From assembly GCA_963796105.1 (NCBI GenBank), contig CAWCKJ010000004.1, positions 864,001-928,000 of the forward strand: 64,000 nucleotides of DNA, read 5' to 3'. This document shows positions 1 through 64,000 of the stretch, piece after piece. The number at the start of each line of letters is the position of its first letter. Position 1 is the stretch's first letter. The notes beneath the pieces were generated by a model. That model was given only the letters and a program-made list of their open reading frames with translations. It had not been told where the DNA came from and ran no database searches. The position numbers and the translations under genes are program-made. The DNA comes from a candidate division FCPU426 bacterium. Its GTDB lineage: Bacteria > Oederibacteriota > Muellerivitia > Muellerivitales > Muellerivitaceae.

Positions 1-1
1 C

Positions 2-427
2 ATTTGCGAAAAAGCCCTCGGGCTATGCGACGCCTTGGAATTTAAGAACCGCTCCTTTGATGAGCTTTCGGGGGGGGAGAAACAGCGCATTCTTTTAGCC
101 TCGGCCCTGGCCCAAACTCCGGATCTTCTTTTGCTGGATGAGCCCACGCTTTCCCTGGATCTTTCCCATCAACTTCTCCTTTTCCAGATCATTCAAAAAC
201 TTCACCGGGAAGAGGAATTGACGGTGGTGGTGGCCACCCACGAGCTGAATTTGGCGGGAAGATTTTTAAAGCGCTTGGTTTTGATGAAGGCGGGTCAGGT
301 GGAGGCGGATGGGTCTCCCGGGAGGGTGCTCACTTCCCCGACTATCAGGAAAGTTTTAAATGTGGACGTAGAGAAGATCAAACATAGGGATGAATTTCCA
401 TATTTCGTCCCAAAGAAGGGAAAATAA
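2..427 (+). CDS. ABC transporter ATP-binding subunit (BtuD/FecE-like), 5'-truncated by the window edge
   Basis: LSGGEKQR signature, LLLLDEPT Walker B and H-loop; the frame is open to the window start; adjacent to a permease and binding protein. Confidence 0.9.
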   Translation: MCEKALGLCDALEFKNRSFDELSGGEKQRILLASALAQTPDLLLLDEPTLSLDLSHQLLLFQIIQKLHREEELTVVVATHELNLAGRFLKRLVLMKAGQVEADGSPGRVLTSPTIRKVLNVDVEKIKHRDEFPYFVPKKGK

Positions 428-431
428 CTAG

Positions 432-1445
432 GTGAAAAGCACTTCCGCCAAAATGCTGGTCTTAATGGGAACGATCCTGTTATTTTCCGCTGTATTGATT
501 GGCTCGCCGTTTGTCGGCCCCACGCATTTATCCTATGACAAGGTTTTCCAATCCTACGGGACTTCGTCCGGGAACCAGGATGCCCTGATCTTTTTCAATG
601 TCCGGCTTCCCCGCAATCTACTGGCGGCCTTGACCGGGGCGGCTATGGCCCTTGCGGGGGTGGTATTCCAGGCCGTTTTAAGAAATCCATTGGCCTGCCC
701 CTTCACCTTGGGGGTGGCGGGAGGCAGTTCCTTCGGGGCGGCCCTGGCCCTATTACTCGGCCTCACGACCGCTTACCACGGATTCTCGACCGTGACCTTA
801 TTTTCATTTTTAGGCGCGCTTCTATCCCTCGTCCTGGTTTACCTGTTGGCCACATTTCTCAATTCTTTCTCAGCCACGACGCTTTTGCTGGCGGGGATCG
901 CGATCAGTTTCTTCTTTAACGCCCTGGTTCTCTTGTCCTACTACATCGCGGATTTCACCCAATCTTATGCCATGATTCATTGGATGATCGGAAGCCTGGA
1001 TGTGGTTGATTTGGAAACGGTGGAGAAATTGGCGTCGGGAATCGCCGCCGGCTTCGTGATCTTGTGCTGGATGGGACGGGAGCTGAACTTGCTTTCAGCT
1101 GGGGAGGAACTGGCCAAGGTCAAGGGGGTTCACACCTCCAGGGTCATCGCCTATTCCATCGTGACAGCTTCCTTGATGACCAGTATGGTGGTTGCCTTGA
1201 CAGGCCCCATCGCTTTTGTCGGTTTGATTGTTCCTCATATATATAGGCTTTTGATAGGTAACGATCACCGGTTTTTACTTCCCTTGAGCGCCTTGGGGGG
1301 CGCGGCATTCCTCGTGATTTGCGACACGGTGGCCCGTTCCTTCTTCGGGCCGGTCGAGCTTCCGGTGGGAATCCTGACGGCGTTGTTGGGAGTGCCGGTA
1401 CTGCTTTGGCTTTTATTTAGAAGAAAGAATTATCTCTCTTCCTAA
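432..1445 (+). CDS. btuC: FecCD/BtuC-family ABC permease, probably for cobalamin
   Basis: RLPR, QAVLRNPLA.P..LGV and GPIAFVGLIVPH motifs; hydrophobic; B12 riboswitch in the locus. Confidence 0.85.
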   Translation: MKSTSAKMLVLMGTILLFSAVLIGSPFVGPTHLSYDKVFQSYGTSSGNQDALIFFNVRLPRNLLAALTGAAMALAGVVFQAVLRNPLACPFTLGVAGGSSFGAALALLLGLTTAYHGFSTVTLFSFLGALLSLVLVYLLATFLNSFSATTLLLAGIAISFFFNALVLLSYYIADFTQSYAMIHWMIGSLDVVDLETVEKLASGIAAGFVILCWMGRELNLLSAGEELAKVKGVHTSRVIAYSIVTASLMTSMVVALTGPIAFVGLIVPHIYRLLIGNDHRFLLPLSALGGAAFLVICDTVARSFFGPVELPVGILTALLGVPVLLWLLFRRKNYLSS

Positions 1446-1484
1446 TCCTTCCGCGGGAACCTAAAAATAAGGAAAGATAATCAA

Positions 1485-2363
1485 ATGTCGCTTCCATCAA
1501 AATATCAAAAGGCTTTCTTTTTGGGGCTCGCTCTTTTCTGGGCGGTGGGGCTTCTTCCGGCCCAGGAAACCCAGCGGAATTACCAACGGATCATCTCCAT
1601 GGCTCCTAATCTCACCGAGATTCTATATGACATCGGGGCGGAAGGGCGGTTGGTGGGAGTCACCGACTATTGCAAATTCCCCCCTGAGGCGCGGTTTAAA
1701 CCCAAAATCGGGGGTTGGATCAATCCAAACTATGAAATGATTCTTTCCCTCAAGCCGGATCTCATATTGGGTTTGAAATTTCACGGCCAAACGGTCGATC
1801 ATCTCCGCGCTCTTCACCTCCCTGTCCTGGTTGTGGATTGTCAGAAGGTCCAAGATGTCCTTAACGCATATCATGTTCTGGGTAAGGCCTTAGGTAGGGA
1901 GAAGGAAGCGGACCGGGCAAGGGTGCGGCTGGAGCGGAAATTGGCGAGGGCCCAAAAAAAGTCCCTGGGGCATAAACCCGTTTCAGTCCTTTTTATCATC
2001 GGCCGCAACCCGGGAACCCTGGACCAACTTTATGCCGCTGGTGCCGGGACTTTCGTGGATGAGATGATTACCCAGGCGGGAGGAAGGAATATCCTCTCGG
2101 ACGCGAAAGGGGCCTATCCCATGGTCTCCAAGGAACAACTTCTAAAACGGGATCCGGATGTCATTATCGACTCCATTCCCACCAGCGAGTCCAATCCGGG
2201 GCAATTGGAAGCGGAAAAGGAATCCTGGAATAAATTTCCAAGCTTGGAGGCGGTGCGGAAAGGGCGTGTTTATATCCTAACCCGGGATGATTATCTTATC
2301 CCGGGCCCCTCCTTAGCCGGGCTAGCGGAATATCTCGCCGGATTATTCAACCATGTGCGGTAA
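1485..2363 (+). CDS. btuF: Periplasmic cobalamin-binding protein (BtuF-like)
   Basis: Signal peptide; RIISMAPNLTEILY...LVGVTDYC.FP and LKPDL motifs. Confidence 0.85.
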   Translation: MSLPSKYQKAFFLGLALFWAVGLLPAQETQRNYQRIISMAPNLTEILYDIGAEGRLVGVTDYCKFPPEARFKPKIGGWINPNYEMILSLKPDLILGLKFHGQTVDHLRALHLPVLVVDCQKVQDVLNAYHVLGKALGREKEADRARVRLERKLARAQKKSLGHKPVSVLFIIGRNPGTLDQLYAAGAGTFVDEMITQAGGRNILSDAKGAYPMVSKEQLLKRDPDVIIDSIPTSESNPGQLEAEKESWNKFPSLEAVRKGRVYILTRDDYLIPGPSLAGLAEYLAGLFNHVR

Positions 2364-2445
2364 GCCCGAATTTTCTCGACTAGGATATTCGGGATGTTTT
2401 TACCGATTGACATTTCCAGTAAGGAAGAGTAAATACAACGTATAA

Positions 2446-2583
2446 CTCAAGGTGCTCGGGAAATCGGTGAAAAACCGATGCGGACCCGCCACTGTAAGGG
2501 GTATGGATTCATTCCGTAAGCCACTGTCTGAAAGGACGGGAAGGCCCGGAAGTTTGCCCCGTAGCCAGGAGACCGGCCTTGAG
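2446..2583 (+). ncRNA. Cobalamin (AdoCbl) riboswitch
   Basis: CTCAAGG...CCTTGAG closing stem, GGGAA, CGGTG-AAAA-ACCG, CCCGCCACTGT, CCACTG...GGGAAGG and the AGCCAGGAGACCGGCC B12 box, upstream of a TonB receptor. Confidence 0.95.
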
Positions 2584-2691
2584 ATAAATTTTCGACGGCT
2601 TCTTCGGGATAAAGAAGCGGAGATTAAACCTTCTTTCCGGTTTTCCTCCCTTTTCACTCCCTTTAAAGTCTTCGGCCTCGGGAGTAGGCTC

Positions 2692-4692
2692 ATGTGCGAG
2701 TCATTCGGCAGGAAGTCTTTTTGTTTTATTGCTTTTTACTTCTTGATCTTTCCTCTTTCCCTTAAAGCGGATTCGTCCATACTGGAGTCTTCGGCGGACA
2801 CTTCGACCGCCGTTTCCAACCCCAATCTCCTATCGGCGCAATCCCCCGTTGAGTTGCCGGAAGTGGTGGTAACAGCCAACCGTCTGGACACACCGCTGAG
2901 CCAGGTGGCCAATTCCATGACCGTGATCACGGCGGAGGACATTCAGCAGAACCAGGCTGACACGACTTTGGGAGCCCTGCAGGGTATTCCAGGAATGACC
3001 CACTTCCAAAACGGGGGGCCGGGAGAAAACTCCGGTATTTTTATGCGAGGGGCTGACGCCGGGCACACCCTCGTTCTCTTGAATGGGATACCCCTGAACA
3101 ATCCCATCTCAACCGACCGAGCCTTCAGTGATTTTGACCAGCTATACCTGGACGACATTCGTCAAATCGAGGTGGTGAGGGGGCCCTTAAGCACTCTCTA
3201 TGGAACCAACGCCACGGCCGGGGTGGTCAATATCATCACCCAAAAGGGGGAAGGAGAACCCAAGGGTTCGCTTCTCTTCGAGGGAGGGGCCTACAACAGT
3301 TTCCGGGAGGCGGCTTGCGCCTCGGCCGGAAAAAGCGTTGGCAATCTTGCCCTGTCCGTCTCCCGTTTTGACACGCAAGGGTTTCCCTCGGCGGATAAAT
3401 CCTTCGGGAACACCATCGACAACGGGGATGGAAACACCACCTCTTCCCTGCGCTTCGGGGTTTCCCCCCTTTCCAACTTGGACAACAACCTGTTCGTGCG
3501 TTTCATTCAATCCCGGACCAACATCGACGCCACGAGCGGTGTTGGAGGGGATGATCCCAACTATTTCGTCAATGAACGCCAATGGGTGATGGGAAGCCAA
3601 ACAAATTGGAAGCTATTAGGGGGCGGTTGGGAACAAGTATTAGGGATCTCTTATATGAATGATCTACAGCTATACACGGATCAATTTAGTTCCTATGTCA
3701 ATTCCCATTATGAACGCGGGGCTTTTGAGGGGCAGTCGGCCCAATTGAATTGGCAAAACAATTTAAGCTTATGGAAAGGGGAAACCCTGGTGGCCGGAAT
3801 CCAGGGACAGCAGGAATGGGGCCGGGAAGACGACACCACCGATTATGGTTATGGGTTTTCCGATAGTTTGATCAATAAAAGCACCCAAACCGGCAGTTAT
3901 TATGTGGAAAGTCAGACTACCTTCTTGGACCGAATCTTCGCCACCTTGGGAGGGCGAATGGATTCGGTCAGTTCATTTGGCAGTCAATTCTCTTACCGCG
4001 GGGCATTCGCTTACTTCTTACCGGAATCGCAGACCAAGATTAAAGCCTCCTACGGGACGGGCTTTAAAGCGCCTTCGATATACCAGCTTTACTCTCCCTA
4101 CGGGAGTGTCGGCCTCCAGGCCGAGAAAAGCCAGGGGTGGGATGCGGGGTTGGAGCAGCCTTTCCTAGGAGGATCGGCCAAGGCGGGAGCGACTTATTTT
4201 CATAATGATTTTACCAACCTAATTGATTTCGAATCCACCGCCACTCCCCCCTATGGCGAGTACGTCAATATTGATAAAGCCCAAACGGAAGGCTGGGAAG
4301 TCTTCGCTTCATCTAAGCTCAATCGAAATTTGGAATTAAAAGCCGATTACACATATACCTGGGCTATCGATCTTCAAACCAGCCAACAGCTGTTAAGACG
4401 GCCTCAAAACCAGGCGGATTTCAGCGCTTTCGAGCATTGGGGTGATGTCAGTTTTGGATGCAGTTTTCTTTATGTTGGGGATAGGCCCGATTTGTCTTTC
4501 GCGACCTATCCGGCTACGCCAGTCGTGCTGCCTTCTTATTTGCTTGTGAACCTTATGGCTTCGTATCAGCTGGATAAGAGTTTCAAGTTATTCGGCCGGA
4601 TCAATAACCTGCTTAATGCGTCTTATGAGGAAATTTACGGATATGGAACGCCAGGCTTTTCGGTTTATCTCGGAACTAAAATCTCGCTTTAA
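2692..4692 (+). CDS. btuB: TonB-dependent outer-membrane cobalamin receptor
   Basis: GGAG RBS at 2681 and ATG at 2692 give a clean signal peptide; TonB box EVVVTA; plug motif IEVVRGPLSTLYG; riboswitch upstream. Confidence 0.9.
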   Translation: MCESFGRKSFCFIAFYFLIFPLSLKADSSILESSADTSTAVSNPNLLSAQSPVELPEVVVTANRLDTPLSQVANSMTVITAEDIQQNQADTTLGALQGIPGMTHFQNGGPGENSGIFMRGADAGHTLVLLNGIPLNNPISTDRAFSDFDQLYLDDIRQIEVVRGPLSTLYGTNATAGVVNIITQKGEGEPKGSLLFEGGAYNSFREAACASAGKSVGNLALSVSRFDTQGFPSADKSFGNTIDNGDGNTTSSLRFGVSPLSNLDNNLFVRFIQSRTNIDATSGVGGDDPNYFVNERQWVMGSQTNWKLLGGGWEQVLGISYMNDLQLYTDQFSSYVNSHYERGAFEGQSAQLNWQNNLSLWKGETLVAGIQGQQEWGREDDTTDYGYGFSDSLINKSTQTGSYYVESQTTFLDRIFATLGGRMDSVSSFGSQFSYRGAFAYFLPESQTKIKASYGTGFKAPSIYQLYSPYGSVGLQAEKSQGWDAGLEQPFLGGSAKAGATYFHNDFTNLIDFESTATPPYGEYVNIDKAQTEGWEVFASSKLNRNLELKADYTYTWAIDLQTSQQLLRRPQNQADFSAFEHWGDVSFGCSFLYVGDRPDLSFATYPATPVVLPSYLLVNLMASYQLDKSFKLFGRINNLLNASYEEIYGYGTPGFSVYLGTKISL

Positions 4693-4769
4693 TGAAAATT
4701 CAGCTAATGGAAAATATCGGATTAAGAGAGCATGGATATTGAGTAAGTAAAAAAGATTTTAAGGATTTA

Positions 4770-5423
4770 TTAACGGTATCGCGGGGAATGAATTTCCTTG
4801 GAATTGGGTTTCAGGGAGGTTAGCCAGTATCCGTCGCGGGTTTTTGGTTTCAAGACTTGGCTTAATAACCGGGCCCTGTGCCGGTAGGAATAATCCAGTT
4901 TTTTTTGGACCCAATCCCGTGATTTTCCTGTTCGGATCGCCCAGAGAAGAAAATAAGGAACCAAAGTCTTAAAAGGAAATTGAGTCTGCCATAGGCCGAG
5001 TAAGCCCGCGTTCTCATACGAGGAAAAACGGGGAGTCTTCCCGAAACTATGAAAGAATTTCTCGAAATTATTCTCAAAAGTAGATTTCGGGAATTTCAAT
5101 TTGATTTTTTGCCAGGCATGACGAAGCTTGACGGATTTTTTGGAATAGCCAAGAGTTAAAAAGTGGCCTTGGATGGTATTGCGATGGATTTGAAGGGCTT
5201 CCGCCGTCTTTAAGATGTTCCCGGAATAAACCACAAACCAATGAAGGAAATAATGCCGTTCTAAATCCTTGGGGAACAAACCTCTTTTCCACAATCGATT
5301 TAAGGTCTCGAAACCTTTCTTCAATTTGTCTTTAGGTATGGATAAAGGGGGTTTGAAAATCACAAGGTCTCTTTCAATGCACAATTTGTAACCGAAAGTT
5401 CTTATGAGTAAGTTTCCAACCAA
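4770..5423 (-). CDS. Uncharacterised basic DNA-binding protein with a Fis-like HTH and a probable second HTH repeat
   Basis: LERHYF...SGNILKTAEALQIHRNTI matches the Fis/HTH_8 pattern; start codon uncertain. Confidence 0.65.
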   Translation of the reverse strand: MVGNLLIRTFGYKLCIERDLVIFKPPLSIPKDKLKKGFETLNRLWKRGLFPKDLERHYFLHWFVVYSGNILKTAEALQIHRNTIQGHFLTLGYSKKSVKLRHAWQKIKLKFPKSTFENNFEKFFHSFGKTPRFSSYENAGLLGLWQTQFPFKTLVPYFLLWAIRTGKSRDWVQKKLDYSYRHRARLLSQVLKPKTRDGYWLTSLKPNSKEIHSPRYR

Positions 5424-5892
5424 TTGATTATTTTTTCAAGCGTTGACAGGAAAAATATACTTCAACATTTTTATGTCAGAATAAGTTGAGTGGCAAGGCC
5501 CGGGAATGCCTTCATTCAAACCAAGTCGATTAATGTACTTTTTGTGAAGCATGGCTAAATTAAAAGGAATTGTTTATTGCTAAGACATTCAGGCCCGCAG
5601 CAAAGAAACGCAAATGTATTAGCCTACTAATAGAGAGCTATTCACTTTTTCAAGGGTAAAACTAGCTAGAACGGCTTTCCCGATATTTCTATCACCCACA
5701 AAATTATTTTAAGTTCAATGGAGGAACACAATCTCCAATCAAAATTATCTTCTTTGGGTTGAATCGCCGTTTTGGACGAAACCCATGATCATTATTTTTA
5801 ACCGAAAAATTCGAATCGATCGTCAAAGGGGTGATTTATTGAACTTCAGGAACTCTTAATTCCCCGGTTTTAATTAGTTTTCGAAGCATTCA

Positions 5893-5922
5893 TTGACGTT
5901 TCCTCCGCCAGTACGTTACAAT
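5893..5922 (+). promoter_or_regulatory. Sigma70-type promoter of the rpmH operon
   Basis: TTGACG-N18-TACAAT about 80 bp upstream of rpmH. Confidence 0.65.
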
Positions 5923-6000
5923 ATTGCTCTTTTCGGACTGTCATGGGCGACCGTGGCAGTCTCAAAAAAATTACTAAACATGAGGAAAAATTAGACTTTT

Positions 6001-6138
6001 ATGAAAAGGACCTTCCAACCTAACAAGCGTAAACGCCAAAAAGTCCACGGTTTTAGGAGCAGAATGAAAACAACCGGAGGCCGTCGCGTGTTGAGTTCGC
6101 GGCGCAAGAAGGGACGTTTACGAGTCAGTGTACAGTAA
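6001..6138 (+). CDS. rpmH: 50S ribosomal protein L34 (absent from the ORF track)
   Basis: Manual translation: [45 protein letters not shown]. Confidence 0.98.
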
Positions 6139-6156
6139 GCTTAGGAATGATTGGTT

Positions 6157-6507
6157 ATGCCCCGTTTTTTAAAAACGGAGCGACTGAGGAAGTCGAATGA
6201 ATTTAAGGCGGTATTTCAGAAATGCCGCAAGTTAGAAGATGGTAATTTCGCGTTTTATGTACAGTTCGCCGAGGACAAGGGTTTGAGAAAATTCGGTATT
6301 TCGCTGGGACGGGCCTTTGGAAAGGCCCACCAACGCAACCAACTCAAACGGCGTCTTCGGGAAATTTACCGGGTGGAAAAGGAACGTTTCCGCGGGGGAT
6401 ATCAAATCATCGTTTTAACCCAACGCGGAAGTTCAGGCAGAACCTTTGAGGAACTGAGAAAGTCTTTTCTTTCGCTCTCAACAAAGGCTGGCCTCCTCGC
6501 CGGATGA
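6157..6507 (+). CDS. rnpA: Ribonuclease P protein component
   Basis: ERLRKSNEFKAVF; GKAHQRNQLKRRLRE (RNR motif); synteny with rpmH. Confidence 0.95.
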   Translation: MPRFLKTERLRKSNEFKAVFQKCRKLEDGNFAFYVQFAEDKGLRKFGISLGRAFGKAHQRNQLKRRLREIYRVEKERFRGGYQIIVLTQRGSSGRTFEELRKSFLSLSTKAGLLAG

Positions 6508-6519
6508 GAAAACCTGGGA

Positions 6520-6747
6520 TTGAAAATGGACAAGCTTTTGAAGCAGGGGCTGTTATTAATTATAAAAGGGTATCAACTCATGATTTCGCCTTATTTACCC
6601 TCTGCCTGCCGGTTTACGCCCACCTGCTCGGAATACACCCGCCAAGCCATTGAAAAATATGGAATTTTTAAGGGCTTTGCTATGGGTTTAAAGCGTTTGA
6701 GCCGTTGCCATCCCGCCTCATCCGGAGGATTCCACCCCGTTACTTAA
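6520..6747 (+). CDS. yidD: Membrane protein insertion efficiency factor YidD
   Basis: YQLMISP...CRFTPTCSEY...RCHP...GG..PV. Confidence 0.97.
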   Translation: MKMDKLLKQGLLLIIKGYQLMISPYLPSACRFTPTCSEYTRQAIEKYGIFKGFAMGLKRLSRCHPASSGGFHPVT

Positions 6748-6766
6748 TTCATTTCGGGGGAATCAT

Positions 6767-8479
6767 TTGGAAAATCAAGGCCGTCTCGTTTTATTTCTAG
6801 TTCTTTCCATGCTGATCTTGTTTGCCTCGTCTTATTTTATGCCGGCTCCCCCTCCGCCGGTTCCCCAAGCCAAGACCGTCCAAACAAATCCTATGAAAGC
6901 CGAAACATCCTCAACGGAAAAGTTATCGGTGGTAAAAAATGAGACTAAAATTCCGAAGGTGGCCAAGATCCCTCAAGCAGAGCTCGCCTCCGTCATCATT
7001 GAGACCGAAGAATATATCGCAACCTTCTCCAATAAAGGCGCCGTTCTAGAAGGATTTCAGCTGAAAAAATACCTGAACCGGCAGACTCACCAGCCGATCC
7101 AGTTGGTTAATCCCGATTCTGACAGGCCAAGACCATTCTCGTTGGAATATTCTCCGATGCCAGAAGTGAACCAAGCTATATTTCAAGTAGAGGGTTCTTC
7201 CAAGCGCCTAACTAAACCGGAGGATAAGACGGTTCTGGTTTTTCGCACCTCAGACTCCCAAGGGCTTGTCTTGCAAAAAACATTCACCTTTAGAAACGGA
7301 AGTTATTTGATTGATTTTGACATGGCGTTAAACCAGACAGGCCGAACCCTCATTCCCTCTTCAAATTTGGCGGTGGAGTGGCCGGATACATTGGGCAAGG
7401 AAGAATTGACGGGGACGAATTCCAGGGTCCAGGGTTACAGGGTGGCGACCTTGACGGGAGACCATATATCAAACGAGGGACTTAAGAAGTCCCAGGAAAG
7501 CGTGGAAATTCCATCGCCTATCAGTTGGACAGCGTTGGCAAACCAGTTTTTCGTGGCGGCCTTGATCCCTGATCCCTCTTCGGGTGGGGCGTCCGTTAAA
7601 GTTTTGCGGGACTATAACGCCTATAGAAGCCCGACGCAGGAGGAGCCCAATCCGGGATTGGACACAAAAACTTTCGATCCCAGGCCGCTTCTTGTTTTTA
7701 GCGGCCAAGCCATTCGCGCCGGCGAGAGCTTCGAACGTAAAGGCAGGGTCTTTTTTGGCCCCCAGGATTATTCCCTTTTAAAAAGTTTGCGCCTCAAACT
7801 GGAAGGGGTTGTAGATTTTGGCATGTTTGGATTCATCAGCGTTTATATGCTGGACCTTCTCAAGTGGTTCTTTACCTGGTGCCGTAACTGGGGCTTGGCG
7901 ATTATATTTTTATCAATAGCCGTGAAACTGATTCTCTGGTTTCCAACCCATTCCAGCTATAAGAACATGTATCTTATGTCGCAGAAAACTAGGGAAATCC
8001 AACCGAAACTCGAGGCCATCAAGCGGAAATACGCCGATGACAAGCAGAAGCAGCAGCAAGAGACCATGGCCTTATATCAGCAGGCCGGAATCAACCCCTT
8101 GGGAGGGTGTCTGCCCATGCTTCTTCAAATGCCGGTCTTTATCGCGCTGTATTCAACCCTCTCCCATAGTATTGAGCTGAGGGGAGCCCCCTTTCTTTGG
8201 ATTGACGACTTAACCCTCAAGGACCCGATTTATCTGCTTCCACTTCTTATGGGAGCCTCCATGATTTTCTCGCAGAAAATGTCCGGCCAGATGACCACTC
8301 AAGCGGCCGGGCAACAAAAAATGATGATGTGGATGATGCCGGTCATGTTGACGTTCTTCTCTTTCCAGTGGCCAGCCGGGCTTTTGGTTTACTGGGTAGT
8401 GACGAACGTTCTTTCAATGATTCAACAAAAGATTGTGAACATTGAAATTAAGAAGGCTAAAAAGAAAGCGGAGGCTTAA
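6767..8479 (+). CDS. yidC: Membrane protein insertase YidC
   Basis: NWGLAII, GINPLGGCLPMLLQMPVF and PAGLLVYW motifs; large periplasmic domain. Confidence 0.97.
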   Translation: MENQGRLVLFLVLSMLILFASSYFMPAPPPPVPQAKTVQTNPMKAETSSTEKLSVVKNETKIPKVAKIPQAELASVIIETEEYIATFSNKGAVLEGFQLKKYLNRQTHQPIQLVNPDSDRPRPFSLEYSPMPEVNQAIFQVEGSSKRLTKPEDKTVLVFRTSDSQGLVLQKTFTFRNGSYLIDFDMALNQTGRTLIPSSNLAVEWPDTLGKEELTGTNSRVQGYRVATLTGDHISNEGLKKSQESVEIPSPISWTALANQFFVAALIPDPSSGGASVKVLRDYNAYRSPTQEEPNPGLDTKTFDPRPLLVFSGQAIRAGESFERKGRVFFGPQDYSLLKSLRLKLEGVVDFGMFGFISVYMLDLLKWFFTWCRNWGLAIIFLSIAVKLILWFPTHSSYKNMYLMSQKTREIQPKLEAIKRKYADDKQKQQQETMALYQQAGINPLGGCLPMLLQMPVFIALYSTLSHSIELRGAPFLWIDDLTLKDPIYLLPLLMGASMIFSQKMSGQMTTQAAGQQKMMMWMMPVMLTFFSFQWPAGLLVYWVVTNVLSMIQQKIVNIEIKKAKKKAEA

Positions 8480-8483
8480 TAAA

Positions 8484-9599
8484 ATGAGGAATTATTCAAA
8501 TCAAAACAGCGGACGGCCTTCCCCAGGTTACAACCGAACGCCGAGCGACAGGGGAAATTTCAACAAGCAAAGCAAGCCAGGAGGGTACCGTAAACCTTAC
8601 CGCTCCGACCGGGAGGAATATCGGGGTGACCGCCGACCCTCAGGGAACCAAAGCAGGCCCTACACGTCATCTTCTCGTGGACCGGTTCGAAACGAACGGC
8701 CTGTAAAAACGGAATATCGCCCTTCACCCCGCAGTGAAGGCGGATGGTTGGAAGTTTCAGGAAAATCGGTCGAGGAAGCAGTGGAACTGGCCGCGAAAAG
8801 GTTTAATGTCAAACGAGAGGATTTGAAGACCGAAGTGGTGGATGAGGGAAAAAAAGGGTTTTTAGGAATCGGGTCAAAAGAGGCTAGGGTTAAGCTTATC
8901 TTGAAATCCGCGGCAGTGCCTGCTTTTGCGGAAGGCGTTCTTTCCCGTATTCTTCATGATATGAACCTCCCGGATAAGGTCAAAATCCAAAAGGATTCTG
9001 ATGGAAACACGGTCCTAAACATCCTGGGCCCATCTAGCGGGACTCTTATCGGCCGCCACGGCCATACTTTGGAGGCCCTTCAATATATTGTTTCCAAAGT
9101 CGTTCAAAGGATGACAGGCGACGAAAGAGCCATTGTGATCGTGGATGTGGAAAGTTATTTAGACCGCCAAAAGGATAAATTGAAGGAATTGGCCCTCAAT
9201 CTGGCTCAAAAAGCCAAAGAAACAGGCGTGGAGATTCCCATGAGGCCCATGAGTTCCAAGGACCGCAGGGTCGTTCACTTGGCTCTTAAAGATCACGAAC
9301 ATGTGACAACCGAGAGCCGAGGCGAAGGGCTTAGGCGCAAAGTGGTTATTGTTCCCAAAGTGAAAGCTTCCGAAGCTGCGGTTGCAATCCAACCTGGGAA
9401 CGGGTCGGAAACGCAGAACCAGCAAATACCATCTGAAACAGAGCCACAGAATATTCAAGATGGAAATGAGCCGGTTTCGGAAGGAAATAAAATTACACCG
9501 GAAGAAACGTCATCTTCGGCTTCCGCTACATTGGAGCCGGGAAATTCCATTGCAAGCGATGCTTCTCAAGTTTTGGATGACAATATCGGGAATCATTAA
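8484..9599 (+). CDS. jag: Jag/KhpB (EloR) RNA-binding protein with long disordered termini
   Basis: Jag_N (GKSVEEAV...KGFLGIG), KH (LIGRHGHTLEALQY) and R3H (MSSKDRRVVH) domains; GGAGG RBS before ATG 8484. Confidence 0.93.
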   Translation: MRNYSNQNSGRPSPGYNRTPSDRGNFNKQSKPGGYRKPYRSDREEYRGDRRPSGNQSRPYTSSSRGPVRNERPVKTEYRPSPRSEGGWLEVSGKSVEEAVELAAKRFNVKREDLKTEVVDEGKKGFLGIGSKEARVKLILKSAAVPAFAEGVLSRILHDMNLPDKVKIQKDSDGNTVLNILGPSSGTLIGRHGHTLEALQYIVSKVVQRMTGDERAIVIVDVESYLDRQKDKLKELALNLAQKAKETGVEIPMRPMSSKDRRVVHLALKDHEHVTTESRGEGLRRKVVIVPKVKASEAAVAIQPGNGSETQNQQIPSETEPQNIQDGNEPVSEGNKITPEETSSSASATLEPGNSIASDASQVLDDNIGNH

Positions 9600-9651
9600 T
9601 AATTCGGATAAGTTTCATGGTTTGTTAGCAATGGGTCACGGTTAAAAAATC

Positions 9652-11028
9652 ATGTATCAATTAGAAGACACCATTGCAGCGATCGCTACTCCCGCCGGCA
9701 TCGGCGGGATAGGCGTGATTAGGGTTTCTGGGTCCAAAGCCTTGGATACCATCCAGTCCTTCCACACTTCCTCTAAAATCCTGGAACGAAAAAGACAAAT
9801 TTCTTTTGTCAAAATCAGGGATCACCGTTCGGGAGAAATTCTGGATGAAGCCCTGATTTTAGTGATGCCAGGCCCACATAGTTATACCACTGAGGATGTC
9901 GTTGAGTTCCACTTGCATGGTAACCCGCGGATTCTGAATAAAATAATGGAAATTATTACGTCCATGGGAGTACGACCCGCTGATCCGGGGGAATTTACAT
10001 ATAGAGCGTTCATCAAAGGGCGTCTGGATTTAACCCAAGCAGAAGCCGTAGAAGCCTTAGTTTCATCGCAGGGAGACGCAGGCAGGCGCCAGGCTTTCAG
10101 TCAATTAACGGGTTCCTTGTCGCACCACTTGGAACCATTGGAGGAGACGCTTAAGTCATTATATTTAAAAATTGAAGCCCGCCTTGAGTTTGCCGATGAA
10201 GGAATTCCCCAATTGGATTTGACCCAATTCAAGAATGAAGTGGTGGAAGCCAAGAAAAACCTTGGAAAATTACTGGAAAGTTATCGCCAGGGGAAAATCC
10301 TACGGGAAGGTATCAAGGTGGCCCTTGTGGGACCGCCTAATGTTGGAAAATCAAGTCTTTTAAATATTTTGTTAGGCTCTGAAAAAGCGATAGTGACCCC
10401 GCAGGCGGGAACTACCCGTGACATTGTTGAAGGGGAACTGTATTTAAAAGGAGTTAAAATCAGGCTTTTCGATACAGCGGGAATTCGAGAATCCTCAAAT
10501 ATTGTGGAAGCCGAGGGAGTTCGTCGGAGCCGCCAAATAATTGGGGAAGCCGATGTGATTTTCTGGGTGGTGGACGCTTCAAATCCAGAAGAGAATTGGC
10601 AGCTTCAAGAGGATATTTCCCTGCACTTGGGAAGAACTTATTATTTGATGAATAAAATGGATCTGATTGAGCCGGATCAATTTTCTAAATTAAAGAACAC
10701 TTCCCTATTTCCGCCAGAGCGATGCATTGAACTTTCCTGTGTTACCAGGCAAGGTTTGGAAAGGGTGTTTCACCTTTTGGAACTCTTACTGGAAAATCCG
10801 ATTTCAACCGAGAACGTGGTATTAATTTCTCTGCGGCATCAACAGGAAGCGGAAAAAGCATATAAAGCTTTAGAAAACCTTTTAGATCTTATAGTCATCA
10901 AGCAACCCTATGAACTTTGGGCAGAAGAGTTGAGGGAATCCGCCCTTGCCGTTGGCAGAATACGGGGGCGCAATCTGACCCAGGATGCTTTCGAAGAGAT
11001 TTTTAGCCGATTTTGTATTGGGAAGTAA
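9652..11028 (+). CDS. mnmE: tRNA modification GTPase MnmE
   Basis: DTIAAIATP, GPPNVGKSS, GTTRD, DTAG and C-terminal FCIGK. Confidence 0.98.
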   Translation: MYQLEDTIAAIATPAGIGGIGVIRVSGSKALDTIQSFHTSSKILERKRQISFVKIRDHRSGEILDEALILVMPGPHSYTTEDVVEFHLHGNPRILNKIMEIITSMGVRPADPGEFTYRAFIKGRLDLTQAEAVEALVSSQGDAGRRQAFSQLTGSLSHHLEPLEETLKSLYLKIEARLEFADEGIPQLDLTQFKNEVVEAKKNLGKLLESYRQGKILREGIKVALVGPPNVGKSSLLNILLGSEKAIVTPQAGTTRDIVEGELYLKGVKIRLFDTAGIRESSNIVEAEGVRRSRQIIGEADVIFWVVDASNPEENWQLQEDISLHLGRTYYLMNKMDLIEPDQFSKLKNTSLFPPERCIELSCVTRQGLERVFHLLELLLENPISTENVVLISLRHQQEAEKAYKALENLLDLIVIKQPYELWAEELRESALAVGRIRGRNLTQDAFEEIFSRFCIGK

Positions 11029-11564
11029 TGGGTCGATGAACTGCTTTTTTAGAAGAGAATAAACCTTTTGTATCTAATCGATATTAATACCCGTTTATTC
11101 GCTTATACACCGGTTAGTTTCAAAACACTCTTAAATAAACAAGAAAAAAACAAAACGGCTTTATAAGGAATACTATTGTATACCTTATTCGGTTGGCTTA
11201 AGTTTGAAACAAATCTATCTATTTAAAGAGAATGAGAGTACCGACCTAAAAATAATGAAGATCATCCATTGCTAATAATTATTTATACGGACATTATTTA
11301 GGCTATTTATAAACTTATCAAGAGTACGTTAAAATAATCGCGCCTCATTAACAAACGCATTCTTTCATAAAGAATCTCGCAAAGTCTTGAACGCTTAAAA
11401 GAAGAAATATTACCCTACCAGTAATTATTCGTGATCTATCTGCTAGGGTCTCATTGCCGGTTATGTTCTGGGAAATGAAAAATCAATGTCATCATAAACA
11501 ACCAAAAAGACCCCATTTTCTGATCACGCAATAGAATGGAATAAATTCAATCTCGATGGGACCT

Positions 11565-11580
11565 TGTTCCACGTGGAACA
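11565..11580. promoter_or_regulatory. parS centromere site
   Basis: Perfect palindrome TGTTCCACGTGGAACA matching the widespread parS consensus. Confidence 0.9.
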
Positions 11581-11658
11581 GATTTAAAAATTTATGTCAC
11601 ATTGTGTCGTCATAAACCATGTGTTATATAAGCGCTGAAAACTTTTTAGGGGTTCAAC

Positions 11659-13572
11659 GTGGGAAATGCTTTGCCAAAATTTGACGTGGTGGTAGTGGGA
11701 GCCGGACACGCTGGGTGCGAGGCCGCATTAGCTTGTAGCCGGATGGGTTTGCTAACAGCTCTGATTACTATGAACCCTGAAAATGTGGCCAAAATGAGCT
11801 GCAACCCCGCCATCGGGGGTTTGGCCAAGGGGCATTTAGTTCGTGAGATTGATGCCTTGGGTGGGGAAATGGGAAAAGCCACAGATGAAACATCAATTCA
11901 ATCCCGCGTTTTAAATAAAACACAAGGACCGGCAGTTTGGGGATTGCGGGCTCAATGCGACAAGGAACTCTACAACCAACGAATGAAAAAAACAGTTTGC
12001 AATCAAAGCGGTCTTACGGTGATAAAAGCAACCGTTGAGTGTCTTTTGGTTGTAGGGAATCAGGTTGAAGGAGTTCGAGTTCAATCAGGTGAGAAAATTA
12101 AAGCCAAAGCAGTCATTATCACTACCGGGACATTTTTAAACGGCTTAATGCATATTGGGGAAAAGAAAATTGAAGGAGGCCGAACGGGCGAGTTAGCCGC
12201 AAAAGGACTTTCGAAGCACCTAAAAGAATTAGGTTTTGAGGTGGGACGTTTAAAAACCGGCACCAATCCGAGAGTAAAACGGGAATCCATTGATTTTAAA
12301 AAAACGGAAGAGCAAACGGGAGACAAAACACCTATTCCCTTTTCACATTTCACCAAGTTTTTTCCAATTCAACCTCAAGTGTCCTGTTTCATTACCTATA
12401 CCAACCCTCAAACCCATCAGATTATTAGGGATAATATGGTTCGGTCCCCACTTTATTCTGGCACGATTAAAGGAATAGGTCCTCGGTATTGTCCTTCCAT
12501 TGAAGATAAAGTAGTGAAATTTCCAGATAAACCTAGGCATCAGATCTTTTTGGAACCGGAAGGTCTTACCACGAACGAATATTACTTAAATGGGTTATCC
12601 ACTTCCCTTCCCCTAGATGTTCAATATGCTTTTTTACATTCAATCCCAGGTCTTGAAAAAGCGGAAATTATTCGGCCTGGATACGCTGTTGAGTATGATT
12701 TCATTCCGCCTACCCAAATTTCCCATTCTTTGGAAACGCATCGGCTGAAAAATCTGTTTTTAGCCGGGCAAATTAACGGGACTTCAGGTTATGAAGAGGC
12801 TGCTGCTCAAGGACTTATTGCTGGCATCAATGCTTGTTTGTCAATCAAAGGTCTAAAGCCATTTATCTTGTCTCGAACAGAAGCTTATATGGGTGTTTTA
12901 GTGGATGACCTTGTAACCAAAGGCACAGAAGAACCTTACAGACTTTTTACTTCTAAAGCCGAATATAGGCTTTTGTTGAGGCCTGACAACGCTGATTTGC
13001 GATTGATGGAAAAAGGTTTTGATTTGGGTTTAATCGCTGTTGATGCTAGGGATTATGTAGTTGAGAAAAAAAGAATAATTAAGAGAAGTTTAAACGAATT
13101 TAAAACCCGGCTTTTACCAGTTCAGGCGGCTCCCAATGAATCCCTTCAGCTTTCAATTCATGATCGGGTATTAAAGTTGGAAGATGTAATTCGCCGTCCT
13201 TGGATCAGTTATAAAGATCTGAATCCATTTTTATCGAAAGATCTTCAATTAGAGCCGGAAGTAGCCTTTCAAGTCGAGGTTGAGCTCAAATATGAGGGTT
13301 ATTTAAAAAAACAACGGCTGGAAATACAAAGACAAAACCGAAGTGAAAACCTAATCATACCTCATCAGTTTTCTTACCTTGAAGTAAGGGGACTGACCCA
13401 GGAAGCCAAGGAAAAGCTCCACCGGATTCGGCCTCAAACTTTTGGCCAAGCTTCAAGAATACAAGGGGTTACCCATGCTGATTTAGCGGTTCTTCTCTTA
13501 GCCATTAGCCGGTTTTCGAAACAGCAAGTTATTAGCCAAAATATATCTTCTTCTCAGGATGACCAAGTTTGA
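11659..13572 (+). CDS. mnmG: tRNA uridine 5-carboxymethylaminomethyl modification enzyme MnmG (GidA)
   Basis: GAGHAGCEAA, MSCNPAIGG, GPRYCPSIEDK and GQINGTSGYEEAAAQG motifs. Confidence 0.98.
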   Translation: MGNALPKFDVVVVGAGHAGCEAALACSRMGLLTALITMNPENVAKMSCNPAIGGLAKGHLVREIDALGGEMGKATDETSIQSRVLNKTQGPAVWGLRAQCDKELYNQRMKKTVCNQSGLTVIKATVECLLVVGNQVEGVRVQSGEKIKAKAVIITTGTFLNGLMHIGEKKIEGGRTGELAAKGLSKHLKELGFEVGRLKTGTNPRVKRESIDFKKTEEQTGDKTPIPFSHFTKFFPIQPQVSCFITYTNPQTHQIIRDNMVRSPLYSGTIKGIGPRYCPSIEDKVVKFPDKPRHQIFLEPEGLTTNEYYLNGLSTSLPLDVQYAFLHSIPGLEKAEIIRPGYAVEYDFIPPTQISHSLETHRLKNLFLAGQINGTSGYEEAAAQGLIAGINACLSIKGLKPFILSRTEAYMGVLVDDLVTKGTEEPYRLFTSKAEYRLLLRPDNADLRLMEKGFDLGLIAVDARDYVVEKKRIIKRSLNEFKTRLLPVQAAPNESLQLSIHDRVLKLEDVIRRPWISYKDLNPFLSKDLQLEPEVAFQVEVELKYEGYLKKQRLEIQRQNRSENLIIPHQFSYLEVRGLTQEAKEKLHRIRPQTFGQASRIQGVTHADLAVLLLAISRFSKQQVISQNISSSQDDQV

Positions 13573-14306
13573 ATTTAACACCGGAAGACATTCAAGAATC
13601 AATCAAAGAAACAGGCGGATTAAGTCTTTTTCCGTCTACTTCTTTTTTGCCCCTCATTCGGTTTATTGAAAAAATGCTCGATATCAATCGATCTTTAAAC
13701 CTCACAAAATGGGTAAAAAATACGGATGTTCTAAAATATCATGTTAAGGATTCCGCCATTTGTTTGTTGAGCCTCTCAAATTTATTGAAGAATCAAGATA
13801 GTCCACAAGCTTGGTTAGATCTAGGTACGGGTTGTGGGTTCCCCGGCATCCTATTGTTGGCAGCCTACCCTCATTGGAATATAACTTTTTTAGATTCTAT
13901 TGGAAAAAAAGTGAAGGCCGTGCAGGAATGCCTTGATGTCTCTGAATGGAAGGCAAAGACTTTAATTGGAAGAGCGGAAGAAATTGGCCAAAACCTGAAT
14001 TATCGGGAAAGTTTTGATGGAGTGGTGACTCGGGCGGTTGCTGAGTTTGGGATTGTTCTTGAATATGCTATTCCTCTTTTAAAAGTTGGGGGATACCTCG
14101 TGGATTGGAGGACTCAAGAGCAATTGAAAGTTGTGGAAAAGTCAAAAAATGCCCTAGATCAACTTCATTCAAAAATAATAAAAATTGACCTTTATACCCT
14201 TCCTAACACAACCCAAAAAAGATGTCTTGTTATTGTGGAAAAATTGGGGAAAACACTTCCTCAATATCCAAGATCGATTGGAAAGCCCTTTAAGAATTCG
14301 CTTTAG
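13569..14306 (+). CDS. rsmG: 16S rRNA m7G527 methyltransferase RsmG (GidB)
   Basis: LNLT, HVKDS, LDLGTGCGFPG, RAEE and TRAVA motifs; overlaps the mnmG stop. Confidence 0.95.
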   Translation: MNLTPEDIQESIKETGGLSLFPSTSFLPLIRFIEKMLDINRSLNLTKWVKNTDVLKYHVKDSAICLLSLSNLLKNQDSPQAWLDLGTGCGFPGILLLAAYPHWNITFLDSIGKKVKAVQECLDVSEWKAKTLIGRAEEIGQNLNYRESFDGVVTRAVAEFGIVLEYAIPLLKVGGYLVDWRTQEQLKVVEKSKNALDQLHSKIIKIDLYTLPNTTQKRCLVIVEKLGKTLPQYPRSIGKPFKNSL

Positions 14307-14344
14307 ATTCAGAAAAGAATATTAGCGGGCCTTTTTTAATGAAG

Positions 14345-14360
14345 TGTTCCATGTGGAACA
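14345..14360. promoter_or_regulatory. parS centromere site
   Basis: TGTTCCATGTGGAACA, one mismatch to the first site. Confidence 0.85.
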
Positions 14361-14701
14361 TTTAAGCTTGACGCTGAATTTAAAAAAGCTCTTAATTAAT
14401 TGTACAATAAATAGTGCATAAATATATTAGTTGCTTATTTTTTCGTTTAAAATAAAGGTATTTTGGCCTCTTAGTGATTATAATAAGTTCACTTTTTAAG
14501 CAATTTAAAGATGTTTGGCTTGTCATTACCAATCGTTATTTATAAGGAAAGATCTAAGAGAATCGAGCTTTGACATCTTGAAATCCCTTAAAACGATAGT
14601 TTTATGCTGTCGAGAATCAATTTGAATCATATTTGTTGTGTTAAAGGTATTTCGGGACCAATAAATACATATCTATTATTTTTTTCATTAGAGGTGGGTG
14701 A

Positions 14702-15814
14702 GTGCATGTTGACTCTTTACGACTCTTTCACTTTCGTAATTATGAATCATTAGAGTTAACTTTTCATCCTCGTTTAAATCTTCTTTTGGGGGCGAACGCT
14801 CAAGGAAAAACCAACATATTAGAGGCGATTTACTTTCTTTCAACCGCCCGTTCTTTTCGTGCAGCTGACGATGAGCAGGTAGTTCAGCTGAACCAAGAAG
14901 AGAGTTGTGTGGAAGGAACTCTCATTCGGGAAGAGGGTCAGGAGCAGGTTAGGTTGGAAATTCACAAGGGGAAGCATAAAACTCTTTTTATTAATGGAAA
15001 AAAGCAATTAAAGCTTTCTTCCCTTCTGGGACACCTCCCTTCTGTTGTTTTTTCACCAGATGATTTGCTTTTGATCAAAGGAGGGCCGGCTTCCCGGCGC
15101 CGTTATCTGGATGTGGCGATTTTACAACTTGACCAGGCTTATCGGCTGCATTTGCAAAAATTTGAAAGGGCATTAAAACAACGCAATTCCCTTTTGCGAC
15201 AGAAATATTCCCGTCCCGAAAATCAATTAACTGCATGGGATGAGCTTTTAGCCGAGCATGGTTCGATTTTAATGGAAAAGCGGGCGGACTTGGCCAAACG
15301 GTTGTCTTTTTTTGCCCAAAAGGCCCTGCAGGATTTAACAGGCGGAGCCGAGCATTTTGAAATAAGGTATGAGCCCTGTCTTGAAATGGAAGAGGAAAGA
15401 AGTTTATTGAAAGAAAAAATCTCTGAAATTCTTATTGAATCTAGAAGAGAAGATATAGCGAGGGGTTTAACAACCCGAGGGCCTCACAGGGATGATCTGG
15501 GTTTTTGGTTAAATGGGCAATCGATGGTGCGATTTGGCAGCCAGGGGCAACAGCGTACAGGAGCGCTTGCCTTGAAGCTGTCTCAATTGTCCGTTTTGGC
15601 GGAGGGCTGCCACACAACCCCGCTAGTTTTGTTTGATGATGTAATGGCGGAGTTAGACCAGAAAAGGCAGGATTTTTTTTTAAACAGACTTCTTCAAGAG
15701 GGCCAGGCTATTTTAACCGGGACCTCTCCGCACGATTTTAAGATGGCAACTGACACCGCCCGGGTTTTCGGCGTGGAAGCCGGAGCGGTTCGAGTTGAAA
15801 GGATAGGAGCTTAA
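14702..15814 (+). CDS. recF: DNA replication/repair protein RecF
   Basis: FRNY, GANAQGKTN, GPHRDD, GSQGQQR and LFDDVMAELD motifs. Confidence 0.97.
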   Translation: MHVDSLRLFHFRNYESLELTFHPRLNLLLGANAQGKTNILEAIYFLSTARSFRAADDEQVVQLNQEESCVEGTLIREEGQEQVRLEIHKGKHKTLFINGKKQLKLSSLLGHLPSVVFSPDDLLLIKGGPASRRRYLDVAILQLDQAYRLHLQKFERALKQRNSLLRQKYSRPENQLTAWDELLAEHGSILMEKRADLAKRLSFFAQKALQDLTGGAEHFEIRYEPCLEMEEERSLLKEKISEILIESRREDIARGLTTRGPHRDDLGFWLNGQSMVRFGSQGQQRTGALALKLSQLSVLAEGCHTTPLVLFDDVMAELDQKRQDFFLNRLLQEGQAILTGTSPHDFKMATDTARVFGVEAGAVRVERIGA

Positions 15815-15927
15815 TTATCTCCCGTATCGAAAGATTGGTGGGGGAAGTTAAAATTTTTATACTCTCAGTTGGACGCTAATCGTTGGACTCAGCGCCCCTT
15901 TTGACTCCAATTCGAGAAAGGCTTAAG

Positions 15928-16257
15928 ATGAGGCGCCGCAAAAAGAGCCGACAAGGCCTTGTTGATGTCAGAGAGCTTTTAGAGGGCGCCCTACAACAGT
16001 TGGGCGTGAAGGGTGACTTTGAAAAGTTCCAATTGGAAAACAAATGCAGGGAACTTTTGGGCGCGACTTTTTCAAAGGGTTTTGTCCAGGCGGTATTAAA
16101 AGGATCCACCGTGCAAATGGAATTTACCCATTCCATTTGGATGAACGAGTTTAGTTTCCGAAAAGCAGTGTTTCTCCAGGAACTTCAACGCGACTTGCCG
16201 ACGCTGGGCATTAAAAGTCTTTCATTGGTTTTGGCTGGAAATCACAAGAAGAATTGA
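15928..16257 (+). CDS. dciA: DciA/DUF721-family protein (putative helicase-loading factor)
   Basis: Canonical position between recF and gyrB; size; HSIWMNEFSF..K..FLQ.L pattern. Confidence 0.7.
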   Translation: MRRRKKSRQGLVDVRELLEGALQQLGVKGDFEKFQLENKCRELLGATFSKGFVQAVLKGSTVQMEFTHSIWMNEFSFRKAVFLQELQRDLPTLGIKSLSLVLAGNHKKN

Positions 16258-16269
16258 TTTTTTAAATAA

Positions 16270-18873
<2,604 letters not shown>

Positions 18874-18952
18874 GTCAAACGCGAAGGGGCAGGGAGTCAA
18901 GTTTAAAAACTCCCGGCTTGAAAGATTAAATTTTTATCCTTAAAGGAAAGAA

Positions 18953-21523
18953 ATGGCCAGGCCTCGAAAGAAAAAAGGAAACAAAGCCCAGGACCCGGAA
19001 CTTTTCGACGAAAAGACCGAGGAAAAAGCCGAACCGAAACCAAAAACCCCCGAGGCCGCCGCTGGCGGGGGCGAGGACATCAACCGGGGCCGCGTTCACA
19101 CGACGGAAATCGAAGAGGAAATGGAGAATTCCTATCTCGATTACGCCATGAGCGTTATCGTCGGGCGGGCCCTTCCCGACGTGCGCGACGGATTGAAGCC
19201 CGTGCACCGGCGCGTTTTCATGGGCATGCATGACCTAGGCCTCACATCCAAGAAGGCCTACCGCAAATCAGCCAAAGTCACCGGCGATGTCACGGGTAAT
19301 TACCATCCCCACGGGACAGCGTCCGTCTACGACACCATTGTGCGGCTGGCCCAGGATTTTTCCATGCGCTATCCCCTTGTGGATGGACAGGGAAATTTCG
19401 GCTCCGTGGACGGTGATCCTCCCGCCGCCGAGCGTTACACCGAAGTGCGCATGTCCCCGCTGGCCGAGGAACTTCTCAAGGACATCGACAAGAATACCGT
19501 CGAATTCGTGCCAAACTACGATAACACCCGCATGGAGCCGGTGGTTCTTCCCTGCGCCTTCCCGAATTTCCTGGTGAACGGAAGCCAGGGAATCGCCGTC
19601 GGGATGGCCACCAACGTTCCACCGCACAACCTCGGTGAAGTGATCGACGGTCTTATCCACTTGATCGAGCATCCGGAAGCAACGGTGAAGGAGTTGACCC
19701 AGTTCATCAAGGGGCCGGATTTCCCGACTGGCGGCTACATCCTGGGCCGGGAAGGCATTGTCGAGGCCTACAACACCGGGCGCGGAAGCATCCGTCTGCA
19801 GGCCAAAGCCGGCGTGGAAACGGCCAAGAAAGACCGGGAAAGAATCATCGTCAGTGAAATCCCCTACCAGGTCAACAAAGCCCAGCTCATCGAGAGAATC
19901 GCGGAGATGGTCCGGGACAAAAAGATCGAGGGCATCTCCGATCTTCGGGATGAATCCGACCGTGACGGAATGCGCATTGTCATCGAAGTCTCTAAAAGCG
20001 TAAATTCGCAGGTTCTACTGAACAACCTGCTCACCCAGACATCCTTGAGGACCTCCTTTGGAGTCATCATGCTGGCTTTGGTGAACGGCCAGCCGCGGGT
20101 CCTGAACCTCAAGGGTCTTTTGCACCATTACCTGGAGCACCGCAAGGACGTCGTGGTCCGCCGGACGAAGTTCGAGCTGGACAAGGCCGAGAAACGAGCC
20201 CACATCCTGGAGGGCCTTCGCATCGCGGTGGACAACCTGGACAAGGTCATTAAGACCATCCGTGCCTCCAAATCCACCGAGGACGCCAAAGCGGCCCTCA
20301 TCAAGAGTTTCGACCTTTCCCCCATCCAGGCCCAAGCTATCCTGGAAATGCAATTGCGGCAGTTGACCAACCTCGAGATCAAAAAAATCGAGGATGAGTA
20401 CAAAGAAATCATCAAGACCATCGAGGTTTTGAAAGGCATACTCGCCTCCGAGAAGAAGCTTTGGCAGGTCATCCGTGAGGAACTGACGGAAATTAGGACA
20501 AAATACGCAGATCCCCGCCGCACCGAGATCATCGGCAAGGCCGAGGACATGAAAATCGAGGACCTAATCGAGGATGAGAACTCAGTCATCTCCCTTTCCC
20601 ACGGGGGCTACATCAAGCGCATGCCGGTGGACACCTACCAAAAACAACGCCGGGGAGGGAAGGGAATCACGGGCTCCACCATGAAGGAGGAGGATTTCAT
20701 CGAGCGCATGTACGCGGCCTCCACCCATGATTTCCTGCTTATCTTCACGAATTTCGGAAAAGTTCATTGGCTGAAAGTATACGAGATCCCCGAGGCGTCC
20801 CGTTACGCCAAGGGGACCGCCCTGGCCAACGTCTTGAAACTCGGAGAGAACGAAAAAATCGCCACGGTGCTTCCGGTCAAGGAGTTCAATGAGAAAAACG
20901 CCGTGCTCATGGCCACCGCGCTGGGCCTCATTAAAAACACGGCCCTCTCGGCCTTTGACAAACCCAGGGCGGGGGGCATCATCGCTATTACTCTTTCCAA
21001 AGGCGACAGCCTGGTTTCCGCCGAGATCACCGACGGCAAAAAGGAAATTCTTTTGGCGACCCGGCAGGGGAAAAGCATCCGCTTCCAGGAAAAAGAAGTC
21101 CGGGAGGTAGGCAGGGCGGGAAAAGGGGTCAAGGGAATCAGGCTTGGAAAGAACGACCTGGTGATCGGCATGGAAGTGATGAAGGAAGGAAAGTCCCTCT
21201 TGACCGCGACGGAAAGGGGCTTCGGAAAGAGGACCAAGCTTTCCGCTTACCGAAGACAAGGCCGGGGCGGAAAAGGCATATTAAACATTAAAACCACGGC
21301 CAAAAACGGCCTGGCGATCGGGACTCTCACGGTGGGGGACGAGGACGAAATCATCGCCATGACGGCCTCCGGTAAGGTCATCCGCCAAAGAGTCAAGGAA
21401 ATCAAGACCACGGGAAGGTTGGCGCAGGGCGTCCGTTTGATTAAAATGACCGATGACGACCGCTTGGTCTCGGTTGTGAACGTGCCTAAAGAAGAGGAAG
21501 AAGGAGAAGCTGGTGAAAAGTAA
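18953..21523 (+). CDS. gyrA: DNA gyrase subunit A
   Basis: RALPDVRDGLKPVHRR, YHPHG, AAERYTE and GyrA-box QRRGGKG. Confidence 0.98.
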   Translation: MARPRKKKGNKAQDPELFDEKTEEKAEPKPKTPEAAAGGGEDINRGRVHTTEIEEEMENSYLDYAMSVIVGRALPDVRDGLKPVHRRVFMGMHDLGLTSKKAYRKSAKVTGDVTGNYHPHGTASVYDTIVRLAQDFSMRYPLVDGQGNFGSVDGDPPAAERYTEVRMSPLAEELLKDIDKNTVEFVPNYDNTRMEPVVLPCAFPNFLVNGSQGIAVGMATNVPPHNLGEVIDGLIHLIEHPEATVKELTQFIKGPDFPTGGYILGREGIVEAYNTGRGSIRLQAKAGVETAKKDRERIIVSEIPYQVNKAQLIERIAEMVRDKKIEGISDLRDESDRDGMRIVIEVSKSVNSQVLLNNLLTQTSLRTSFGVIMLALVNGQPRVLNLKGLLHHYLEHRKDVVVRRTKFELDKAEKRAHILEGLRIAVDNLDKVIKTIRASKSTEDAKAALIKSFDLSPIQAQAILEMQLRQLTNLEIKKIEDEYKEIIKTIEVLKGILASEKKLWQVIREELTEIRTKYADPRRTEIIGKAEDMKIEDLIEDENSVISLSHGGYIKRMPVDTYQKQRRGGKGITGSTMKEEDFIERMYAASTHDFLLIFTNFGKVHWLKVYEIPEASRYAKGTALANVLKLGENEKIATVLPVKEFNEKNAVLMATALGLIKNTALSAFDKPRAGGIIAITLSKGDSLVSAEITDGKKEILLATRQGKSIRFQEKEVREVGRAGKGVKGIRLGKNDLVIGMEVMKEGKSLLTATERGFGKRTKLSAYRRQGRGGKGILNIKTTAKNGLAIGTLTVGDEDEIIAMTASGKVIRQRVKEIKTTGRLAQGVRLIKMTDDDRLVSVVNVPKEEEEGEAGEK

Positions 21524-24500
21524 ATATTGGCTGACCCTTATCTTTATTGGAATTGTGCCGGTCCTGGCCTTGTCAGGTTTTTATGTTTGGATGCTTTTCA
21601 ACCAGAGCCAGGTCCAGGCCCCCCAGCCTCCTTCGGGCGCCAAACATACGATTCAAACTTCCATCGACTCCCTCAAGGCTGATGTCCAATCCATCGCTAG
21701 TTCCTTGCTCGACGGCATCAAGAAAACACACGACGATATCAACACATTGTCCGTCCACAACTCGGATGCGGACTTATCCACGTTCAAATCCACCCACCCC
21801 GGCGTCGAGTACATCCTGGTTCTGTCGTCCTTGGGGAGCCTGCAGAAAAGTTTTCCCACGAACTCTTCATTGGCCGACCCCAGTTACGGCAATTCCGACG
21901 AGTTCAAGAATATACTGGAGAAATTCAAAAACAAACCCGGGGAAGCTTACCAGTTTTATTCCCAAAGGCTTGGTTATCCCGCGTTCATCTTCGCGCTTCC
22001 CCTATCCGCGAATACCATCCTGGAAGTTGTCTTCAACTTAGGAAGATTTTTCAAGAGCATGGACGCCATCAGCGGAGATTACTTTCTTTTGGACGCCGGC
22101 TCCGGCCGGTATTTTTACCACTCCAACCCCTCCAAACTTTCCGAGACATTTAATAAAAACCAGGAGCCTTGGCTGAATAAGGTGGTTGCCGATCTTAATG
22201 ACGGCAAGACGGATTCTTCCATCGAGCCTGACCAGGGGAGCGCGGCCGTTTACGCGCCCTTGGGTATCGCTAAATTCGGGGTGGTCCACACGGTTCCTTT
22301 TTCCGTTCTTCAGCCTCCGGAGAAGGTCTCCAAGCCCTCAGCCCAGTATTCTTTGGAAAACCTTCCGCAATTTTTCCAATCGCCCACTGGCATGGAGCTG
22401 ATGATCGCCTTGTTTGTCCTCCTGGCGTGGGTATTCATCGTGGGCGCCCTTTGCTTCGGCATGATCTTAAAACCCCTGCGGAAAGCCTCCGGGCTTATCT
22501 TGAACGCCTCCCAAGGAAGCGGGAAGCTAGCCCCGGAAGCCGTGAGATCGTTCGGGAATGACGAGGTGGGCCAAGTCCTCCAATCCGCGTCCCTTTTAAT
22601 GGCGAAGCTGGAAAAGGAAAAAACCCAAATCAACGAGGAATCTGAGGACGCCCTCCGGCGGGCGCGCTCTCAAATGGATGAGAAAACCAAGGAAGCCGAG
22701 TCACAGGTCGCTTCCGCCCAGCAGCAAGCCCAAACGACCCGAAACGAGCTAAGCGAGAAAAACCAGATGTTAAGCGATAAGTTGAGGGAACTGGACGCCT
22801 TGAAGAACATGTCCGAGGGCCTCCGCAACCAGGTCGAGCAAACCAAGGCGGACAATTCCAAGTTCAAGGCGCAAATTTCCTCCGCCGAGCAGGAAAAAGC
22901 GGACTTTCAGCAGAAGAACTCGGACCTGCAGGCCAAACTCCATGAGATGGAAAACAAACTCCTGTTGGCGGTATCAGCCTCATCGGCCATCCAGGTCTCC
23001 CAAGTCCGCGCGGCCGCGATCCGGACCATGGCGGAGGAGTTCAAGACCACGCTGGGAATCATCAAAGGCTACGTTTCCTCGGCCCTGGGATCAGCCCAAG
23101 GGGGGATCAGCGAGAAACAGCAGGAATTCCTTGGAATGGTCATCAACCGGTCCGCTCGCCTGGAAAAATTCATCAATGATCTCCTGGACGTGTACCAGGT
23201 CGAGGTGGAAATGGAGGACGCCAAGAGGGAAGAAGTCAACCTGGCCGCGGAGATCGAGGGCCTGGCCTTCAATTTCCAGGCTCAAGCCGAGGTGAAGAAC
23301 ATCAAACTGAGGGTGGAGGCCAAACCCAATCTTCCGGCTGTCCCGATCGTGCGAAGGCGCTTCAACCAGCTTTGGAACATCCTTTACCTGCAAGTCATCA
23401 AGGACGCCCCCCGTGGATCGGCTATTCCCATCACGGTGGAATCCCTTGGGGACAATCTCAAGGTCACCTTTCCCGATCCCGGATTAATCGTTGCCCCGGA
23501 CAAGCTTCCAAAACTCTTCGACGAATTTTACGATCCGAAACATCCGGCCTCTCCTCAACTAGCCGGAACGGGACTGAAGTTCGCCTTGGTGAAAACCATC
23601 CTCGGAGCCCACGGGGGAGGGGCGGTCGCGGAAAAGGGGGAAACAGGAACCCTTCTCATCCTGACATTCCCCACGAAGATTAAAAAACCCGGGGAGACGC
23701 CCGTCGCGGCCCCGGCCCCATCCGTGGCAAAGCCTTCCAGCCCGGCCGCTTCTCCCCTCAAGAGCGCTGGGCAGGGAATAGGAGCGGGCAAGCCCGGATT
23801 GATTTTCCCCCCGATGGGATCACCCAAACCTCCCTCCGCCGGAACCCCGTTGGTTACCCCTAAAACCGGAGGCGCCGGCGGAGCCATGGATTCCCTCTTG
23901 GCCGGGAAAATTCCCCCCGTAACGGCTCAACCCCTCAAACCCGCGGGAGCCCCCTCCGGTTCGTCCACAGCGCCTCATAAAGCGGATGAGGGGTCGGATT
24001 TATCCGACATCTTCGCGGGGATTGGAAAAGTGGCGCCTCCTCCGCCTCCTGTTCCCAAGCCAACAGGGCCAGTTCCCGTGAGTCCATCCCCTATTTCGGC
24101 CCCGAAACCCCCTGTTTCCGGGGCATCGGCCCCCAAACCGGCGGCTCCCCCTATGTCCAACATTTCCAACGTTTTGGATTCCCTTTTAGGCAACAAGGAA
24201 GGGGCCCCTCAACAGGGTGGAATCGGCACTCCTCCCCCGGCGGCTCCCAAACCAGTGGCGCCTCCGCCGCCCAAGGTGGTTCCCACCAATTTGAAACCGA
24301 CGGCTCCCCCCTCCGGTATTTTAGACATGGATACTTTGGATACCGTCAAGTTGGACGCGATTCCGGCACCTCCTAAGGTTCCCCTTCCCCCGGGAGTGAA
24401 GCCTCCGGCTCCCCCTATCATGCCGCCGGGAGGACTCAACGCCAATAAGCCAATCGTGAAGGACATCAACAAGGAAGGGGATGGGGAATTGATAGAGTAA
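21513..24500 (+). CDS. Membrane sensor histidine-kinase-like protein with degenerate catalytic motifs, a coiled coil and a Pro-rich tail
   Basis: Two TM segments around an extracytoplasmic domain; HisKA-like MAEEFKTTL...RLEKFINDLLD; HATPase-like LFDEFY...GTGL...AHGG; GGAG RBS inside gyrA. Confidence 0.8.
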   Translation: MKSKYWLTLIFIGIVPVLALSGFYVWMLFNQSQVQAPQPPSGAKHTIQTSIDSLKADVQSIASSLLDGIKKTHDDINTLSVHNSDADLSTFKSTHPGVEYILVLSSLGSLQKSFPTNSSLADPSYGNSDEFKNILEKFKNKPGEAYQFYSQRLGYPAFIFALPLSANTILEVVFNLGRFFKSMDAISGDYFLLDAGSGRYFYHSNPSKLSETFNKNQEPWLNKVVADLNDGKTDSSIEPDQGSAAVYAPLGIAKFGVVHTVPFSVLQPPEKVSKPSAQYSLENLPQFFQSPTGMELMIALFVLLAWVFIVGALCFGMILKPLRKASGLILNASQGSGKLAPEAVRSFGNDEVGQVLQSASLLMAKLEKEKTQINEESEDALRRARSQMDEKTKEAESQVASAQQQAQTTRNELSEKNQMLSDKLRELDALKNMSEGLRNQVEQTKADNSKFKAQISSAEQEKADFQQKNSDLQAKLHEMENKLLLAVSASSAIQVSQVRAAAIRTMAEEFKTTLGIIKGYVSSALGSAQGGISEKQQEFLGMVINRSARLEKFINDLLDVYQVEVEMEDAKREEVNLAAEIEGLAFNFQAQAEVKNIKLRVEAKPNLPAVPIVRRRFNQLWNILYLQVIKDAPRGSAIPITVESLGDNLKVTFPDPGLIVAPDKLPKLFDEFYDPKHPASPQLAGTGLKFALVKTILGAHGGGAVAEKGETGTLLILTFPTKIKKPGETPVAAPAPSVAKPSSPAASPLKSAGQGIGAGKPGLIFPPMGSPKPPSAGTPLVTPKTGGAGGAMDSLLAGKIPPVTAQPLKPAGAPSGSSTAPHKADEGSDLSDIFAGIGKVAPPPPPVPKPTGPVPVSPSPISAPKPPVSGASAPKPAAPPMSNISNVLDSLLGNKEGAPQQGGIGTPPPAAPKPVAPPPPKVVPTNLKPTAPPSGILDMDTLDTVKLDAIPAPPKVPLPPGVKPPAPPIMPPGGLNANKPIVKDINKEGDGELIE

Positions 24501-24530
24501 TTCCCTTGATCCGAATTTGAATCATCAGGA

Positions 24531-24558
24531 AAAGACCCTGTTCCAGCAGGGTTTTTTC
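24531..24558 (+). terminator. Rho-independent terminator
   Basis: AAGACCCTG-loop-CAGGGTTTT followed by further Ts. Confidence 0.8.
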
Positions 24559-24643
24559 ATTTCCGCAGGAACACATAAAGCGCCAAAGGTAAAAAGGAAT
24601 TTTAAAAGTCCATTTTTAACAATCTAACTTATAAGTTGAGACC

Positions 24644-25564
24644 ATGATTCCAACATCGATAACCCGGAAATATATTTCCCCGGCAAAAAGCCGGTATCCC
24701 CTGGCCAAGGAAATCCTTCGGAAAAGACTCCGTTCTTATAACGCCGGGATCATCGGGCCCCGCAGGATGAGACTTCTGGGCGTCGGGATTAAAAGCCCCG
24801 GGGGACGGGTCGTGGGGGCCTTGACCGGTTACAGGGTCGGCGATTGGTTTTATATCAGCCAGATGTGGATTGACCGCGGGTATCGCGGGCGGGGATTAGG
24901 AACCTGGGTGGTTCAAAAGGCCGAGAAGGAAGCTTTTAAAAGAGGCTGCCGGCACGCCTTCCTGGAAACCATCAGTTTTCAAGCGCCGGGGTTTTATTCC
25001 AAGCTGGGCTACAAGCCATTCGGGAGCCTGAAGAATTGCCCGGAAGGTTTTTCCTTCCATTGTTTTTTCAAGCGGTTGAGGAGCAATAAAAACCCCGCGG
25101 CCGGCAGCCATGCGCCGGAAAAAAGGAGAAAGGCTTTACCGGGTTTTAAGCTGTTTTCGGGCGGTGGATTCGAGGTCCGAAAAGCCAGGGATTTGATCCA
25201 AAAGCGCTTGGATTCTTTCAATTTCCGGAAAACGGGAAGGTCCCATTACAAGGAACTTTGGCTGGAGGTCCGGAATAAGAAGGGACGCCTGGTGGGAGGA
25301 TTGTCCGGAAGCACTTTCTGGGGTTGGCTGCAACTCGACTTGTTGTGGGCGGACCTTGGGGCCCGAGGTCAAGGTTTTGGGAAGAAAATGATCCTCATGG
25401 CGGAAAGCGAGGCCCTCAAGAGGGATTCGCCTAATGTTTACTTGAAATTTTACAGTTTCCAATCCGAGGGATTTTTCAAAAAGCTGGGGTATCGGGCTTT
25501 CGCCCGGTTGAGGGGGTTCCCAAAAGGATATTCCTATTGTTATTACTTCAAAAAGCTAAAATAA
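24644..25564 (+). CDS. Tandem GNAT-domain acetyltransferase
   Basis: Two repeats of W...RG.G.G...AE.EA..R and SFQ..GF..KLGY. Confidence 0.88.
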   Translation: MIPTSITRKYISPAKSRYPLAKEILRKRLRSYNAGIIGPRRMRLLGVGIKSPGGRVVGALTGYRVGDWFYISQMWIDRGYRGRGLGTWVVQKAEKEAFKRGCRHAFLETISFQAPGFYSKLGYKPFGSLKNCPEGFSFHCFFKRLRSNKNPAAGSHAPEKRRKALPGFKLFSGGGFEVRKARDLIQKRLDSFNFRKTGRSHYKELWLEVRNKKGRLVGGLSGSTFWGWLQLDLLWADLGARGQGFGKKMILMAESEALKRDSPNVYLKFYSFQSEGFFKKLGYRAFARLRGFPKGYSYCYYFKKLK

Positions 25565-25571
25565 CCGTAGG

Positions 25572-26666
25572 ATGAACCGTCATCCCGGGAAACCGGACGA
25601 TCGTTCGGAACAAAGGAATGTAGTGAGTCAACCCAACAAAAAAATCATCGTGGTTTTGTTCCTCTTCGTCGCGGGGATCATGATCCTGGGGCTTGTGACC
25701 GCCTTCTTCAGCGACCTGCCGAAACTCGCCGGGGTTTTTCATTCCATAAAAATAGAGCCCCTTCTCTTTTCCTTGATGTGCACCTCCACCGCGTACCTGG
25801 CTTTCACCCTGTCCTTCAGCAGTCTCTTTAAGATGACGCCTTACCAAGTCCCATTCGGGAAGTTTTTTTCCATCATGTTCATCTCCGCCACCATCAACTT
25901 CATCCTTTCCTCCGGCGGCTGGGCTGGCATCGCCCTCCGGTCCTTTCTTTTGAAACAGCATAAGATCCCCTACTCGGTCACGGTTCCCCTATCCTTCGCG
26001 CAAAACATGGTTTTCAACCTGGTGCTTTCCTGCGTGTGTTTCGGGGGTCTGGTGTTTCTCCGCCAGCACCCGGAGTTTATCGGGGGCTCCCGGGAATACA
26101 TCATCCTGATGTTCATGCTGGGCCTGGTCCTGCTCGTGGGGACCATGGTCCTGATCTTCATGAACGGCTCCTTCCGCCGGTGGTTCCTGCGGCAGGTCCT
26201 TCGCATCGCCCATGGGTTCAACCATAAAATCCTCCGGCGGGAATCGAACAACCAAAGGCTCGTGGAAATCCGAAACAACCTGGACGAAACCATCCGGTAT
26301 TTCCACAAGGGGAAACTTCAGCTCCTGGTGGTCTTGTTCTGGGTCTCGATGGACTGGTGTTTCACGGCGCTGGTCCTTTATTTTTGTTTCCAATCCGTGG
26401 GCGTGGACCTGCCTCCGGGGCTTCTCATGGTGGGCTTCACCATTTTTTTCCTGACGTCCAACATCAATCCCGTCCCCGCCGGTTTGGGGGTCAGCGAGGT
26501 CGCCCTCGCCGGGGCCTTCAGCCTCTTGGGAGTGGGGTTTGAGAAGGCGATGGTGGCTGCGCTCCTGTTCAGGTTCGTTTTTTTCCTCCTTCCCTTGGCC
26601 GTATCCACGGCCCTTTACCTGGATACCATGAGAAGTTTCCTTCTCAACCAAGCACGGGAGTCTTAA
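25572..26666 (+). CDS. Lysylphosphatidylglycerol synthase-like TM domain protein (flippase-like, UPF0104)
   Basis: Multi-TM protein; PVPAGLGVSE...AALLFR motif. Confidence 0.8.
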   Translation: MNRHPGKPDDRSEQRNVVSQPNKKIIVVLFLFVAGIMILGLVTAFFSDLPKLAGVFHSIKIEPLLFSLMCTSTAYLAFTLSFSSLFKMTPYQVPFGKFFSIMFISATINFILSSGGWAGIALRSFLLKQHKIPYSVTVPLSFAQNMVFNLVLSCVCFGGLVFLRQHPEFIGGSREYIILMFMLGLVLLVGTMVLIFMNGSFRRWFLRQVLRIAHGFNHKILRRESNNQRLVEIRNNLDETIRYFHKGKLQLLVVLFWVSMDWCFTALVLYFCFQSVGVDLPPGLLMVGFTIFFLTSNINPVPAGLGVSEVALAGAFSLLGVGFEKAMVAALLFRFVFFLLPLAVSTALYLDTMRSFLLNQARES

Positions 26667-26829
26667 GCCGTCCAGAGATTTTTCACCGCTCGGTATCCCG
26701 CCCGTCCCAAGGGTATTCCCAAGAGCCGATATACCATCCCCAGCCGCCAACACACCCAGCCCAAAAGGGCGTCAAAACCCTGTAAATAAGCCATTTCGAA
26801 GGAATTTTGGTATTGAGAACAATTTCCAT

Positions 26830-26858
26830 TTGACGTGATACGAACTGGCTCATATAAT
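26830..26858 (+). promoter_or_regulatory. Sigma70 promoter of the sigma-hspR-degP operon
   Basis: TTGACG-N17-TATAAT. Confidence 0.8.
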
Positions 26859-26930
26859 CTGTTTAATAGTTAACAGTTAATCGCATTTGCGAATAGAAGG
26901 ACATCTAAGCTTAACATTGGGGAGAAAGAC

Positions 26931-27782
26931 ATGGAAAAATCATCGTTTGTCAGCGAAGAAAAATCAGTCGGGACCTATCTGAAAGAGATAGCCAGGATTT
27001 CTCTTTTGACTCCCGAGGAAGAAAAGTCCATCAGCCGCAGCGCCCGGAAGGGTGACGAGGCTGCCATGAACAGGATGGTGGAGTCGAACCTGCGGTTCGT
27101 GGTCTCGGTGGCCAAGGGCTTCCGGAACAGGGGCCTTTCCTTCCTGGACCTCATCAACGAGGGCAACTTGGGATTGATCAAGGCAGCCAAGACCTATGAC
27201 CCCGAGAGGGGCGTAAGGTTCGTCTCCTACGCCGTATGGTGGATCCGCCAGTCCATCCTGGCGGCCATATTGGATAAGGGGAATATGGTGCGCATCCCGC
27301 AGAGCCAATCCAAGAAAATCCGGAAAATCAACAAGCAGGTGGACGCAATGAGGCAAAAAGCCAAGAAGCCCGTTTCGGACCTGGATGTCATGAAGAAAAC
27401 TGGGATCGACCGGGAGACCTTGACCGAGGTCCAGGAATTCGCCTACGGTTACCTGAGCCTGGACACGACCCATATCGGGGAAAGCGAGCGCCCGATCATC
27501 GAGTTCTTGAGGGACCCCAAGGACCAGGAATCCTTCGAGCGGGAAATCATGGACAAGGACCTCTCGGAGAAACTTTGGAAGGCCCTGCAGGTCCTGGACA
27601 AGCGCGACGGACAAATCCTCGTCTGGCGCTACGGCCTCGACGGCCGGGGACAGAAGACCCTGGACGAGATAGGCCAGAAGTTGAAAATTTCCAAGGAAAG
27701 GGTCCGGCAGATCGAGGAGCGGGCCATGAGGAAGGTCCGGGGCTCGAAGGAAGCCGACCACTTGAGGGATTATTTTTCTTGA
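26931..27782 (+). CDS. RpoD/SigA-like sigma70 factor lacking region 1.1
   Basis: YLKEI, NLRFVVSVAK, DLINEGNLGL, SYAVWWIRQ and TLDEIG...SKERVRQIE. Confidence 0.93.
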   Translation: MEKSSFVSEEKSVGTYLKEIARISLLTPEEEKSISRSARKGDEAAMNRMVESNLRFVVSVAKGFRNRGLSFLDLINEGNLGLIKAAKTYDPERGVRFVSYAVWWIRQSILAAILDKGNMVRIPQSQSKKIRKINKQVDAMRQKAKKPVSDLDVMKKTGIDRETLTEVQEFAYGYLSLDTTHIGESERPIIEFLRDPKDQESFEREIMDKDLSEKLWKALQVLDKRDGQILVWRYGLDGRGQKTLDEIGQKLKISKERVRQIEERAMRKVRGSKEADHLRDYFS

Positions 27783-27792
27783 GAAAATATAA

Positions 27793-28158
27793 ATGAACGT
27801 CCCCCCAGAACATCCGCTTTACACGATCAGCGTGGTGGCCGAGCTGTTGGGCCTCCATGAGCAGACCATCCGCCAGTACGAGCGGTTAGGTTTGATCTGC
27901 CCCTGCAGGACCATCCGGAAAACCAGGCTCTATTCCCAGTTGGACGTGGAACGGCTCGAAAGCATCACGTACCTCGTCAAAACCTGCGGAGTGAATATTT
28001 CGGGCGTCAAGATCGTCATCAACTTGTCGTCCAATCACCCGGATATCGACGACTTGCTGAGGAAAAAATCCATCACCGCCCAGGCCAAAAAAGAGGCCGG
28101 GCCTGATGAACAACCGGAGGTATTTAATGAGAAACAGAAACGGCAGAAAAAAAAATAA
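27793..28158 (+). CDS. hspR: MerR-family regulator, HspR-like
   Basis: PLYTISVVAELLGLHEQTIRQYERLGLI.P.RT...TRLYS..DVE...GVNISG. Confidence 0.8.
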   Translation: MNVPPEHPLYTISVVAELLGLHEQTIRQYERLGLICPCRTIRKTRLYSQLDVERLESITYLVKTCGVNISGVKIVINLSSNHPDIDDLLRKKSITAQAKKEAGPDEQPEVFNEKQKRQKKK

Positions 28159-29665
28159 GACGGTTTACCGGAAGGCCGCGGTCCTAGCCGCCCTGCTTCT
28201 GGCATGCGCGATTCTTCCCTTTAACGCCGGTTCGGCGACGTTGCGCCTGGGACAAGGGGAGGCCCCGGTGCAGTTGTCGCCCAACAACCCGGCCGTGGCG
28301 CTCCAGAACGCCTTTATCGACGTGGCCGCCGCCATCAGCCCCGCGGTAGTCAATATCAGCGTCGAGTGGACCGAGGATATCCGGGGCTTCAACGATTTCG
28401 GCAACATGGACAATTTCTTCAATTACTTCTTCTACGGGCCCCAGGGCGCGCCCCGCCAAAGGATGTTCAAGCAGAAACAACGCAGCCTGGGGTCGGGGTT
28501 CATCGTGACCGAGGACGGCTATATCATGACCAACGCCCACGTCGTGAGCAAGGCCGAGAAAGTGACGGTCACCCTCGAGGACGGAACTTCCTACCCGGCC
28601 AAGATCATCGGCAAGGACGAGAAAATCGACATCGCCGTGGTGAAGATCGCCGCCGCCGACAAGAAGTTCCCGCATGTAGTTCTGGGCGACTCCGACGCCC
28701 TCAAGGTGGGGGAATGGGCCATCGCGGTGGGAAACCCCTTTGGGCTTGACCATACGGTCACGACCGGCGTCATTTCGGCCAAGGGCAGGAGCGTGGAGAT
28801 CAGCCAGGACCAAGGCATGCAAAACTACATCCAAACCGATGCCTCCATTAACCCTGGGAACTCCGGAGGACCCCTTTGCAACATCAAGGGTGAGGTCATC
28901 GGCATCGACAGCGCCATCTACAGCCAATCGGGGGGCTCCATCGGCATAGGTTTCGCCATCCCCTCCAATATCGCGCGCAAGGCAGCGGAGGACCTCGTCA
29001 ACAAAGGAAAGATCGTCCGCGCTGGCTTGGGGGCCATGATCCAGTCGCTCAACGCCAAAATGGCGAAAAGCTTCGGGTTAACCTCGACGGAGGGCGCGCT
29101 TATTTCCAGCGTCAATCCGGGGAGCGCCGCCGAGAAGGCGGGATTGAAGCCCGGCGACATCATTTTGAAGGTCAACGGAACCCAGGTGGTGAATATGGGG
29201 GATTTGGTGGCCAAGCTCTACACTTACCAGCCAGGCGAGACCGTCCAACTCACGGTCATGCGAAATGGGGCCAGCTCGGAAATTCCCGTGACCCTGCAGG
29301 AATTGGATGAGGCCAGCCTGAAAAAGGGTTCCGGCAAACCGGACGAGGGCGATAAAACCCCCGGCGCTGGCCAAAACGACAACCTAGGCCTGGCCTTCCA
29401 GGACCAGACCGCGGATATCAAGAGCCAGCTTCCGGAAAACGCCCCGAAAGGGCCTGTCATCACCGAGGTGGATCCCCAGGGACCGGCGGCCCAGGCGGGT
29501 TTACAGCAGGGCGACATCATCTTGAACCTGGAAAACACAAAGGTTTATTCCGCGAGCCAATTGACAGTCTTGTTGAAAAAGAGCGATTTGAAGAACGGGG
29601 TCCGCCTATTCGTCTGGCGGGACGGCATGACCCTCTACGCCTTGCTTCAAACGGGGGATGAGTAA
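28127..29665 (+). CDS. degP: HtrA/DegP-family serine protease with two PDZ domains
   Basis: TNAHV, DIAV and QTDASINPGNSGGPL catalytic motifs; signal peptide; GGAGG RBS. Confidence 0.93.
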   Translation: MRNRNGRKKNKTVYRKAAVLAALLLACAILPFNAGSATLRLGQGEAPVQLSPNNPAVALQNAFIDVAAAISPAVVNISVEWTEDIRGFNDFGNMDNFFNYFFYGPQGAPRQRMFKQKQRSLGSGFIVTEDGYIMTNAHVVSKAEKVTVTLEDGTSYPAKIIGKDEKIDIAVVKIAAADKKFPHVVLGDSDALKVGEWAIAVGNPFGLDHTVTTGVISAKGRSVEISQDQGMQNYIQTDASINPGNSGGPLCNIKGEVIGIDSAIYSQSGGSIGIGFAIPSNIARKAAEDLVNKGKIVRAGLGAMIQSLNAKMAKSFGLTSTEGALISSVNPGSAAEKAGLKPGDIILKVNGTQVVNMGDLVAKLYTYQPGETVQLTVMRNGASSEIPVTLQELDEASLKKGSGKPDEGDKTPGAGQNDNLGLAFQDQTADIKSQLPENAPKGPVITEVDPQGPAAQAGLQQGDIILNLENTKVYSASQLTVLLKKSDLKNGVRLFVWRDGMTLYALLQTGDE

Positions 29666-29690
29666 TAAAAATTTAAAATATCGTAAAATC

Positions 29691-29727
29691 AAAAAGCCCT
29701 GGGATTCTCAGGGCTTTTTTTATTTTT
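29691..29727 (+). terminator. Rho-independent terminator
   Basis: AAAAGCCCTG-loop-CAGGGCTTTT plus a T-tract. Confidence 0.85.
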
Positions 29728-29742
29728 CAGTATTGTCTAGCT

Positions 29743-29795
29743 GTCATTGCGATGAGTTGCCGATGAATAAGCGGCTGATAACGAAGAAGCAACCC
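29743..29795 (+). repeat. GTCATTGCGAG-type palindromic repeat, left arm
   Basis: Similar to 36581-36633 and 51343-51468. Confidence 0.75.
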
Positions 29796-29900
29796 AAGTT
29801 TAATAAAATCTTCCTAATCCTCTAAAATCGCTAAACATATCCCGGTTGAAGAGTAGAATATTCCCCACTTGTATTTCCCATTCCTCCCAAAGGATAAAAA

Positions 29901-31046
29901 ATGCCGACCTTTCAGGATGATCTCGACTTCCTCAAGAACCACACGGACATTCATGTCTTAACCGACGGCAAGGGCCATGAGGTGGCGGTGGCTCCAAAGC
30001 TCCAAGGGCGGGTCTTTACCAGCACTTTGGGGGGCTCCAAGGGGATGAGCTACGGCTGGATCAATAGGGTACTCATCGCTTCGGGAATATCCATGCCTCA
30101 CTTCAACGCCTATGGGGGGGAAGACCGTTTCTGGCTGGGGCCGGAAGGCGGTCAATACGCCCTGTTCTTCGCGCCAGGGACCCCCTTTGACCTGGAGCAC
30201 TCCTACGTTCCGGTCCCTTTTGACAAGGAGCCGTTCGAGGTCGTCGAAAAAGACAACAGGCGCATCCGCCATAGGAAAGAAATGACTCTTCCCAATTACG
30301 CCGGGTTCACATTCCAGGCGGAGCTGGACCGCAGGATTCACTTGCTGGGGGATGACCGGATCTATTCCGAGTTGGGATTGGAAGCGCCAGGCTTGTTCGC
30401 CGTGGGTTTTGAGTCGGTCAACCGATTGAAAAACACGGGAAAGGAAGCCTGGAAGAGGGAAAAGGGGCTGGTCTCCATTTGGATTCTCGGAATGTTCCAG
30501 CCTTCACCCTATTCCCGCGTGGTGATCCCATTCCTGGAGGGGCCGGAGAACGAATTGGGCTCCATTGTGAACGATTCCTATTTCGGGAAGGTCCCGGCGG
30601 ACCGCATCAAGGCGGGGAAGAACGCGGTATATTTCAGCGGGGATGGGCTTTGCCGAAGCAAGATCGGGATATCGCCCAAGAGGGCCAAGCCGGTCCTGGG
30701 TTCCTGGGACTCGAAAAACGGGGTCCTCACAGTGGTTCGTTATACCCTGCCGCATCCCCCTAAGGTTTACGTGAACTCCATGTGGGAAATCCAGAAGGAC
30801 CCTTACGGCGGGGACGTCGTGAACAGTTACAACGACGGGCCGCCGGAGCCGGGGAAGAAACCCCAAGGGCCATTTTATGAGTTGGAAACATCCTCCCCCG
30901 CAGGGGTCTTGGCTCCTGGGGAAACCCTGGAACATGTCCACAAGACTTACCATTTCACGGGCGACCGGGCGGCGTTGGACCGGACTTCGAAACAATTATT
31001 CGGCGCGGGGCTGGAGGAGATCGAGAAAGCCCTCCCGGTTAAATAG
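29901..31046 (+). CDS. Conserved hypothetical protein (DUF6786-like)
   Basis: QGRVFTS, GGEDRFWLGPEGG, NSYNDGP and FYELETSSP motifs; family name from recall. Confidence 0.7.
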   Translation: MPTFQDDLDFLKNHTDIHVLTDGKGHEVAVAPKLQGRVFTSTLGGSKGMSYGWINRVLIASGISMPHFNAYGGEDRFWLGPEGGQYALFFAPGTPFDLEHSYVPVPFDKEPFEVVEKDNRRIRHRKEMTLPNYAGFTFQAELDRRIHLLGDDRIYSELGLEAPGLFAVGFESVNRLKNTGKEAWKREKGLVSIWILGMFQPSPYSRVVIPFLEGPENELGSIVNDSYFGKVPADRIKAGKNAVYFSGDGLCRSKIGISPKRAKPVLGSWDSKNGVLTVVRYTLPHPPKVYVNSMWEIQKDPYGGDVVNSYNDGPPEPGKKPQGPFYELETSSPAGVLAPGETLEHVHKTYHFTGDRAALDRTSKQLFGAGLEEIEKALPVK

Positions 31047-31223
31047 TTTCTTGGGACAAGTTTTTAAAGGGTGACAGGCTTGCTTTTCCGTTCTCCTGGG
31101 CCCCATCATATTGTGAAAACAAACATTTGTAATCTTTGCCACAGATTCAGGGGTACACTCAGATTGGCTAAAGTAAAAAGGCTTTAAATTTTTATGTTTA
31201 TTAAATCCCATGAATCCCATGCA

Positions 31224-31298
31224 TGCCAGCCTTCCATAAATCTAATAAGGCGGCTGGTATCGTACCGATTTCATTAACTGCTTTATTGTGAATCGGCA
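31224..31298 (+). repeat. Two-hairpin MITE-like element, copy A
   Basis: CA|TGCCAGCC...GGCTGGTA-TC-GTACCGATT...AATCGGCA|CA. Confidence 0.9.
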
Positions 31299-31427
31299 CA
31301 TTCGTGGCTAAGTTTATTTTTGGACGGTGTAAAAATTTTTGGTTTTTCCTTACTGTACCTTTGTGGTTCCGAAGGAACCTGTGGTGGATATAGTTTTTAT
31401 TAGTGTCTGTAACGAAAGGATTTAAGG

Positions 31428-31913
31428 ATGAAGTATTCGGAACGAGTTGAGAAGATCAAGGAATACGGGAACGTCGCAAGGGATCTGCCGGAAATCCTCG
31501 TGAAATTCCCGCGAACTATGTGGAATTACAAACCCGATCCGGGGCGATGGTGTGTGCACGAAATCCTCTTTCACCTTCTTGATACCGAGGCCAACCTCTA
31601 TGTCCGTTACCGCGCCGCCCTGGCCGAGCCGGGAAAAACAATTATGCCTTTCGACCAGGACCGCTGGTCCAAGGAGCTGGATTACAAGGGCAAGGATGTG
31701 GAATTCGCCATTGACGGGTTAAGGTGGATGATCCGCGCCAATACGGACCTTCTTTTAGCCCAGCCTGAGAAGGCGTTTGAACGCGATATCACTCACCCGG
31801 AACGGGGTTCCTTGACATTGGACCGCATGTTGGAAACCTATCTGGGCCATATTCCCCACCATATCGGGCAGATGAATAAACGCCTGACCGAATGGAAAGC
31901 ATTGGGAAATTAA
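31428..31913 (+). CDS. DinB/YfiT-family protein
   Basis: W.VHEILFHLLD.E, FDQD.W and H..HH..Q motifs. Confidence 0.88.
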   Translation: MKYSERVEKIKEYGNVARDLPEILVKFPRTMWNYKPDPGRWCVHEILFHLLDTEANLYVRYRAALAEPGKTIMPFDQDRWSKELDYKGKDVEFAIDGLRWMIRANTDLLLAQPEKAFERDITHPERGSLTLDRMLETYLGHIPHHIGQMNKRLTEWKALGN

Positions 31914-31961
31914 AAACTGGCAAAACTTCATTTTCACCACAGCGGTGCTACGCATCACACA

Positions 31962-32039
31962 TGCCAGCCTTCCATAAGTCTGTTTATGAGGCTGGTATAG
32001 TACCGATTTCTAAATTTTATTTTATATGGATAATCGGCA
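31962..32039 (+). repeat. Two-hairpin MITE-like element, copy B
   Basis: Same termini, CA flanks and stems as copy A. Confidence 0.9.
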
Positions 32040-32159
32040 CAAAGACTCAGCTTTAACCTAACAAAATTAAAGAAATATTTTTACTATCTACGACCCTTCG
32101 CTGTGGTACGAAGGGTTCTGTGGTTCCGATGGAACCTGTGGTAAATTCTTTTTTCCCCG

Positions 32160-32546
32160 ATGTATCATACTTTCATGATCCGTAAAACCAGCCTCAGCGT
32201 CCTTGCTTTCACTTATCTCTTTTTGGGGATTTACCATTTTACCCGCTTTGATTATTTCCTGAGCTTGGTACCCCAATTTCTCCCTGCCCGCACAGCATTC
32301 ACTGCAATCTCTGGATCTTTGGATATTTTAGCGGCGGTATTGATTCCATTCCGAGCTACCCGGAAAGCGGCCTGCTACGTGCTTTTGGCTCTCTTGGTAT
32401 TTGTTTTCCCCTTCAATCTTTACATCATCTGTTCGGGCGGGGCTGGTATTCCACTTCCGAGGTGGGAACTGATAGCGCGCATTCCCTTCCAATTTCTATT
32501 GATGACTTGGATTTATTGGCATAGCCGGGATGAAAAAATAGATTAA
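32160..32546 (+). CDS. DoxX-like membrane protein
   Basis: G..HF...P, VFP.N and RIPFQ...W..W pattern. Confidence 0.8.
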   Translation: MYHTFMIRKTSLSVLAFTYLFLGIYHFTRFDYFLSLVPQFLPARTAFTAISGSLDILAAVLIPFRATRKAACYVLLALLVFVFPFNLYIICSGGAGIPLPRWELIARIPFQFLLMTWIYWHSRDEKID

Positions 32547-33736
32547 AAAACCTCTCCAGCATGGAGAGCCTTGAAGAATTGGTCTAAGGGAAGGATATCC
32601 AAACCTCGGCTGTGATAGGACCTTTCCCCCATGTAAACACCGATCATCCGGTCCAATTTCAAATTTCCCAGGGTGGAGAGGGAACGCATGGGTTTTTCCC
32701 ATCCCGGGTCCCATCGCTTGGAGGATTTGACCTCGATTGCCACCGCCCTTGGCGGAGTTCCCGGCCTCTTTGAGGATGTTTCCACGATGAAATCCACTTC
32801 CACGCCCGCCGGTGAATGGTAATAGTAGAAAGGCCTGTGCCGGTTACCGGTTTGGTTGAAGACCCTCATTTCATGGTAAACCAGGGTTTCGAGGGCGAAA
32901 CCCCGCCAACTCCCGTCCACAGGGTCCCGCAGCAGTCCCGCCGCCGCCCGTGCCACGCCGGGGTCGAACCAATAAAACTTGGGCCGGGTGGTTTCACGGA
33001 CTTTGAAGCCCGGGCGCCATGCCGGGAGATCGTGTGCCAGGAGGGTATCGCGCAGGATTCCAAAATAGGTATCCACCGTACTGCGGGAAACCGAGGCTTC
33101 CCGGGCGATATTCTGGGCGTTGAGTATTTGGCCGTTGATCCTCCCCGCTACCGTGAGAAACCGGACGAACGGCTGGACGTTCCTAAGAAGGCCCTCCGCC
33201 ATCAATTCCTCCCTCAAATAAGTCGTTACGTAAGCGGATAGGATTTCCACCGCCTGGTCCGGTTCGTTATGGATGAATGGCAAGGTTCCCTGGTCCAACG
33301 CCTTGTCCAGGCGGTAGGCGGACTTAAGTTCGGCCCAGGAAAAGCCTTCCATTGAATACGTCAAGGCCCGGCCGGCCAGCAAGTTGGCGCCGCCGCGCCT
33401 CAACTTTCTCGCGGAGGAACCGCACAAAGCGAAGCGCCAACCCCGGTCCTCCATCAGCCGGTGGACTTCATCCAAAAGGGAAGGAATCTTTTGGACCTCG
33501 TCCAATACGACCCAGGATTGGCGCGGGAGATTCCCCAGGAGCGATTCCAAGCGGTGGGGATCGGAGGAAAGTTCCAGGTAAAGGGAAGCGTCCAATAGGT
33601 CCAAGCGGGGAGCGCCTGCGAAGGCCTTCTTTAACCAGGTGCTTTTGCCTGTTCCCCGGGGGCCGAACAGGAAAAAGGAACGGGTTGGTTTTTCAAGCAG
33701 CCTATGGATGGAGGAAAAAACGGTCATAAACACCAA
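32543..33736 (-). CDS. AAA+ ATPase with DUF4143 and a C-terminal nuclease-like motif (COG1373)
   Basis: GPRGTGKST, LDEVQ, GSSARKL, LAGRA, KFYWFD.G and EVDF...AIEVK. Confidence 0.9.
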   Translation of the reverse strand: MVFMTVFSSIHRLLEKPTRSFFLFGPRGTGKSTWLKKAFAGAPRLDLLDASLYLELSSDPHRLESLLGNLPRQSWVVLDEVQKIPSLLDEVHRLMEDRGWRFALCGSSARKLRRGGANLLAGRALTYSMEGFSWAELKSAYRLDKALDQGTLPFIHNEPDQAVEILSAYVTTYLREELMAEGLLRNVQPFVRFLTVAGRINGQILNAQNIAREASVSRSTVDTYFGILRDTLLAHDLPAWRPGFKVRETTRPKFYWFDPGVARAAAGLLRDPVDGSWRGFALETLVYHEMRVFNQTGNRHRPFYYYHSPAGVEVDFIVETSSKRPGTPPRAVAIEVKSSKRWDPGWEKPMRSLSTLGNLKLDRMIGVYMGERSYHSRGLDILPLDQFFKALHAGEVF

Positions 33737-33829
33737 TCCGATGTTGTAAATTTACAATGCAATATTACAACAAGGTAGTCATATTTCATAGTCCCTTTTC
33801 ATACACATCATTCCCAGAATGATATAACC

Positions 33830-33972
33830 CATGTCTTATTTGCTTTATTGCCTTGTTGGGCGGGGCGGGGATTCCATTGCCGAGGTGGGAACTGATAACC
33901 CGCATACCCTTTCAACTTCTATTGATGACTTGGATTTACTGGCATAGTCGGGATGGGATGAATACAAAATAA
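33830..33972 (+). pseudogene. Diverged remnant of the DoxX gene 3' end
   Basis: Translates GGAGIPLPRWELITRIPFQLLLMTWIYWHSRDGMNTK*, near-identical to the end of 32160-32546. Confidence 0.85.
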
Positions 33973-34145
33973 TGATTGAGTTGTCCAACCAGGGTCCCCG
34001 TCGTGGACAACCTAATTCATTTCAAAATGGTTAATGGTGGCCAGATTCCTTAGTTCTTATTGAGTGAACAAGCTAACATATTTTTGAATTATTCTTCGAG
34101 GGAAAGGTCATTCTCAAGAAGGGTCTTCAGATTAGAACAGCTTTT

Positions 34146-35609
34146 TTATTGAGATGCGGGAAGATCTATTGTCCGAATTTGCCTGGGTATCACTTCAATA
34201 CGGTCTCGTATTTCAACCCCTTTTATCCAGTGAATCACACCGGTGATGCAAACCTTTTTATCAGACATATCCATGCTCAGTTGCTTTGGTTCAACATCCA
34301 TCCACTTTACAACCTTATTTTCCCCAATGGTAACAGGCTGGTCAAAATTGATCCTCCAGCCGGTAGTTTCACCGCCAATAGCCGCTAACCCACCTTTTAA
34401 AATCCCTTGAACGGTAATGGGATTTCCCTCAACCTCTAATCGGATTAAATCCAATTCTTTTTCATATTTACTATTAGGGGCTTCTGAAACTTCGTAGTAT
34501 TTTTTGGCTAGTTCAATGTTTTGAGGGACACCCAGTGCCTCTTCATAGGATCGAGCCAGATAATAGGCAGCATCTATGTGACCCTGATCGGCTTTTTTTT
34601 GTAACCAACCGACTATATCTGATATTTCCGTGGATGACATTTGATTTTTAAAATCTTGCAACATAAACCATAGACTGATTTCCGCTTCATTAAAACCACC
34701 ATCAGCCGACATTTCATAATATTTTTCCGCATTGACATAATCTCGGTTGAGGCCGAATCGAAAAGGAAAGTTACCACTTTTTAAATAATAATTACCTAAT
34801 TCAAAATCTGCTACAGGATTGCCCCTATCAGCAGATTTTTGAAGCCAAGACTTGGCCGCTTCCCGATCAGGATTAGGCAAATTAAGCTCGTGTTGGGCTT
34901 GCCTGAGCTCAAAGTCGCCTGGTTTATCGTTTGGTTTTTTCTCATTCCATGTCAATTCGTCGAGACATCTTTGGGAGTTGGAGTCACCTTCTGCAGCTGC
35001 TTTACGCCACCATTTTAAAGCCTCCTGGTCATCTTTTGGCACCCCTTCTCCCATATGGTAAAAAAGACCAATTTCAAAATAACAATCACCTTTTTTATAC
35101 CATTCGAAAGCTTTCGGATAATCACGCAATACGTTTTTGTAATGATCACCCAAGGCATTGGCCCCTTTTTTATTTCCCAAGTTCGCTGCCCTTTGAAACC
35201 ACTTCATGGCTTCAACAGGATTGTAGTGGTCAACGCCATGTCCCCACTCATAGCAATAACCTAAATTGACAAAGGCATCGGTGTTTCCAAGGTTTGCCCC
35301 TCTTTGATACCATTTGAAACTTTCTTTGTTATTTTGATAATACTTTGCGCTACCCTCCAATTTGGATTCCCCATGTCTTCCTCCGATTAACTCTCCAATA
35401 CGGTTGGCCGCAGCGCCGTTTCCTTTTTTAAATGCAATTCGATAAAACATTAATGCTTGGGTGTAATCACCTGTTTTTTCGGTTTCAACACCCTTTTCAA
35501 ATTCATCGGATTCCGTAGAAGTTTGCCCTCGAAGAAACAAAGAGGAGCCCACAAAAATTCCAAAACTTAAAATCACCAACAAAATCAAATTAGAAAATAT
35601 TTTTATCAT
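34146..35609 (-). CDS. Exported Sel1-repeat protein, AT-rich
   Basis: N-terminal hydrophobic segment; repeated LG..Y..G.GV....EA..W...AA..G. Confidence 0.88.
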   Translation of the reverse strand: MIKIFSNLILLVILSFGIFVGSSLFLRGQTSTESDEFEKGVETEKTGDYTQALMFYRIAFKKGNGAAANRIGELIGGRHGESKLEGSAKYYQNNKESFKWYQRGANLGNTDAFVNLGYCYEWGHGVDHYNPVEAMKWFQRAANLGNKKGANALGDHYKNVLRDYPKAFEWYKKGDCYFEIGLFYHMGEGVPKDDQEALKWWRKAAAEGDSNSQRCLDELTWNEKKPNDKPGDFELRQAQHELNLPNPDREAAKSWLQKSADRGNPVADFELGNYYLKSGNFPFRFGLNRDYVNAEKYYEMSADGGFNEAEISLWFMLQDFKNQMSSTEISDIVGWLQKKADQGHIDAAYYLARSYEEALGVPQNIELAKKYYEVSEAPNSKYEKELDLIRLEVEGNPITVQGILKGGLAAIGGETTGWRINFDQPVTIGENKVVKWMDVEPKQLSMDMSDKKVCITGVIHWIKGVEIRDRIEVIPRQIRTIDLPASQ

Positions 35610-35783
35610 AAATTTGCCTTTAAAGTTCTTTTGCCAATTACTGGCCTGGTTAGATTTGAACTGGCCCCAAAGGCTGTTATCAAAAGAAGTAAGTATATTT
35701 TTTTATCGTTTCACCAACCTTTCCAATAACACTTGTCCCCTACGACTCCCCGTGGTGAACAACTATTTTAAACCTCTCCTAAA

Positions 35784-36473
35784 TCATCTTTTACTTTGTC
35801 CAACTTGGTTTGCTTGTTTTTCGATCAGGTGGGATTCCCAAATGTGGACGCCGGAGAGTTGTTGGCGCGCGAGGTTGACCATGGCCTTGGCGATGGTCTG
35901 GGCCTGGATGGGGCGGTATTTCTTGAAAGGCCCGATAAACAGGGGGGAAAGGGGCTTTAACACCTTCTCCATGAATCTTTCGGAGGGCCGGCGCTCCTTG
36001 CGGTCCTTTTCGCCTAGTATGAAAGAAGGCCTCATGATATGGACGGCCTGGAAGGGAACCGCGCTGACCGCTTCTTCCATCTCGCCCTTGAGGCGGCTGT
36101 AAAACAACGATGAATTGGGATTGGCGCCCATGGAGGAAACCACCAGGAACTGACGGGAACCGTTTTTCAAGGAGATCTTGGCGAGGGAGAGGACGTATTC
36201 AAAATCCACCTTGCGGTAAGCCTGGAGGGAAGGTGTTTTCTGCCGGGTGGTGCCTAGACAGCAATAAACGGCGTTGGCTTTGGTGTTTTTAATGAACTTT
36301 TCCAGCAGGTCGAAGTCCACCACGATTTCACGGAGTTTCGGATGGGTTATTCCCTGCGGGGTGCGGACCAGCGAAATGACTTTGTCATATTGGGGATTTT
36401 CTAATATTTCCCGCAGGCAGTAGCCACCCACTAATCCGCTGGCTCCCGCGATCAAGGCCGTCTTTTGGGTCAT
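35784..36473 (-). CDS. NAD(P)-binding oxidoreductase (YraR/TIP30-like)
   Basis: GASGLVG, CCLGTT, VSSMGA, Y.RLKG..E and RPS motifs. Confidence 0.88.
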   Translation of the reverse strand: MTQKTALIAGASGLVGGYCLREILENPQYDKVISLVRTPQGITHPKLREIVVDFDLLEKFIKNTKANAVYCCLGTTRQKTPSLQAYRKVDFEYVLSLAKISLKNGSRQFLVVSSMGANPNSSLFYSRLKGEMEEAVSAVPFQAVHIMRPSFILGEKDRKERRPSERFMEKVLKPLSPLFIGPFKKYRPIQAQTIAKAMVNLARQQLSGVHIWESHLIEKQANQVGQSKR

Positions 36474-36580
36474 AGGCTAACCTCTTATCCCACAAGCATA
36501 AAGGATGGCGGGAATTTGGTGTAGGGTTTTTAGTACACCAATATTTTTAGTAAAAGCTTTTCAAACAATATTTTTTGGTT

Positions 36581-36633
36581 GTTATTGCGAGGAGTGGCCG
36601 CCGAATAAGCGGACTCATACGAGGAAGCAACCC
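36581..36633 (+). repeat. GTCATTGCGAG-type palindromic repeat, left arm
   Basis: GTTATTGCGAGGAG...GAATAAGCGG...GAAGCAACCC, paralogous to 29743-29795. Confidence 0.75.
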
Positions 36634-36687
36634 CAGTTTAAATAAGCCTTTAAATAGGCCCTAATCGAACGGCTAACTGTGGTCGCA

Positions 36688-36716
36688 TGCCAGCTTTCAA
36701 TAATGCTGAAAATTGT
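36688..36716 (+). repeat. Truncated left end of the two-hairpin element
   Basis: CA|TGCCAGCTTTC, then divergence; right half absent. Confidence 0.45.
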
Positions 36717-36812
36717 TTTCTAAAGCCGCAATTTTGTCCTCAATTTCTGTAGAATCAAAATTCGAACTACCCAACAGGTTGTGGATATCCTGATTTCAAA
36801 GGTTTTAAACCA

Positions 36813-37289
36813 ATGAAAATATTGCATGTTTTAAGCGGGGATTTCGTGACGGGCGCGGAAACATCAACCGTCGCTCTTATCGAAAGGCAAACCGAGGCCG
36901 GCCACCAGGTTTTCGTGGCGGCGGGCAAATTCGAGCATGAGGTGGAAGCTGCTTTTATTCCTGTTTCCATCTATGACCGGGGCTGGTTCAAAAGGTTACT
37001 CAATGTCCGGGCGCTGATCAAAGTCATCCGAAAGGAAAAAATCGATATCGTCCACGCCCATTCCCGCGCGGCCAGTTGGGTTTCCTACTGGGCCTGCCGC
37101 CTGACCCGCACTCCTTACCTTTCCACCCTGCATGGCCGCCAGCACCTGCATTTTTCAAACAAGAACTTCAACGTATATGGGAAAAAATGCGCGGTCATGT
37201 GCGAGAACATCCGTGAACAAATACTGAAAGAAACCAAAATCTTCAAACCGGAGCAATTGATTGTCATCCGCAACGGCATCCTCCAGTAA
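36813..37289 (+). CDS. GT4 glycosyltransferase, N-terminal domain only
   Basis: MKILHVL...GAE, DIVHAHSR, STLHG and VIRNG. Confidence 0.85.
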   Translation: MKILHVLSGDFVTGAETSTVALIERQTEAGHQVFVAAGKFEHEVEAAFIPVSIYDRGWFKRLLNVRALIKVIRKEKIDIVHAHSRAASWVSYWACRLTRTPYLSTLHGRQHLHFSNKNFNVYGKKCAVMCENIREQILKETKIFKPEQLIVIRNGILQ

Positions 37290-38595
37290 CCCCCTGGTTT
37301 TAATCGTCGGCAGGCTTTCGGGCCCCAAAAACGAGGTCATCCTGCGCTACCTGCGGGAGGCAGTAATTCCCGCGGCAACGGCCGATTCGACCTTGAGGGT
37401 GGCTGTGGTTGGAGGACCGGTGGGCGACGAACACCGGCAATTAGAGAAAGACCACCCATTCCTGAAGTTCGAGGGTTTCCAACCGGATCTCAAGCCCTTT
37501 TATGAAAAGGCCACCCTAGTCATCGGGGCGGGACGGGTGGCATTGGAAGCCATGGCCCATCAAAGGCCTGTGATCGCCGTTGGGGAACAAAAATACATCG
37601 GACCCCTCCTTCCCAATGCGGTGGAGGAAGCCAAGGCCACCAACTTCGGAGATTGCGAGGAAGGCACCCACTTCGATTGGGCCCGGGCAGCACAAGATCT
37701 TAAAAAGATGCTAGGGGACAAGGCCTTGCGTGAGGAGGCTGTCCGAACGGGAACCGCTTTGCTCCAGGCCGAGTACGACATGCGGAAGCTTTATCCCAAG
37801 GTCGAGGAACTTTACCGGGACGTTATTCTTCACGGAAATCTTTCCAGTCTATGTGAGATACCGGTCCTGATGTACCACCGGGTGGTCGAGAAGGAACCGG
37901 CTCTCGCCAAGTTTAATATCCATATCACCAATGATAACTTTGAGAAACACCTATTGTTCCTTCAAAAGAACGGGTTCACCCCCATCACTTTCGGGGACTT
38001 GTTGGAAAAGAAAATACCCTCCAAGCCAATCATCCTGACTTTCGATGATGGCTATGAGGATAATTATCTTCATCTTTACCCGCTTCTTCGCCGGTACGGC
38101 ATGAAGGCGGTGATTTATCTTTTAGGGGACAGGTCCATCCGGACGAATACATGGGATACCCCTAAGGGAGAACCGGAGACGCCCTTATTGAACGAAAAGC
38201 AGATCCTTGAAATGGCCAAAAGCGGAACAGTGGAATTCGGGGGCCATTCCATGACCCATTCAAGCCTGCCAGGACTTTCCAAGGAAAGCCTGGATCGGGA
38301 AGTAAGGGATTGCAAGAAATCCCTGGAGGGTCTGCTTGGGAAGCCGGTTGTGTCCTTTGCCTACCCTTATGGGGACTATAATGCAGAAACCCAAAAGGCC
38401 GTGGCCGAGGCCGGTTATCAATTCGGCGTGGCGGTGGAGGGGGGGCCTGCTTGTTTCGCTAAGGACCTCATGGCGATCCGGCGCATCCATATTTTTCCGG
38501 ATACCGGAGGCTTCGACTTTTACAAGAAAACCAGCGGGTGTTATTTAAGGTACAAGAAATTATTTGGGTTGCTTAAACCCTGGAAAAAACTATAA
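37261..38595 (+). CDS. GT-B C-terminal domain fused to a NodB polysaccharide deacetylase
   Basis: VGRLSGPK and GRVALEAMA; then PVLMYHR, LTFDDGY, GGHSMTH and FAYPYG. Confidence 0.87.
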   Translation: MSSATASSSNPLVLIVGRLSGPKNEVILRYLREAVIPAATADSTLRVAVVGGPVGDEHRQLEKDHPFLKFEGFQPDLKPFYEKATLVIGAGRVALEAMAHQRPVIAVGEQKYIGPLLPNAVEEAKATNFGDCEEGTHFDWARAAQDLKKMLGDKALREEAVRTGTALLQAEYDMRKLYPKVEELYRDVILHGNLSSLCEIPVLMYHRVVEKEPALAKFNIHITNDNFEKHLLFLQKNGFTPITFGDLLEKKIPSKPIILTFDDGYEDNYLHLYPLLRRYGMKAVIYLLGDRSIRTNTWDTPKGEPETPLLNEKQILEMAKSGTVEFGGHSMTHSSLPGLSKESLDREVRDCKKSLEGLLGKPVVSFAYPYGDYNAETQKAVAEAGYQFGVAVEGGPACFAKDLMAIRRIHIFPDTGGFDFYKKTSGCYLRYKKLFGLLKPWKKL

Positions 38596-38611
38596 GGAAC
38601 TTGGATCAGGC

Positions 38612-39418
38612 ATGAAAAAACCGTTGTTGAAACTCTCCATCGTTATCATCACCCGCAATGAGGAAACCCATATCGGTTCCTGCCTGAAGAGCCTGAAATT
38701 CTCCCGGGATTGCTTCAAAAGCTTGGAAACCATCGTGGTGGACGCCGAAAGTGGGGACCAAACTACAACTATTGCCAAGAAACTGGGGGCGAAAGTTTTT
38801 GTCCGCCCCTGGAAGGGATACTCAGACCAGAAAAACTGGGCCCTCGCCAAGTGCAAGGGGGATTGGATCCTTTCCCTGGACGCGGATGAGGAACTGACCC
38901 CGGAATTGATCAATGAAATCGAGAAAAAAATCCCTGAAACCCCGCAAGATGTGGCGGGTTATTTCATCAAGCGCAGGGCTTTTTTCCTGGGCAAGTGGAT
39001 CAAACATTGTGGATGGTGGCCTGACGCCCAGCTTCGCCTGATCAAAAGGGGTTCTGGCCGGTTCACGGATGAACTTGTGCATGAGGGCTTGGAAGTGGGA
39101 GGGAAAACCCTCGAATTCAACGAGCCCATGAACCATTTCACTTACGATTCCATCAGCCAATACCTGGACAAGATGAACCGCTATTCGAGCCTGGCGCTTT
39201 TGGAAATGAAGCAGAAAAAGAAAATTTTCTGGTGGTTCTACATGACGGCCGCCCCTTTCCTCACCTTTTTCCGGATGTATATCTCGAGAAGGGGTTTCCT
39301 GGATGGTTGGCACGGTTTGGCCGTCTGCGGGCTTTCGTCTTTCCACGATTTCGCCAAGTACGCCAAGCTTTGGGAAAAAGAGGTTTTAAAACGCGCTCCA
39401 GCTGGAAGAACCGTCTAA
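38612..39418 (+). CDS. GT2 glycosyltransferase (KdtX/WaaE-like, LPS core)
   Basis: ITRNEE, QKNWAL, WILSLDADE, VHE, RGFLDG and KYAKLWE. Confidence 0.88.
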   Translation: MKKPLLKLSIVIITRNEETHIGSCLKSLKFSRDCFKSLETIVVDAESGDQTTTIAKKLGAKVFVRPWKGYSDQKNWALAKCKGDWILSLDADEELTPELINEIEKKIPETPQDVAGYFIKRRAFFLGKWIKHCGWWPDAQLRLIKRGSGRFTDELVHEGLEVGGKTLEFNEPMNHFTYDSISQYLDKMNRYSSLALLEMKQKKKIFWWFYMTAAPFLTFFRMYISRRGFLDGWHGLAVCGLSSFHDFAKYAKLWEKEVLKRAPAGRTV

Positions 39419-39491
39419 TTCAAGCTGGGATTCACATCCGCTAAATAATTTCAGGGTATTAAAAATAAAAGGCATTAAAAAAACCATGTCT

Positions 39492-39689
39492 TAGCCACGG
39501 ATACATGGGATTTATGGGATTTAACAAGTCCAAATATTTAAAGCCTTTTCTCTTAACCCAATCTAAATGCATGCCCACTAAAACGGCAAAGCCGTTTTCT
39601 CATTAAAGCTTTCAATGAAAGTTCGGTATAGTGCCGATTTCATTAACTGCTTTAGGAGTGAATCGGCACATCCCCTAGATCCGTGGCTA
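39492..39689. repeat. REPIN-like host repeat, inverted paralogue of ~31135-31311
   Basis: 11-bp terminal IR TAGCCACGGAT/ATCCGTGGCTA; the interior aligns with the reverse complement of 31135-31311. Confidence 0.8.
39572..39668 (+). repeat. Two-hairpin element, copy C, with an extra nested micro-hairpin
   Basis: CA|TGCC...GGCA|CA; insert AAAACGGC-AAA-GCCGTTTT in arm 1. Confidence 0.85.
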
Positions 39690-39770
39690 GGTATTGTTTT
39701 AAGAATATCTTTTTTTATCAGACTATTGGTTTTTCTGGCATTAAAAATTAAGCTCTTCTCTGGGCCTCTG

Positions 39771-39850
39771 TGCCGATTATTCGTATATAAAATAAAATTT
39801 GGAAATCGGTACGATACCATCCTCATAAACAGTTTTATGGATGGCTGGCA
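39771..39850 (-). repeat. Two-hairpin element, copy D
   Basis: TG|TGCCGAT...GCTGGCA|TG; reverse complement closely matches copy B including its flank. Confidence 0.9.
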
Positions 39851-39908
39851 TGTGTGGTGCGAAGCACCGCTGTGGTAAATATTGTCTTAGCTTTTGGGGA
39901 GGATTCAA

Positions 39909-40220
39909 ATGGGGGAGTCAGCACAAATTGACGTGGCCCAAGCGAAGGAACTACAGGCCTCCGGCGCAGTTTTCGTGGATATCAGGGACCCCGCTTCCTA
40001 CGAGGCGGCACATATTCCGGGCGCCCTGCGTTTGAGCGATGCTAACATCCAAGATTTCATTCAAAAAACCGACAAATCCAAACCCGTAGTGGTTTATTGC
40101 TATCACGGCAATAACAGCCAGGGCGGCGCTGCCTATCTGATGGACCAGGATTTCCAGAAGGTTTACAGCCTCATCGGGGGTTTCGAACGCTGGCGCCAAA
40201 CAGAGAAAATAGAAAGCTGA
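39909..40220 (+). CDS. glpE: Thiosulfate sulfurtransferase GlpE (single-domain rhodanese)
   Basis: VDIRD..SY...HIPGA, CYHGNNSQ and SL.GGF..W. Confidence 0.9.
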   Translation: MGESAQIDVAQAKELQASGAVFVDIRDPASYEAAHIPGALRLSDANIQDFIQKTDKSKPVVVYCYHGNNSQGGAAYLMDQDFQKVYSLIGGFERWRQTEKIES

Positions 40221-40222
40221 TC

Positions 40223-40684
40223 ATGACCCGGAATTACTGGCTGATGAAGGCCGAACAGGACGTTTATCCCGTCGAGCAATGGAAGAAGGACAAGGTTAAC
40301 TTCTGGGATGGGGTCCGAAACTACACCGCCCGCAACTTCATGCGGGACCGGATGAAAAAGGGCGATGGGATGCTCTTCTACTATTCCGGCGGAAAACCCA
40401 GCGGTATCGCGGGGATGGGTGAGATCGTAAAAGAAGGCTACCCCGACCATACGGCTTTTGACCCCAAGGACATCCATTTCGACGAGAAGAGCGATCCCGA
40501 AAAACCCACCTGGTACATGGTGGATGTGAGGTTCGTGAAGGCCTGCGAGCAGGTGATCCCTCTGGATTTCCTCAAGAAAATACCCGAATTGAAAAACATG
40601 GTGCTTTTCAAGAATTCCCGCCTATCGGTCCAACCGGTGACCCAAACCGAGTGGGAGATTATTCGCAGGTTGATCGATAACTAG
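40223..40684 (+). CDS. EVE domain protein
   Basis: YWLMK.E, WDGVRNY.ARNFMR and RLSVQPV. Confidence 0.93.
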   Translation: MTRNYWLMKAEQDVYPVEQWKKDKVNFWDGVRNYTARNFMRDRMKKGDGMLFYYSGGKPSGIAGMGEIVKEGYPDHTAFDPKDIHFDEKSDPEKPTWYMVDVRFVKACEQVIPLDFLKKIPELKNMVLFKNSRLSVQPVTQTEWEIIRRLIDN

Positions 40685-40766
40685 CAATAAAACATCTCAT
40701 CAACTACGAACAAAAAACAAGAGAAGATTAAAATCCCCTTCATCGGCAGCCTTAAATGCTGCTTGC

Positions 40767-40952
40767 TCAACCATTGGATTCCTCATCCAATGGTTCCCAT
40801 ATTCGGGGATCGCTGTCACGAATCAATTCCTGGGCCAATTCCCCAGCCAGTTGAGCGTATGTTTCTGGGGAAATCCCTTGGGCTTCCAGTATCATGGTTT
40901 GGTTCACGGCCTTCATTAGGTTTTGGGCCAGCTTTTGGGCCCGCTTTTCCAC
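40767..40952 (-). CDS. Small hypothetical protein
   Basis: 61-aa helical-looking ORF convergent with EVE; no family recognised. Confidence 0.5.
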   Translation of the reverse strand: MEKRAQKLAQNLMKAVNQTMILEAQGISPETYAQLAGELAQELIRDSDPRIWEPLDEESNG

Positions 40953-41289
40953 TATCTCGGATAAGGATTTGTAACCCTGTTCCGGTTTTCGCCGGTAACC
41001 TGGGATCCCCTATGCTGAGCCCACAAGGCGAAGCATGAGACTTGGGTGTGTTGGCGCCAAGATAATGGGTGCCATGGTGACATTTCCGGAGGCATAGAAG
41101 TGGCACAATCCCCGAAAAGTGGCACAATCAACTGCCCGCATTTCCGTCGGCAACCCGGGATAACCTGGTGACAGGCTGAGATAACCTTGGTGTCATTTTG
41201 GAACGCGCCCTACAAGTTGGACAGTTGAAGCAAAAAATAGAGAATAGGGAAACGGCTCAAGGGGTAACCCCCCAAAGGAGCATTTCCAA

Positions 41290-41637
41290 ATGGGTAAAAT
41301 AAGACGGAAGTTCAGTATTGATTTCAAAGAACAAGTCGTCCACGAGGTAGAAACTGGCCTATCGCTCAATGAAGCTGCTCGTCAATACCAGCTCAATCCA
41401 AGCGTTATAACCCGTTGGCGCGATAAATATCGCCAAGGAACCTTGGTTGAAAAACCTTCCCTTCACGAAAAAATATTGGAAAAAGAGAATGAGAAACTCA
41501 AAGCCAAGATTGGGGAATTGATCATGGCGATAGACCTTTTAAAAAAATTCCAAAAATACGCGGAAAACCAGAGAAAGCTCGATACCTCCGTGATCACCTC
41601 AAGGAATTTGGCTCAATTTCAAGAGGATGCCAAATGA
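41290..41637 (+). CDS. IS3 transposase OrfA
   Basis: RRKFS.DFK HTH and leucine zipper ending LLKK over an A7 tract. Confidence 0.92.
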   Translation: MGKIRRKFSIDFKEQVVHEVETGLSLNEAARQYQLNPSVITRWRDKYRQGTLVEKPSLHEKILEKENEKLKAKIGELIMAIDLLKKFQKYAENQRKLDTSVITSRNLAQFQEDAK

Positions 41638-42470
41638 TGGGGCTTCCTCGAAGTACCTATTATTCTGCACTTAAAAGTGAACCGGAGATTCAGGAACAAA
41701 GAGATTTGGACTTAAAGAACCGAATCGAGCAGGTGAGATTGACCTTCCCCTACTACGGCTATCGGAGGCTCTACCACCACTTTTTACGGGAGGGATTAAG
41801 GATTAACGCCAAACGGATTCGGCGGGTGGTAAGGAAATACGGTCTTTACCCTATTATTTGGGGGAAAAGGTTCAAGATCCAAACCACCCAATCCAATCAC
41901 GACCTGCCGGTGTTCCCCAACCTCTTGGAAAGGGTGGCAGAAACTGCTGTCAATCAAGTGTGGGTGGCGGATATTACCTATATCCGAATCCTCACTTGCT
42001 TTGTTTATCTGGCGGCCATTCTGGATCGTTTTTCCAGAAAGGTGATCGGGTGGGCGGTTTCCAAGAGACTGGATCGGGAGTTGTCGCTTTCGGCTTTACG
42101 CATGGCTTTAGAGGAAAGGAATCCTCTTCCGGGATGCATCCACCATTCAGACAGAGGGGTGCAATATGCCTGCTGGGATTACGTGGCCCTGCTTGAGTCC
42201 AAAGGATTAAGGATCAGCATGTCCAGGACAGGCAACCCTTACGACAATGCAAATGCGGAATCCTTTTTCAAAACCTTGAAATATGAGGAGGTGCATCTAT
42301 TCAATTACGAAACTTATCAGGAAGTGCTTCAAAGACTTCCATACTTCATCGAGGAGGTGTATAACAAAAAACGGTTGCATTCTTCTATCGGCTACATGCC
42401 GCCTGAGGAGTTCGAGGCTTTAAAGTCACTCAAACCAATCGCCGGAAAACCTATTCTCAACTTGGAGTAA
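41634..42470 (+). CDS. IS3 transposase OrfB (DDE)
   Basis: YGYRR, WVADITY, HHSDRG.QY, DNA.AESFF and YN..RLHSS. Confidence 0.95.
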   Translation: MMGLPRSTYYSALKSEPEIQEQRDLDLKNRIEQVRLTFPYYGYRRLYHHFLREGLRINAKRIRRVVRKYGLYPIIWGKRFKIQTTQSNHDLPVFPNLLERVAETAVNQVWVADITYIRILTCFVYLAAILDRFSRKVIGWAVSKRLDRELSLSALRMALEERNPLPGCIHHSDRGVQYACWDYVALLESKGLRISMSRTGNPYDNANAESFFKTLKYEEVHLFNYETYQEVLQRLPYFIEEVYNKKRLHSSIGYMPPEEFEALKSLKPIAGKPILNLE

Positions 42471-42708
42471 AAACTGTCCAAGGTTTGGGGCGCACACCAT
42501 TTCCGTCGGCAACCCAGGATAACCTGGTGACAGGGTGGGATAACCAGGTGACAGCTACCGGCATTTCCGCAGGAAACCCAGGATAACCTGGTGACACCTA
42601 CTGGCAAAGGGCAGGTTCCGAGACTCCTGCCGCCAGATCGCTAGTACCGCTTCCAACGTGGCATTATCATGTCGAGGATTGATAACGAACTGACGGTAAC
42701 CGCCCCCT

Positions 42709-44541
42709 ATGAAACCTTCAAAAAACACCACCCCCCTTTCCCTTCTCAACCGCGTCTTTGGGTACCCGTCCTTTCGGGGTCGGCAGGAGGCCGTCATCCG
42801 CCATGTCCTGGACGGGGGTTCCTGCCTGGTGCTGATGCCCACCGGGGGCGGCAAAAGCCTCTGCTTCCAGATCCCGGCCATGTTGAGGCCCGGCCTGGGG
42901 CTGGTCATTTCCCCCCTCATTGCCCTGATGCAGGACCAGGTGGACGCCTTGGTCCAGAACGGGGTGGCGGCCGCCTTTTACAACTCCACCCTGGATGGCC
43001 GCCAAAAAAGCGAAATCCGCGAACGGGCCTTTCGGGGGGAATTGGACCTGCTTTACGCCGCTCCCGAGACCCTCAACACCCCCGGATTCCAGGATTTCAT
43101 CCAAGGCCTTCCCCTAAGCCTCATCGCCGTGGATGAGGCCCACTGTGTTTCCCAATGGGGGCATGACTTCCGGCCCGATTACCTCCAAATCGCCCGCCTG
43201 CGGGAGCATTTCGCCTCCGTGCCCCTGGTGGCCATGACGGCCACCGCGGACCCCCAAACGCAAAAAGAGATCCGCGAGCGGCTGGGATTGGCGCAAGATC
43301 CCGTTTTCTCCTCCAGCTTCGACCGGCCCAACATCCGCTACCAAATCACGGTCAAGGGCGCGGGCCGGGAGCAGCTGCTGGATTTCATCCGTTCCAACCA
43401 TCCGGGCCAAGCCGGAATCGTCTATGTCCTGAGCCGGACCAATACCGAGGAAACAGCCGCCTGGCTCTCGGAAAGGGGCGTCCCGGCCCTGCCCTACCAC
43501 GCCGGAATGGATGCGGATTCAAGGCGCCGCCACCAGGCCAGGTTTCTCCGGGAGGACGGGCTGGTCATGGTGGCGACCATCGCCTTCGGGATGGGCATCG
43601 ACAAGCCCAACGTCCGCTTCGTGGCCCACCTGGGAATCCCCAAGAGCGTGGAGTCCTATTACCAGGAAACCGGCCGCGCGGGGCGCGACGGGGAACCCGC
43701 CTCGGCATGGATGGCCTATTCCCTGGACGACGTGGTGAAGCTCCGCCGGATGATCCAAGGCGGGGAGGGAGAGGAAGCCTACAAGCTCCTGGCCGGGCAA
43801 AAGCTCAACGCCATGCTGGGCCTTTGCGAGACCGTGCTCTGCCGCCGCCAGTCCCTGCTGGCCTATTTCGGCGAGGAACATCCGGGGAATTGCGGCGGTT
43901 GCGACAACTGCCTTCAGCCCCCCAAGACCTGGGACGCCACCGTCGCCGCGCAAAAAGCCCTTTCCTGTATTTACCGCACGGGCCAACGCTTCGGCGCAGG
44001 CCACTTGATCGACCTTCTCATGGGGAAGGAGACGGAAAAGGCCGCCCAGTTCGGTCATACCCGGTTAAGTATTTTCGGTGTGGGCAAGGAATTGGAAAAA
44101 AGGAATTGGGACTCGGTATTCCGCCAATTAGTCGCGGGGGATTACGTCGAAGTGGATTTGGAAAATTACGGCACCTTTAAGCTGAACCCAAAATCTTGGT
44201 CCGTCTTGAGGGATGGGCAAAAGGTGTGGTTGAGGGAAGACCCGGCCTTCCGCAAGGCCAAACGGGGTACCCGGAAGGGCAAAGCCCCAACAAGACCGCC
44301 TGTGGCCTGGGACGGCCGGGAATCCTCCCTTTTCGAGGCCTTGCGTGCCCTGCGGGCGCGCCTAGCCAAGGAACAAAACCTTCCGCCCTACGTCGTTTTT
44401 CACGACAGCACCCTGCGCGAAATGGCCGCCCAGCGGCCCTCCAACCTGGATGAGTTCGCCCAAATCTCAGGCGTCGGCGAAACCAAGTTGAAGCGCTACG
44501 GCCCCGCTTTCCTGGAAGTCCTGCGATCAGGTAGTTCCTAG
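42709..44541 (+). CDS. recQ: ATP-dependent DNA helicase RecQ
   Basis: [35 protein letters not shown] cysteines and HRDC domain. Confidence 0.97.
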
Positions 44542-44642
44542 CCCCGCCCTGATTAAGCCTGGGGTGAGCGGGTAAAACGAGTCGAAAACGTCGTGGGATT
44601 AAAAAAGTTTGAATGTCCGAAATCAATGCTTATCGGGGACAG

Positions 44643-44882
44643 TTAACGAAGTTTATCCTTCGGCTCAGGCTCGGTTTTTCCTACCTTTCCCATGGCCTTC
44701 AGGAATTTCGCCCGGCTTCCACTTCTTGCGCGGCTTCCTAAATATTCATCAGCCATCAGGGCTGAAACTTTTTCCGCGAGGGCCAATGTGATCATTTGAT
44801 TGATGGAAACATGCTCCTTGTCAGCCATTTCACGAACGGAACGGTGAAGGGTATTCGGCAGCCTCAAACTTATGGCACTCAT
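44643..44882 (-). CDS. Ribbon-helix-helix antitoxin
   Basis: MSAISLRLP..LH......A..E.VSINQ; ATGA overlap with the toxin stop. Confidence 0.85.
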   Translation of the reverse strand: MSAISLRLPNTLHRSVREMADKEHVSINQMITLALAEKVSALMADEYLGSRARSGSRAKFLKAMGKVGKTEPEPKDKLR

Positions 44883-45307
44883 TTTAGTCCTCCCAAAAAC
44901 GTCAATATTTTCTGGGGCGTGTAAATTTTTAAACCCCAAGCCTCAATTCCTTTGAAATCCCGTTTGTTAAAAGTAACAATCCCGCTTGCTCCAGAAGCCA
45001 CGGCCAATTCCAGGACCATGTCATCTCCCGGGTCTTTTAAGCATGGCCTCCAAAGATAATGTACTTTACAGTGTCTCGCCTCGGAGCAGAGATAATCTAG
45101 GATATCGTCCTTTTCCCCAGCCGAAAGTTTAATACCGCTATTTGGATTTTTAATCGCCGCCTCGTACTCCAACAGCAGCGCCACCGACAATTGAATTTGA
45201 AACCGTTTATCGCCCAGCGCCAATAATAATCGGTGTGAAGCGCCCAAACGCGACCTTAAAGCTGAGACAAGAATGTTGGTATCCAACACAATTCGCAAAG
45301 GTTTCAT
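44879..45307 (-). CDS. PIN-domain (VapC-like) toxin
   Basis: VLDTNILVSAL, LEYE, DPGDDMVLELA and VTFN.RDF. Confidence 0.9.
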   Translation of the reverse strand: MKPLRIVLDTNILVSALRSRLGASHRLLLALGDKRFQIQLSVALLLEYEAAIKNPNSGIKLSAGEKDDILDYLCSEARHCKVHYLWRPCLKDPGDDMVLELAVASGASGIVTFNKRDFKGIEAWGLKIYTPQKILTFLGGLK

Positions 45308-45399
45308 AATGGTATTATATATGATACCAACATTGTATCAACCAAACTTCTACCCCATTTCGCTTTGAAAATATCGTCCACGATCCCTGCCCATCGCTG

Positions 45400-45473
45400 T
45401 GCCGATCAACCATAAAGATAAATTGAGATCGGTACAATACCAGCCACATTAAAAGTTTAATGGGGGGCTGGCA
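45400..45473 (-). repeat. Two-hairpin element, copy E
   Basis: TG|TGCC...GGCA|TG inside the loop of the palindrome GCCCATCGC...GCGATGGGC. Confidence 0.88.
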
Positions 45474-45559
45474 TGCGGTGCGATGGGCTGTCAGACAAGA
45501 TATTGGGGACCGAAATAACCTTTCCCGCTACTCCCCGGACCTTGTTAAAATATGCGCCT

Positions 45560-46549
45560 ATGACCAATCCAATCCGACGGTGTTTTATATTAATTCTCTT
45601 AGTTTCCGCTTTTTCTCCCCTTCGGGCTGATCCCACTTTTCTCCAATTGAAACAGGATATCCCCTTATCCGGGGGGATGTCCCGGTTCGACCAACAGGCC
45701 TTCGACCCCCAAAACGGGATGCTTTATATCGCCCATGAGGGCGAGGGCCAGATCATCCTTTTCAATACCAAGTTAAACACTGTATTTACGACCCTACCTG
45801 GCTTTCCTGGGGTGACGGGGCTCTTATTGGTCCCCGAACTCCACCGCCTCTACGCCAGCGTCTCCCAAAGGCACCAGGTGGCGGTGATCGACACCCAAAG
45901 TTTGAAAGTGCTGGCCAAGGTCACGGCGGGCAATCTTCCCGACGGCATTGCGTATGTCCCAGAACTCCACCAACTGTTTGTATCGGATGAGCTGGGAGGG
46001 GAGGTCACAGTCATCGACGTCTTGAAAAACAAGCGCGTTGAATCCATCAAACTGGGCGGCCAGGCGGGGAATACCCGTTATGACTCAAGCTCCCGCCTTA
46101 TCTACACCACGGTCCAAACCAAGAATGAGCTGGCCGCGATCGACCCTCAAACCCGTAAGATCATCGCGCGCTATCCCATTTACAACGGCAAGCGGCCCCA
46201 TGGGCTCTGGATCGACACCAATACCCATTTGGCTTTTATCGGATGCGAGAAGGACAGCAAGCTGGTGGTTTTCGACCTCCAGACCCGCCTGGAGACCGCC
46301 GTCTCAAACGTCGGGAAAGAGCCGGACGTCCTGACTTTTGATAACCAGCAGGGGTACCTTTATGTGGCCTCGGAGGAGGGAAAAGCGTCGGTTTTCCGCG
46401 TCAGGGACCGGAAGATCGAGAAGATCGGCGATTTCGAGGTGGGGAACAAGGCCCATACCATCGAGGTGAACCCCCAGAACCATGATCTTTATTTTCCTTT
46501 GACGGTGGAAAAGAAGCCGGTCCTAAGGATCATGAAGCCTAATTTATAA
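45560..46549 (+). CDS. Exported YncE/YVTN beta-propeller protein
   Basis: Signal peptide from ATG 45560; repeated V.VID...G..P.G.A blades. Confidence 0.85.
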   Translation: MTNPIRRCFILILLVSAFSPLRADPTFLQLKQDIPLSGGMSRFDQQAFDPQNGMLYIAHEGEGQIILFNTKLNTVFTTLPGFPGVTGLLLVPELHRLYASVSQRHQVAVIDTQSLKVLAKVTAGNLPDGIAYVPELHQLFVSDELGGEVTVIDVLKNKRVESIKLGGQAGNTRYDSSSRLIYTTVQTKNELAAIDPQTRKIIARYPIYNGKRPHGLWIDTNTHLAFIGCEKDSKLVVFDLQTRLETAVSNVGKEPDVLTFDNQQGYLYVASEEGKASVFRVRDRKIEKIGDFEVGNKAHTIEVNPQNHDLYFPLTVEKKPVLRIMKPNL

Positions 46550-46568
46550 TCGATTCAAATCCACCACA

Positions 46569-46643
46569 TGCCAGCCTTCCACAAAGCTTTTAAAGAGGCT
46601 GGTATCGTACCGATCTCAATAATATCTTTATGGAAGATCGGCA
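46569..46643 (+). repeat. Two-hairpin element, copy F
   Basis: CA|TGCCAGCCT...AGGCTGGTA-TC-GTACCGATCT...AGATCGGCA|CA. Confidence 0.9.
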
Positions 46644-46790
46644 CAGGGTCTCAGAGACACAGCTAAAAAAACAAATAATTCCTTTTTCTTTTTTAAATGA
46701 ACCTCAGTTGCACATCTAAAAAATCAATCAACAAAGGGGAGATTAGCATGCGCATAGAAGTAATTTTAGAAAGATGTCTCTGAGGCTCTG

Positions 46791-46866
46791 TGCCGATCCT
46801 CTTTAAAGACATCAAATAGAGATCGGTACAATACCGCATTCATATAAGGTTTATAGAAAAGCGGCA
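46791..46866 (-). repeat. Two-hairpin element, copy G, variant stem 1
   Basis: Reverse complement reads TGCCGC...GCGGTA-TT-GTACCGATC...GATCGGCA; TG flanks on the plus strand. Confidence 0.88.
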
Positions 46867-46924
46867 TGTGTCTCTGGGGTGACTCGGGTGTTTGTTGGAT
46901 GTATTTAAAACAACGCCGGATGGA

Positions 46925-47767
46925 TCAAACCGGGACGAGGCTGTCGTAGGAACGGATTTTGGCGATGACCTCATCGATGAGATAGTCGGGAGTCGATGCC
47001 CCGGCCGTAATTCCCACCTTGACTTTCCCCTTGAACCAATTCGAGTCCAACTCCTGAGCCGTCTCGATATGATGGGTCGCATCGGGAAGAAAAACCTGGC
47101 AAGTGTCGGCCAGCTTGTGGGTGTTGGAGGAATTCCGGCCCCCGATGACGATCATGATTTGCACCTGCTTGGTGAGGGCCGCGGCGGCGGTTTGGCGGTC
47201 CTTGGTGGGTTTGCAGATGGTATTCACCGCCACCACCTCGGTACAGCGTTCCTTGAGTTTCTCCACGAACTTCTCGAACTTTTCCATCAACAGGGTACTC
47301 TGGGTGATAACCCCGATGCGGGAACCTTCCGGCACTTTCGCGATATCCGCCTCCTCGTAAATGATGATGGGGCCCCTCAGGCGGCTGGCGATGCCCTTGA
47401 CCTCCACGTGCTTGGGATCACCGATGATGACGATTTGGAGGCCCTTTTCCTGGAGCTTGTGGCCCTCGTTGTAAATGCGAGTCACCAGGGGACAGGTGGT
47501 GTCGATGATGTCCAGGCCCTTATCCTTGATCTTGCCCAGGACGTTGATATCCAGGCCATGGGCGGTAATGACCACGCGGTTGTCCTGGACCTCGTCCAGG
47601 GACGTCACGATTTTCTTGTTAAGGGAGGCCAAACGGGCCACTTCCTGCGGGTTGTGGATCAGGGAGCCGAAAATGAAAGCCTTGTCCATGGACTCGGCCT
47701 TCTCGATGGCTCGTTTCACCCCGAAACAAAACCCCGCGGCGTTCGCGACCAGGATTTCACGGTTCAC
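46925..47767 (-). CDS. ispH: 4-hydroxy-3-methylbut-2-enyl diphosphate reductase
   Basis: GFCFGVKRA, IHN, AHG, DTTCP.V, NTIC..T..RQ, SSNT and TAGASTP. Confidence 0.97.
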   Translation of the reverse strand: MNREILVANAAGFCFGVKRAIEKAESMDKAFIFGSLIHNPQEVARLASLNKKIVTSLDEVQDNRVVITAHGLDINVLGKIKDKGLDIIDTTCPLVTRIYNEGHKLQEKGLQIVIIGDPKHVEVKGIASRLRGPIIIYEEADIAKVPEGSRIGVITQSTLLMEKFEKFVEKLKERCTEVVAVNTICKPTKDRQTAAAALTKQVQIMIVIGGRNSSNTHKLADTCQVFLPDATHHIETAQELDSNWFKGKVKVGITAGASTPDYLIDEVIAKIRSYDSLVPV

Positions 47768-48070
47768 TTTAAAACCCCCACGAAAATTTTAAGTTCTAAA
47801 TTTTTAATTTTAAATTATGGTTCGGATTTTCAACCGAAGACTGAAAATCCATTAATTTTTAAAACGGCTAAACCGAGATGGATTATATTTTACCTAGGAT
47901 AAAAAGTCCCTAAATCGGACTTTTTATCCTGAAGACATATGCGGTAACCCCACAATTCCTGCGGAATCTTTGGGGTCAGAGGCTGCTTTGTAGCACTATT
48001 ATTAGTTTCTCAACAGCCTCTATATAATGCATCCAGCGAAATAAAACCCAGACCCCCAAAGGATTTTCTT

Positions 48071-51000
48071 GTGCGGTTTTCCCTCTATTTAGGCCCCTAT
48101 CAGCCGTTCCTGGAGGAAGAGCTTTACGCCCGCGTCCGGGAACTTCGTTCCGCCGACCCTTTTTCGCCCCTGGTAGTCCTGGTCCCGAACCGGCTTCTCG
48201 TGCGCCATTTGCGGGAGGAATTGGCGCGAAAACAACAGTGGGTCTTCAATATCCGTTTTCTCACCTTCCACCAGTACCTATTGGAAAGCATGGAGGATAA
48301 ATGGATGACGGAGGGGTTCCGGGTCCTGCCCGAGACCCTGGTGCCCTGGTTCTTGAAGGAGAAGTCCAAGGCCGGGCGGAAAACCAAAGGCCCTTTCTCG
48401 GCGGTAGAGAACACGCCGGGTTTTTACAAGGCCCTCCGGGCCACCCTCTCGGAGCTCAAACAAGGTGATTTCAATCCAACCTCCTTGGGGGAATCGGCGG
48501 TAAAACTGTCCAAGGCTAAGGACCGCCAAAGTTTATCGGCAAAGCTGAGGGAATTCTCCCTGCTGTTGGAATCCTATGAGGCTTGGAAAAAAAAGGAAAA
48601 GTGGAAGGACCTGGATGACCTTTACGCCGGGGCCTTGGAGCTTCCCCCTTCCCCAACGCCCTTATGGGTTTACGGATTTTACGACGCATCCGTGCTCCAG
48701 CAAAAAGCCCTAAAACACCTTTGCTCAGCCCAGAATAGCGATTGGTTTATTCCCTATGAGGACAATCCGGTTTTCGATTACGCCAAACCTTTCGTGGAAT
48801 GGGCTGGGAGATTGGGCGAGGTCATAAAACCCGCAACGTGGAAAAGGGATGACTCGTCACCCTTAAAAAAACTGCAGGGGAATATATTTATAACTGAGGT
48901 TGTGCGTTGGCCCGAAGGGCCAAGCACCCTTGGCCCTAATTTCGGGACAAGGGCCACAAGCATGTCGCAATCTTCGTCCTATTCGGACGAAGCTCCTCGC
49001 AATGACAACACATTTGAGAATTCCGATGTCAAAATCCTTCTCTGCCCGGGTGAGCCCCGGGAAATCCGGGAAGGCATCCGGACCCTGCTGGACGAAGCAG
49101 AGAAGCAGGAAATCCCCTTTTCAAGATGCGCGGTGGTCCTCAGGCAGATGGAAAACTACCGGAGAATGCTGGGGCAGGCTTTCTCAGCCCAAGGGGTGCC
49201 CCTTGCCAAGGAACCCACGGTTTTCCTCATGGAAACCCCCGAGGGAAAGGCAGTCCAGCTTCTCCTTCAATGTTTCCAACAGGAATTTCCCCGCGACCTG
49301 TTTTTAAACTTCCTCTCCAGCCCCAACCTCAAACCCGAGGGTTTCGGCTTGGGTCCGGACGATTGGAATCCCCACTTGTGGGACAGGGTTTCCAAGGAGG
49401 CTGGGGTGGTGGAAGGGGAAAAAGCCTGGCTGGACCGCCTCAACAGCCATCTGGCCAGCCGTTCCCGGGTTTCCGTTCCCGAGGAGGAGGAACTTTCGAA
49501 GGAGGAAGGGGAGTCCATCCGGGATTTCAGGAAAGTCCTCCAAAAACTGTTCACGACCCGCCAAACATTCAACCTGGAAAAATCCTGGGAGGGAAAATCC
49601 AGGGTTCTTTTATCCCTGGTCATGGTCCTATTCCGGGTTTCCCGGGCGCAGGGACAATTGGCTGCGGTATTGAAGGGAATCCAGTCCTTGTCGCGTCTTT
49701 CCCTGGGCGTGAGCCCGGAGGATTTCACCTCGGTACTCTCGGAATTGCTGGAGGAGCAAATGGTTCCCTGGGAAAAATCCGATCCAGGCGGAGTGGAAGT
49801 TTTGGACCTGATGCAGGCCAGGGGAGTGCCTTTCGATGTGATGGTTTTGCCCGGCCTGGTGGAGCAGGGCTTTCCCCGGGTGGTCCGGCAGGACCCTCTT
49901 TTATTGGACGAGGAAAGGAGAATTCTCAACGGCTTAGTGGATGCCAAGGCCCGGATTCCGGAAAAAGCCGAGGGCCGGCTGGAGGAAAAACTCCTTTTCG
50001 CCTTGGCGGTCCGCGGCGCCCGGAAAACCCTCGTGCTCACGGCGCCCGACTTGGATCCTTCCACCGGAGGGCCCCGAATCCCCTCCATATACCTGTATGA
50101 GACGGCCCAGGCCGTCACCGGAAAAAGGCAAGCCCACTTGGCCGAGGCCGGGCCCTTCGTGAAAAAAATCCAGGTTTCCGGCTGGATCCGCGGGGAAGGG
50201 GACCGATGCGGGGATGACCTGGAGCAGTTGTTAAGCAGGTTCCAAATGGCCCGCGGAGGCAAGCCTCTTCCGGCCCTGGCCTATGTCGCGGAAAAACCTT
50301 TTTATTTCAAGGCGCAGGAACTCCTGAAAAACCGGCAGTGGGTCCGGGCCTTTACCCCTTACGACGGGGTTTTTCAAAGTCCCCAAGCCCTGGCGGAACT
50401 TCAAAAGAGCCATTCACTCCAAGGAAAAGCCCTCTCGGCCTCCCGTTTGGAAACTTACGCCTCCTGCCCCATCCGTTATTTTTTCAAGTACATCTTAAAG
50501 CTCAAAATCCATCCCGAGCCTGAGAGAATTTTCCAATTGGAAGCCGCCGACAAGGGAACCTTGATGCACGCCATTTTGGAGGAAACCCTCGCGCGGGGCC
50601 TGACGGAAGGCTGGTTCAACAAACGCGAGACCGGAAAGGGCCGCAAAGTCCTGGTGGAGGAAACCCAAAAGGCTTTCGACCGTTTCGAGAAGGACGGCTT
50701 GCCGGGATCGCCCGCCCTTTGGGCTTGGAGCCGTTTTTCCATGACCCGGGACCTGGAGAGGGCCTTCTTAAGCGTGATGGAGGACCTGGAATGGGTTCCG
50801 GGGGATTTTGAGAAGGATTTCGGGAAGAAGGACCAGGCTGAGGTCTTGTTCCCGGCTTCCCAAGGGAATTTCCGGCTGGAAGGCTGGATGGATCGTGTGG
50901 ACTTTTCCGCCGACGGGAAACGATTGAGGGTCCTGGATTACAAGACTGGGAGCAGTACCTCCTTCAAGAAGAACAGCGTGAAGGAAGGCGCCAAACTCCA

Positions 51001-51325
51001 GATGCCGCTCTATCTTTGGGCCTGCCGGATCCTTTATCCGGGGGTTGTTCCTGAGTCGGCGGTCTTTGACTTTCTCACGGCCAAGGGCGGTTACCGGCGG
51101 GTTTCCTACGACGCTGGTGATTGGAAAAAGGTGGAGGAACCGCTCCGGACGGTCCTGGAAACCGCGTCGGAAGCGGTTTCCCAGGGGCTTTTCCCCGCGG
51201 CGGCGAAGAACTGCGGCCAATGCGATTACCAGGCCCTCTGCGGAACAGGCCGGGAAAGGCGGGGGGAACGGAAAAAAGAAGACCCCCGGGTGAAAGGATA
51301 TTACCGCTTGGAGGAACTAACTTGA
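48071..51325 (+). CDS. addB: AddB/RexB-like helicase-nuclease subunit
   Basis: Degenerate helicase region; SASRLETYASCP, G..DRVD, DYKTG, Q...Y and C..C.Y..LC Fe-S pattern. Confidence 0.85.
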   Translation: MRFSLYLGPYQPFLEEELYARVRELRSADPFSPLVVLVPNRLLVRHLREELARKQQWVFNIRFLTFHQYLLESMEDKWMTEGFRVLPETLVPWFLKEKSKAGRKTKGPFSAVENTPGFYKALRATLSELKQGDFNPTSLGESAVKLSKAKDRQSLSAKLREFSLLLESYEAWKKKEKWKDLDDLYAGALELPPSPTPLWVYGFYDASVLQQKALKHLCSAQNSDWFIPYEDNPVFDYAKPFVEWAGRLGEVIKPATWKRDDSSPLKKLQGNIFITEVVRWPEGPSTLGPNFGTRATSMSQSSSYSDEAPRNDNTFENSDVKILLCPGEPREIREGIRTLLDEAEKQEIPFSRCAVVLRQMENYRRMLGQAFSAQGVPLAKEPTVFLMETPEGKAVQLLLQCFQQEFPRDLFLNFLSSPNLKPEGFGLGPDDWNPHLWDRVSKEAGVVEGEKAWLDRLNSHLASRSRVSVPEEEELSKEEGESIRDFRKVLQKLFTTRQTFNLEKSWEGKSRVLLSLVMVLFRVSRAQGQLAAVLKGIQSLSRLSLGVSPEDFTSVLSELLEEQMVPWEKSDPGGVEVLDLMQARGVPFDVMVLPGLVEQGFPRVVRQDPLLLDEERRILNGLVDAKARIPEKAEGRLEEKLLFALAVRGARKTLVLTAPDLDPSTGGPRIPSIYLYETAQAVTGKRQAHLAEAGPFVKKIQVSGWIRGEGDRCGDDLEQLLSRFQMARGGKPLPALAYVAEKPFYFKAQELLKNRQWVRAFTPYDGVFQSPQALAELQKSHSLQGKALSASRLETYASCPIRYFFKYILKLKIHPEPERIFQLEAADKGTLMHAILEETLARGLTEGWFNKRETGKGRKVLVEETQKAFDRFEKDGLPGSPALWAWSRFSMTRDLERAFLSVMEDLEWVPGDFEKDFGKKDQAEVLFPASQGNFRLEGWMDRVDFSADGKRLRVLDYKTGSSTSFKKNSVKEGAKLQMPLYLWACRILYPGVVPESAVFDFLTAKGGYRRVSYDAGDWKKVEEPLRTVLETASEAVSQGLFPAAAKNCGQCDYQALCGTGRERRGERKKEDPRVKGYYRLEELT

Positions 51326-51342
51326 TAAATATTTATAAAAAA

Positions 51343-51468
51343 TGTCATCGCGAGGAGCTGCCCCAATCGGGGCGATTAGCGACGTGGCGACCTCAATTCG
51401 TCTTTTTTAAACTGTGTTTGCTTCGTCATAATCGCCCGCCTATTCGGCAGGCATTCCTCGCAATGACA
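51343..51468. repeat. Complete GTCATTGCGAG-type inverted repeat pair
   Basis: TGTCATCGCGAGGA...TCCTCGCAATGACA fills the addB-addA spacer. Confidence 0.85.
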
Positions 51469-51491
51469 CTATTTTATTTTTGGAGTTGGTA

Positions 51492-54400
51492 ATGATCAGC
51501 GACCAAGCGGCCAGGGATCGGGCCATCCAGGATCATGAAACCCTTTTCGCGGTGGACGCGGGAGCAGGCACGGGAAAAACCACCCTTCTGGTTTCCCGCC
51601 TGATCTCCCTGCTGGTGGAAAAGGAAGTGCCTCTTAGGAAAATCGCCGCCATCACTTTTACCGAGAAGGCCGCCGCCGAACTGGTGGACAGGCTCCGGCA
51701 GAAAATGGAGGAGGAATTAACCGGGAATCCAGCAAAAAAAGCCCTGATTCTCCAGGCCTTCCAGGACCTGGAAAGGGCGCCCATCTCCACCATCCACTCC
51801 TTTTGCGCCTCCCTCTTGAGGGAGTATCCGGTGGAGGCGGGGGTGGACCCGCGCTTCGCGGTCCTGGACGAGGTCCAGTCCGGGGCTTTCGAGTCCCAGG
51901 CCTGGGAAGAATGGCTGAAAAAATCGCTCAACAAGCAGGTGGAGCCGCTGTTCCATTTCCAAAGGATGGGCGGGTCTTTTGAGCACTTGGAGGAACTAAA
52001 AAACTTCCTGAAGCGCAACCACTCCCTCTTGGTTAATTCCGAAAGCCAGGTCCTGCCAAAGGGGGCGGATTTCGAGAAAATCTTAAGGAAATTTATCCAA
52101 AAGGTCAGTCCATCGGCTTCCTCCTGCAAGGACTCCTCGGACGGCCTTTTCCTGGCTCTTCAACAATTTCATGGTGATTGCGCCTTCTTGGACACTCTTA
52201 CGCCTGGGGAAATGCTTTTTGAAATGGGAAACCTGGAGATTCCCAAGGCCGCAAAAAAAGGAAACCAGAAAAATTGGGATAAGGCTGTCTTGAATAGCCT
52301 CCGCCAGGAATTTTCGGACCTTTCCGGGGAGCATGAGAAATTCTCCTCCGCCCTCAAGAACGCGGTGGTTTTAAACATCATCCATTGGCTGTGGAATTAC
52401 CTGAAAGAGTTCGAGGAGCAGAAAAAACGCCAGGGATTCCTGGACTTCGACGACCTTCTTCTAAAGACCCGGAACCTTTTGAAAGACCATCCCGAACCCC
52501 GGGAGGAATTGAAGAAACGGCTCGATTACCTCCTGGTGGATGAGTTCCAGGACACGGACCCCCTTCAAGTGGAAATTGTCTTTTTCCTGGCGGAAAAGGA
52601 GGGGAAGCCCAAAAAGAACCCTTCGACGAACTCAGGGCAGGCTGGTTTTGAGACCCATTGGCGCAAGGTTAAGTTGAAGCAGGGCAAACTCTTTTTGGTG
52701 GGGGACCCCAAGCAGAGCATCTACCGGTTCCGTCGGGCGGACGTGGAAATTTACGAGGAAACCAAAAAGTTGGTGTCGGACAACGGGGGAAAGGTGGAAC
52801 TGCTCAAGGAGAATTTCAGGACCGTGGGAAGCCTAGTGGACTGGGTTAATGGCAGATTCCCGTCTCTTTTTACAGGAACACTCATCCAATACAGCCCTCA
52901 AAATCCAAGCCGGAGGGAAGAAAGGCCCCTGGAGGCCGTACCGCCCCTGATCGGAATCCGGATTCCCTTCTCAGCGGATGAAAACACCTCCAAAGCCTCC
53001 CTTCGTCACAAGGAAGCGGAATGGACGGCGGATTTCATCCGCGAAAAACTGCTACAGGGAGGGTGGACCCTCTCGGACCCCAAGACCCATAAAATGAGAA
53101 AGGTTCAAGCGGGGGATATCGCGGTGCTTTTCAGGGACCTGTCCAACGAGAACGAGGAATATTGGGAGGAAGCGCTCCGCAAACGGGACATCTCCTTCCA
53201 AATCGTGGGGGGCAAAAGGTTTTACAACCGTCCCGAGATCGTGGCCCTTTCCACGCTTCTCAACTGCCTTTCCTCGCCCGCCGACGAGGCGGCCTGCGTG
53301 GCGGTCTTGCGAAGCCTCCTGTTCGGTTTTACAGACGAGAAAATCTTCCTGCACCGCTCTTCCGGCGGCGTCTTTCAATTCCTGAGACCGGCCCAGGGGG
53401 AGATGGAGAAGGCTTTCGACTTGCTGAGGGGCCTCTATGAGGGCACCCGGACCCTTTCCGTATCCGAAGTTCTGACGCAGTTCCTGGAAAAGACCAACCT
53501 TCCCGCTGTGGTGGCGGCCCAGCCCCATGGGGAACAGAGGGTGGCCAACCTCCTCAAGGTCGTGGACCAGGCGCGGGAACTGGAAACCTCCCAGCATTTC
53601 ACCTACCGCGCCTTCACGCAATGGCTGACGGCCCAGCAGGAGGACGAAACCATGGAAGGGGAGGCCCCGGGCCCCGACTCCACCGAGAACCGGGTCACCC
53701 TCATGACCATCCACAAGGCCAAGGGCCTGGAGTTCCCCGTGGTGATCGTCTCGGGGGTCGCCTCCGATAACCGGGAATCCGGATGCCTGCTGGACCGCAA
53801 GAACTCGGCTGGGGCTTATAAGGTGGGAAGCGTGGATTTGGGCCTGAAAACCTTGAACTACGAGGGGGTCCGCGCCGAGGAGCATGCCCAGGCCAAAGAG
53901 GAAAATGTCCGCCTTCTCTATGTGGCGGCCACCCGAGCGAGGGAATGCCTCGTCCTGCCCTTTTTCCTCCTTCCGGAAGGCTCCCGAACCAAAGCGGAGG
54001 ACCTTTTTCTCGCGCCTTTGTTGGACGGATTGGAAACCTCCCCTCTCCAGGGATGGGTCTCTATAAATCCCGGCGGAAAAATCTGGGTGGAAAACCCGGA
54101 GCCGGACAAATCCTCCCTGGAAGAACCTCCCGCGCTGGTGGTGGACCTGGATGAAAAGCTTTTGAAAACCCCGGAAGCCGAAGCGGAAGTGAAAAATATT
54201 TCGGCCAAGAAAGAGTCGCGTGAGCAAAAAATAAATAAACTTAAGGGTATTCCGGAATTCCAATCGGTGACCCAAAAACTCTCAGTGGATGGAGATAAAG
54301 AGGAGCGCCAATTGGAAATCCTGGATGATGGAGAAAAAAAGCAGTCCTTCTCCGGTGGAAAGGATTTCGGGAGCCTGGTCCATTTGCTCCTGGAAAAAGG

Positions 54401-54812
54401 CTGGGATTGGCCCCGGGAGACCTTATCCCGCGCCGCGGTTCTTTACGGTGAGGAACTGGGAATTTCAGCCAAAGAGGCGGCTGAGGCGGCGAAGATGGCT
54501 GAGACCGTGTTCAAGAGCGAACTCCTTCAAAGGGCTAGGAAAGCGGGAAGAGTTTTCCGGGAACTGCCGGTTACGGGAACCATTGAGCCGGGAACATACC
54601 TGAACGCAGTCATCGACCTGGCTTTCCTGGAAGGGGACGAGTGGGTGCTGGTGGACTACAAGACGGACCAGGACATGGATAAAGAAAAGGAAAAGTACCA
54701 AAAGCAATTGGGTTATTACCGGGAACTCTTACAAAAATACACAGGACGGAAAGTGAAGGAATCTTTTCTTTATTTTGTGCGTAGGGGAGTTTGCCAACTC
54801 ATTCCCGGGTAG
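51492..54812 (+). CDS. addA: AddA/RexA-like UvrD helicase-nuclease
   Basis: AGAGTGKT, TFTEKAA, VDEFQD, VGDPKQSIYRFR, TIHKAKGLEF, YVAATRA and C-terminal ID...DYKT. Confidence 0.9.
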   Translation: MISDQAARDRAIQDHETLFAVDAGAGTGKTTLLVSRLISLLVEKEVPLRKIAAITFTEKAAAELVDRLRQKMEEELTGNPAKKALILQAFQDLERAPISTIHSFCASLLREYPVEAGVDPRFAVLDEVQSGAFESQAWEEWLKKSLNKQVEPLFHFQRMGGSFEHLEELKNFLKRNHSLLVNSESQVLPKGADFEKILRKFIQKVSPSASSCKDSSDGLFLALQQFHGDCAFLDTLTPGEMLFEMGNLEIPKAAKKGNQKNWDKAVLNSLRQEFSDLSGEHEKFSSALKNAVVLNIIHWLWNYLKEFEEQKKRQGFLDFDDLLLKTRNLLKDHPEPREELKKRLDYLLVDEFQDTDPLQVEIVFFLAEKEGKPKKNPSTNSGQAGFETHWRKVKLKQGKLFLVGDPKQSIYRFRRADVEIYEETKKLVSDNGGKVELLKENFRTVGSLVDWVNGRFPSLFTGTLIQYSPQNPSRREERPLEAVPPLIGIRIPFSADENTSKASLRHKEAEWTADFIREKLLQGGWTLSDPKTHKMRKVQAGDIAVLFRDLSNENEEYWEEALRKRDISFQIVGGKRFYNRPEIVALSTLLNCLSSPADEAACVAVLRSLLFGFTDEKIFLHRSSGGVFQFLRPAQGEMEKAFDLLRGLYEGTRTLSVSEVLTQFLEKTNLPAVVAAQPHGEQRVANLLKVVDQARELETSQHFTYRAFTQWLTAQQEDETMEGEAPGPDSTENRVTLMTIHKAKGLEFPVVIVSGVASDNRESGCLLDRKNSAGAYKVGSVDLGLKTLNYEGVRAEEHAQAKEENVRLLYVAATRARECLVLPFFLLPEGSRTKAEDLFLAPLLDGLETSPLQGWVSINPGGKIWVENPEPDKSSLEEPPALVVDLDEKLLKTPEAEAEVKNISAKKESREQKINKLKGIPEFQSVTQKLSVDGDKEERQLEILDDGEKKQSFSGGKDFGSLVHLLLEKGWDWPRETLSRAAVLYGEELGISAKEAAEAAKMAETVFKSELLQRARKAGRVFRELPVTGTIEPGTYLNAVIDLAFLEGDEWVLVDYKTDQDMDKEKEKYQKQLGYYRELLQKYTGRKVKESFLYFVRRGVCQLIPG

Positions 54813-54813
54813 A

Positions 54814-56973
54814 TCATTTTGAAGAAGTGCCTAAGTAATCACCCGCCCTTGTAAAATTCAAAGGCGCTTGGGTGGCTTTCTTGAAGTTTTGAATGGCTTC
54901 GCGATTGTCTCCGCTAAGGACTTGAAAAACTCCCAACTGATAATAAAGATTAGCGGATGGATAACCGTTTTTAATAGCTTTTTGTAAAGCCACCCGATAA
55001 GGCTGTAATGACGAATGATTCTGGAGGGAAGGGTTGATCGCATGTTTCGAGAATTGGCGGTATTCCATGATAGTTGTGTTCTCATTCCCTAAAACTATTT
55101 TTCGAAAGCCGATATCCGCAATGAATTTCCAATAAATAGATTCTAAAAACGGGTCGCCTTGGAAAAAGGGATAAATCTCATCAAGGCTTGGGGAAATTCC
55201 ATTGAAGTCAGGATCATAATTTGGAGACGCCATCCCGTAGCGGTCGAGAAAAGGTTGAATAGCCTCGGAAGCCCGTTGCCAACGGTGGAAAACAGGCAGA
55301 CGATCAGGTTTTAAAGGAATAATCCATACCATGTCGCCGCCATCCAATGGAGGATGATCCTTAGGGATCCAGTAAGCCATTCCATCGGAAAATCGTTCTT
55401 TCAGGAAAGGTTTATAGTTCACATTGGTCACAATCGCGGCCCAATGACCTTCTTCAAGCGGATGTTCCCTCCAGCACAAGGGATTGAAAGGAGTGGCTGC
55501 GAAACCCAGGAAAGGCGGACATGGTTTCAACCATAAATCCGAGAAAACCAATCCAGGACCTCTTTCCCGGCCGGTTTGGACCAGGAGCCGGTATGCCCGG
55601 GATAAATCAACCCAAGGATAACTTGAGTTGATATATAACCTGGTTTTTTCCAGGTTGTTGAAGTCCAAACCAAATGATAACAAAACTAATGCGGCGAGAA
55701 AAATCTTTGGCCGCGTTCCTTCCAGCGTCGGGAACAGGGCTTGAATGCCCACGGCTGACACAATCAAGAATAAAGGCATGAGCGAAACAACATGAAATCC
55801 GTTCTTATCGGTAGCCAGGAGGATAGGAAAAAATAGAATGATGAAAGCGGATCCGAGCCATCTAACGAGTTGCGCGGTTCGATGACTGTATAATTCTATC
55901 GCCCCTAAAAAAAAAGCGCTTGAAATAAGGGGATTTAAAAATCCCCCCCACTTTGGGTTGTAAGTGAAAGGACTGCTCCAACCTTTCCAAAAGAACGAAG
56001 TAAAGTTAGGGATATCCTGCCAAAAGTTCCACTGACTGGATACTCCCCCTTTAAATCGAAAAGCCAAAAGGCTGGATATATAACCCAAGTAATGGTAGTT
56101 ATCCCCGGAAATAATCATGGGAATCAGCACTAGCAACATTGACAGAAAAAACCAAATGACTGGATTTTTCAACGGCGACATTGCCTTTTTTTTCGTTAAA
56201 AGAACCGTCACGAGGGTCAAGACAGCCAAAAGGGGCCAGCCGAAGTAAGTATAAAATCCTAAACCAGTCAAAATTCCCAAAACAATCGACCATTTCCATT
56301 GGATTACTGGGTTGGGACTCAATGAAAACAGAGTTAACACGAAAAAAATCACCGATTCCCAAAAGACCATCAAGACAGCCTCGTGGGAGAACCTTCCGAT
56401 AAAAACCGGCCAAAAACTTATGGACATTAACGCGAGGGCTAAAAAGGCGGCTGACTTGGAGACTATGCGCTTGGCGGCGATATAGAAAAAATACAGGCTG
56501 GCGAGGGATAGAAGTACCGGAAGAACCCAAAGCCCTAACAGAGAAACCCCGAAGATCTTAAACTCAAACGACAATAACCAAATATAAAACGGCGGGATGT
56601 TGCCGAAGAAAAATTTCCATGTCCAATGTTCATCAAGCCGGATGGCATTTAGGGCTGAGGAAATCTCGTCATAGAGTGGAAAATCCAAAAAGGAGGTCAA
56701 CCGGTATAACCGAAAAGAAAATGCCGCGATGATAATGAGAACCCATGCCCAGGAGGATGGGGTGAAAATATTTTGTTCCCAAAGGGGTTTTAACGCGGAC
56801 GATTTTTTTGAAGTCAACGCCACTATGAAGGGAATCAAAATCCCGAATATACCCAGCCAAAGTTTTAACTCCAGGGAGAGGGAACAATAGGAAAGAAGCG
56901 CGTTAGCCAAAACGAAGATAATAAAATATAACCAGGGCAGGTATTTAGCGTCTTGAGAAAGAATGTTTTTCAT
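54814..56973 (-). CDS. GT-C (ArnT/PMT-like) membrane glycosyltransferase with a C-terminal TPR-like segment
   Basis: R.Y.L...YDE...PPFY first-loop motif; many TMs; YYQLG...EA...F.KA tail. Confidence 0.8.
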   Translation of the reverse strand: MKNILSQDAKYLPWLYFIIFVLANALLSYCSLSLELKLWLGIFGILIPFIVALTSKKSSALKPLWEQNIFTPSSWAWVLIIIAAFSFRLYRLTSFLDFPLYDEISSALNAIRLDEHWTWKFFFGNIPPFYIWLLSFEFKIFGVSLLGLWVLPVLLSLASLYFFYIAAKRIVSKSAAFLALALMSISFWPVFIGRFSHEAVLMVFWESVIFFVLTLFSLSPNPVIQWKWSIVLGILTGLGFYTYFGWPLLAVLTLVTVLLTKKKAMSPLKNPVIWFFLSMLLVLIPMIISGDNYHYLGYISSLLAFRFKGGVSSQWNFWQDIPNFTSFFWKGWSSPFTYNPKWGGFLNPLISSAFFLGAIELYSHRTAQLVRWLGSAFIILFFPILLATDKNGFHVVSLMPLFLIVSAVGIQALFPTLEGTRPKIFLAALVLLSFGLDFNNLEKTRLYINSSYPWVDLSRAYRLLVQTGRERGPGLVFSDLWLKPCPPFLGFAATPFNPLCWREHPLEEGHWAAIVTNVNYKPFLKERFSDGMAYWIPKDHPPLDGGDMVWIIPLKPDRLPVFHRWQRASEAIQPFLDRYGMASPNYDPDFNGISPSLDEIYPFFQGDPFLESIYWKFIADIGFRKIVLGNENTTIMEYRQFSKHAINPSLQNHSSLQPYRVALQKAIKNGYPSANLYYQLGVFQVLSGDNREAIQNFKKATQAPLNFTRAGDYLGTSSK

Positions 56974-57006
56974 AAGATAAAAACCATTTGGAATTATTCC
57001 CTTTGT

Positions 57007-57369
57007 TTAAATACCGCCGGCGGCTTTCACCCATTCAACCAAACTCTTATCGATCTCGTTCAACCACTTTACCCAACGGTCATGAAGCTCCTGCGAGAGA
57101 AGCACCTTTTTCAGGCAGAGGGACATCAAGGGAACGCTTTCATGGACCAGGACGAGGGCTTCCCTCAGGTTTTTCTGGGTGGTCAGGGCGCTTTGGGAAT
57201 CCTGGGCTTTACGGATTTTCTGGGAAAGGGAGTGGGTCTGGCGCTTGAGGCGGGAGACAGCCTCGTTTTTCAAGGCCCAGGGAAGGCGCTGGTAGGTCTT
57301 GTCGATCTCACCCGCCAGGCCGTCGCACAAGGCGGCCAGATCCACGTTGAGAAAATCGGATGAAACCAT
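57007..57369 (-). CDS. Four-helix-bundle protein (23S-IVP/Avd-like fold)
   Basis: 120 aa; helix spacing LP...K.....L.R...S and E...L...EI...L..W. Confidence 0.55.
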   Translation of the reverse strand: MVSSDFLNVDLAALCDGLAGEIDKTYQRLPWALKNEAVSRLKRQTHSLSQKIRKAQDSQSALTTQKNLREALVLVHESVPLMSLCLKKVLLSQELHDRWVKWLNEIDKSLVEWVKAAGGI

Positions 57370-57491
57370 TTTGAATCCTTTTTTACCTAATCCCTTGAAG
57401 TTTATATCGACTCCACTTTATTTTGTTCTATTGAGTGAAACTGCCGTTGCCGGTTCATTTTAAAAAAGTGATTGAAAGAAGCCGGCTTTTA

Positions 57492-59105
57492 TCACAAGCG
57501 CGATTTTTGGAGTAGCCGTTTTTCCAGTTCTCCACCTTTTCGCATGAAGAGCAGGAACATGCCCCGATGCGGCCTATTGGGAACATGACGATAACGGTCT
57601 CGAAACCATTCCAAAACCGGATGGCGGATTCCGGTGGAAACCATGTCTGTAATAGGAAGAATGAACAATTCGGGCTTGTTTTTCTCGAGGTCTTGGATAA
57701 CCCTTCTTGTCATATTTCCGGCCATCGGACCCTTCAACAGGGGATAGGAAAAGAAAATGCCGCTGGAAGGAAAGTGGAGGCTGTAATAATAGATTCCCGT
57801 CTCATTTCCCCATTCGTAAAAGGTCTCACCGGGTTTGAGCATCCGGTTAATCTCCTTTCCCACCTGGCAGGATTGGAGGAATAAATCACCGTATTTCCAT
57901 TCTGACCACGTTTGGGCCGGCTCCAGATAAAAGGGGATCTCATGAAGAACCAGGATAGCCAAGACTAAACCCCCTGGTAGAAAAACCAACGACTTCAAGG
58001 TTTTTTTCAAGGAACCGCCCATTTCGGCCGCTCCCCATGCCCCGCCAATGACCAATGGAGGAAACAAGAGTTGGTAATAGTGAGGCGGGTAATGCCCCGA
58101 TCCCAAGATTTGGGGAAGTATTGAAAACAGATAAGAGAACCATAAAACCCAAAGAAAATACTTCTCTTTCTTTTGGCGATAAGCTCCCCAGCAAGACAAC
58201 AGCAGGAGTGGTAAAAGGAATTCCGCGAAATGGGGGCCGAAATTCGAACCTTTTATGTGATTGAAAAAATCCTGAAGGGAAGCGGCCTGGTAATAATTGT
58301 AAATAAAATTAAAAAAGAAAACCGCGTACTGGAAATCCACCCACCGGTGAGATCCGATGAAATACACGGCGATTAAAGCCCATCCCCCCGCCAATATGGA
58401 CCCCGGCACCAAGATTTTGCGGAAGGTTATATTTCTCGAAGCCCGATTCGAACAAAGGAAAAAAGAAACGATGCCCAAAGCCAGGAAACTTAGTACGGAG
58501 GGCTGTTTGTAAAGAGAAGCGAGCAAGGAAATTAAACCTAATAATATCGGTATCTTGCATCCTGCGGAATCCCTCAACCGAATCCATAAGAAGAAGGCCA
58601 GGGCCAAAGCGGCGTTTACGAAGACCTCGGTGTTGGGTTGATTTGCTTGAAAGTAAAGGTCCCCGGAAATAACCGACCAAAATAAAGCCGCCCAGATACC
58701 GGCCGCCCAACCTGATCCCCATAAACCGGCCATGAAAACCGCGATTAAGGTCAAGATTGAAAAGAAAATATTCAACAAAAAAATTGATGAAGGGCCATAT
58801 CCATTCAGGACTTCCGCGGCGGCAAATGAAAAATAAAGGGCTGGAGGTTTGCAATCCCATAAGTCGGAATAAAGTTGCCGCCCTTTTAACAGGCCATCCC
58901 CAATGAGGGCGTAGGTGGTGATATCCCTTTCCAAAGGTTCGTTGTAGGTATGAAGCCGCTCTAAAACGATGAGACAGGCCAGGGCCAACAGGAGAAACAC
59001 GGAAAACCATTTTACGAAGTTTGTTTTTACGCTCATTTTCGGACCTATGGCGATTGAAAAAGGTTTTGAGGCAAAGATTCGGACTGGATGAAATACCACG
59101 GCCAA
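57492..59105 (-). CDS. GT-C (PMT-like) membrane glycosyltransferase
   Basis: ERD...Y...LY.DLWD.KPP, N.E.F, KQP and HYY motifs; the start may be ATG 59036. Confidence 0.8.
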   Translation of the reverse strand: MAVVFHPVRIFASKPFSIAIGPKMSVKTNFVKWFSVFLLLALACLIVLERLHTYNEPLERDITTYALIGDGLLKGRQLYSDLWDCKPPALYFSFAAAEVLNGYGPSSIFLLNIFFSILTLIAVFMAGLWGSGWAAGIWAALFWSVISGDLYFQANQPNTEVFVNAALALAFFLWIRLRDSAGCKIPILLGLISLLASLYKQPSVLSFLALGIVSFFLCSNRASRNITFRKILVPGSILAGGWALIAVYFIGSHRWVDFQYAVFFFNFIYNYYQAASLQDFFNHIKGSNFGPHFAEFLLPLLLLSCWGAYRQKKEKYFLWVLWFSYLFSILPQILGSGHYPPHYYQLLFPPLVIGGAWGAAEMGGSLKKTLKSLVFLPGGLVLAILVLHEIPFYLEPAQTWSEWKYGDLFLQSCQVGKEINRMLKPGETFYEWGNETGIYYYSLHFPSSGIFFSYPLLKGPMAGNMTRRVIQDLEKNKPELFILPITDMVSTGIRHPVLEWFRDRYRHVPNRPHRGMFLLFMRKGGELEKRLLQKSRL

Positions 59106-59139
59106 AGATTGCCTGGAAATCTATAAAGGTTTCTTGGGT

Positions 59140-61302
59140 TCATGGCAAGTATTTCCCGGATCCGGTCAAATCAAGCGGGGTTTTAACGGCCCGTTGGAAA
59201 GCCTGATGGGCTTGTGATTCATTACCCGCCATGAGCCAGTAAATACCCAGTTGGTAATACAAGTGGGCGGCCCCATATCCATCGTGGACGGAATATTCCA
59301 AATCAGACAAACTGTCCTTTAAGGCTGGTTCGTTTAATAGGGCCGCGGGAACAGGTTGATTGAGGATTTCCAAATTAGCGGGGGTGTCGTCCATATGGAG
59401 GGCATTCAGGAAATTCCGCCGAAAACAAATGAGGGAGTCTATTTCGGCGAAAGAGGAATTCAAAAAAGGATCTCCTTTAAAGAAAGGCAAAGCCTGTCTT
59501 AAGCTTTGCTGAATATCGTCATAACCATGCCGCGGGTCAACGTCATTGTATCTTGCCCAGAAAGGGTTCAACGCCTGGTCCGCGGAAATCCAAAGTGGCA
59601 GGGTTTCATTGAGATTGGAATTAAGAGGTGCGACCCATAGCATCAATCCCCCGTCGGGAGGAGGGTGAATTTTGTCCAGCCAATAGACTTTTCCACCTGG
59701 ATATCTTTTCTCGAGGAAAGGCTGGTAATTCACGTTCGTTAACACACCCACCCAGGGAGTTCCTTTCTTCCCGGTTTGGCCGTGGAGGAGGTTAAAAGGA
59801 TAGGTGGCAAAATCGAGGAAAGGAGTCCAGGGTTTGCAGACAAACCGGGAAAAGATATAACCAGGCCCCCGTTCTGACTGCAAGCGATCGAGAAGGCGGT
59901 AAGTCTGGAGTGTTTCTGGGAGCGGTTTTTGTAGATTGATGGCTTCCCGGCTTTTAATAAGATTCACCGCGTCCAGCGCGCATGAAATGATGAAAACCAA
60001 AACCAATAGTGCCTTGGATTTAGGGCTCCCGGCCCGGGCCCAAAGGGTGAAAAAACCCAGAAGGATGGTTCCCATGAAAAAAGGGATAAGCGAGATGACG
60101 TGAAACCAGTTTGAATTGTTAGCCAGGAGGCAGGGAAGAAAAAGAACGATAAAACCAAGACCGGCCCATCGAATTAACATTTGAAGGCGGTATTTCCAAA
60201 GAACACCTATCCCAAGAAAGAAAAAAGCGCCTTCCAATGGGTTCAAGAATCCCCCCCACTGCGGGTTATAAGCGAAAGTTTTCGTCATTCCAGCCCAAAA
60301 AAACGAAGTGAAATAATATAGGTTCTTCCAAGGACTCCAAGGAATGCTGTTTTCAGGATTTGGGTGAGACCAGACAAGGCTGGTTAGATACCCCCCAAAA
60401 CCCACATGGAAAGCCGCCAGGACCAGGGGAGCCGCGGCCAGGATGGAACCCAGAAGAAACCAAGCCGTGTTGGAGGGTTTTAAAAGTCCTTGGCGAATCC
60501 CGCCCCATAAGGTAAGGCCAATTAAGAGGGCGACCAAGGGCCAGCCAAAATAGGTATAGAAACCGGCACCTACCCATAGACCCAGGAGGAAGAGAAGGGT
60601 TTTATGGGAGGAGAGGAGGGTTCTTGTGAAAAGTTTAGCAAGGATCCAGAAACCCATCGATTCCCAAAAGAGCATCAAGACCGCTTGGTGGGAAAATCGA
60701 CCAACAAAACAGGGCCAGAATTGAATGCACAATAAGGTTAGAAAGGAGAAAGCGAAGGAACGGGAGACAAAGGGGCGCAGGCCTTTCCATAAGAATAAAA
60801 TTGAAATCGACGAAAGGAAGGCCGGCAGGGCCCAAAGGGCCGCGAAGGAGACTCCCGCCACCTTGTATAACCCTGTAAGGAGCCAAATATAGAAAGGGGG
60901 CAGTTGGCTCCAATTGAAAAAGAAGTTCCAGATCCAGTTTTCCTTGAGCCGGATTGCGCAGAGGGAATTGAAGATCTCGTCGAGCAGGGGATAATCCAAA
61001 TAAGTCGTCAGCCGGTAAAATCTGGCGAGGCATCCCAGGCCCAGAACCAGAAACCACAACCATGGCCTCGCGGGAGGAAACCATTCCTTCCGGTAAAGAG
61101 GTTCCTCCGAGGGATCAGCCTTCGCCGTGGCTTTGAACCACAATCCCAAAGGCAGGAGCCATCCAAATAAACCAATCCACAACTGGGCTTGCAGGGGCAG
61201 GGAAGCATAGGACAAAAGGCCGTTGACCAAGGCGAAAAGCCAAAAGAAAGGCCAAGGATTTTGAAAAAAATTCTCCATACCCGCGTATTTAGGGTTTTCC
61301 AT
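59140..61302 (-). CDS. GT-C membrane glycosyltransferase, paralogue of 54814-56973
   Basis: Shared motifs DE...PPFY, WGGFLNPL, TNVNY.PFL and GDPFL. Confidence 0.8.
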   Translation of the reverse strand: MENPKYAGMENFFQNPWPFFWLFALVNGLLSYASLPLQAQLWIGLFGWLLPLGLWFKATAKADPSEEPLYRKEWFPPARPWLWFLVLGLGCLARFYRLTTYLDYPLLDEIFNSLCAIRLKENWIWNFFFNWSQLPPFYIWLLTGLYKVAGVSFAALWALPAFLSSISILFLWKGLRPFVSRSFAFSFLTLLCIQFWPCFVGRFSHQAVLMLFWESMGFWILAKLFTRTLLSSHKTLLFLLGLWVGAGFYTYFGWPLVALLIGLTLWGGIRQGLLKPSNTAWFLLGSILAAAPLVLAAFHVGFGGYLTSLVWSHPNPENSIPWSPWKNLYYFTSFFWAGMTKTFAYNPQWGGFLNPLEGAFFFLGIGVLWKYRLQMLIRWAGLGFIVLFLPCLLANNSNWFHVISLIPFFMGTILLGFFTLWARAGSPKSKALLVLVFIISCALDAVNLIKSREAINLQKPLPETLQTYRLLDRLQSERGPGYIFSRFVCKPWTPFLDFATYPFNLLHGQTGKKGTPWVGVLTNVNYQPFLEKRYPGGKVYWLDKIHPPPDGGLMLWVAPLNSNLNETLPLWISADQALNPFWARYNDVDPRHGYDDIQQSLRQALPFFKGDPFLNSSFAEIDSLICFRRNFLNALHMDDTPANLEILNQPVPAALLNEPALKDSLSDLEYSVHDGYGAAHLYYQLGIYWLMAGNESQAHQAFQRAVKTPLDLTGSGKYLP

Positions 61303-63517
61303 CGCGTCCCCCGGAAGGTGCCAGCAGTTTTTCGTATGTGGAGGCCTGGGTCAAGTCCAGTAGGGATCCTCTTGCCTTTTTAAAACATTCCCGAGCCTCT
61401 TGGTTTTTTTGCTGTATCGAATAAATCGATCCCAGTTTGAAATAAAGATGGGCGGAGGGATAACCTCTTTGGAGGGCCGTCTTTAGATATCGAAGAGCCT
61501 GTTCGGCCGCTTCCTGCTTTGTGCCAGCACGATTATCCCCGGCCATCATCCGGCGCGTGGAGAGATCGGCCATTTTCTCGTAGTAACAGGTTTCCAGGAG
61601 GGGATCTCCTTGGAATAAGGGGTATATTTTTTGAAGGGAATTTTCCATCGGCTCCATAGATTGGCCCGGAACGAATATGAGGCTCCGCTCAATGAAAGAC
61701 TTGAGGGAAGCCGAAGCTTTGAGCCAGCGTCGAAGGGTTTCCATTGGCATCTCTTTCCATGGAATTACCCAGAGCATCCATCCCCCGTCCGGGCTCCCGA
61801 CGTCCTTGGAAATCCACCAGGCTTGACCCGATGGAAATCTTTTTTTCATAAAGGGAAGAAGATTGGCGTTTGTGAGAAGCCCTGCCCAGGGCGCCAGTTG
61901 CGGGGATATCTCCGGGTGATCCGATAGGTTGAAACGCGAGACCGCCACCGAAAGGGTTTGATCCGAAAGGCCCGGCAAGAAATCGGCAAACAAGTAGCCT
62001 GGACCCTGGGTTTGGTTCAGTTTTTCCAGTTGGAGGAAAGCCTGGGCCCTGGGATAGGATTTATCATAACTTTTCCAATGATCCAGCGATTTCCAGATAG
62101 CGGGATAAGCCACGTAAAGGTGATAAAAATCCAAACCGGTCGAAAAAAACAGGATCGATGACAGGATTAGAATATTGCGCGCCGGACGCATGGAAATTAA
62201 ACGCTCCAATCCCTTGACCATCAAGATAGCCAGGACCGGGAAAACCAATATCAACCTGGAAGTCGCTCTTTCGGAGGTCAAAAGGCCCGGGAGGATGAAA
62301 AAAGGAAAAACGGTCAAAAGCCATTGATTTAAGCGGCTTCTGAAACCACGGGCGGCCTCGATCCCTCCCATGAAACAAAGGGCGCCAGCCAGTGGATTCA
62401 GGTAACCTCCCCAAACCGGCTGGTAGGTGTGATATTTCAAATCCATTCCCCAAAAGAGGGAGGCGATATAAGAAAAGGAAATGCTGATTTGATCTGACAA
62501 GCGGAGGGTCTGGCTTCCAGCGGAGAGGTGGTGAAGGTAAACCATCAGCTGTTTCAGGCCCTCCAGGGAAATGCCCCCCACCAAGGGAAACATGAAAACC
62601 GCGCAGGAAAGGAGGAAGGCCGGGAGAACTTTCCATTTCGTGAAGCGATTCAATTTACCCCCTACCCCGGCCCCCAAGACGACTGTCCCGCCAACAACCG
62701 CCGCGAGGAAAGGCCAATGCAAATAGGAGTAAAAGCCCACGCCCACCATGGCCCCCAGGGCCGCCGCCTGGCTAATTTTTCTGGCGGGTTCCTTCTCCGA
62801 CAGGTATCGGGTCAATAAGCCCAATGTCAGGCATTCCAAAAGAAGAACCAGTCCCGTCATCAAGGAAAAACGTCCGACATAAAGAGGCCAATAGCCGAAA
62901 CCGAAGAGTAGCGCTATGACCATTGAGAAAGAACGGTTGAAAAAACCGCGGGCCGCCCAATAAGAGGCCGGAAACAAGAGGGATGAAATCAAGGCCGGAA
63001 GAAACCAAAGGCTAAAAAGTGAAACCCCAAAACATTTGAAGGTAAACGCGAGAAGCCAAAGGTAAAGAGGGGGAGCCTGGCTGGGGCCATAAAGCATTTG
63101 CCAATCCCAATGACGGGAAAGTTGGGCGGCATAGAAGCCATACATTCCCTCATCGTAGAGGGGCCATGCCGAAAGGTTGGTGAGCTTGTAAAATCGGGCG
63201 AAAATAACCAAGGCCCCCAAGGGAAGCCAAATCCAAGGGGGAACCGCCGGTAAGAATTCCTTTTGATTTTGATAAAGGGAAGTTTCTACTGGCGAGGGAT
63301 CGGGAGAGGCGCGCCAGGCAATCAGGGAGGGAAAAATCAACCCAAACAAGATAATGCCCGAATTCACCCAAATCGGAAGGGAGAAATAGGAAATAATCGT
63401 GTTTGACAGAAAGAAAATAAATAAACAAGTCGCGGGGTTGGAGGAGAAAATATACCGAAACATAATTTTCATTTTGGCAATTTTACCTCGTTTTTCCCAG
63501 GTGAAATTTTCTTTCAA
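61289..63517 (-). CDS. GT-C membrane glycosyltransferase, third paralogue
   Basis: YDE...PPLY, WGGYLNPL, DGGWMLW, GDPLLE and GYPSAHLY. Confidence 0.8.
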   Translation of the reverse strand: MKENFTWEKRGKIAKMKIMFRYIFSSNPATCLFIFFLSNTIISYFSLPIWVNSGIILFGLIFPSLIAWRASPDPSPVETSLYQNQKEFLPAVPPWIWLPLGALVIFARFYKLTNLSAWPLYDEGMYGFYAAQLSRHWDWQMLYGPSQAPPLYLWLLAFTFKCFGVSLFSLWFLPALISSLLFPASYWAARGFFNRSFSMVIALLFGFGYWPLYVGRFSLMTGLVLLLECLTLGLLTRYLSEKEPARKISQAAALGAMVGVGFYSYLHWPFLAAVVGGTVVLGAGVGGKLNRFTKWKVLPAFLLSCAVFMFPLVGGISLEGLKQLMVYLHHLSAGSQTLRLSDQISISFSYIASLFWGMDLKYHTYQPVWGGYLNPLAGALCFMGGIEAARGFRSRLNQWLLTVFPFFILPGLLTSERATSRLILVFPVLAILMVKGLERLISMRPARNILILSSILFFSTGLDFYHLYVAYPAIWKSLDHWKSYDKSYPRAQAFLQLEKLNQTQGPGYLFADFLPGLSDQTLSVAVSRFNLSDHPEISPQLAPWAGLLTNANLLPFMKKRFPSGQAWWISKDVGSPDGGWMLWVIPWKEMPMETLRRWLKASASLKSFIERSLIFVPGQSMEPMENSLQKIYPLFQGDPLLETCYYEKMADLSTRRMMAGDNRAGTKQEAAEQALRYLKTALQRGYPSAHLYFKLGSIYSIQQKNQEARECFKKARGSLLDLTQASTYEKLLAPSGGRDGKP

Positions 63518-63734
63518 CTATAATAAATCAACGTTAAACAGCATAAACGAAGGTTTTTGTTTATTTTGGGGATCGCGGGAGAAGAAATCGTGATGAATTT
63601 GAAAGAAAAAATAAAATCGATAAACACACAGGAGCCGATTTATTACGCTGGCTGGGCGGTCTCCTGGTAACATCCATTTACAAATAAAATCACGGGAGAT
63701 TGTCCTGCCGAAGCATAGAATCCTTTTGTTTTCC

Positions 63735-64000
63735 ATGTTCTTTCTGTCCGGTTTTTGCGGACTCTCTTACCAAACCATTTGGATCAGGCTTGCCTACGCC
63801 CACTTCGGCATCACCACCCACGTGTTGTCGGTCATTCTATCGGTTTTCATGCTGGGGTTGGCGCTGGGAAGTTGGGCTGGCGGAATAGGGGCTGTTCCCT
63901 TGAGCCGCTGGACGGGAAGAACCATCTTCTTTTTTTACGCTGCCGTGGAGGTTTTTACGGGCTTGGGAGGCTGTGTGGTTCCCTGGCTTTTCTCCCAGGG
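63735..64000 (+). CDS. N-terminus of a membrane-fused spermidine-synthase-like protein, truncated by the window edge
   Basis: Manual translation MFFLSGFCGLSYQTIWIR...FG.T...SVILSVFMLGLALGSW...YAAVE; the true start may be a few codons upstream. Confidence 0.75.
   Translation, partial: MFFLSGFCGLSYQTIWIRLAYAHFGITTHVLSVILSVFMLGLALGSWAGGIGAVPLSRWTGRTIFFFYAAVEVFTGLGGCVVPWLFSQ

Follow-up and report, generated by a model that had tools for sequence, protein, structure and literature searches.

A 75-base element without genes, made of two adjacent hairpins and present in about 200 copies in the source genome (G000), likely carries its own guide and chooses its landing site by base pairing, because the triplet between its hairpins covaries with the dinucleotide that flanks it while the middle base of the triplet is free. 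The order of parts is core, hairpin 1, xNy triplet, hairpin 2, core. This covariation of triplet and core is new and is the main mechanistic clue; the original prediction missed it. Our working interpretation, held with a little less than even confidence, is that the triplet matches the insertion dinucleotide in a folded single-stranded circle that selects its target by DNA pairing and is moved, most likely, by an HUH-type transposase acting in trans.

The window (the whole 64,000-nucleotide stretch that was analyzed) contains seven full copies and a remnant (Table 1). The original prediction claimed seven full copies, and their coordinates, strands, TGCC...GGCA ends, direct CA on either side and two stems are all as it described. 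It also said that copy G changed both sides of stem 1 together, that copies B and D share flanks (their 98-nt match at 90% identity includes the left flank) and that the IS3 ends differ from those of the element; all of this holds. The partial copy it placed at 36688 is a truncated remnant, and the right arm of its host was not found within the window. Flanking CA is true of the window copies but fails as a family rule, since CG and TA classes exist. Copy C is chimeric, its left and right arms being unpaired at stem positions 5–8. The host hairpin of copy E is present in empty form elsewhere on the contig.

Table 1. Element copies and associated features in the window
Feature	Position	Strand	Description
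Host inverted repeat, GxxExxY-cassette type	31138..31308	.	Right arm interrupted by copy A; 24 empty paralogues
Copy A, full	31224..31298	+	Hairpin 1, triplet TCG, hairpin 2; CA cores at 31222-31223 and 31299-31300
Central triplet T-N-G of copy A	31260..31262	+	Outer bases complementary to the CA core; middle base free
Copy B, full	31962..32039	+	Triplet TAG; left flank and loop 2 type in common with D
Truncated left-end remnant	36688..36712	+	Within a GIY-YIG-cassette-type repeat
Copy C	39572..39668	+	Hairpin 1 chimeric and carrying a further small hairpin; triplet TAG; hairpin 2 intact
Copy D, full	39771..39850	-	Triplet TCG
Copy E, full	45400..45473	-	Triplet TTG; the host is a 9-bp hairpin whose loop contains the copy
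Copy F, full	46569..46643	+	Triplet TCG
Copy G, full	46791..46866	-	Triplet TTG; compensatory change in stem 1

The seven copies are genuine members of a repeat family, and chance is ruled out. A structural scan of G000 gave 256 strand matches (136 loci) versus 3 after the genome was shuffled. A profile search recovered 202 loci, 172 of them near full length, versus none in the reversed genome. Among 30 other genomes of this bacterial family, 27 carry the element, and none of 68 genomes outside the family does; the close genomes without it are G008, G012, G017 and G025. The genome-wide scan for the element took in at least 23 loci. The stems show covariation, with 19 double-change cells versus 4.3 after shuffling and no shuffle of 500 as high, a count that related sequences can inflate. 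A non-pair at position 2 is kept in stem 1 (108/113) and stem 2 (100/113). The loops are about 20 nt long and AT-rich, with a bulged T in the loop consensus, and the element has TG...CA termini and an imperfect terminal inverted repeat of 17 nt.

An Rfam search of the copies returned nothing at gathering score (two weak miRNA-model matches fell far below threshold), and plasmids, phages and IMG/VR gave no full-length match. Among the papers that the literature searches listed, none describes the element or a naturally covarying central guide. Longer versions with the same CA|TGCC...GGCA|CA ends around an ORF, for which the original prediction suggested looking, did not appear among 56 half-element matches searched over 6 kb for a partner arm, among end-motif matches or among 102 metagenome matches.

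The core is the reverse complement of triplet bases x and y. CA-flanked copies carry T.G, CG-flanked copies C.G and TA-flanked copies T.A. Of the 117 distinct G000 copies whose two flanks are equal, 114 have a guide that matches the core. The rule is broken in the other 3 of these 117, and in 3 of 143 copies elsewhere. The middle base of the triplet varies freely in G000 (C45/A44/T22/G6), and the foot tetramer of the element is ATNG or ACNA, in which the third base is again free. Another genus has a TA class of its own (5 copies), which carries T.A; it was retrieved with a pattern that left the triplet unconstrained. On a rough tree of copies, restricted to those whose guide matches, the core changed about six times, and well-supported branches require at least two origins each for CG and TA. 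The core is non-palindromic and fixed in orientation: among 137 copies, none was TG-flanked with a T.G triplet.

The mobility of the element is supported by empty counterparts of occupied sites, in which the core dinucleotide occurs exactly once, and by tandem arrays that share one core. Empty paralogous sites were found for 67 of 94 loci, 66 of them with the same single core; at 90% identity or above there are 47 of these, versus none of the forms with two cores or no core. Eleven tandem arrays were found, and 30 junctions contain a single CA. The non-autonomous mobile family that the original prediction had proposed, inserting into other palindromes at a 2-base core, is supported by these results. 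Intergenic sequence in the same-genus genome is too divergent for filled and empty sites to be compared, and there is one candidate orthologous empty site (L160 versus C3 of G000, 79% over 297 nt). Identical, recent copies are numerous in G000.

The element inserts into the terminal repeats of both GxxExxY and GIY-YIG cassettes, into other hairpins, into the 3' ends of tRNAs and into itself. It is a parasite on the terminal repeats of these two cassette types. We considered whether the core is confined to host stems and rejected this, since it also occurs in loops and at stem feet. The 58 target classes share little apart from the core, and their preference is symmetric, with Y at -2 in 39 classes and R at +2 in 46. 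Replichore bias, which IS608 shows, was absent (38/66, p = 0.27).

In the mechanism that we propose, one strand would be cut at each core and its ends joined, giving a circle of 77 nt. This would fold into a dumbbell, with the core paired to x and y and with N bulged out; the predicted dumbbell is a pseudo-duplex of about 30 bp with an extra-helical base opposite the core. Single-strand transfer would then join the circle to a target core exposed near another hairpin, and replication would fix the insertion. Near two-fold symmetry would allow either strand to serve. This predicted geometry resembles that of the TnpA-REP guide (HUH type), of attC sites and of the internal complementary region of DIRS elements, and an HUH enzyme fits it best. 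Marinomonas TnpA-REP is described as picking CA through T2 and G4 of a tag, which is the x.N.y geometry of the element as well, with the tag 2 nt from the stem (PMC8266576), and a 5' guide with mismatched hairpins is described for both IS200/IS605 and TnpA-REP (PMC3479197). Counting against the HUH reading are the absence of replichore bias, the few copies that break the guide rule, and the symmetric target preference, which is a better fit to an enzyme with two-fold symmetry than to a guide on one side. A bolder proposal, which we regard as possible but doubtful, is that the element is a minimal self-guided mobile DNA of a new class: a 77-nt single-stranded dumbbell whose bulged triplet programs both circularization and the target dinucleotide, served by a recombinase class not yet tied to transposition and parasitic on hairpin-ended cassettes and tRNA 3' ends.

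Screens for Y1, Y2, IS110, resolvase, phage-integrase, RT and Cas1 genes gave none with matching ends or distribution, and an autonomous partner was not found. In G000 the Y1 screen matched two genes of IS200 type together with TIR-flanked (TIRYT) genes or fragments, whose ends are unrelated to the element, and none of 12 doubly flanked ORFs is a Y1-type gene between two element copies. Y1 matches are absent from 9 of 31 family genomes, including the carriers G023, G021 and G076, though incomplete MAGs can lose repeats. In G000, the Y2 and RT screens found no match and the serine recombinase screen only two large ones; Cas1 occurs in 9 of 31 family genomes. The original prediction held HUH/RAYT, IS110 and DDE partners to be equally possible, which is not supported: IS110 occurs in 7 of 31 genomes with unrelated ends, and the fixed non-palindromic core disfavors DDE. 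The HUH/RAYT partner keeps its fit to the geometry, but no REP-flanked RAYT gene was found in G000 or the family loci inspected, which gave only IS200-type and TIR-flanked Y1 genes.

The preferred HUH reading competes with two other kinds of self-guided movement. The enzyme may belong to a class outside those screened, either an unannotated family-specific nuclease or recombinase or a host enzyme, which we think rather unlikely. The many identical, recent copies in G000 mean that the enzyme should be encoded there, and the screens gave no gene with matching ends or distribution although this assembly is 96.8% complete. However, this is purely an argument from absence over the roughly eight enzyme families covered, and TIRYT or IS200 enzymes may act in trans on non-cognate hairpins. 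It is unlikely that a tyrosine recombinase processes the folded dumbbell like attC or CTX attP, with one strand exchange and the bulged base blocking the second, but a candidate protein exists. A single Xer-like clade is found in 29 of 30 other family genomes and the one same-order genome, with only ~30% identity matches elsewhere. The pseudo-duplex with its extra-helical base, the symmetric Y-N-core-N-R preference and CCATAA/TTATG-like words in the element loops are all compatible with such an enzyme, and DIRS elements are described as pairing an internal complementary region with both ends (PMC7192593). On the other side, the clade also occurs in the four close genomes without the element, the palindrome upstream of the xer gene (TATAA-N6-TTATA) is unlike the arms adjoining the core, and a cut at the edge of a core-centered 6-base spacer would move the two bases that border the core, and no such movement is seen. 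The family Xer scores 75 bits on the integron-integrase model (cut-off 265). G000 has 36 phage-integrase matches, of which 15 were read by eye; two Xer orthologues scored on the IntI model were below the cut-off. Single-sequence structure prediction of the Xer protein gave a pLDDT of 38. A reading of the loops as dif-like Xer sites was rejected, since most of the words are spaced by 4–5, not 6.

Three other explanations do not involve self-guided movement. It is improbable that the triplet is no guide but came to covary once the element was in place, through templated repair or because selection favored a longer hairpin, with an ordinary enzyme doing the moving. Core and triplet can pair on either side in the integrated state, a few copies have mismatched guide and core, and lineage and target are partly confounded because some non-CA classes each stay with one target repeat. 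Against this, each of about six switches would demand a joint change at three separate positions, with the middle base drifting freely and the neighboring position-2 mismatch never being repaired. Movement of a non-autonomous derivative, like MITEPpu9, by an IS110/IS1111 recombinase with its bridge RNA has in its favor a core of 2 bases that occurs a single time at the junction, targets that are palindromes and copies in tandem, all described for ISPpu9 and ssr9 too (PMC12288879). We consider it very improbable, given that IS110 genes are absent from carriers such as G016, that IS110 ends (multi-copy groups and the G000 copy) are unrelated to the element, that the target classes offer no single extended target sequence and that the loops, compared by eye, match neither target nor donor. 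An apparent IS110 link in G075 was rejected as group II intron coding sequence. The least probable explanation is that the element is a MITE of the classical kind, which a DDE transposase moves while duplicating 2 bp of the target. Its termini and inverted repeat would suit, and IS3, IS21 and IS30 elements are present. However, this reading is largely refuted by the orientation-fixed core and leaves the guide-core covariation unexplained; none of 11 IS families with delimited ends matches the element, and for two further families the comparison did not reach full length.

These results bear on how REP-like repeats spread. For TnpA-REP, the choice of site by a guide has been shown in vitro; here natural copies preserve a record of it, in which guide and landing site changed together. 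As a substrate of 75 bases, the element comes with a sharp prediction, that a changed triplet changes the target, and the hunt for its enzyme is bounded (27 carrier genomes versus 4 close non-carriers). It also illustrates parasitic life on cassette terminal repeats. If the enzyme is indeed of a new class, it could become a DNA-guided single-strand insertion tool with a tiny donor.

Among known systems, attC sites are folded single-strand substrates with an extra-helical base and RYYYAAC/GTTRRRY boxes. The predicted fold of the element is similar, but its consensus lacks these boxes, there is no consistent cassette orientation and the site is itself the mobile unit. Non-autonomous IS200/IS605 derivatives have two directly oriented end hairpins and a 4-5 nt target without duplication, whereas the hairpins here are inverted, a 2-nt core stands on both sides and the IS200 ends are unrelated. 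The cyanobacterial SDR5 is a very small repeat module. Like the element, it inserts precisely at a short site, by a mechanism not yet established, but it targets the HIP1 octamer (PMC4390886). In DIRS-1, too, an internal segment is complementary to both ends and to the junction of the circle, both flanks bear a short core, and copies insert into one another. It is, however, a retroelement of eukaryotes, 4.8 kb in length, that encodes RT and a tyrosine recombinase, in contrast to 75 gene-less bases in a genome lacking an RT match (PMC7192593). IS110 and MITEPpu9/ssr9 have in common a 2-base core, palindromic targets, tandem non-autonomous copies and a circular intermediate, which for the element is inferred; IS110 differs in having one fixed target set by a bridge RNA, whereas the element has many targets, a DNA-borne guide and no matching recombinase (PMC12288879; 10.64898/2026.03.19.712850). 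Compared with REP and TnpA-REP, the element lacks a GTAG (or CGTC) foot tag and REP-flanked RAYT genes, its loops are about 20 nt and AT-rich, its one triplet serves both hairpins on opposite strands, and its core stands on both flanks and covaries with the triplet in natural copies. The likeness to REP dimers and TnpA-REP (group 3, Marinomonas) lies in small imperfect hairpins in inverted pairs, with hundreds of intergenic, lineage-restricted copies, some REP dimers being located inside other palindromes (PMC8266576; PMC3733652; PMC3479197). A tag 5' of the stem sets the dinucleotide (T2 and G4 giving CA), in the element by covariation only (PMC8266576), and both conserve a stem mismatch or bulge, here the position-2 non-pair.

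All seven full copies of the element in the window were recovered where the original prediction placed them, and all share one layout: CA, TGCC-stem-loop-stem-GGTA, three bases, TACC-stem-loop-stem-GGCA, CA. Hairpin 1 is chimeric in the copy at 39572, and the partial element at 36688 is a remnant. Across the host genome (G000), a structural scan found 136 loci (256 strand hits versus 3 after shuffling) and a profile search 202, 172 of them near full length; the reversed genome gave none. Both stems covary, and the Rfam comparison that had been proposed matched none of its families. Stem position 2, next to the core dinucleotide, keeps a non-pair (G.T or A.C) in 108/113 and 100/113 cases for the two stems, and a T bulges out of each half of the element, on alternate strands. 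The conserved mismatches suggest that the element is recognised as folded single strands. Multi-hairpin composites and single-hairpin variants also occur in several copies (Table), suggesting recombination between copies.

In the central triplet, the two outer bases follow the core. We parsed 170 of the 202 host loci, giving 137 distinct copies, 117 with equal flanks; some unequal-flank rows are mis-parses. In 114 of these 117 the outer triplet bases match the core as its reverse complement (100 CA with T.G, 11 CG with C.G and three TA with T.A), and the middle base is free. The original description of CA on both flanks thus holds for the seven window copies but not as a family rule. Because copies are related, the Fisher p values (1e-15 and 4e-5) overstate the association. 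In a rough tree built from 102 copies, all guide-matching, about six core changes are needed, and well-supported branches require CG and TA cores each to have arisen at least twice. A TA class in another genus, retrieved under a search pattern that left the triplet open, once more has T.A, and in the subfamily linked to tRNAs CA goes with T.G at one tRNA-Arg and CG with C.G at a second. The match extends to 140 of 143 equal-flank copies from other genomes, most retrieved with patterns that fixed T.G. It makes the arm-triplet-arm centre complementary to the junction of the joined ends.

For an empty-site test, the element and one core were removed in silico and a look-alike touching no element was sought elsewhere in the same genome. 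Look-alikes were found at 67 of 94 host loci, with the same single core in 66; 47 have at least 90% identity, a level at which forms with two cores or no core give 0, and one pair agrees at 62/62 bases. Eleven head-to-tail arrays hold 2–8 copies each, with a single CA at 30 element-element junctions. Single cores in both settings are the signature of exchange at a two-base core with a joined-end intermediate. The proposed mobility is therefore supported, by paralogous sites.

Targets fall into 58 classes. The largest comprise terminal inverted repeats bounding GxxExxY nuclease cassettes or gene-less forms of the cassettes; at one host GxxExxY gene the element interrupts both repeat arms. GxxExxY genes in 27/31 family genomes are single-gene cassettes between long inverted repeats (Table). 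Other targets are repeats that we take to be GIY-YIG-type, in part from the reading frame found there, other hairpins, the element itself and tRNA 3' ends, where its first arm restores the CACCA end. Compared with control intergenic CA sites, targets fold better (median -10.6 versus -6.8 kcal/mol, p=0.012), and a larger share of them is repeated (16/22 versus 28/150). The position of the core varies between stem, loop and stem foot; outside it, Y at -2 and R at +2 are weakly favoured, a symmetric preference that resembles the element's own junction. Element orientation has no replichore bias (38/66). A second mini-element family, about 130–150 bp, follows several host tRNA/tmRNA genes, terminates in duplicated T-arm and acceptor-end sequence, and looks like a gene-less tRNA-targeting island.

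In the suggested covariance-model scan, limited to 47 candidates per genome, 27 of the 30 other host-family genomes carried the element; among 68 genomes from elsewhere in the phylum there were no carriers. The three family genomes that lack it are 85–97% complete. Searches of plasmids, phages and IMG/VR gave no full copy. One carrier record (L017) bears the title Candidatus Firestonebacteria. In several genera a copy precedes the same ftsE-like gene on its upstream side (loci L017, L109, L118, L123); these copies look like an old insertion kept vertically, and two of them have drifted from the guide rule.

Features of the window, the host genome and related genomes (C, contigs of G000; L, loci in compared genomes)
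Feature	Location	Remark
Cobalamin riboswitch	window 2433-2595	precedes TonB-dependent receptor
Glycosyltransferase/polysaccharide deacetylase gene	window 36813-38595	two overlapping frames; possible frameshift
IS3 copy	window 41139-42609	within a 48-nt repeat present three times
Composite and single-hairpin variants	C2:103367-103509; C4:769514-769652; C4:588797-588930	
tRNA-linked mini-element	e.g. C3:47052; C3:83565; C3:198469; C4:1010120	
GxxExxY cassettes	C4:588800-589620; C4:1488850; L283-L302	
Xer-like gene	C3:368879-369960 (-); L081; L087; L089; L093; L094; L096	
Cas1-like gene, then small Cas2-sized ORF	C5:44443-45815	duplicated island
IS110 elements	L249-L277	in TIRYT terminal repeats or group II intron RT genes

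No mobilising enzyme was identified among the families screened, and no long version enclosing a gene, as envisaged originally, was found. HUH Y1 genes of the family (subclasses after PMC6006769) are IS200-type or TIR-flanked TIRYTs with ends unrelated to the element, and are missing from 9/31 genomes; Cas1 occurs in 9/31. G000 has neither Y2 nor RT. In some TIRYTs (L056, L058, L063) the inverted flanks differ from copy to copy, as though these elements had entered palindromes at their centres. Most family genomes lack a close XerC/XerD pair; the family has one conserved Xer-like recombinase, and a TATAA-N6-TTATA palindrome spans its promoter, with arms that vary between genomes yet stay complementary.

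A single-stranded circle of the element would fold into a dumbbell, the core pairing with the outer triplet bases and one base bulged. This self-guided, folded single-strand step is the best-supported part of the mechanism and probably correct. For the catalyst, an HUH-type enzyme is favoured, because the element shows the geometry of Marinomonas TnpA-REP, whose tag, two bases away from the stem, chooses CA through its T2 and G4 (PMC8266576, PMC3479197). The gene is missing, however, with no RAYT gene flanked by the element found, and the symmetric target preference and lack of strand bias also argue against such an enzyme. A real rival is a tyrosine recombinase acting as on attC: the Xer-like protein is the only family-wide recombinase found (29/30 genomes), but the palindrome at its gene is unlike the arms adjoining the core, the crossover position does not match a centred 6-base spacer, and non-carrier genomes have it too. 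An enzyme of a class outside those screened is also a real rival. The other partners first considered are unlikely: IS110 occurs in 7/31 family genomes with unrelated ends, and ends of multi-copy IS families, IS3 included as already noted, do not match the element, against a DDE partner.

The element is real and active. It looks like an undescribed variant of small hairpin mobile DNA, and its targeting rule is clear and can be tested. It fails membership of IS110, IS200/IS605, attC and DDE MITEs, and lacks the GTAG and REP-flanked RAYT of REP/RAYT systems. Our literature search found no description of a naturally covarying central guide. REP dimers within other palindromes and core-based non-autonomous circles are already known (PMC3733652 and PMC12288879, respectively). 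The element works like a REP tail-to-tail dimer, but with a shared guide, and is a miniature likeness of the DIRS internal complementary region as outlined in PMC7192593.
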